DNA of 64,000 bases, from contig MCFH01000002.1 in NCBI GenBank assembly GCA_002104945.1, positions 1,612,001 through 1,676,000 of the forward strand, read 5' to 3'. Source of the stretch: Piromyces finnis finn. Taxonomy: Eukaryota; Fungi; Neocallimastigomycota. Every line of letters begins with the position of its first letter. The first letter of the stretch is position 1. Below the pieces are notes generated by a model that was given only the letters and a program-made list of their open reading frames with translations, was not told the DNA's origin and searched no databases. Below are positions 1-64,000 of the stretch, piece by piece. Position numbers and translations under genes: made by a program.

Positions 1-31
1 TATAATATATAAATAAAAGAAAAAGCTTTTT

Positions 32-1878
32 TTAAAATAATTTACTTTGAACAAGTACTCCATAAATCACCACAACCATCAACTTTCCAGTAAATTGATG
101 GTAAGTCAGTTCTTCCAATAGACTTCGTCTTTAATTTATATTCGCTTTTTTCCATCATTGCATCTAAAAATATTAACAAGTAATAATTATAAAAAAAAAT
201 AAAATTAAATATTTCCTATCGCTTTTTATCATTAATGTATAATATATAATAAGATTTAATATTACTAGTAAATGGATCAATGGCAGCTACTAATTCATCT
301 TCTTTAATAATATATTTATCTATATAATAATAAAAATAATAAACATATTAAATGATATATACTTTTATTTATATGCAATTAACTTTTCATAATTACCGGT
401 TCCATAATAATCTTCACCGACAGTATACCAAAACATATTCATTGGAACATCAGCATCGAGGATTTGCTTTGTCCATGTTTTGTAATATTGAATACGTTCT
501 TCTTTTGAACAGTCAGTTGGAATTTCAAGACCCCATTCTTCAAATACTACTGGTTTATTTAATTTTTTTCCTACAGCTTGATGTGATTCAATCCAATCTT
601 TAGTATGAGAAACTAAATCTTTCATTCCCCATGGAATAGGATAATAATGATAAGTATTATAATCAATATTTGGAAGTGCTGTTAAAGCCTCAAAATCAGT
701 ACCTTCATCATATTTGTATGCATATAATCCTTTAGATCCCTCTGGAGCTTCAAGACCAAAACCTATATTATTACAAAATATTCATTAATAATTTAATGTA
801 TTATTTAAAAAAACTTTATATAATTATTTTTTTAAATAAATAAATATATATATATGTATTAATTACCTTCACACCCGACTGATACTAAGTGGTTGGGGTC
901 TAGTTCTTTAATATATGAACTAATATCATTAGCCCATTCAGTTATAACCTCAGGAGTGCATTTACCTGATTGAGGAAGTCCAGAAGGACCATTTCCGCAT
1001 CTTGGCTCATTAGCTAATTGCCAAGAAAATATTGTAGGATCATCACTATAACGAATATTGGTATGACGATTAATACGAGTAATTAACAATTTAATATAGC
1101 TTTTGAATGCCTTACGGATATCTGTATTAGTATAGAAATCATCATGATATTTACCACCATAACCTTTAACCCATTCATCCATACCACCATAATCAGTCCA
1201 ATTATTCTTTATTGAAATAATACATTAATTAACTTATATTTAATATTCATATATTAATATATTAATAAATTTGTATATTAAAATTCATACAGTAAAACCT
1301 AAAACTAATCTGATATTTCTTTGTGATGCTGCTGCTATAAAGTAATCGATAGCTTCCATATTATCTTCAAGAAATACAGCCTTATAATATATTATATATC
1401 ATTATATATTATTTTAAATATCTTAAAATAAAATTATATATAATATTTTATATTAAGATTAAATACTTTTATTATGTTTTTATTACCTTTCCATTTTCAA
1501 ATTTCACAAATTGTTTGTCACCACACACCTTAAGATCACAAAATGCCCATGCACGAACTACTTGAATATTATGTTTTGCTGATACTTCTAATGCAAGATC
1601 CACCCTTTCATTTTGAGAACTATGTAAATAGTCTTTACATATATTATAATATATATTACATCATACACATTTTATTTCAATGGTTAGATTCTATTAATTA
1701 ATAAATGTTTTTTCTTTTATTTTTAAATAAATATACATGTATTTGTTCCAGAAAAATATATTTTGTAGCCATCAATATAAAAGTTTGTCCCTTCAGTGTA
1801 TACATAACCACCGAGGATTGCATATGTAGGAACCAGCAATAAAAAGAATAAATTTAATAATATCGTTAAATTTATCAT
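32..1878 (-). CDS. Secreted endo-1,4-beta-mannanase, glycoside hydrolase family 5 (subfamily 7-like), ~7 exons, no dockerin
   Basis: Spliced by hand across GT-AG introns: signal peptide MINLTILLNLFFLLLVPTYA; GTNTYYL; VVRAWAF; NNWTDYGGMD; acid/base motif WQLANEPRC; TYHYYP; nucleophile motif VVFEEWG. Ends ...VDGCGDLWSTCSSKLF* (TAA at 34-32). ORF-track pieces 859..1182 and 365..625 fall in exons. Confidence 0.88.
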
Positions 1879-2008
1879 ATTAAGATGAAGTTAAAATATA
1901 TATATTATAAATATAAAGAAATTAAAGAAATAAGAAAAGAATAAAAAAAATAAAAAATATATATTTTTTTATTAAAAACACTTTTAATATAAAAATAGTT
2001 ATTTTTGT

Positions 2009-2048
<40 letters not shown>

Positions 2049-2978
2049 TATTTTTATTTTTATTATAAATTAATAATTAACTCCTTTTCTCTTTTATTTT
2101 AGTTTATATATATTACTTCATTTATAAAATAAAATCTAATAAAATATAATATAAATTAAATTTGTTATTAAATATTGGTATTCACATATTATTTAAATTA
2201 TGTTAATAAGAAAAAAAAATTATTAAATAAATATTATTTTCAATTTATGATTCACAATTAAATAATTATGTAGGAAATTTTATTTATATCATGGAGAATT
2301 TTTTAACTTAAATTATTATAAAATAAGGGTTTTATATAAAATTTCTACCACCAATAATTTTGCAATATTTTCTTATTATAACAATATAAAATAATTAAAA
2401 TCATTTTCTATTAATAAAGTTAAAAGTTTTATAATTTTATTATTTGTTTTTTTTTGTTTTATAACAACAAAAAACAATTTTTTTCTTTTAAAAAAAAATT
2501 AATTTAATACATAATAAATAAATAAATAAATAAGCAAAAAAAAAAAAACATTTTTAAAAATAGTAGTGCTTTATTATTTTTGAAAATTCTCATAAACAAA
2601 AATAATTAATACTTTTTAAATCTTGAGCTTTAAAAAAGATTTTCAACACATAATTCTATATAATAAACAATAATATATTACAATAAATTACATTACGTTA
2701 GCTTAGAATATATATAAATCATACATATTATTATTGTGTATATTGTACATAGGTAAAATAAATATTATCAATTATATATGCTACTTTAATAATAGAAAAA
2801 AAAATTATATAAAATACTTTATAACTAAAATATATAAAGATATAAAACAAATAAACATTCATTCTTATTATTCTATTTTCATAATATTTTTATTACTAGA
2901 TTTTAAATATATCTATTTATAAATAAAAATATTAATTTGTATATATATATATATTATTAGAAATAAAAATTTAAAATA

Positions 2979-4919
2979 ATGAGTAATATATTAAATAACC
3001 AAATTAATAAAATCAACACAAAAGAAACAAAATTAAGTGAAAATCATTTTAACAATTTATTAATTGATTTATTAACCAATAAACAAGAAAACCAAAAAGA
3101 ATTATTAAATAAAAATAATTTTTCAAAAACAAATAGTATTATTGATAAAAAAATACTTGAAGATGAAGAATATCAACAATATATAAATCATTTAATGACT
3201 TCTTCAATAGAAGAATTAAAAAATGAACCTCAATTAATTGAAAATCACAGTAAATATATTGACCAACAATTAGCTTCTGTAACGTTTAATAATTATAAAT
3301 ATTTCCTTGATGCAAATTTATGTTCCCAAGGTATAAATAAATCTCTTTCAAGTGTAAGTGAAAAAAATGATTCAATGTTGAATATTTTAGGAAATGTGGA
3401 AAATGCATGTAAAGATTTTACCAAAAGTTTAGATCAATTTGTTGATGATAAAAATAGAATTAAACTTATTTTAAATCATCATAGTAAAATTGTTGAAATT
3501 TTAGAAATACCTCAACTTTTAGATACATTTATTAGAAATGGTTATTATGATGAAGCAATGGAATTAAAAAATCATTCTAAAAAAATACTATCCTCGCATA
3601 CTGATTCAAATCTTTTACAGAAAATATTAAAAGAAGTTGAAGAAACTAGTGCTTTAATGATAACACAACTAATTCAACTTTTAAGATGTAATATAAAACT
3701 TTCATTATGTATTCGAATAATAAATTACTTAAGAAAAATGGATCTATTTAAACCTCATGAATTACCTATAATATTTTTACAGCAAAGAGATATTTATTTA
3801 AAAACATTAATATCGGAAATTAAAGTTAAAGATTATTCACCCGATGAATATTTAAGAAAATATATTGATATTTTAAGAGAACATTTTATTGAAATTATAA
3901 ATCAATATATAGAAATTTTTATAAATAATAGTAATATATTTGTTAATACAAATGAAATAGCAAACAATAATACTAATAAATCAGAAGAATCAGATAATGA
4001 ATTTTCATATTCATTAATTCTTTCTTCATATATTACAACCAATATTAATGACATTGTAGAAGTTTTTAAATTAAAATTGCCATTAATCAAAGATATTGCA
4101 AAACTCTCTTCACTTTCAGTTCAAGTAATGTATTTTGGTATGTCATTAGGCAAAAATGGAATTGATTTCAGGCATATTATTGAAAAACTATTCGAGGAAA
4201 ATGTTGAAAATATAATTATTGATCAAATTCAGATAGGTACTGAAAAGTGTATTACTTGGTTTAAAGAATGTGAAATACAAAATATGTACGGAAAAAATAG
4301 TGATTCTCAAATGAAATATATGCAAGAAACTAATAAAAACGAAAATAATAATAATAATAATAATCTTAACGAATCAAATAATACTGATAGCTCAACCTCT
4401 TTAATAGATAATTCATCTTTGCCTATTTTTAAACCACAAGAAATTTTATTATCATATCCAAATTTAGCATTAATAATAAATTTGTATTTTAATATTTATA
4501 ATACTTTAAGAATTTTTGCTCCAATATCATGCTTAAGAAATTTCTTGGATTGTATCATAAAAAATTTAAAATTATATGTTGATGCTGTGGACCAATATGG
4601 TCAAAAAGAAGAGCATAAAATATGGACGTTAAGAGAAAGACAAATATATGAAGAAATTTGTAAAATTATTGTAATCATATTAGTTCCATCAATAATTAAT
4701 GGATTTTTGAAAGGTGTATATGGTGGTGTTAAACATAATATTGATAGTAATCAAATAATTGAACACATAGTTGCACCAATTAAAGAAAATATTAATAAAG
4801 TTTCATATATAAGATCACCCGAAAATAAAGAATCAATAATTAATGAAGAAAATAAAATTAAATCAAGTGAAGAAATCAAGGAGATTGAAAGTAGAATTGA
4901 TAATATAGAAATAAAATAA
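2979..4919 (+). CDS. COG8: Conserved oligomeric Golgi complex subunit 8 (Dor1/COG8)
   Basis: Single 646-aa ORF with Dor1-family motifs EILEIPQLLDTFIRNGYYDEAMEL, LSLCIRIINYLRKM and QVMYFGMSLGKNGIDFR. Confidence 0.88.
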   Translation: MSNILNNQINKINTKETKLSENHFNNLLIDLLTNKQENQKELLNKNNFSKTNSIIDKKILEDEEYQQYINHLMTSSIEELKNEPQLIENHSKYIDQQLASVTFNNYKYFLDANLCSQGINKSLSSVSEKNDSMLNILGNVENACKDFTKSLDQFVDDKNRIKLILNHHSKIVEILEIPQLLDTFIRNGYYDEAMELKNHSKKILSSHTDSNLLQKILKEVEETSALMITQLIQLLRCNIKLSLCIRIINYLRKMDLFKPHELPIIFLQQRDIYLKTLISEIKVKDYSPDEYLRKYIDILREHFIEIINQYIEIFINNSNIFVNTNEIANNNTNKSEESDNEFSYSLILSSYITTNINDIVEVFKLKLPLIKDIAKLSSLSVQVMYFGMSLGKNGIDFRHIIEKLFEENVENIIIDQIQIGTEKCITWFKECEIQNMYGKNSDSQMKYMQETNKNENNNNNNNLNESNNTDSSTSLIDNSSLPIFKPQEILLSYPNLALIINLYFNIYNTLRIFAPISCLRNFLDCIIKNLKLYVDAVDQYGQKEEHKIWTLRERQIYEEICKIIVIILVPSIINGFLKGVYGGVKHNIDSNQIIEHIVAPIKENINKVSYIRSPENKESIINEENKIKSSEEIKEIESRIDNIEIK

Positions 4920-5535
4920 AGCAAAAATAATATTAAATAATTTAATTTTAACATTTAATATTTATAATAAATATTAAAAATATTTAATATTAAAATTCTA
5001 AAATATAATGAATTATGAATAGTTATTATAAAACCAAATGTTAGCATATTTAAATTTATGAATTTTTATTAAATTATATTATGCTATATACTTCATAATT
5101 AAAATATAATGAAAAAAATTTATTATATAAAAAATGCATTAAAATAAAATAAAAAAAAAAAAAAAAAAAAGGCTTAAAAAAATGAAATCGATAAAATTAA
5201 TAACAATTGTCAAAAAAATTAATTATAAAATTTTGATATATAATAAAATTATATCACTAAATTAAGTTCTATTGATATATTAACTGTAAAATGATAATGA
5301 ATTGTACCTATATTACAATGATACTGCTGAAGTGTATATATAAATGCATCATGATTTACTTAGTTTTTGTTTCTTGATTAGTTTTTCTCCTATATAGTTA
5401 TTACTTTACTGGTAATAACGTTTTTTTTTTTTTTTTTTTTTTTTGATTAAATATTTATTATTATATCAAATACTAAATTAAAAATAATAATAATTATTAT
5501 TATTATTATTAATTCTTATTTGAATTTTTGTAGAT

Positions 5536-8500
5536 TTATCTTTTTCTATCTTTATTAATTAAATCATTATTTTTATTTATTATAATTGCGTCTAATAATG
5601 ATTCAATGCTTTCATCATATATTTTAGAGTCTCTTGGATCTTTTTTTTTTTCTTCATCATATTTTTGAATATTTTCTCTTTTTTTCTTTAATGAAATATC
5701 TTCGATTTTTCCCATTCTAAGTGGTGCATTTTTTGAATACTTAAATCCTTTTGTTTTATTTACACTAATGTTATTTGTGTTTGTTGACTTAGTATTTGTT
5801 GATGAACTTTTTGACTTATTACCTATTGCCAAATCATCAATTTGCTTTTTACTAGATAATGTTTTAGATCTGTGCATTGATAAATCGTCAACTGGTTCTT
5901 TGTTAGAAGTACCTTTACCTCTCTGAATAGCAAGATCATCAATAATATTTTTATTGGTGTTTGAAGAAGAATTTGTATTTCTATTCATACCTATTCCACC
6001 TTTATTGCTTTTAAAATTTGATGAAGTATTTCCTTTTCCTATTCTAAATAAACTATTACTTGATCTTGTACCTGCTGAATCTTTATTTCTATACATTGCT
6101 AAGTCATCAACTGGTTCTTTATTAGTACTTCCTTTATTTCTATACATAGAAAGATCATCAATTGGTTCTTTATTGACACCTCCTTTATTTCTATACATAG
6201 AAAGATCATCAACTGGTTCTTTATTGACACCCCCTTTATTTCTGTACATTGCTAAGTCATCAATTGGTTCTTTATTAGTACTTCCTTTATTTCTATACAT
6301 AGAAAGATCATCAATTGGTTCTTTATTAACACCTCCTTTATTTCTATACATAGCAAGATCATCAACTGGTTCTTTATTGACACCTCCTTTATTTCTGTAC
6401 ATTGCTAAATCATCAACTGGTTCTTTATAGACACTTCCTTTATTTCTATACATAGCAAGATCATCAACTGGTTCTTTATTGACACCTCCTTTATTTCTGT
6501 ACATTGCTAAATCATCAACTGGTTCTTTATAGACACTTCCTTTATTTCTATACATAGCAAGATCATCAACTGGTTCTTTATTGACACCTCCTTTATTTCT
6601 GTACATTGCTAAATCATCACTTGGTTCCTTGTTTGTATTTGCCTTATTTCTATACATTGCTAAATCATCGACTGGTTCTTTATTAGTATTTGCTTTATTT
6701 CTGTACATTGCAAGATCATCAACTGGTTCCTTGTTCGTATTTGCTTTGTTTCTATACATTGCTAAATCATCAACTGGTTCCTTATTAGTATTTCCTTTAT
6801 TTCTATACATTGCAAGATCATCAACTGGTTCCTTATTAGTATTTGCCTTGTTTCTATACATTGCAAGATCATCGACTGGTTCCTTGTTTGTATTTGCCTT
6901 GTTTCTGTACATAGCAAGGTCATCGACTGGTTCTTTATTAGTATTTGCCTTATTTCTATACATTGCTAAATCATCGACTGGTTCTTTATTAGTATTTCCT
7001 TTATTTCTGTACATAGCAAGGTCATCGACTGGTTCCTTGTTTGTATTTGCCTTGTTTCTGTACATTGCAAGATCATCAACTGGTTCTTTATTAGTATTTG
7101 CCTTGTTTCTATACATTGCAAGATCATCAACTGGTTCCTTGTTTGTATTTGCCTTATTTCTATACATAGCAAGGTCATCGACTGGTTCTTTGTTTGTATT
7201 TGCCTTGTTTCTATACATTGCAAGATCATCAACTGGTTCTTTATTAATACTTCCTTTGTTTCTATACATTGCAAGGTCATCAACCGGTTCCTTGTTTGTA
7301 TTTGCCTTATTTCTATACATCGCAAGGTCATCGACTGGTTCTTTGTTTGTATTTGCCTTGTTTCTATACATTGCAAGGTCATCGACTGGTTCTTTGTTTG
7401 TATTTGCTTTATTTCTATACATTGCTAAATCATCGACTGGTTCTTTATTAGTATTGGCTTTGTTTCTATACATAGCAAGGTCATCGACTGGTTCTTTGTT
7501 TGTATTTGCTTTATTTCTATACATAGCAAGGTCATCGACTGGTTCCTTGTTTGTATTTGCCTTGTTTCTATACATTGCAAGATCATCAACTGGTTCTTTA
7601 TTAATACTTCCTTTGTTTCTATACATTGCAAGGTCATCGACTGGTTCTTTGTTTGTATTTGCCTTGTTTCTATACATTGCAAGGTCATCGACTGGTTCTT
7701 TGTTTGTATTTGCTTTATTTCTATACATTGCTAAATCATCGACTGGTTCTTTATTAGTATTGGCTTTGTTTCTATACATAGCAAGGTCATCGACTGGTTC
7801 TTTGTTTGTATTTGCTTTATTTCTATACATAGCAAGGTCATCGACTGGTTCCTTGTTTGTATTTGCCTTGTTTCTATACATTGCAAGATCATCGACTGGT
7901 TCTTTGTTTGTATTTGCTTTATTTCTATACATAGCAAGGTCATCGACTGGTTCCTTGTTTGTATTTGCCTTGTTTCTATACATTGCAAGATCATCGACTG
8001 GTTCTTTGTTTGTATTTGCTTTATTTCTATACATAGCAAGGTCATCTACTGGTTCTTTGTTTGTATTTGCTTTATTTCTGTACATTGCAAGATCATCGAC
8101 TGGTTCTTTATTAGTATTGGCTTTGTTTCTGTACATTGCAAGATCATCAACTGGTTCTTTATTTGTATTTGCTTTATTTCTATACATCGCAAGGTCATCG
8201 ACTGGTTCCTTGTTTGTATTTGCCTTGTTTCTATACATTGCAAGATCATCGACTGGTTCTTTGTTTGTATTTGCTTTATTTCTATACATAGCAAGGTCAT
8301 CTACTGGTTCTTTGTTTGTATTTGCTTTATTTCTGTACATTGCAAGATCATCGACTGGTTCTTTATTAGTATTGGCTTTGTTTCTGTACATTGCAAGATC
8401 ATCAACTGGTTCTTTATTTGTATTTGCTTTATTTCTATACATCGCAAGGTCATCGACTGGTTCTTTGTTTGTATTTGCTTTATTTCTATACATTGCAAGG

Positions 8501-11500
8501 TCATCGACTGGTTCTTTATTAGTATTTGCCTTATTTCTATACATAGCAAGGTCATCAACTGGTTCTTTATTTGTATTTGCCTTGTTTCTATACATCGCAA
8601 GGTCATCGACTGGTTCTTTGTTTGTATTTGCCTTGTTTCTATACATTGCTAAATCATCGACTGGTTCTTTATTAGTATTGGCTTTGTTTCTATACATAGC
8701 AAGGTCATCGACTGGTTCTTTGTTTGTATTTGCTTTATTTCTATACATAGCAAGGTCATCGACTGGTTCCTTGTTTGTATTTGCTTTGTTTCTATACATA
8801 GCAAGGTCATCGACTGGTTCCTTGTTTGTATTTGCTTTGTTTCTATACATAGCAAGGTCATCGACTGGTTCTTTGTTTGTATTTGCTTTATTTCTATACA
8901 TTGCAAGGTCATCGACTGGTTCTTTATTAGTATTTGCCTTATTTCTATACATAGCAAGGTCATCAACTGGTTCTTTATTTGTATTTGCCTTGTTTCTGTA
9001 CATTGCAAGATCATCGACTGGTTCTTTGTTTGTATTTGCTTTATTTCTGTACATTGCAAGATCATCAACTGGTTCTTTATTTGTATTTGCTTTATTTCTG
9101 TACATTGCAAGATCATCGACTGGTTCTTTGTTTGTATTTGCTTTATTTCTGTACATTGCAAGATCATCGACTGGTTCCTTGTTTGTATTTGCCTTGTTTC
9201 TATACATTGCAAGATCATCAACTGGCTCTTTATTAGTATTGGCTTTGTTTCTGTACATTGCTAAATCATCGACTGGTTCTTTGTTTGTATTTGCCTTGTT
9301 TCTATACATAGCAAGATCATCGACTGGTTCTTTGTTTGTATTTGCTTTATTTCTGTACATTGCAAGATCATCAACTGGTTCTTTATTAGTATTTGCCTTG
9401 TTTCTATACATAGCAAGGTCATCGACTGGTTCTTTATTTGTATTTGCCTTATTTCTATACATAGCAAGGTCATCGACTGGTTCTTTGTTTGTATTTGCCT
9501 TGTTTCTATACATTGCAAGATCATCAACTGGTTCTTTGTTTGTATTTGCCTTGTTTCTATACATTGCAAGATCATCAACTGGTTCTTTGTTTGTATTTGC
9601 CTTATTTCTGTACATAGCAAGATCATCGACTGGCTCCTTATTAGTATTTGCCTTGTTTCTATACATTGCTAAATCATCGACTGGTTCTTTATTAATACTT
9701 CCTTTGTTTCTATACATTGCAAGGTCATCAACCGGTTCCTTGTTTGTATTTGCCTTATTTCTGTACATAGCAAGATCATCAACTGGTTCTTTATTAGTAT
9801 TTGCCTTGTTTCTATACATAGCAAGGTCATCGACTGGTTCCTTGTTTGTATTTGCCTTGTTTCTATACATTGCAAGATCATCAACTGGTTCTTTATTAGT
9901 ATTGGCTTTGTTTCTGTACATTGCAAGATCATCAACTGGTTCTTTATTTGTATTTGCCTTATTTCTGTACATAGCAAGATCATCAACTGGTTCTTTATTA
10001 GTATTTGCCTTGTTTCTATACATTGCTAAATCATCAATTGGTTCCTTGTTTGTATTTGCTTTGTTTCTGTACATTGCAAGATCATCGACTGGTTCTTTAT
10101 TAGTATTTGCCTTATTTCTATACATAGCAAGGTCATCGACTGGTTCTTTATTAGTATTTCCTTTATTTCTATACATAGCAAGGTCATCGACTGGTTCTTT
10201 GTTTGTATTGGCTTTGTTTCTGTACATTGCAAGATCATCGACTGGTTCTTTATTAGTATTTGCCTTATTTCTATACATAGCAAGGTCATCGACTGGTTCT
10301 TTGTTTGTATTTGCTTTATTTCTGTACATTGCAAGATCATCGACTGGTTCCTTGTTTGTATTTGCCTTGTTTCTATACATTGCAAGATCATCAACTGGCT
10401 CTTTATTAGTATTGGCTTTGTTTCTGTACATTGCTAAATCATCGACTGGTTCTTTGTTTGTATTTGCCTTGTTTCTATACATTGCTAAATCATCAATTGG
10501 TTCCTTGTTTGTATTTGCTTTGTTTCTGTACATTGCAAGATCATCGACTGGTTCTTTATTAGTATTTGCCTTATTTCTATACATAGCAAGGTCATCGACT
10601 GGTTCTTTATTAGTATTTCCTTTATTTCTATACATAGCAAGGTCATCGACTGGTTCTTTGTTTGTATTGGCTTTGTTTCTGTACATTGCAAGATCATCGA
10701 CTGGTTCTTTATTAGTATTTGCCTTATTTCTATACATAGCAAGGTCATCGACTGGTTCTTTGTTTGTATTTGCCTTGTTTCTATACATAGCAAGGTCATC
10801 GACTGGTTCTTTGTTTGTATTTGCTTTGTTTCTATACATTGCAAGATCATCGACTGGTTCTTTGTTCGTATTTGCTTTGTTTCTATACATAGCAAGATCA
10901 TCAACTGGTTCTTTATTAGTATTTGCCTTGTTTCTATACATTGCTAAATCATCAATTGGTTCCTTGTTTGTATTTGCTTTATTTCTATACATTGCTAAAT
11001 CATCGACTGGTTCTTTATTAGTATTTACCTTGTTTCTATACATTGCAAGATCATCAACTGGTTCTTTGTTTGTATTTGCTTTGTTTCTATACATTGCAAG
11101 ATCATCAACTGGTTCTTTGTTTGTATTTGCCTTGTTTCTATACATTGCAAGATCATCAACTGGTTCTTTATTTGTATTTGCCTTGTTTCTATACATTGCA
11201 AGATCATCAACTGGTTCTTTATTTGTATTTGCCTTGTTTCTATACATTGCAAGATCATCAACTGGTTCTTTATTAGTATTTGCCTTGTTTCTATACATTG
11301 CAAGATCATCAACTGGTTCCTTGTTTGTATTTGCTTTATTTCTGTACATTGCAAGATCATCAACTGGTTCTTTATTTGTATTTGCTTTATTTCTGTACAT
11401 TGCAAGATCATCGACTGGTTCTTTATTAGTATTGGCTTTGTTTCTGTACATTGCAAGATCATCAACTGGTTCTTTATTTGTATTTGCCTTATTTCTGTAC

Positions 11501-20925: not shown

Positions 20926-22309
20926 TTACTTCTTTCTTTCTTGCTTCCATTTATATATTGGTAAACCATTTTTATCTGTTCCAACCTTTCTTCTTCTTCC
21001 CTTTCCCTATTTTTATTTTGTAGTTTAATAATTAATAATTACGTATATATTTAATAATTATAAATATCATTATTATATTAATTTACCATTAAAGCCTTTT
21101 GGATATCCATTTCATTTTGAACAGATGATAAATTTTTTTCTCTTTCAATACGAGATAAAAGTTCTCTTATATTTTTTGATCTAGATTTTACTAATTTTTC
21201 AACATTAACATCATCATCCACATTTAATTTTGCATTCTTTACAATTTCTTTTGTTGGACGATTAAACTTTCTTGCTAGTAATTCCGGATAGGTATTAAAA
21301 TGCTTAGCAGCATCAAAATTCTTTGCTTTAAATTAAAATTATAAAATTAAAATTAATACCAACATTAATATTTATTGCTGTTTATGATAATTTTTCATTA
21401 TATAAATTTTATACCTTCATCATCATCATCTACGAAAATAGTGTGATTCGAATTATTAGTTTCTTCATCATAATATTTGTCATTTTCTTCTTGACCTTTC
21501 TCCATAAAATGCATTGCATTTTTTAATTTTTCTATTTTCTATGTTTTATAATACAATTATTGTTATATTATTTTATTTACATTATTAATAATTCGATATA
21601 ATATGTAATCATATAATTATATGTGAAAAAATAATTATATAAATACCAATTTATTTATAGAATTTTGATAATTGACATAATTTTTATCTTGTGTTTTTAA
21701 AAGTTTTAAAAATTCTGCTGAAAATTTCTCATTTCTTTCTGCAATATGAACTCCATCCTAAAATTTATTGAATTTTAATTTAAAATTTTTTAAAATTTTA
21801 ATAATTTAATAAATGGATAGAATATAAATAAATTAAATTTATTATTACTTTAGTTTTAGTAGATTGCATTTTAAAGTAAAATTCATCTGGATTTTTAAAA
21901 GCAGCTTTTAATTGAAGGGCTCTTAATCTTTTTTGTTTTTTGTTATAATCTCTTGCACGAAGAACATAATCTTTATGTTTTTCTAGTAAACCTAAACGTT
22001 CACGAGAAGCTAATTGTGAACGTTCTCGATGCTCACGTCTATGAACTGCATTTCTTTTTATTGATTACAGAAAAAAAAAAAAAATAGAAAATAAAATAAG
22101 TATTTATTATTATTTTTTTTTTTACCATTAATTGAAATATATTAAATATTTATAATAAAATTTTTAAATGTATATATATAATAAAATTTTATATTTTTAA
22201 TTCAGATATTTCTATTTATTTTTATATTTCTCTATAATATACATTTAGTTATTTTATTTTTTATTTTTATATCTATATGGTTTACTAATAAATACCTTAA
22301 TGATGACAT
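20926..22309 (-). CDS. UTP11: U3 snoRNP / SSU processome protein Utp11, multi-exon
   Basis: Hand-spliced MSSL|...[33 protein letters not shown]...[14 protein letters not shown]...[13 protein letters not shown]. Not in the ORF track because the exons are short. Confidence 0.9.
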
Positions 22310-22774
22310 TTTGAAATTTTATTTTAAAATTTTAAAATATTTTAGAAATAAAAATTTAAACCTTGATAATAACGAATCATTTCTAAATCAAATATTTAAA
22401 AAATATAAGTTTAAAAAAATGTGTTCGATTGGTTAATAAATTTTTTAAATAAAATAATTTAAAAATTATTATTATTATTAATTAAAATAGATAGAAAGTG
22501 TAATTACAATTTTTATTTAAATATTTATATATTAGAAAAAGAAGTTAACATTATATAATATAAATGAATAATGTATATATTTTATTATATATATGCATAT
22601 AAATAAAAGACAAAAAATGCTAATTGTTTTAAGGTTTAGAGTAATTTTTAAAATTTTTAGAATTTAAAAAAAAGATAAATTTTTTATGATGTTTTCTTTG
22701 TTACACAAAATGTATTTATTAATTTTTATTAAAATAATAAATAAAAATATACTTAACTATTTTATATCAAGAAA

Positions 22775-24229
<1,455 letters not shown>

Positions 24230-24535
24230 AAAACAATAAATAATTAGTAATAAATATATATATTATTATTAATCATTATCATTATTTTTATTTTACTAAT
24301 AAATAAAGATTTTTATTTTATTTTATTTTATTTTATTTCAATTGATACAGTTAAATATGATTTAAAATATATCTATTTTGTTTTAAACGTCTTGATTTGT
24401 GGTTGATATAAAAAGGGTATAAAAATAAATAATAAAAATTAAATAATAATTAAATTAAATTATTTAATTGTTATATGTATACTGTCATTGCATATTAATG
24501 TTTTTTTTTATTTAAGCATTAAATGTATATATGTT

Positions 24536-29212
<4,677 letters not shown>

Positions 29213-29701
29213 TTTGATTGCATATTCTTATTTTAATTTATTCTAATATTGTTATTCTTTAAGACAAAAGTTAAAATAATTATTATTCTCAAATTTATCG
29301 AAATTCCAATAATTTCAATAGCTTTCACTGTTATATATTTTAATTTAATATTAATTTTTTATATTTAATTTCATATAAACTTATTAATATTCCGAATTTA
29401 ATGAGAAAATTAATTTCTTCATAAAAGAATATACCTATTACTTTTTTATTTTTTTATTTTTTTTATTATTTTTTTTTTTTACTTATATACTTCAAAATAA
29501 TAATAATTAAAGTTTACGAAATTTTGTATAATAAATTAAATTTATAATTTATATTTTATTGTGTTAAATTAATTATGGTATAATAAATAAATTATAATAA
29601 TTTAAGTTTTTAAATAACTTAATAGTAAATAAAAAAAAAAAACAAAGAAAAATCGAAATATTTAAAAAGAAAAATAAAGATAGTTATGTAATTTTTTAAA
29701 A

Positions 29702-35145
<5,444 letters not shown>

Positions 35146-36089
35146 TTTTATTAGATGTCTATAATATATTACTAATGTATATTAACAAAAATCTAATATA
35201 ATTTTATTAATATATTAATGTATACAATCTACTTTTTAATTATATCTAAATTTTACTTACTTTTCTTATAAAATTAAGACTAAATTTTTATTTTAATAAT
35301 ACTTATTATGTTAAATATTTTGATTTAACAAATAATGTATTTTAATATAATCATAAATAACAAAATTATTATTTATAAATTATGTTTTTTTTTTTTTTTT
35401 TTTTTTTTTTTATTTTATTTTTATTTATCTATTTATTTATTTATCTATCTTTGGTATGTTTATTATAGCATAAAGCTATTTTCTTTTTTTTTTTTTAATA
35501 ATTAAAACTAAAATAAATTTTCATAATATAAATTAAATAAATTTAAAAATTTTGAATTAAATTATTGTTATATATTATAAATCATAATTAAAAAATAATG
35601 CTTATTAATTATAAAGGCATATAATAAAATGTTTATATTCTTAACTTACAATAATATATATTATAGCACTACTTTTTTAATTCAAGTTTAAAAAATTTTT
35701 ACTTTAAATGACAATTATAATTAAATATCTCATTAAGTTTTAAAAATTTTAATATAATTAAAAAACCTGGACAACTGTTGTAAAAATAGTTTTCAACCAA
35801 TCAAGATTTATATTATAACCTATATATATTAAATAGTAAATTAATCATAATTATATGTATAATAATAAAATAATGTACTTACACATGAATATCTAGTGAT
35901 ATTATATTATCTAATATATATAAATAATTTATAATTATATAAAAATAAATAATAATAATAATAAAAGAACAAAGGAAAAAAAAAATAGTCTGTAATTGGT
36001 TTTCATCTAATTATAATTATTATTAAAAAAAAAAAATAATAATAATAACAGCATTTGTAAGTAGCTTTTTAGAATATTCATAAATAAAA

Positions 36090-37959
36090 ATGAGTCTTAG
36101 TGTATTTTTAAACGCTAATATTAATTCAAATAAAAGAATTCTTAATTCTTTTGTAAGTATCAAATATTTAATAAAAATGGACATCTAATTTATATTTTTA
36201 ATAGAAAAAAAAAAAAAAAAAAAAATTAAATTTATTTACTTTTACTTTATTATTGCTATTTTTATTTTAAAATTTTAAAATTTTAATATAGTCAACATTC
36301 AAAAATAAGCATATTTTAAAATCAAATTTATCTATTTTTTCGAAGAAAAAATCCTTAACGTCAAAACCAATTGATTTTGCAACAACAATTACAACTTTAC
36401 CAAATGGATTAAAAGTAGCATCTGAAGAAGCTCCTGGTCATTTTGCTTCACTAGGAATATATATTGATGCTGGGTCACGTTATGAAAATGACCAGAATGC
36501 TGGATCTAGTCATTTAATAGATCGTTTAGCTTTTAAGGTTTGTATTTTTAGTGATGCTATTTTTCATATAATTAGTATTACATAATGGTTGTTGTAATAT
36601 ATTATTATTAAAATATAAATCCTAATATAAAGATTATTTACAAATAAAAATCTAAAAAAAATTTTTTAGAGTACAAAAGATTATACTTCAGAAGAACTTG
36701 TACAAGAAATGGAAAAGCTTGGAGGAAGTGTTGTTGCACATAGTTCTCGTGAATCAATCATTTATCAATCTTCTATATTTAGACATGATATCAAAAATAT
36801 TATTCCCCTTTTTTCACAAATTATTAGGTATCCTCTTCTTCTAAAAAGTGATTTTGAAGAAGTTAAAAAAAGTACACTTTATGAAATTGAAGAACTTACT
36901 CAGCAATCCGATATGCTTCTAGTTGAAAAAGTTCATGAAATTGCATTTAATAATATAGATAGAAAACCAAAAGACTCTAAACCAAATACTGTTGGTCGAT
37001 CAATGTTATGCCCAACAGAAAAATTAAAAACAATGAACTTAGATATTATAAAAGATTTTCGTAAGACATGGTTTACACCTAATCGTATGGTAGTTGTTGG
37101 TACAGGTATGTCACATGAATATTTAGTAGAAAATATAAAAAATTATTTTGGTGATATACCAAAAACTTCGACCGAAATTTTACAAAAGCAAAAGGAACAA
37201 ACCAAGCCAGCAAAATATAGTGGTGGTTCTTTAATTATTAATACAAAAGGACAAGCATTATCAAATCCAGATGATATGATGTTAACTCATATATACCTTG
37301 CATTTGAATCTGTAAGTGCAAATGATCCAGATATTTATGCTGTTGCTGTATTAAATACTCTTATGGGTGGTGGTAGTAGTTTTTCTGCTGGTGGACCAGG
37401 TAAAGGTATATATTCAAGACTTTATTCTCATGTTCTAAATCAACATCAATTTGTTGAGAAATGTCAGATGTTTAATTATTCTTATAACGATACTGGTCTT
37501 TTTGGTATTTCTCTTTCTGTTATTAGTCATCCACAAGTTCACGAATATGTTTTACCAATTATTTTCAATCAAATTCAGGATATGATTAGTCAAATTAAAC
37601 CTGAAGAAGTTAATAGAGCCAAGAATCAATTAACTAGCCAATTACTTATGAATCTCGAAAGTCGTTCTGTTGAACTTGAGGATATAGGTCGACAAATACT
37701 TTCTAATGGTAAAAGAATTTCAGCATCAGAAATGTACAAGCGTATTCAAGAAGTTTCATATTCTGATATTGTAAGAGTAGCACATCGTATTATATTTGGA
37801 GAAACTGATGTAAAAGAAATGAAATCATATCCTGATATGAAATATTCACCAAGAACAGGAGATGGTAGACCAACAATTGTTATAAAAGGTCCATTTGAAG
37901 ATAATGACCCTTTGCTTAAAGCGGAACAAACTGTAAATGAGTTTTTCAAATATAAATAA
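36090..37959 (+). CDS. MAS2: Mitochondrial-type (hydrogenosomal) processing peptidase alpha subunit, peptidase M16B, 3 exons
   Basis: TTLPNGLKVASEE, IYIDAGSRYE, SHLIDRLAFK (degenerate HxxEH as in alpha subunits), and the glycine-rich loop MGGGSSFSAGGPGKGIYSRLY. The N-terminal ~45 aa are K/R/S/F-rich and lack acidic residues, like a presequence. Confidence 0.92.
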
Positions 37960-38417
37960 TAAAATAATATATATATATATAACATAATAAAAAATAGACA
38001 AAATAGAAAATAATTAAATAATGATGATGGATTATAATAATATTATAATAACATTTAATTATAAAAATTATTATTTTTAATTTTTTTTTCAAAAAATATT
38101 ATAAAATAAAAAATAAAGAAAAAAAAAAAAAAAGTATTATCCATATATTAAATTTTTAATTAAATCAAATAAGTTTTTATACAGAATTTTATTTTATTGT
38201 ACAATATAAAAAATTTTATATGGTTTTTAAATAAAAAAGAATAAGAAAAATTATAATTAATATAAAAATATATTTATGTTATTAATATTTATATATATAT
38301 ATCTGTATTTTTTTTTTTTTTCATTACTTTCTTTAGTATTTGAAATTTTTTAAAGCATATTTTGTTATTTTTATTATACATATAAAATATAAAATATAAA
38401 ATAAATAAATAAACAAA

Positions 38418-40456
38418 ATGGAAATTGAAAAAGAAAATGATATTAATAATGATACAAATAATTTTATTAACTCAAAGAAAAAACGTTCTAGTGATGAAGC
38501 AGAAATAATAAATAATATTGAGGATAAAAATCAAGAAAATGAACAAATAATGTTTGAAATTAAACGTTCTCGTACAAAAAATGATGGTTTTAGTGTAGAT
38601 TCAGATTTCGAAAAGGATAATAGTTCAAAAAGTGAAACTATTAATAAAAGCGATTCAAAAAAAGAAAATAACGAAGAAGAAGAGGATTTTGATGAAACTG
38701 AGTTAGAAAAGGATCATCATTATTGTCTTAATAGATTATATTTAAAACGTATTATAAGAGAAAATCATGCTTCACCAATTCGTCAAATTGTTTTCAATCA
38801 TAAATCACTCCCAGGAAGTGAATTTGATGCTAGTAATATTGTAGCTACGGTAGCTAAAGCTGGTGTAAAGACTCGTTAATAATACAAATCAATACATTTT
38901 TCTTATCATATTTTTTATATTAACTATAATTTATCATAAATTTTAATTACAAATTAATAAAATATTATTAATATAGATTACAATATATGATAATGAACAT
39001 TGTGGGAATCACTTTGATATTATGAACCACTTTATTTTAAATGGACAAGGATATTTACCAGGTCCAAATGGAAAACCACCTATTGTTGAAGGTGTAAGTA
39101 TTTTGCTATATAGTAATAAGCATTAAAGCAATATATTAAATTGTTTTTAAATTAAGCAAATGAATACCATGTGTTGGGTTAGAAAAATTGATGATGCAAT
39201 AATGGCTACAGCAGGTGTAGATAAAGTTATTCATATCTTAAGTTTATCATATTTAAAAGAAATAGTGAATCTAATTGGACATGAAGGTATATAACTAATT
39301 TCTTTTTATTAATGGTAAAATTTACAATAATAAGATAAAAATAATTATAATTATATTGTTATAGATGCTATTGAAGATCTTAAATCACATCCTAAAAACA
39401 ATAATATAATATTATCTTCTTCAAGTGATGGTACCATTAGAATATGGGATATTTATAAAGAAAAATGCATTTGCATATACAAATTAAAATATAATCCCAC
39501 AGTTATTGTAAGATATAAATAAAAATAATGATGATAATAATAATAATAATTGAAAAAAAAAAAATTAGATTTCAAAAATATTATAATTAATACATATATA
39601 TAAGGATGTTGATGATAAAGGTAAAACAATTATTGTTGGAACAGAGGCGGGATATGTTATTGAATGTAACATTCCAGAATGGATTAGTGATGAAAATATA
39701 TATAATAAGGAAATAAATACAAATGATATACCATTTATATTTTATACCGATTCAAAATATCAAAGAATATTAAATTCTGAAAAAAAAGTTCATTCTACTT
39801 TAATTGATTCTATCGGTTATATTGGCAATAATAATATATTATCAAAAGATATTAATGGTCATATTTATGAATGGGATTTAGAAACCGAAGAGGTAAAAAT
39901 TATTTGATAATGAAATAAATTATAAATTATATCAACTCTAATTGATATTAAAAAATTAATATAGATAATAAAAGAATTTAAACATCGTTCTTTAATGAGA
40001 CAAAATCGTTGTCGATTTGGAATAAGGTATTTAGTTTTAAAAATTTGCATATAATAATAATAATAATAGAGATTGTAATTTCTCTAAGCTTAAATTGCTA
40101 TATAAATTATAATTAAAAATAGTTATGATAAATCATTATTCGTAGTTGGAACAGCATTTGGTACAGCGTTAATATTTGATTTAAATGAAGGCAAAATAAT
40201 TACAGAAATTGGTCATAAACGTTCAACTGATCCAGTGAAATGTTCAATATTTACACAAAATTGCAAGTAAGTTAGAATAATAATTTTAAATTAAAAAATT
40301 GTAATAATTAAATTAAATACATAAATTTATTTTTATAGGTCAATAATTTATACAAGTGATAATGCAACAATATGGAGATTTGATTATGTTAGTAAAAAAC
40401 AAAAAAAAGAGTGGGAAAATTGGCGTCATGCTCACCCAGAAATTGCTAACAAATAA
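38418..40456 (+). CDS. WD40 protein of the EED/ESC/FIE type (LRWD1-like WD domain not excluded), multi-exon
   Basis: RENHASPIRQIVFNH...IVATVAKAG|ITIYD; MATAGVDKVIHIL...LIGHE|DAIEDLKSHPKNNNIILSSSSDGTIRIWDI; VHSTLIDSIGYIGNNNILSKD; IGHKRSTDPVKCSIFTQNC|KSIIYTSDNATIWRFD. These parallel EED blades in order. Confidence 0.65.
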
Positions 40457-40939
40457 TCAAATAAAAAATTGTTTTAATAATAAACATATAATTTTGATTA
40501 ATACTAAAATTAAATAAATAAAATGATAATTATTTTTGTATTTAAATGAATTTTCCATGTTTATTTGAGACAAAAATATTTATAGTTATTATTTTTAATT
40601 ATTTTTTGTTTTTTATTTAATTATATTAACTTTTTTTATTTAATGTTATCTTTGGTAATTTGAATTTGTTTTACTATAATTGCTTTATTTAGTCACATTA
40701 CTATTTAATAAAATATGCTGACTTTTTTTTTTATTTCTTTATTTATTTATTGTTGTTGTTGTTGTTCTTATTAGTGTTAATTGAGATATGAAATATTATT
40801 TCGGATTTTAAACTTTTTCAAAATGATTTTGATTTACAATTATTAAAAGTGGTATTTTAATTTCGGAATAACTATTTAACGAATAATTGATAATTCAAAA
40901 TCCATAATATAATAAAAATTTAAAAAATAAACAGTACAT

Positions 40940-41918
40940 TTATGCCATAGTATTATCATATTTAACACCATCAATAATTCCTCCTTTCATTGCAGTAAGA
41001 ACATTATCTTTGAAAGTTTTTTTGCTTTTTAAAAGAACCTTGGCTGCCTCTGTTATATTTCAATTTATTAATAAAATTAAATAATTTTAAATAATTGTTT
41101 ATATTAATCTTAATAAAAATACTACATGAATTTTTTTAAAAATAAAAAATAAGAAATAATTACCTTTATTTAATGGATCTTCTGGATTTGGTTCTAAAAA
41201 TAGAAACTGTAAACCTACTAAAATTGAATTAATATTTAAGACTGGCTTCCAATCCTCCCTCAAAATATTTAAACAAATATTTCCATCCAAATCAATATTT
41301 GGATGATATATCTTTTTTGAATATAATATCAAAAATTTTCATTTTTAATTTTAAAATTATATTTAATTATTAGACTTTTGATTAAAATTTAATATTAATA
41401 TACTAAATATTATTAAATTAACAATGTTTAGATATTAACTTTTTGTGTGCATAAAATCTTTGGTGGCTCATGTGGATAATTTGTATTAAAAGTAAATGTA
41501 AAATGAAAAGAACCATCTTTATAATAACCTTTATTAAATTTTATTATAAATAGTATTTTAAAATTGTTAATATTTTCTTTTTTAAAATAATATTAATAAT
41601 AATGAATATTTAACACCTTCGTCTGGTTTAATTGTCAATTCATGTTTAAAAAAATCAGATGGATTTGGAGTAATAAAGTTCATTGTACTTGGTAATTCAT
41701 CCAAATCCGCTAAATCTGAATCAATAATAATTTTCAATTTTATTAAATTAATATTAAAATTTTTATAATAAATTAACTTCAAAATTTATTTAATTTTATT
41801 TTAATAATTAATGTCTCATTATACCTTTTTGTAAACGTAATTGAGCCGCAGTCGTTCTAACCTTTTTAGTTTGAACTCTTTTAGTATCTTTATTCTTTAA
41901 TGACCAAAGATTAATCAT
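40940..41918 (-). CDS. UBC12: NEDD8-conjugating enzyme Ubc12, multi-exon
   Basis: MINLWSLK N-terminal extension; TAAQLRLQK; [13 protein letters not shown]; [25 protein letters not shown] (HPN motif and catalytic Cys); [10 protein letters not shown]. Confidence 0.92.
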
Positions 41919-42411
41919 TTTTAAACTAATTTAGTTTACAATTAAATATCCAAAAGAAAAATAATAAATAATATTTAATTTAAATTTTAATATATAATAT
42001 GGAGAAGATATTTTAAAATTAAATTTATATATAAATCAAAAAATTATAAAATATATATATTAATCTTATTTATATTTCTATATTTCTATGAATAATTTAA
42101 AATATTTACCTTAATTATCCTTTAATACCTATAATTTTTCTTTATTGTATCTAGTAATATAATAATACTAGAAATACCTATTAACCAAATATTGTAACAA
42201 AAATTATTATATTTTGGTAATTAGAATGAATGATTGGTTGATATTTAATATTAATTACATAAATATATATACATCTATTGTTTTTTTTCTGTTTTTTTAT
42301 ATTTTAATAAATTCTAATTAAAAATACTTAAATAAGCTATTTTTTAACCTTCATAGAAATAAATTAAAATTCAAATCATATTTAATAAAAAATTAAGTAA
42401 AAAAAATAAAT

Positions 42412-45400
42412 ATTAATAACAACAATAACAACAATAATAATAACAAAAAAAATAGGTAATTAATATGTTCTAGTAATTTTAAGTAATAGCAAAAAGATTA
42501 TTATTATTTCTAAATTATATTTAATATTCAATGTGATTGAAAGTCAAGGTCAAGGTTTATTAGGAGATGAAATTATTATCAAAATTAATTGTGCCATATT
42601 CCCTATTCCATATTTTCCTTATTCCATATTCCTACTAATAAAAAAAAAAATTTTTTTTAATTTATCAACGACTTTTAAATTTATTCATCGACAATTTTTA
42701 GTATTACTTCTCATACTAATAACAGTTTATGTTTATATTATATTTTAGTATATTTTAGTACTATTTATATTAATATTAAAAAAAAATTTATATTACTTCA
42801 TATATATATATATAATGAATATGATTAATCATATAACCTATTATCCTATATTTAGTTAATTTTTTTCATACTTTCTATTATACATATATATTTTTTCTTA
42901 TTTATTTTACTTTATTGTTTTATATTTTTATTTCTTTATTTTTTTTTTGATTTATTTTATATACATTAAAAAATATAAATTACATTTTATAAAGTATTTT
43001 ATTTTTATTTTCTTCACTATTATTTTGTTATTTTTTTTTACTTTATTTTTATTTTAAAATTTTAAGTAAAAAATGACAACACTTTATATTGCTAATTATT
43101 TAAATTTAACAATCAAGTGGCATACCACACCAGTCACCATTTTCAACACCCCAGTCACCGTCGGCATCTTGGTACCAGACAGTACCACAAGTGGAACAGC
43201 ACTTGTAACCTTGGTTGGTAATAGCTGATGGGCAGATTTCACCACCACCGCAACCACACCAGTTACCGTTTTCAACACCCCAGTCACCGTCAGCATCGGT
43301 GTAAACAACTTGGCAGTTCTTAGAACAGCACTTGTAACCTTGTCTAGTAATTGAAGTTGGGCAAGTACCAGTCTTGTTACCACTGCTGTTGTTGTTGTTG
43401 TTGTTGTTGTGGTTGTTGTTGTTACCACCCTTACCGCCGTAAGAATCTAAACCGTAAATGGAGATAATACCGTTGGCAACCATAATTTCAGTTTGACCCC
43501 AGAATCTGTGGTAAGTGAATTCTGGTGGGTTACCACCGTTAAGGAAGTCTTCAACTTGAGCCCAATCTGGATCTTCCTTGTACTTTGGACGAATGTCAAT
43601 GAAGGTAACACCACTCTTAATGTTAGCACCTTGAGCATTCTTACCAGTCCAACCAGATGGAACGTAAACTTCACCACCGAACTTGTCGTAATCAGCACGA
43701 GCTTCAGTAATAGCATAACCAAGATCATCCTTGTAGTTTTCAATGGCATCCATAACATCAACGGCAAGTTGAATACCTTCGTCATCACCGTCCTTCATAG
43801 AAACCCACATTAAAGCCTTGACAATAGAGGCAATAGAACCAAGATCACAACCTTCAGAGGTAACAGTACCGTGGAGAGAAGCGTTGAGGTTGGACTTTTT
43901 GAAGTTGGAGGACTTCCATTCATCTGGATTACCATCCCAACCTAAGTTAGTGGCGTGGATAACTTCACCATTGCTGACACGAGTAGTTTCCTTAACCCAC
44001 TTAGCCCAGTTTTGACAAACAAGACCAGCTCTTTCATCACCAGAAAGGTAGTATAAGGAACAGACACGTTCCATACCCCAACCTTGCATACCAGTCCAGT
44101 TGTTGGATGGTGGGTCGTGGTAAACTGGTTGCCAATCGTACCACATACCGTAGAAGGTAGTGATTTCGCTAGATGGCTTAGCGTAAGAACCTTGCCATGA
44201 GTTAGTGGCACCACCAGCAATACAACCTTCTGGAGTTTGTAACCATCTGAATAATTCTAATTGACGTTCCATAGAAGTAGCCCAATCCTTAGCACCAGTA
44301 GCAGATTTTGGCTTGAAAGCAGATTGAGTAGAAAGAATCCAGGCAGCTAATGGTGATTGGTAACCAGTGTGAGTGTGAGAAGAACCAATTCTCCAAGCCC
44401 AGTCACCTTGTAAACCACCACCCCAGGCGAAGTACCAGGAAATAAGGTAGTGAGCAGAGTTCTTACCAGAACCAGCAGAACATTGTTGGTATCCAACACA
44501 GTTACCAATCTTCTTGAAGTACTTATCGTATTGAGCATAACGTAAGTAATCACCAAGCTTGGCAGCATTGGAAGCAACGGATGAAAGGTTAACACCATCT
44601 TCATCAGCCCATAACCAGGCGAAGTAGGCAGCTTGAATAGCACGAGCATCAGCATCTGGAGCAGCAGTGTATCTCCATTGCTTGGCGTAACTGTTATCAA
44701 CAGTGAAAAGATCTAAGAAACCGTTACGACCACCCCACTTCATGGCTTCCCAACATGGGTGTGGAACAGTCTTCCAAGTAGATTCAGATGGACCACGTTG
44801 GAAGGTGTTAATGAAAGATGGCTTAGACTTACCATCACCTTGTTGACCATAACCATACCAGTTATCACCATCAATAATCCAGTGCATAGCGTAAATATCC
44901 CAGTTACCGTAGGCTTGGGAAAGTTCCTTAGCAATTGGATCTTCACCAACAATACCGTTTTGGAAGATAAGTTCAGATGGATAACCATCAATATCATCAT
45001 GTTCAGCAGCGTAAGTAGCTGGAGATGATGGGTTGTACTTACTGTTACCTGGTTGGTTCTTGCTGTCTGGAATCATGTGCTTTTCTAAGTAACTCCAGGC
45101 AGTTTCAACACCAGAGTAATCACCGGTAAGTTTACCGTTAACAGCTTCTAACCAAATCCAGAAAGAATAGGTTTCAGAGACAGATTCGTGACCATGATCT
45201 GGAGCTTCAACCATAAGAGTTTCAACAGAGTGGTATGGAACATTTTCTGGTGAGAAGTATTCAGAATTGTATGAACCATTTCCAGTCATAATGTTGTAAT
45301 GTTCAATAGCACGTTGAGCGTAAACATCATTGGCACGCTTCTTCATGGCTGGTGCAGCAATAACAGCAGCAGAAGCACTAAGTAAAGTTAATGCAGTTCT

Positions 45401-45431
45401 GATAGATGGCATGTTAAAAAAATTATTTTTT
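42412..45431 (-). repeat. Left arm of large inverted repeat (GH48 gene plus 3' flank)
   Basis: Reverse complement of 47747-50636 plus 55200-55329. The 3' flank matched by eye, including homopolymer lengths. Confidence 0.93.
43106..45412 (-). CDS. cel48A: Cellulosomal GH48 cellobiohydrolase with two C-terminal fungal dockerin (CBM10-like) domains, intronless; copy 1
   Basis: 768 aa: signal peptide and KKR; GH48 motifs ESVSETYSFWIWLEA, FINTFQRGPSESTWKT, QWRYTAAPDADARAIQA, HYLISWY, GGATNSW and YHRFWGQTEI; poly-N linker; two CCS..C.V.Y.DADGDWGVENG.WCG modules. Confidence 0.96.
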   Translation of the reverse strand: MPSIRTALTLLSASAAVIAAPAMKKRANDVYAQRAIEHYNIMTGNGSYNSEYFSPENVPYHSVETLMVEAPDHGHESVSETYSFWIWLEAVNGKLTGDYSGVETAWSYLEKHMIPDSKNQPGNSKYNPSSPATYAAEHDDIDGYPSELIFQNGIVGEDPIAKELSQAYGNWDIYAMHWIIDGDNWYGYGQQGDGKSKPSFINTFQRGPSESTWKTVPHPCWEAMKWGGRNGFLDLFTVDNSYAKQWRYTAAPDADARAIQAAYFAWLWADEDGVNLSSVASNAAKLGDYLRYAQYDKYFKKIGNCVGYQQCSAGSGKNSAHYLISWYFAWGGGLQGDWAWRIGSSHTHTGYQSPLAAWILSTQSAFKPKSATGAKDWATSMERQLELFRWLQTPEGCIAGGATNSWQGSYAKPSSEITTFYGMWYDWQPVYHDPPSNNWTGMQGWGMERVCSLYYLSGDERAGLVCQNWAKWVKETTRVSNGEVIHATNLGWDGNPDEWKSSNFKKSNLNASLHGTVTSEGCDLGSIASIVKALMWVSMKDGDDEGIQLAVDVMDAIENYKDDLGYAITEARADYDKFGGEVYVPSGWTGKNAQGANIKSGVTFIDIRPKYKEDPDWAQVEDFLNGGNPPEFTYHRFWGQTEIMVANGIISIYGLDSYGGKGGNNNNHNNNNNNNSSGNKTGTCPTSITRQGYKCCSKNCQVVYTDADGDWGVENGNWCGCGGGEICPSAITNQGYKCCSTCGTVWYQDADGDWGVENGDWCGMPLDC

Positions 45432-45540
45432 ACTTAAAATATTATTAATCAATAATAATAATTTATTTAATTAATTAAATATTATTTTCCAGAAATAATA
45501 CTTTTTATTTAAGTATAATTGAGTGATAAAATATTCCAGG

Positions 45541-45560
45541 AAATTTATCTTTTTTATATA
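45541..45560 (-). promoter_or_regulatory. Putative TATA box of GH48 copy 1
   Basis: TATATAAAAAAGATAAATTT on the minus strand, ~140 bp upstream of the ATG; a similar motif lies upstream of copy 2. The AT-rich background weakens this call. Confidence 0.35.
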
Positions 45561-47587
45561 AATTTCAAATTATTTTTTTTGATAAATAATATAAATAATG
45601 TTCCACTTTTGTATATAAAAAATTATATTAAAAATTTTGTATATTGAAATATTAATATTATATATTATTCTATATTAAATATTACGATAAAAAATCTTAT
45701 TAATAATATAAAACATGTATAAAGCATTGATGTGAAACTTTAAAAATGTATTGAGTAATAAATTTATTATTTTCCAAATATTTTAGATTAAGAATAAATT
45801 AAATATAAATTAAAAATGGATAATTAAAAAATTTTTAATTCTTGTCAACATTAAATTATCCTTGTTTTTAAAACAAATAGAAAAAGGAAAATATATTATT
45901 CATTAGTCATGTAATTAATTATTAATAATTTTATTTAAATAGAAATATAATTATACTATAAATGTTAATTTTTGATATTAATATTTAAAATACCAAATAA
46001 ATATTTAATAATCAGTTCACTAAAATTTTGTTTTTAATGAATTTTATCATTAATTACAATAAAGAAAATATAATACTAATAATAAACATATATAAATTAA
46101 TTCATCTCATATTTGTTTTTCGAATATATTAGGATAATAACAATAAATGATTATATAATAAAATTTATTGGTAAACTATATTAGGGGATATTCAAAATTT
46201 TAAAGTATTTGATAATAATATTATATTTATTATATTAAATTATTAATAAAAAATCATACCACTATTATTATTATTATACCGTTGGTTATAAATTTTGTCA
46301 TAGATATAATAAATTATTTATTAATTAATGTATTATATTTTGTTTCAGCAAAAATAAAATATAAAATGTTTTATTTAAATTATATTGTTAATTATCCTAA
46401 TTTTCCTGAAGTACTTTATTTTTATAAATTAAAGTTTGTTTCAAAGTGATGTATTATAATAAACTTTAATAATATAATATTATGACAAATTTTCCTTATC
46501 ATTAAGAAACATTTTTATTGGTTATCAAAAAATAAAGAAAACTAACATTAATAATATTTATATATATAAAATTTTTATTTATTTTAATTTAAAAATAAAT
46601 AATATAAGAATTTAACTTATGTAAATATTACTTAAAAGATTTTATACAATAAGAATTTATATTTGAATAGTAATACTTTTTTAAAAATTATTTAGTTTAA
46701 TTTACTCTTTTTATAAAGTGTTTTATTCTTTATTATACATATTAATTTTTAAAATAATATCAAATATAGATTTTTCATATTATGACAATTGTACTTACTA
46801 AATATATTATAATTACTTAGACTTTTAAGTTAATATTTAGAAAATATAATTAAAATCAAATAGTTTTAACATTAAATTAAATATATTAATTATATTTAGA
46901 CTACTTAAAACTTTACGAAGTATTTTCATAAAAACATACTTTAGTATTCATTTTTTATTATTTGATAATTATTACAAATTCGTTTATTTCATCAATTTTA
47001 GTTTCTAATAATTTCATCTTATACAATCAATATGAAGTTTTAAATTTTGAATGGTAATTGAAATCTTTTTATGCAATTTGAATAAGAAACATTAATAATA
47101 TATAATATATATTTTTATTAAAAGTAAATATTTTATTTAATTATTATTTTTTATAAAATATGTAAAAGTCTTTTTTTCTTAATAATAATAATTGTTTTAA
47201 TTATTTTTTAAAAATATAGCATTATATACAATTATGTAATTTTATATTTTAACATTAATAATTTAAAATAAAAGTAATAAAACTTATTTTATGTAATTTA
47301 ATAAATTTATCATTTAATAACAATTAAGGTTTATTAACTTTGTTTTATATCAAAAATATCATAAACATTTATAAATTCCATATATTTTCTTTAAAAAAAA
47401 AATTAATTTATTAATATATGATTTTTTATTAATACATATTTTGTGAAACAACCAAAAAAAGTGATTATTTTTTGGTAAAAAATATCATAAATTTAATTTA
47501 TTATATAAATTTAAGTTATAAAAATTTAATTTATTATAAATCTTTAATTAAATTATATAATATATAAAATATTATAAATTTTAAAAA

Positions 47588-47606
47588 TATATAAAAAGAT
47601 GAATTT
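47588..47606 (+). promoter_or_regulatory. Putative TATA box of GH48 copy 2
   Basis: TATATAAAAAGATGAATTT ~170 bp upstream of the ATG, shared with the otherwise diverged promoter of copy 1. Confidence 0.35.
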
Positions 47607-47765
47607 ATTTTTTTTTTTAAATTATTATTTTTGTTTAATTTGTTATAAGAATAATATTATTTTTGATAAGTAATATTACCTTTAAATTAATACAATCAAG
47701 AAGAGTTAAAAAATATTATTGATTAATATTTTTTTTGAAATTTTATAAAAAATAATTTTTTTAAC

Positions 47766-50072
47766 ATGCCATCTATCAGAACTGCATTAACTTTACTTAG
47801 TGCTTCTGCTGCTGTTATTGCTGCACCAGCCATGAAGAAGCGTGCCAATGATGTTTACGCTCAACGTGCTATTGAACATTACAACATTATGACTGGAAAT
47901 GGTTCATACAATTCTGAATACTTCTCACCAGAAAATGTTCCATACCACTCTGTTGAAACTCTTATGGTTGAAGCTCCAGATCATGGTCACGAATCTGTCT
48001 CTGAAACCTATTCTTTCTGGATTTGGTTAGAAGCTGTTAACGGTAAACTTACCGGTGATTACTCTGGTGTTGAAACTGCCTGGAGTTACTTAGAAAAGCA
48101 CATGATTCCAGACAGCAAGAACCAACCAGGTAACAGTAAGTACAACCCATCATCTCCAGCTACTTACGCTGCTGAACATGATGATATTGATGGTTATCCA
48201 TCTGAACTTATCTTCCAAAACGGTATTGTTGGTGAAGATCCAATTGCTAAGGAACTTTCCCAAGCCTACGGTAACTGGGATATTTACGCTATGCACTGGA
48301 TTATTGATGGTGATAACTGGTATGGTTATGGTCAACAAGGTGATGGTAAGTCTAAGCCATCTTTCATTAACACCTTCCAACGTGGTCCATCTGAATCTAC
48401 TTGGAAGACTGTTCCACACCCATGTTGGGAAGCCATGAAGTGGGGTGGTCGTAACGGTTTCTTAGATCTTTTCACTGTTGATAACAGTTACGCCAAGCAA
48501 TGGAGATACACTGCTGCTCCAGATGCTGATGCTCGTGCTATTCAAGCTGCCTACTTCGCCTGGTTATGGGCTGATGAAGATGGTGTTAACCTTTCATCCG
48601 TTGCTTCCAATGCTGCCAAGCTTGGTGATTACTTACGTTATGCTCAATACGATAAGTACTTCAAGAAGATTGGTAACTGTGTTGGATACCAACAATGTTC
48701 TGCTGGTTCTGGTAAGAACTCTGCTCACTACCTTATTTCCTGGTACTTCGCCTGGGGTGGTGGTTTACAAGGTGACTGGGCTTGGAGAATTGGTTCTTCT
48801 CACACTCACACTGGTTACCAATCACCATTAGCTGCCTGGATTCTTTCTACTCAATCTGCTTTCAAGCCAAAATCTGCTACTGGTGCTAAGGATTGGGCTA
48901 CTTCTATGGAACGTCAATTAGAATTATTCAGATGGTTACAAACTCCAGAAGGTTGTATTGCTGGTGGTGCCACTAACTCATGGCAAGGTTCTTACGCTAA
49001 GCCATCTAGCGAAATCACTACCTTCTACGGTATGTGGTACGATTGGCAACCAGTTTACCACGACCCACCATCCAACAACTGGACTGGTATGCAAGGTTGG
49101 GGTATGGAACGTGTCTGTTCCTTATACTACCTTTCTGGTGATGAAAGAGCTGGTCTTGTTTGTCAAAACTGGGCTAAGTGGGTTAAGGAAACTACTCGTG
49201 TCAGCAATGGTGAAGTTATCCACGCCACTAACTTAGGTTGGGATGGTAATCCAGATGAATGGAAGTCCTCCAACTTCAAAAAGTCCAACCTCAACGCTTC
49301 TCTCCACGGTACTGTTACCTCTGAAGGTTGTGATCTTGGTTCTATTGCCTCTATTGTCAAGGCTTTAATGTGGGTTTCTATGAAGGACGGTGATGACGAA
49401 GGTATTCAACTTGCCGTTGATGTTATGGATGCCATTGAAAACTACAAGGATGATCTTGGTTATGCTATTACTGAAGCTCGTGCTGATTACGACAAGTTCG
49501 GTGGTGAAGTTTACGTTCCATCTGGTTGGACTGGTAAGAATGCTCAAGGTGCTAACATTAAGAGTGGTGTTACCTTCATTGACATTCGTCCAAAGTACAA
49601 GGAAGATCCAGATTGGGCTCAAGTTGAAGACTTCCTTAACGGTGGTAACCCACCAGAATTCACTTACCACAGATTCTGGGGTCAAACTGAAATTATGGTT
49701 GCCAACGGTATTATCTCCATTTACGGTTTAGATTCTTACGGCGGTAAGGGTGGTAACAACAACAACCACAACAACAACAACAACAACAACAGCAGTGGTA
49801 ACAAGACTGGTACTTGCCCAACTTCAATTACTAGACAAGGTTACAAGTGCTGTTCTAAGAACTGCCAAGTTGTTTACACCGATGCTGACGGTGACTGGGG
49901 TGTTGAAAACGGTAACTGGTGTGGTTGCGGTGGTGGTGAAATCTGCCCATCAGCTATTACCAACCAAGGTTACAAGTGCTGTTCCACTTGTGGTACTGTC
50001 TGGTACCAAGATGCCGACGGTGACTGGGGTGTTGAAAATGGTGACTGGTGTGGTATGCCACTTGATTGTTAA
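47766..50072 (+). CDS. cel48A: Cellulosomal GH48 cellobiohydrolase with two fungal dockerins, intronless; copy 2 (identical protein to copy 1)
   Basis: Same 768-aa translation as 43106..45412; all eight shadow-frame ORFs listed over the two copies are also identical. Confidence 0.96.
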   Translation: MPSIRTALTLLSASAAVIAAPAMKKRANDVYAQRAIEHYNIMTGNGSYNSEYFSPENVPYHSVETLMVEAPDHGHESVSETYSFWIWLEAVNGKLTGDYSGVETAWSYLEKHMIPDSKNQPGNSKYNPSSPATYAAEHDDIDGYPSELIFQNGIVGEDPIAKELSQAYGNWDIYAMHWIIDGDNWYGYGQQGDGKSKPSFINTFQRGPSESTWKTVPHPCWEAMKWGGRNGFLDLFTVDNSYAKQWRYTAAPDADARAIQAAYFAWLWADEDGVNLSSVASNAAKLGDYLRYAQYDKYFKKIGNCVGYQQCSAGSGKNSAHYLISWYFAWGGGLQGDWAWRIGSSHTHTGYQSPLAAWILSTQSAFKPKSATGAKDWATSMERQLELFRWLQTPEGCIAGGATNSWQGSYAKPSSEITTFYGMWYDWQPVYHDPPSNNWTGMQGWGMERVCSLYYLSGDERAGLVCQNWAKWVKETTRVSNGEVIHATNLGWDGNPDEWKSSNFKKSNLNASLHGTVTSEGCDLGSIASIVKALMWVSMKDGDDEGIQLAVDVMDAIENYKDDLGYAITEARADYDKFGGEVYVPSGWTGKNAQGANIKSGVTFIDIRPKYKEDPDWAQVEDFLNGGNPPEFTYHRFWGQTEIMVANGIISIYGLDSYGGKGGNNNNHNNNNNNNSSGNKTGTCPTSITRQGYKCCSKNCQVVYTDADGDWGVENGNWCGCGGGEICPSAITNQGYKCCSTCGTVWYQDADGDWGVENGDWCGMPLDC

Positions 50073-50636
50073 ATTTAAATAATTAGCAATATAAAGTGTT
50101 GTCATTTTTTACTTAAAATTTTAAAATAAAAATAAAGTAAAAAAAAATAACAAAATAATAGTGAAGAAAATAAAAATAAAATACTTTATAAAATGTAATT
50201 TATATTTTTTAATGTATATAAAATAAATCAAAAAAAAAATAAAGAAATAAAAATATAAAACAATAAAGTAAAATAAATAAGAAAAAATATATATGTATAA
50301 TAGAAAGTATGAAAAAAATTAACTAAATATAGGATAATAGGTTATATGATTAATCATATTCATTATATATATATATATGAAGTAATATAAATTTTTTTTT
50401 AATATTAATATAAATAGTACTAAAATATACTAAAATATAATATAAACATAAACTGTTATTAGTATGAGAAGTAATACTAAAAATTGTCGATGAATAAATT
50501 TAAAAGTCGTTGATAAATTAAAAAAAATTTTTTTTTTTATTAGTAGGAATATGGAATAAGGAAAATATGGAATAGGGAATATGGCACAATTAATTTTGAT
50601 AATAATTTCATCTCCTAATAAACCTTGACCTTGACT

Positions 50637-53600
50637 ATGTTAAAGAAGAAACTTTCAGTTACCTCAATTTCCTTTTCAGCTCGTAGTAGAAGGAATCACA
50701 AATACACTTTTTCCACACTCAAACGTAAAATTTTAGTTTCTAATAAACATCAACATTCTATTCAACAATCATTTCAACAATCAGTTCAACAATCTCATCA
50801 ACAATCCGATCTTCAACAAGATCTTCAACATGATCTTCAACAAGTTTCCAATCATGAAAATATTCCAGATCTACAGCAAACACAATTTCAATCTCAACAT
50901 TCAACAATTAATTCTAATAGTTCTATCAACTCTGATAACAGTTCAATAGTTGATAGTTCTTCAGTTTCACAGCCATCTAGTAATAGTTCTAATTATTCCT
51001 CTGATGCATCATCCATTAATAATGATGACTTTAATAATAATAATAATAGCAACGATTCTTCCTCATCCAACAAGCCTGATAACTTTTCTTTTTGTCTTAG
51101 TTTGAACACCAATGGGTGGAATCACGAAAAGAGAGATAGTATTAGCTATTTCACAGCTATTTTCAAACCATTATTTTTATGTTTCCAAGAAACTGGTAAT
51201 GGTTCTGGATCGAATACAGATTATCCTTGTCGTGTTACTTTGCGAAACTATAGACACTTTTTCAAGAAAGCTGATGAATCAGTTCCGGGAATGAGAGGTT
51301 TATATTTAGGTTTTCACAATTTGTGTCAAGCCTCACTTGAAAACTTCTCTGGAAAGTATATTATTTCTATTTATACTTTTAGTCTCTGGAATAGATTCCA
51401 ATGCTCGATTGGAAATGTTTATATGCCTCATAGTCATCACAACATCTATGTTGATCATGCAAAGTTAGAAGTTCGCTTGTGGTTACAAACTCATTCATCC
51501 CATCCATCGATTCTTGTTGGTGATTTTAATATGTCTAAAGTAAAATTATCCAACTGGTTATCAACTAATGGATTAGGAGATTGGGAAATTCTTCCGCTTA
51601 GAGGGTCGACTATCTCTTGGACTCGAGGTGATCAATCTTCCGACATTGACCATGCTCTTATCAATTCGAAGATGAAAGATCTTATTCACTCAGGATCATT
51701 TATAAATAATTTTTATCCTGTATCAGACCATAAACCACTTCTTATTAATGATAAAATTATTCCTATGGAAGATTTTTCTAATGACTTTGATGTTCCTAAG
51801 AAAATTCTGAAATGGAAATGATTAAAATGTATTGAGGAAAAGGAATCTATTCTCAGTCATAATAAATTCCAAATACTTTCAGCAAAATTCAATGATCCTA
51901 ATGTTTCTACAGATGAACTTTCCAAAGAGTTTACTTCAACTGCTTTTTCAATTGCAGACGAGCTCAGTATTACCTCAGCAAATAATGTTATAAAGTCTTC
52001 ATTTCATATTTCACAACAAATTTTTAATCTTCAAAAAATCAAAATGAAGTTGTATAAGAGATTTAAAAAAGAAAGAATTTATGATATAGATGAATTTATT
52101 AAACGAATTAAAATCTACCGTAAGCTCATTGATTACATCCACAAAAGATGTAATGAATTTAGGAAGCAAGAATATCTTCATTGGATTAAAACAGGATGTG
52201 AGTATATGAAGAGTCATAATCCTAAGAAGGCCTGGAAATGGATCAAGAAAACTGCAAAAATTGGAAAAGATTCTTTCTTTATTGCTCAACCAATTAAAAA
52301 TAAAAATGGAGAATTAGTTGTTGCTACGGAAGAACAACTAGAAGTGTGGCATGATCATTTCGAAAACCTTGCATCAGATCCAAGTGGTGTAAGTCTTGAT
52401 TTGGAGCATTGGTATGAAGAACCAACGAATAAACGTTTTTCACTTCCTATGCTTGATGAATGGGATATCAACCAAGATATTAGTATTGATGAAGTCAAGT
52501 CAGCTATCCTCTCTACTCCAAATTATAAAGCATCAGGTCCGGATGGTATTCCAATTGAATTTTACAAAGCATTAATTCCATCAAGTAATGATTCTAATAA
52601 TGCTACAGATAATAATTCTTCTGGTAATACCACTTCAGATAATGATGCTCATGGTTTAAATTTTATTCTTAAATTATTCAACCGTATTTGGGATGGAGAC
52701 TTCCCCAACTCATGGAATGAATCCAGTATTGTTTCTATTCCTAAGAAGGGAGATTTGACAGATTGTGATAACTATCGAGGTATATCACTTATCAATAATG
52801 GTATTGAGTTGATTTCCAAAATTGTCACCACTAGAATCTCAGAATATGGTTTAAAGAATAATTTCATTAGACCTGAACAATTTGGTTTTCGAAAAAAGGA
52901 AGAAAGTATCAGTCTTTTCATTTCAATCCAAGAAATATGCCGTAGACGTCAATTAGATAATAAAGAGACATATTTGGCCTTTTTAGATCTCAGGAAAGCA
53001 TACGATTCAGTCCCAATCGGTAATATTCTCCATAAATTAGATTGTTTAGGAATCCGAGGTAAGAGTTTACAATTCATCAAAAATTTATATTTAACATCTA
53101 AGGCTAATGTCAAATTAGATGGACAATTCTCGAAATCTTTTGATGTGAAGAAAGGAGTCCGTCAAGGTTGCCCTCTTTCTCCTATTCTCTTTAATCTCTT
53201 TATTAATGATATATTTAAAGAGTGCGAAGATCTAGGAGTCAGTTTAGGTGACACTCGATGCTGTGGTGGACTTTTTGCAGATGATATAGTTATTTGTGCT
53301 CCAACAAGAGGATGCTTAAAAAAGATGCTTAGAAGAGTTAATGAATGGGCATTGTATAATGAAATGGAATTTGGTATCCAGAAATGTTCAACGATGGTGA
53401 TTCGTCCTGAATCAATAGAAAATCAGAACAAGAGAGATCCAACATTTTACTTAGCAGGACAACCCATTCCAACTACTGATTGTTATACTTATCTTGGTGT
53501 TCCATTTGATAAGAATCTGTCCCTTAAACCAGTAATTAAAGCTCTTAATAACAAGGTTTTGAAAGGACTTTTTTCAGTCAGTAAATTCCTAAGAAATCCT

Positions 53601-54914
53601 AATATTCCTATTCCTTTCAAAAAACTAGTACTTAACTCACAAGTAATCAGCAGAGTTTCATACTTTGCACCATTACTTGGATCCAACAAAGCTAGGTCTA
53701 GGATTGCTCAGAAGCATGTTAACAAAGGATTACGATGGGTTGCCGGAGTTCATAAAGCTGTATCGTTTATATCTTTATACTCTATCTCAAAAGATTTGAA
53801 TATTCCTCCATTGTCAGCCAAATGTGCTTTAGCTCAGGTTAGATGTTTTAACAAATGGAAAAACTCGAATTGTATTATCTCACACCTTGTCAATTACATT
53901 CCTAAATTTAGAAAATACACGTGGTGCAAATCAAGTAGGACACTTGATAAAAAACTAAAGAAACATGGAGATGTTAAAGCAGTTAAAAACTTTTATTGGA
54001 AAGATCTCAAAGGGAATTCAATCAAAGCGCAATATTATGATGATAATAAATTTATTGAAACTAAAGATTTTATTAAATTATGTTATGAGTACCCAGAGTT
54101 TGCCTATGGCTTCTACTGGCTATTGAAAGCAAGAAGCGGATACAAGTTGGATGCTAGAGTTGCCAAAGCTGCTAAATTTGTTGATCCAGTTTGTCCTAAC
54201 TACTGTCCATGTTGCAAGTGTGGAGATCAAAGTATTAAACATTGGTTATTAGATTGTCCAACATTTAGAGATATCCGTATTAAACATTATGATTCTATAG
54301 TCCATCTATTAAATTTTTTCAGTCAACGTAATTCCAATAGTCTTATCAATAATAATGAAATTGATAATGTCAGCAGAGATAGCAATAACAGTAATAGTAA
54401 TAGTAACAATAGTAATAATAACAATAGTAATAATAACAATAGTAGTAATAGTAATAATAGAAATAGTAATAATAACAATAGTAGTAATAGAAATAATAAT
54501 ATTAGTAATGATAGCTATAGTGAAGATAATAATTCTAATTTAGATAGTAATTTAGTTAATGATAGTAATAGTTCTAATAATCCTGTGAATATTAATGTGT
54601 ATGATTATTCTAGTGTGTGCAGTAAAATATTTAAATTCCTTCTTGGGGGAAGAAGTTTTAACAATATTAATTACAATTCAAGGGAATGGAAAGAACTTTG
54701 TAAGCGTCAGATTCAATCTGGTACTAATGAAGGAACACCATTCTTGACGGTAACCGCGGAACTTCTAACCAAAAGCATGCCTTTTGCTATTGGCCAGCAA
54801 TGGTCAATGTTCAAAAGGTTTGAAGCAACATCCAAGAGCGTCAATGCTGAAGAAACAGTAAGACAGGCCAGGAGGGCCAGCGCAACCAATGGAGATCATA
54901 ATTTTGTCCCATGA
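50637..54914 (+). pseudogene. LINE APE-RT-zinc knuckle polyprotein, one frame broken by a single in-frame TGA (51819-51821)
   Basis: APE motifs LNTNG, CFQET, GNVYMP, ILVGDFN, SDIDHAL, SDHKPL. RT motifs KASGPDGIP, YRGISL, QFGFR, FLDLRKAYDSV, GVRQGCPLSPILFN, LFADD, YTYLG. C-terminal CPCC...HWLLDC. ORFs 50625..51821 and 52044..54914 share a frame and the sequence between them is open. Confidence 0.88.
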
Positions 54915-55150
54915 TAAAATTTTGATCTTTGGCTCGGTGTCCCATTGGAAGTCAAATACAATTATTATACTTTAGTATAATAGTGGCTTTCTTACTTTAA
55001 TTAAAATTACTAGAATACATTATACCCTATTTTTATTCATTTGTGTTTATTTAAACATATTTTTTTTTATTTTTATTTTATTTTAATTTTTATATTACAT
55101 GTATTATAATTTTAATTAAATTAATAATAAAGTTTAAAATATTTGATGCA

Positions 55151-55187
<37 letters not shown>
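50637..55187 (+). mobile_element. Non-LTR retrotransposon (LINE, APE-endonuclease type), ~4.55 kb, with poly(A) tail and 12-bp TSD
   Basis: TSD TTGACCTTGACT at 50625-50636 and 55188-55199; A34 tail at 55154-55187. The empty site is preserved in the left palindrome arm. Confidence 0.95.
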
Positions 55188-55191
<4 letters not shown>

Positions 55192-55380
55192 CCTTGACTT
55201 TCAATCCCATTGAATGTTAAATATAATCTAGAAATAATAATAATCTTTTTGCTATTACTTAAAATTACTAGAACATATTAATTACCTATTTTTTTTGTTA
55301 TTATTATTGTTGTTATTGTTGTTATTAATTAAATATCAATAATTATATAACTGTAGTTAATAAACTCATGATTGGTACAA

Positions 55381-55793
55381 TGATACGGGTTAATTTTATG
55401 TAGAAAGAATTTGACTTTAAATAATATATTAACTTTATTTATTACATTCCAATATTTCTGTCTAAATACTAAAATGTTAATTCTATCATTAACTATTAAA
55501 CTTTTTCTAAAAACAAGAAGCCTCCTTAATAATAATTATTCCCTAGTCTAGTCTATTTATATAAATGAGGCTGACTTAATAACTAATTGTCCAATGATAA
55601 GGCTAGAATTATATGGATTATTATACATTAACAATTATTATTTTACATTATATGTTCTTACATTAGTCATACATTTATATTACATTCTTATCCATAATAG
55701 AATATTAATATTATAATAAAACTATTTAAATTTAACATTAGAAAAATTTACTAATATAATAATATGTTCAAGTCACATAGTATTTTTATATCA
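55381..55793. mobile_element. Solo LTR (413 bp), copy 1
   Basis: Begins TGATA and ends TATCA (TG...CA, 5-bp inverted termini); flanked by the 4-bp direct repeat ACAA (55377-80 and 55794-97); homologous to 56525-56944. Confidence 0.78.
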
Positions 55794-55893
55794 ACAATCA
55801 AACATTTAATTTTGATTTATTTTAAATAGGACATTATATTCTATTTATACTTTAATAATTATATTCTATTTTATTATATTAACAATTATGATT

Positions 55894-56363
55894 TAATCCA
55901 GTGAATATTAATGTGTATAATTATTCTAGTGTGTGCAATAAAATGTTTAAATTCCTTCTTAAGAAATTTTAATAATATCAATTGCAATTCAAGGAAATGG
56001 AAAAAAACTTTTCAAGTGTCAAATTCAATCTGGCGCTTACGAAGGAACACCATTCTTGACAATAACAGCGAAACTTCTAACCAAAATCATGTCTTTTGTT
56101 ATTACCATAACAAAATTTTAATCTTTAACTCAGTGTCCCATTGGAAGTCAAATACAATTATTATACTTTAGTATAATGATAACTTTCTTTAATTAAAATT
56201 ACTAGAATACATTATACCCAATTTTTATTCATTTATGATTATTTAAACATATTTTTTTTTTTTTAATTTTCATTTTTTTATTATCATTTTTCTATAAAAT
56301 GTATTATAAATTTTAATTAAATTAGTAATAAAGTTTAAAATATTCGATACTGTTAAAAAAAAA
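55894..56363 (+). mobile_element. 5'-truncated, internally deleted, decayed copy of the same LINE (3' end with short poly(A))
   Basis: Aligns to ~54578-55160 of the intact element with many G>A and C>T changes and a ~118-bp deletion; ends in A9; possible degenerate TSD TTATGATT / TTATGGTT. Confidence 0.85.
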
Positions 56364-56524
56364 TTATGGTTTTATATTAATAAAATTAATATTAGTATTA
56401 GTATTAAAAGTTTTAATCTGAGACCTTAACCTATAATTTTTTTAAATTTTTTATTTAATTAATCATTAATAATATAAAATAAGGTTAAAAATTATAAGAA
56501 ATAAAAATTATATGACTAAATGTC

Positions 56525-56944
56525 TGATACGGGTTAATTTTATGTAGAAAGAATTAAACTTTAAATAATATATATTTTATTAATAACTTTATTTATAACG
56601 TTCCAATATTTCTATTCTGTCTAAATACTAAAACGTTCTGTCGTTGTCAAATATTAAAAATTCTAACTAAAACAAGAAGCCCTTTTTAATAATATTTATT
56701 CTAGTCTATTTATACTAATGAGGCTTACTTAATAATTAATTGTCCAATTATAAGGCTGGAACTATATGGATCATTCATTTACATTATTCTTTTACATTAC
56801 ATGATATTACATTTGTCATACATTTACATTATATTCTTATACATTGTAGGAACAATTAATATTATAATAAAACTATATAAATTTAATATTAGGAAAAATT
56901 ACTAATATAATAATATGTTCAAGTCACATATTATTTTTATATCA
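56525..56944. mobile_element. Solo LTR (420 bp), copy 2
   Basis: TGATA...TATCA termini, flanked by the 4-bp direct repeat TGTC (56521-24 and 56945-48); same family as 55381-55793. Confidence 0.78.
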
Positions 56945-58266
56945 TGTCATTTTTCACATACATTAATGGATTTTTAAAATAAATTTTTTTTTTTTATAGA
57001 ATAATTTTAGTACAAATATATAAAAATTTGTATTTATATGATTATATCATTTATTCATTATTTACTATAAATTTGTGTTGTTTTTTCTAAAGGTTAGTAA
57101 TAAATTTGCTTAAAAAACTTGTCAATTTAAAATGTAATAATAAATTCATATAATAATCAAATAAATTAAACCTTTTTATTTTATATTAATATAATAAAAG
57201 CTTTAAATACTTGATATTAAAAAGTTTTCTATTTAATAAAAATATATATATATTAATAATATTTATTTAATAATTATAATTATTACCATTATTATTGATA
57301 TATAATAATAATTTTAGTTGCATGAACAAAAACATTTACACCAATATATTAATAAAAAAAAAAATTATAAATAAATAATAACATTTCAAATGAATTTGGT
57401 ATTTAAATATATTATTGAATTTATATAATTTTTATTTTATTTTTCTAAATTTCATCTTTTTAATTTTATGTATATTAAATTTTAAATTTTAATTAAATAT
57501 AATAAAGATTAAAAAATATTGAATGTTAATTAAATACAATAATTTTATATAAAGATGTTTCGATAATATTATTAATATTATTAACAGATTTATTCAATAG
57601 AAATATAAATCACTTAATATCAAGAATACTATGTTGTGTTGATAAGATAAAATAGAATCTTTAATTTTCAATGTTGCAGATGAAAGTTTAACAAATATCC
57701 ACAGCTAATTAATATATAATCGTATAAAACCCTAATCCTTTAATATAATATATTTAATAATTTAAATTTTAATCCTTTTATTTTAATAAGCATAAAAACA
57801 TTTATTAACAATTATATTTAAATTTAAGAGAGGCTTAATTATATAAAAGATAAAAGAAAAATAAGACATAAAAAACACAAAACATTTATAAAAAGAATAT
57901 AATTGGAAAACAATCACCATAAATATTACATAAAAATAAATAATTTTATTTAATATCTTTACTTTCTTATACTAAAAAGAAATAATTAAAAATAAATGAT
58001 TAGGAATTTTAATAATTTTTTTAATTAAAAAAAATATAAATTAATAAATATATTTTTTTATATTCTTTTTCCCTTTTTCTTTTCTTTTTTTTTTTTTTTT
58101 TTTTTTTTTGCTTTCCCTTGATTTTAAAAAGGATTATTTAAAATAATAAAAATAGTCTTAATTTATAATAAAAGAACTAATTTACATCTAAACCTATATT
58201 ATTATAAATAATAAATTATATATTAATTAATATATCACTAATTAATAATTTTTAAAATTTTTTTCA

Positions 58267-59804
58267 TTAACAAATTACCTTTTTACATAACATAACGACA
58301 TCTTCATCGGCTAAAACGTGGTCTTTTCCTACCTTTTGTGGATGATGCTTTACACTATTACCCCAAACTAAAGCATATTTAAATTGTCTTATAATTGCTC
58401 TGTGGATGCTGTTACAAAAGTCTTCAATAGTACATGCATCACGTCTTAAGACAATTGGTGAATTGTAATCTGGTAATTGACCTTTTGGCTTGGTATATAT
58501 ACGAACTAAATCAAGATAATCCCACATTTTTTCTAATAAATCATCAAAGTTCCAACCATGATGAGCAGAAATTGGAATAGCATGTGGGATCTTGTAAATA
58601 ATATCTAACTAAAATAATTTTTTAAAAAGTGATTATGAAAAAAAAAGAATAACAAAAACGAAATAAAATGATATTAATCCAATTTGTTAATTTTTTAATT
58701 TAATTAAAAACAACTTTTTTCTTAAATTTATAAAACTTGCTTAATAATGTTTAGTGATATTTACTTCTTCAATACTGATTTGATCAATCTTATTTAAAAC
58801 ATATATACATGGAATATAGATACGGTTTCCTTCAATAACATCAATTAAATCATCAACAGTAGCATCATCTAATATATATAAAATATTATTAATAAAATGT
58901 TACTATTGTATTAAATACAAATAGAAAAATTTAATATTTATGGTTATGATTTTTTACATTTAAAGTTAATATCTGCATTATGAATCTTGTATTCAGCTAA
59001 AACGGCCTTAACTTGGTCTAAATCTAAGTGAGTAAGATTGACAGTACTTGACATAGTAACACCACCTTTATCCTTCTTTTTAAATGAAATATTTGGTGGT
59101 TGTTTATTTAAACGAATACCAAAACCTTCTAATTCTCTTTCTATAATTCTTTTATCTGTTAAAGGTTTTAATACATCTAATACAATGAAAATTAAAGAAC
59201 AGGTACGGGCTACAGCAATAACTTGACGACCACGACCCTTACCATCTTTAGCACCTTCGATAATACCAGGAAGATCAAGAATTTGAATTTTGGCACCCTT
59301 ATATTGAATTACACCAGGAACTATTTAAAAAAACGAAAACAATTAAAATTCAATTTAAATATTTAATTTTAATAAAAACATTTACTCTGATATTGTTAAT
59401 ATTTTTAAATTAATTATTACATTGATATTGTTAACTACATTATTTATTTTGCCTCAATGTTTTTGTTTTTTTGTAGACATTACTATATATAATAATAGAA
59501 TCTTACCTGTAGTTAAGGTTGTGAATTCGTAAGCCCCAACTTCAGAGTGGGTACCAGTCATTTTTGACATAAGAGTTGATTTACCAACTGATGGAAATCC
59601 AACGAAACCAACACGGGCAACACCAGTTTTAGCAACATCGAAACCAATACCACCACCACCACCACCACCGGATGGTGTAAGGAGTTCTCGACGAAGTTTA
59701 GCTAATTTGGCTTTTAAAGTACCCAAGTGAAAGGAAGTAGCTTTGTTTTTTTGGGTACGAGCCATTTCCAACTCGATTTCTTTAATTTTTTCAACAATAG
59801 ACAT
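58267..59804 (-). CDS. DRG1: Developmentally regulated GTP-binding protein 1 (Rbg1/DRG1), multi-exon
   Basis: [30 protein letters not shown]1 [16 protein letters not shown]3 [19 protein letters not shown], and TGS domain [27 protein letters not shown]. An alternative final micro-exon (GTT TAG, 58193-58188) is possible. Confidence 0.95.
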
Positions 59805-61882
59805 TTTGATTTACAATCCTTTCTTTAATCTTTAATTGAATTGATTAGATTCATTTATTTATTTTTAAATAGTTATTTATTTTATTTTTATCATTATTAT
59901 TTAAGAAATCAAGAAAAATTACAATATTTGATTTTCATGATGTATTTAAAATATTGTTTTTTATAGAATTTTTATGAGTTATATTCATTTATTTTTATTT
60001 TATTTTATTTTATTTTTTATTTTATGATTGAGAATAAAGATTTTACAATTAATATATAATTAAAGAAGTTGTCAATTAATTTAAAGTTTAATTTGTAAGA
60101 TTTTGATAGATTATTATTTTGATTGTAATTATATTTTTGTTTTTATATTTTTATTTAGTATATATTATATTTTATTTTTATATAAATAACAAATAATTAA
60201 ATATATATGTTAGTCTGTGTTTCAATATTTTTAATCAAATACTTTTTAAATACCATTAATTGAATATTATAATATTTTAATATTTACTCAAGTTATAAAC
60301 AGTAAAATGATTAAAGAATTTTGAATTTAAAAATATAATATACAAAAAAAAATAGGTTCAGTATTGTATTTTTTAATAATTTAGTAATCTAATTGTGATA
60401 CATTAATTTTTAAATAAGCTTATAGTAAATCATAATACATTATAATACATATACAAAAATTAAATATTTTTAATGGCTGAATGATATAATAACCAATCGT
60501 TTTTTTGAATACAATTATTTTATGTTAGAATTCTACATCCAACTTTTTTTAATAAAGTACATTGTTATACTACATGTTATCATATAATTATGTTATTAAA
60601 ACATAAAATTTAATTATCTTTAATTTTTAAAACTCATATATATCATTAAAATAAATAAAAGGCTTTTTAAAAATTAATAATATTTATAAAGATAAAAATT
60701 TTATAATTTTATAACCATATCCCATATATCCATTTACTATTATAATAGCAAGCTTCTAATTGAAAATATATGAAAGGAGATTTAATTAAAAAAAAATATT
60801 AACTATTAAATATAATATCATTGTTTTTTTTGTAACTGTTGTTGTTGTTTGTTATATAATAAGCTTCTACTATATATATAATATAATGTAAAATTAAAAC
60901 TTTATATAATAACAATTATTTAAATATTAAATAAATGTGAAAATATTTTTTTAAAAAATAAAAAATATAACAATTTTATTCTAATTAAAAAATTAAAAAT
61001 TATAGATATTTAAAATAATAAAGATTAAGTAAAAAAGGATAATAAATAATATTATAATAAATTTAAAAATTCAAAACATTTTTTCTTTTTATTGCTTTAA
61101 TTATTCATTTAGCTTTATATTAATTATATATAAACATTTAAAATAATACTATAATGATAAAATAAAATTCAAATTTAATTACAACTACTTATATATCAAA
61201 AATATTATGTAATATAATATGTAATATAATATAAATGAATATATAAAATAATTACAAAACATTTTAGGAGCAGTTAAATTTGAAATTTTTAGCATATCTT
61301 TTTTTTTTTTTTTTAAATAGTAATAAGAATTTATAGGTAAATATAAGTTTATTTTATTTTGAAATTTAATTTATAAAAAAAAAAAAAAAATTTACATTTA
61401 TTTTTCTTTATACTTATAAAATATAATTTTATTTTTATACTGCTATTTAAGGAAATAATAGTATATATTTTTTGTTTTAAAATATATTGAAAATAACATG
61501 TAAATAATAAGAAGAAACAAAATACAATAACAACAATATATTTAAAATAATAATAAAAAAGTAATATCATCTTCTGATAGTTATCATAGTATCAACATTT
61601 ATATCAAATCTTTGGTTATTTAAAAAAAAAAAAAAAAAAAAAAAGTAGAATATTAATAATTTCAAATATATGAATCATATATCATATATATATAATAAAA
61701 ATAATAAAATCTTAAAATATATAGCTTATTTTAAACATTCGTTTTAATAATAACAACAATAATATTATTATTTATTAAAGGATTAAGTTTTTTTTTTGTT
61801 TAAAAATATATAATAAAAAATATTGAAATTGCAATATTGTAATATATAATATATTTGTAAATAACTATAATAATTTTTAAAA

Positions 61883-63190
61883 ATGGAAAAGATTTTAAAA
61901 ATTACTATACCAACTTGTTCACAGCGTCAAAAATCAAAACCTTATATTGTATATCATATTACAATATCGAGTTCTTTTCGTACCTGGACAATACAGCATC
62001 GTTATAGCGAATTTTTTTCTTTAAATAAAAGATTCTTAGATTTAGGATTAAAACCACCTCTTGAATTACCACAAAAATCGTCGATTTTTTCTTTTACTTC
62101 TTATGACAATCCAAAATTTGTTGAAACTCGTCGACAAGGTTTAGAAGAATATTTACAAGCCATATTAGCTAGTAAGGATGAACGGTTTAAAAAGTTACTT
62201 GAATGGAAAGAATTTCTAGGAATTTCTCAATCAAAAGTTAAACCAGAAGATGAAGAATATAGTGTGCTTTGTACATCAATGTCAACTACTAGTAATGATA
62301 TAAGATTTAATGATACCGGTGGATATAATTCATGTTCTTTTGATATTACATCATCCGAACAATGGCTTGAAGAATGTCGTAATTTAGATTTAGTTATTAA
62401 CGAAATAAGAACATGTATTGCAGCTCGTAATAAATTTGTAACTCGAAATGAAACAGCTGCTGCTTGTGAAGCAACTGTTTTAGCACGTAAAAATCATAAT
62501 ATATTATGTACAAAATACGCAGAACTTGAACGAGAGCTTCACCTTCAAGTAGATGATTTTTATAATAATGCCCAACAACAACAGGAAGATAACAGTATTA
62601 TAGTTGGTTCTAGTCCTAGTTTTTTTTCGTCAGTTCTAGGTACAATGAAAAAACAAAAGAGCAAAATGTTACTTTCCAAGAGTGAACTTTCTCGTCGACA
62701 AGACTTATTAGAAAATATTAGAACAGAAAAAATACAATTGGAAAAACTTTTAGCCAATACAAAATTTAACGATAGCCTTTCACAAAACAATATTTCTGAT
62801 AAAGTTTATTTTAGCGCTAAAAGTGGATCCAATCGTCAATCCAACAGCTTAGAAAATAGTTTTGGGAGTAATAGTGGAATTAAGCATAATACTTCTGCAA
62901 AATCACGAAGAAAATTTGGTATTCAAATTTCACAAGAAGTTGAAGAAAGTACTCAGGGACTTGATAATACTCAAATTTTACAGCTTCAAAAAAATATGCT
63001 TAAAGATCAAGATAAAACATTAGAACAATTTTCTGCTATTCTTAATCGTCAACGTAAGATCGGTGAAACCATTAACCAAGAGCTAGATTTCCAAAATGAA
63101 TTATTGGATGATTTGGATGGCAATGTTAATAAAGTTCAATTAGGACTTGGTCAAGCTGAAAAGAGAATGAAGAAAGTTTTAAAAAAGTAA
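61883..63190 (+). CDS. VAM7: PX-domain Qc-SNARE, Vam7-like
   Basis: N-terminal PX domain (YIVYHI, WTIQHRYSEF, PPLELPQK, ETRRQGLEEYLQ); C-terminal SNARE motif (QDKTLEQFSAILNRQRKIGETINQELDFQNELLDDL); no TM anchor. Confidence 0.85.
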   Translation: MEKILKITIPTCSQRQKSKPYIVYHITISSSFRTWTIQHRYSEFFSLNKRFLDLGLKPPLELPQKSSIFSFTSYDNPKFVETRRQGLEEYLQAILASKDERFKKLLEWKEFLGISQSKVKPEDEEYSVLCTSMSTTSNDIRFNDTGGYNSCSFDITSSEQWLEECRNLDLVINEIRTCIAARNKFVTRNETAAACEATVLARKNHNILCTKYAELERELHLQVDDFYNNAQQQQEDNSIIVGSSPSFFSSVLGTMKKQKSKMLLSKSELSRRQDLLENIRTEKIQLEKLLANTKFNDSLSQNNISDKVYFSAKSGSNRQSNSLENSFGSNSGIKHNTSAKSRRKFGIQISQEVEESTQGLDNTQILQLQKNMLKDQDKTLEQFSAILNRQRKIGETINQELDFQNELLDDLDGNVNKVQLGLGQAEKRMKKVLKK

Positions 63191-64000
63191 GATTTTATAA
63201 TAATTTCTTATTTTAACAATGAAAAAATTAAATATACCACCACCACCGCCACCATTACTACTACTTTTAATAATAATAATAATAGGTAATAGTTATGAAG
63301 ATAAATCTAGTTTTTATATGCATAAAAACTAAAATTTTGAAAATATTATTAAGAGATCAATATATATACGTAATGTAATATAATAAATGAATGAATACTA
63401 TATATTATAAAAAATTATTAAAACATTTAAAAAGAAATTTAAATATAATTTTAATAAAAATCATACTTTGTAATTAAAACTTAAATTTAAAATATTAGTT
63501 TAAAATATATTTTATGAAATGATAGATGTTTATTATTATTTTTCAATGACTATTATTTAATATTTATAATATATGAAAAAAATTTATGCCATTAATTTGA
63601 ATATTTATAAAAGATAATAAAATTAAAATAAAATAATGTCAATTTAATAAATTATTATTAAAACTTTATAATCAATAAAATTTAATTTGATTTTCCAAAA
63701 TAGAGGACATTTATGAAAAAAGTTAATGATTAATATATAAATAATAAAAATACTTTTTTTTTATAATAAAAATAATTTAACAAAATTTCTTTATTATTTA
63801 ATAATATCTTTAATATTATTATATTAGTCTGATATTATTATTTAGTTTTAAAGTATATATTTTACCTGCTTTTTTTTTTTTTTTTTTCGTTTTGTTTTAA
63901 TTTGTCTTGCGTAGTAAGATGTTAAATAGACTTAATTTTATAATCTTTTTATACAATCCTCTCAATATATATTTTATTATAAAAATATAAAAATGACAAC

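What the first reader, a model, noticed from the sequence alone, without database searches (positions are those of the whole stretch)
5536..14250. Secreted 2904-aa protein with 139 exactly phased 17-aa repeats: candidate polypeptide precursor or new extracellular repeat polymer
Seen: signal peptide, Cys-rich domain, dibasic-rich linker (e.g. KKKKIKKR), then 139 units with a near-invariant 12-residue core EP[VI]DDL[AS]M[YH]RNK and a variable 5-residue spacer (ANTNK, GGVNK, GSVYK, GNTNK, VNTNK). The unit is charge-neutral (3 basic, 3 acidic). The consensus lacks N-X-S/T sequons despite being Asn-rich, and there is no membrane anchor. Known: fungal KEX2-processed repeat proteins and dikaritin RiPP precursors (ustiloxin UstA) have a signal-plus-repeat layout, UstA with acidic residues before a Tyr-containing core and basic residues after it. 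Here the layout is PVDD-LAMY-RNK, without canonical KR sites. Inference: either a precursor released as ~139 copies of a small peptide by a non-Kex2 route (monobasic Arg, Asn-specific, or X-Pro dipeptidyl trimming), or an intact structural or adhesive polymer of short amphipathic helices (cyst, zoospore or rhizoid matrix). I do not recognise the repeat from any characterised family.
Basis: partly seen in the sequence, partly recalled or inferred. Interest (0 to 1): 0.78.

Follow-up and report, generated by a model that had tools for sequence, protein, structure and literature searches.

The report
Orphan 139-repeat secreted gut-fungus protein
The horse-gut fungus Piromyces finnis has an intact gene for a 332-kDa, probably secreted protein made of 139 copies of a 17-residue unit; selection keeps the units almost identical, the family occurs only in anaerobic gut fungi, and its function is unknown.

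Summary
Window 5536-14250 (-) is one open 2904-codon frame in Piromyces finnis. It encodes a signal-peptide-like start, a 12-Cys helical N-domain, a basic linker, 139 consecutive in-phase 17-aa units (aa 366-2728), degenerate units and a short tail.

New facts:
- 94 units encode the same peptide with 52 different DNA versions. Among central units dS is 0.83, dN 0.017 and dN/dS 0.02.
- The unit is the best-conserved part of the protein: 14/17 consensus identity to an orthologue whose N-domain is 43% identical.
- The only internal KR/RR sites (K258-R259, K2857-R2858) flank the repeat region and are conserved.
- A 1.84-billion-protein HMM search found only five related cluster representatives (six sequences in all), almost all fragments. 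No Pfam family, solved relative or known fold was found.

It fails the tests for Kex2-processed repeat proteins, dikaritin precursors, ScaA scaffoldins and Ser/Thr-rich GPI wall proteins.

Best reading (about 0.45): a disordered, multivalent extracellular repeat polymer, possibly freed from its end domains by kexin. Main rival (about 0.2): a non-Kex2 polypeptide precursor. Expression and processing are untested, so this is an undescribed family with an unresolved mechanism.

The parts
5536..14250 (-). Complete single-exon CDS, 2904 aa plus stop; mature protein about 332 kDa, pI 8.5
   Evidence: single copy in the genome
14194..14250 (-). Signal-peptide-like N-terminus, aa 1-19 (MK, hydrophobic core, S-F-S)
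   Evidence: Highest hydropathy of the protein; conserved in P0001, P0002/P0003 and P0004. Inferred, no SignalP run.
13606..14193 (-). Cys-rich helical N-domain, aa 20-215; 12 Cys, of which 9 are invariant in four species
   Evidence: Alignments A1 and A2. AlphaFold2 gives a helical model, pLDDT 77-87 for aa 60-135. No Pfam, PDB or fold match.
13156..13605 (-). Basic/acidic linker, aa 216-365, with a predicted long helix (aa 203-259, low confidence)
13474..13479 (-). Dibasic site K258-R259 at the end of KKKKIKKR; the first of only two internal KR/RR sites; conserved as KLKKRR in P0003
13429..13455 (-). Conserved N-side flank motif PLRIKNIMK, aa 266-274 (PLGMKNIMK in P0003)
6067..13155 (-). Array of 139 in-phase 17-aa units, aa 366-2728; consensus EPVDDLAMYRNKANTNK; 272 kDa, net charge 0
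5728..6066 (-). Degenerate C-terminal units, aa 2729-2841, keeping I-DDLA-I/M cores in N/S/K-rich spacers
   Evidence: the same layout is seen in P0003 and P0005
5674..5727 (-). Conserved C-side flank motif APLRMGKIEDISLKKKRE, aa 2842-2859, including dibasic site K2857-R2858 (5677-5682)
   Evidence: present in P0003, P0005 and P0018
5539..5673 (-). C-terminal tail, aa 2860-2904; mixed charge, no hydrophobic anchor; orthologues have an acidic tail instead, with TDTII(F)-type motifs in P0005 and P0018

Best explanation
This is an intact, single-copy gene of Piromyces finnis. It belongs to an undescribed protein family known so far only from related sequences, almost all fragments, that look like other anaerobic gut fungi.

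Proposed mechanism:
1. The product enters the secretory pathway through an N-terminal signal peptide (inferred).
2. A disulfide-bonded helical N-domain folds (inferred).
3. The 2363-residue repeat region stays intrinsically disordered (predicted).
4. The repeat region acts outside the cell as a multivalent polymer. Each 17-residue unit (acidic EPxDD head, L-x-M-aromatic centre, basic R-N-K...K tail) would be a sequence-specific contact site, either for a still unknown partner or for neighbouring chains. This would give a matrix, coat or adhesive layer on zoospore cysts, rhizoids or sporangia (inferred).
5. The only internal dibasic sites flank the repeat region and are conserved. A Golgi kexin, which the genome encodes, probably cuts there and frees the whole repeat region (about 300 kDa) from the N-domain and the tail (inferred).

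Shown here: the anatomy; single copy; restriction to a tiny orphan family; very strong purifying selection on every unit; higher cross-species conservation of the unit than of the globular domain.

Not shown: transcription, secretion, cleavage, partner, location.
For: - Anatomy and phasing.
- Selection within the array: 94/139 units encode the same peptide with 52 DNA versions. Central units give dS 0.83, dN 0.017, dN/dS 0.021. Heterozygosity by codon position is 0.022/0.019/0.280, which also fixes the reading frame and strand.
- Reliability of the assembly: the longest exact self-match in the array is 314 bp and there is no higher-order period, so 139 copies is well determined.
- Orthologues share the whole layout: the signal, the invariant Cys, K-x-KKR, PL[RG][IM], 17-aa units, APLRMG[KR]IEDI[AS]LK[KR]KRE and an acidic tail.
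- Conservation: unit consensus is 14/17 identical across species and mean unit-to-unit identity is 74%, against 43% for the N-domain.
- Disorder: the repeats are modelled as coil at pLDDT about 27.
- Dibasic sites: KR/RR occurs only at aa 258-259, aa 2857-2858 and the C-terminal end. Kexin P-domains are present in the genome.
- No anchor: no transmembrane or GPI-like hydrophobic tail.
- A conserved 200-aa Cys-rich domain and conserved flank motifs are more than a simple pro-peptide would need.
Against: - There is no evidence here of transcription, secretion or location.
- The partner is unknown.
- Charge segregation in the unit is only modest: kappa is 0.245, and 9% of within-unit shuffles reach that value. 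Self-association through charge blocks is therefore conjecture.
- Extracellular fungal repeat proteins are usually Ser/Thr-rich, anchored and fast-evolving; this one is none of these.
- Near-perfect conservation of short units bounded by invariant Lys, with E-P after the Lys, is also what a multi-copy peptide precursor looks like.
- The full-length orthologue has only about 11-15 units. Either copy number is very plastic or that assembly is collapsed.
Confidence: 0.45

Rival explanations
1. The protein is a polypeptide precursor. It would be cut in the secretory pathway at the invariant monobasic positions (after K12 and/or K17, or after R10) by a non-Kex2 protease such as a yapsin-like aspartic protease. 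Trimming would follow, by a dipeptidyl aminopeptidase (removing E-P) and a carboxypeptidase. This would release about 139 copies of a 10-15-residue peptide that acts as a signal, pheromone or antimicrobial.
For: - Selection acts on each unit: dN/dS is 0.02 with dS 0.83, and the unit is better conserved across species than the N-domain, as with mature peptides versus pro-regions.
- K12 is invariant (139/139), K17 nearly so (138/139), and R/K10 is always basic. Every unit starts with an X-Pro dipeptide directly after a Lys. This resembles the XA/XP STE13 signature described for fungal precursors (PMC6339444).
- A DPPIV-type peptidase and kexins are encoded in the genome.
- The variable positions 13-16 could be a spacer.
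- Copy number differs strongly between species.
Against: - None of the 139 units contains KR or RR, whereas the KEP definition rests on KR/RR/KK sites (PMC6339444).
- Earlier unchecked notes of this scan describe canonical KR-type precursors in this genome.
- 139 copies is far beyond the known range; alpha-pheromone precursors have 1-16 copies (PMC6339444).
- The whole 17-mer, including most of the 'spacer' (x-N-T/N-N-K), is conserved across species, so no clear distinction between core and spacer exists.
- The large conserved Cys-rich domain and flank motifs are not needed for a precursor.
- The P. finnis assembly was surveyed for KEPs and the motif is absent from the held supplement text (PMC7329392). 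This is weak evidence, because the pipeline needs dibasic sites.
Confidence: 0.2
2. The protein is a dikaritin-type (ustiloxin-like) RiPP precursor, whose Tyr-containing core would be cross-linked by UstYa-family oxidases.
For: Only a superficial layout: signal peptide plus repeats, with acidic residues before and basic residues after a Tyr.
Against: - Tyr9 is replaced by Phe or Ile in most orthologue units.
- There are no KR sites in the units.
- No UstYa/DUF3328 hit was found in a six-frame search of the genome (the bacterial controls give no positive control).
- The neighbours are COG8/Dor1, DUF1749 and a proteasome lid subunit, not a biosynthetic cluster.
Confidence: 0.02
3. The feature has no function: an assembly artefact, or a recently expanded coding satellite that is not expressed or is on its way to decay.
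For: - No expression data could be reached.
- Codon usage in the N-domain is that of weakly expressed genes: C-ending share 3%, against 70% in the neighbouring GH48 genes.
- No P. finnis entry for the protein came back from the word-based protein search.
Against: - An 8.7-kb open frame in an 18%-GC genome cannot arise by chance.
- Variation among units is almost purely synonymous.
- The units are too different in DNA (88% identity, longest exact repeat 314 bp) to be a collapse or expansion artefact or a recent burst.
- Orthologues with the same layout exist.
Confidence: 0.05
4. The protein is a cellulosome-related scaffold: the 139 units would be docking sites for fungal dockerins (CBM10) or for plant cell-wall polymers.
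For: - The gene lies about 29 kb from a pair of GH48-CBM10 genes.
- The cohesin equivalent of fungal cellulosomes is still unidentified (PMC8262932).
- The layout is large, secreted and repeat-rich.
Against: - There is no similarity to the ScaA repeat, which is a longer Cys-containing G-Y-Y...K-C motif (PMC8262932 Table S1).
- At 29 kb in a gene-dense region, the linkage is not meaningful.
- The aromatic residue is not conserved as such (Y, F, I, H).
- Nothing here tests binding.
Confidence: 0.08

Closest known systems
Kex2-processed repeat proteins (KEPs), including alpha-factor-type pheromone precursors (PMC6339444, PMC7329392)
   Same: Signal peptide, a pro-region, then tandem near-identical short units of pheromone size (9-24 aa). 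An X-Pro dipeptide follows a basic residue at each unit start, like a STE13 signature. Copy number varies between species.
   Different: No KR/RR/KK between units. 139 copies against 1-16 in alpha-pheromone precursors. A 200-aa conserved Cys-rich domain and conserved flank motifs. Dibasic sites only at the two flanks of the repeat region.
Dikaritin RiPP precursors (UstA of ustiloxin, PhomA, AprA)
   Same: Signal peptide plus repeats with a Tyr-containing short core in P. finnis.
   Different: No KR flanks. The Tyr is not conserved in orthologues. No UstYa/DUF3328 was found in the genome or nearby. No gene cluster.
Ustilago maydis repetitive secreted proteins Rep1 and Rsp3 (comparison from my own knowledge, not tested here)
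   Same: Secreted fungal proteins with a non-repeat N-part and length-polymorphic tandem repeats that act at the hyphal surface. Rep1 is cut by Kex2.
   Different: No sequence similarity. Rep1 has KR sites between its units. The units here are much shorter, far more numerous and far better conserved.
Fungal cellulosome scaffoldin ScaA (PMC8262932)
   Same: Very large, secreted, repeat-rich, specific to Neocallimastigomycota, with no homology outside the phylum.
   Different: ScaA repeats are longer and Cys-containing (G-Y-Y...K-C). Many scaffoldins have a membrane anchor. This protein has Cys only in its N-domain and no anchor.
Polyubiquitin and the RNA polymerase II CTD heptad array (evolutionary analogy only, from my own knowledge)
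   Same: Tandem units kept identical at protein level while their DNA diverges at synonymous sites, meaning that selection acts on every unit.
   Different: Those are intracellular, ancient and universal. This family is a lineage-restricted secretory protein with an unrelated sequence.

Membership tests
Kex2-processed repeat proteins (KEP) | N-terminal signal peptide | tested here: inconclusive
   Typical n/h/c layout, conserved in four orthologues. No signal-peptide predictor was available.
Kex2-processed repeat proteins (KEP) | Three or more near-identical repeats | tested here: met
   139 in-phase units.
Kex2-processed repeat proteins (KEP) | Dibasic KR/RR (less often KK) site between successive repeats | tested here: not met
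   KR/RR occurs only at aa 258-259, aa 2857-2858 and the C-terminal end. One unit of 139 has R-K-K.
Kex2-processed repeat proteins (KEP) | Release of the peptides demonstrated | not testable with these tools
   Needs peptidomics.
Dikaritin RiPP precursor (UstA-like) | Conserved Tyr in the core for the ether cross-link | tested here: not met
   Position 9 is Y/H in P. finnis but F or I in 10 of 11 regular units of P0003.
Dikaritin RiPP precursor (UstA-like) | UstYa/DUF3328 oxidase gene, usually adjacent | tested here: not met
   PF11807 gave no match in a six-frame search of the whole assembly (no positive control). The neighbours are housekeeping genes.
Dikaritin RiPP precursor (UstA-like) | KR-flanked core peptides | tested here: not met
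Fungal scaffoldin ScaA | Cys-containing G-Y-Y...K-C repeat motif | tested here: not met
   The ScaA fragment in PMC8262932 Table S1 has nothing in common with the 17-mer. The array has no Cys.
Fungal scaffoldin ScaA | Dockerin binding | not testable with these tools
   Needs a binding assay.
Ser/Thr-rich GPI-anchored fungal wall proteins/adhesins | Ser/Thr-rich repeats and a C-terminal hydrophobic GPI signal | tested here: not met
   S+T is 7.3% of residues. No hydrophobic C-terminus: the best 19-mer after the signal scores 0.54.
Any curated protein family (Pfam-A) or solved structure | Significant profile or fold match | tested here: not met
   Pfam: none for the N-domain, the C-terminal part, P0003 or P0005; the array gives only repeat-inflated scores with no stretch passing on its own. 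PDB profile search: none at E up to 1. Foldseek best E-value 0.93; VIA best Z 6.7, generic helices only.

The most novel reading that the evidence does not exclude
The gene is the largest known multi-copy peptide precursor. A non-Kex2 route would cut at the invariant Lys/Arg positions, followed by X-Pro dipeptidyl and carboxypeptidase trimming. This would release about 139 copies of a 10-15-residue peptide (core VDDLAMYR) as a secreted signal, for example for zoospore release, encystment or density sensing, or as an agent against rumen competitors. No secreted peptide signal is known in this fungal phylum.
Probability: 0.2. Interest if true: 0.85.

Novelty: new variant of a known kind. Interest (0 to 1): 0.55.

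Why it matters
Anaerobic gut fungi are key fibre degraders, but their cell-surface and signalling biology is almost unknown. Much of the literature found here deals with cellulosome scaffoldins.

This gene defines a second, unrelated family of giant repeat proteins restricted to the group. Its units are under selection as strong as in classic multi-copy functional arrays, so the exact 17-residue sequence must do something specific.

If it is a matrix or adhesive polymer, it gives a handle on attachment and life-stage transitions. If it is a precursor, it would reveal a new processing route and the first secreted peptide signal of the phylum.

The array is also a natural example of codon scrambling. 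139 near-identical peptide units are encoded with no exact DNA repeat longer than 314 bp, and synonymous GC content is locally raised. This bears on how long coding repeats stay stable.

Tried and rejected
- Pfam on the N-domain, C-terminal part, array and orthologues gave nothing usable.
- The C-side flank motif looks WH2-like (hydrophobic helix plus LKKK) from memory, but Pfam at E up to 1 gave no WH2 hit, so I dropped it.
- The PDB sequence profile of the N-domain gave none.
- AlphaFold2 of aa 1-588 and aa 1-260 gave repeats as coil at pLDDT about 27 and an N-domain that is only partly confident. Foldseek and VIA-wide then returned only generic helical or coiled-coil matches.
- ESM Atlas gave no usable hit.
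- Word-based protein searches: the whole protein with region 1-420 found nothing in its length window. The N-domain alone found P0001 and P0002. P0003 as query added nothing.
- In the big HMM search, hits below P0005, apart from P0018, are unrelated periodic proteins.
The species, DNA and context of the orthologues could therefore not be obtained, and no cross-species dN/dS was possible.
- Literature string searches for the unit gave no hits. Haitjema et al. 2017 is not held in the library.
- A downstream exon or a frameshift at the A11 run near the 3' end was checked: the other frames stop at once and no further exon is seen.
- Charge-block self-association: kappa is not significantly high.
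- Amphipathic helix: the hydrophobic moment is low.
- The bacterial promoter/terminator scan is irrelevant for a eukaryote.
- The 1923-aa ORF on the + strand (6581-12352) is an antisense by-product of the repeat. Variation falls on the third codon positions of the minus-strand frame.
Full report
**Identity of the window.** The window is about 18% G+C outside genes. It carries two GH48 genes with fungal CBM10 dockerins, a COG8/Dor1 gene, a LINE-type reverse transcriptase and other eukaryotic housekeeping genes. The assembly it belongs to has 56,455,805 bases in 232 contigs. That is exactly the size listed for Piromyces finnis Pirfi3 (PMC7609409).

**The observation.**
- An ATG-initiated open frame of 2904 codons runs on the minus strand from 14250 to 5536.
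- Tandem Repeats Finder reports a 51-bp period, 138.6 copies, 88% matches and no indels.
- At protein level there are 139 consecutive units of exactly 17 residues, at aa 366-2728, with the consensus EPVDDLAMYRNKANTNK. Positions 1, 2, 4, 5, 6, 8, 10, 11, 12 and 17 are invariant or nearly so. Positions 13-16 carry most of the variation.
- The start of the protein has the n/h/c layout of a signal peptide, and four relatives share it.
- All 12 cysteines lie in aa 24-201.
- There is no later hydrophobic segment, and the array contains a single N-x-S/T sequon.

**Is it a real gene?** Four points say yes.
1. An 8.7-kb open frame in an 18%-GC genome cannot arise by chance.
2. The 94 units that encode the majority peptide use 52 different DNA sequences.
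   - Mean heterozygosity is 0.022, 0.019 and 0.280 at codon positions 1, 2 and 3 of the minus-strand frame in the central 105 units.
   - Nei-Gojobori estimates among those units are dS 0.83, dN 0.017 and dN/dS 0.021. For all units dN/dS is 0.069, and for the edge units 0.20.
   - This fixes the strand and frame. It also shows that the 1923-aa ORF on the plus strand is an antisense by-product.
3. Eleven synonymous sites are two-state at 20-50% minor frequency and are linked only to their immediate neighbours. There is no higher-order period, and the longest exact self-match in the 7.1-kb array is 314 bp. The array is therefore old and internally shuffled, not a recent burst, and its assembly is well determined.
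4. The gene is single-copy. Neither the N-domain nor the unit occurs elsewhere in the genome.

**Relatives.**
- The word-based search with the N-domain found P0001 (252 aa, 63% identical) and P0002 (451 aa).
- The cluster of P0002 contains P0003, a complete 742-aa protein.
- A profile search of 1.84 billion representative proteins added only P0004 (N-domain) and P0005 and P0018 (C-terminal pieces). All other hits are unrelated periodic proteins.
- The relatives share the whole plan: the signal; nine invariant Cys; a K-x-KKR site; a PL[RG][IM]KNIMK motif; 17-residue units (EPIDDL[AG]M[FIY][RK]NK[GV]N[TN]NK in P0003); degenerate units; the motif APLRMG[KR]IEDI[AS]LK[KR]KRE; and an acidic tail.
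- The unit consensus is 14/17 identical between P. finnis and P0003, and mean unit-to-unit identity is 74%. The N-domains are 43% identical. The repeat is thus the best-conserved part of the protein, the opposite of what is usual for disordered surface repeats.
- P0003 has only about 11 regular and 4 degenerate units. This is either real plasticity or collapse in a short contig.
The species and DNA of the relatives could therefore not be examined.

**What the parts look like.**
- Pfam, a PDB sequence profile, ESM Atlas, Foldseek and VIA-wide gave nothing specific for the N-domain.
- AlphaFold2 models the N-domain as a helical bundle, with pLDDT 77-87 for aa 60-135, followed by a long low-confidence helix at aa 203-259.
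- Thirteen repeats were modelled as coil at pLDDT about 27, and the helical hydrophobic moment of the core is low. The array is best taken as intrinsically disordered, and the amphipathic-helix idea has no support.
- The unit is a neutral polyampholyte with an acidic head and a basic tail. Its charge segregation (kappa 0.245) is reached by 9% of within-unit shuffles, so this is descriptive only.
- In the whole protein KR/RR occurs only at K258-R259, at K2857-R2858 and at the very C-terminal end. The first two flank the repeat region (about 100 residues from the array on either side) and are conserved in the relatives.
- The genome encodes kexin-type convertases and a DPPIV-type aminopeptidase.

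**Comparison with known families.**
- Kex2-processed repeat proteins are defined by a signal peptide, repeats and KR/RR/KK sites between the repeats (PMC6339444). The last feature is absent here. Copy number (139) is also far above the 1-16 reported for alpha-pheromone precursors. The P. finnis assembly was included in the survey of PMC7329392, and the unit is not in the held supplement text.
- The dikaritin analogy fails on four counts. The Tyr is F or I in the orthologue. There are no KR flanks. There was no UstYa/DUF3328 match in the genome (without a positive control). The neighbours are housekeeping genes.
- The ScaA scaffoldin repeat, shown in PMC8262932 Table S1, is a longer Cys-containing motif with no resemblance to this unit.
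- Ser/Thr-rich GPI wall proteins are excluded by composition and by the lack of a hydrophobic C-terminus.
- The unit string occurs in no paper of the library.

**Mechanism.** Two readings survive.
- I favour (about 0.45) an extracellular multivalent polymer. The protein would be secreted. A kexin would cut it at the two conserved flank sites. The repeat region of about 300 kDa would then present 139 copies of a sequence-specific contact motif to an unknown partner or to other chains, as a matrix, coat or adhesive. The reasons are the conserved, sizeable Cys-rich domain and flank motifs, the placement of the only dibasic sites, the absence of processing sites inside the array, and the conservation of the entire 17-mer rather than a core plus a free spacer.
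- The main rival (about 0.2) is a non-Kex2 precursor cut at the invariant Lys/Arg positions, with the E-P dipeptide trimmed. Unit-level selection, invariant basic residues and an X-Pro start after Lys all fit it.
- Sequence analysis cannot decide between the two. A Western blot with an anti-unit antibody, plus non-tryptic peptidomics, would.
- A dockerin- or cell-wall-binding scaffold (0.08), a non-functional or artefactual array (0.05) and a dikaritin precursor (0.02) are less likely.

**An unexplained side result.** Within the same gene, the share of C-ending codons for N/D/Y/F/H is 3-6% in the N-domain and linker but 27% in the array. Neighbouring housekeeping genes have 4-14%, and the highly biased GH48 genes 70%. 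Either GC-biased gene conversion operates inside the array, or selection favours sequence-scrambled units that avoid long exact repeats.

**Verdict.** The gene founds an undescribed protein family seen so far only in related sequences that look like anaerobic gut fungi. The unit is under exceptionally strong constraint. The ustiloxin/KEP framing does not hold, and function, expression and processing remain open.

Noticed in passing
window 6067-13155 versus 13156-14250: Synonymous GC is locally raised in the array. The C-ending share of N/D/Y/F/H codons is 27% there, against 3-6% in the N-domain and linker of the same gene. Eleven synonymous sites are held at intermediate frequencies. Possible causes are GC-biased gene conversion or selection for scrambled units.
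   Followed up: partly
window 13429-13455 and 5674-5727: Two conserved P-L-[RG]-[IM] motifs, each next to a conserved dibasic site, flank the repeat region in P. finnis and its orthologues. They may be recognition or association elements; their function is unknown.
   Followed up: partly
window 43106-45412 (-) and 47766-50072 (+): Two divergently oriented GH48-CBM10 genes of 768 aa give identical Pfam scores, so they form an inverted duplicate. The scan already noted this as s1-182280.
   Followed up: no
window 52044-54914 (+): A 956-aa ORF with a reverse-transcriptase domain and a weak zf-RVT match, consistent with a LINE-type retroelement next to the GH48 pair.
   Followed up: no
window 6581-12352 (+): A 1923-aa TTG-initiated ORF antisense to the array. 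It is a by-product of a repeat that lacks stop codons in that frame, not a gene.
   Followed up: yes
window 14465-14521 and 14898-15006: (ATTT)14 and (ATT)36 microsatellites lie 215-760 bp upstream of the start codon, in the presumed promoter region.
   Followed up: no
window 859-1182 (-) and 15608-15955 (+): Isolated exon-sized ORFs with GH5 cellulase (weak) and DUF1749 hydrolase matches. They are probably exons of spliced neighbouring genes.
   Followed up: no
window 5640-5655 (-): An A11 homopolymer lies inside the C-terminal tail coding region. The tail differs from the acidic tails of the orthologues (TDTII(F)-type motifs in P0005 and P0018). The alternative frames stop at once, so a long-read homopolymer error is not indicated, but it is not excluded.
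   Followed up: partly
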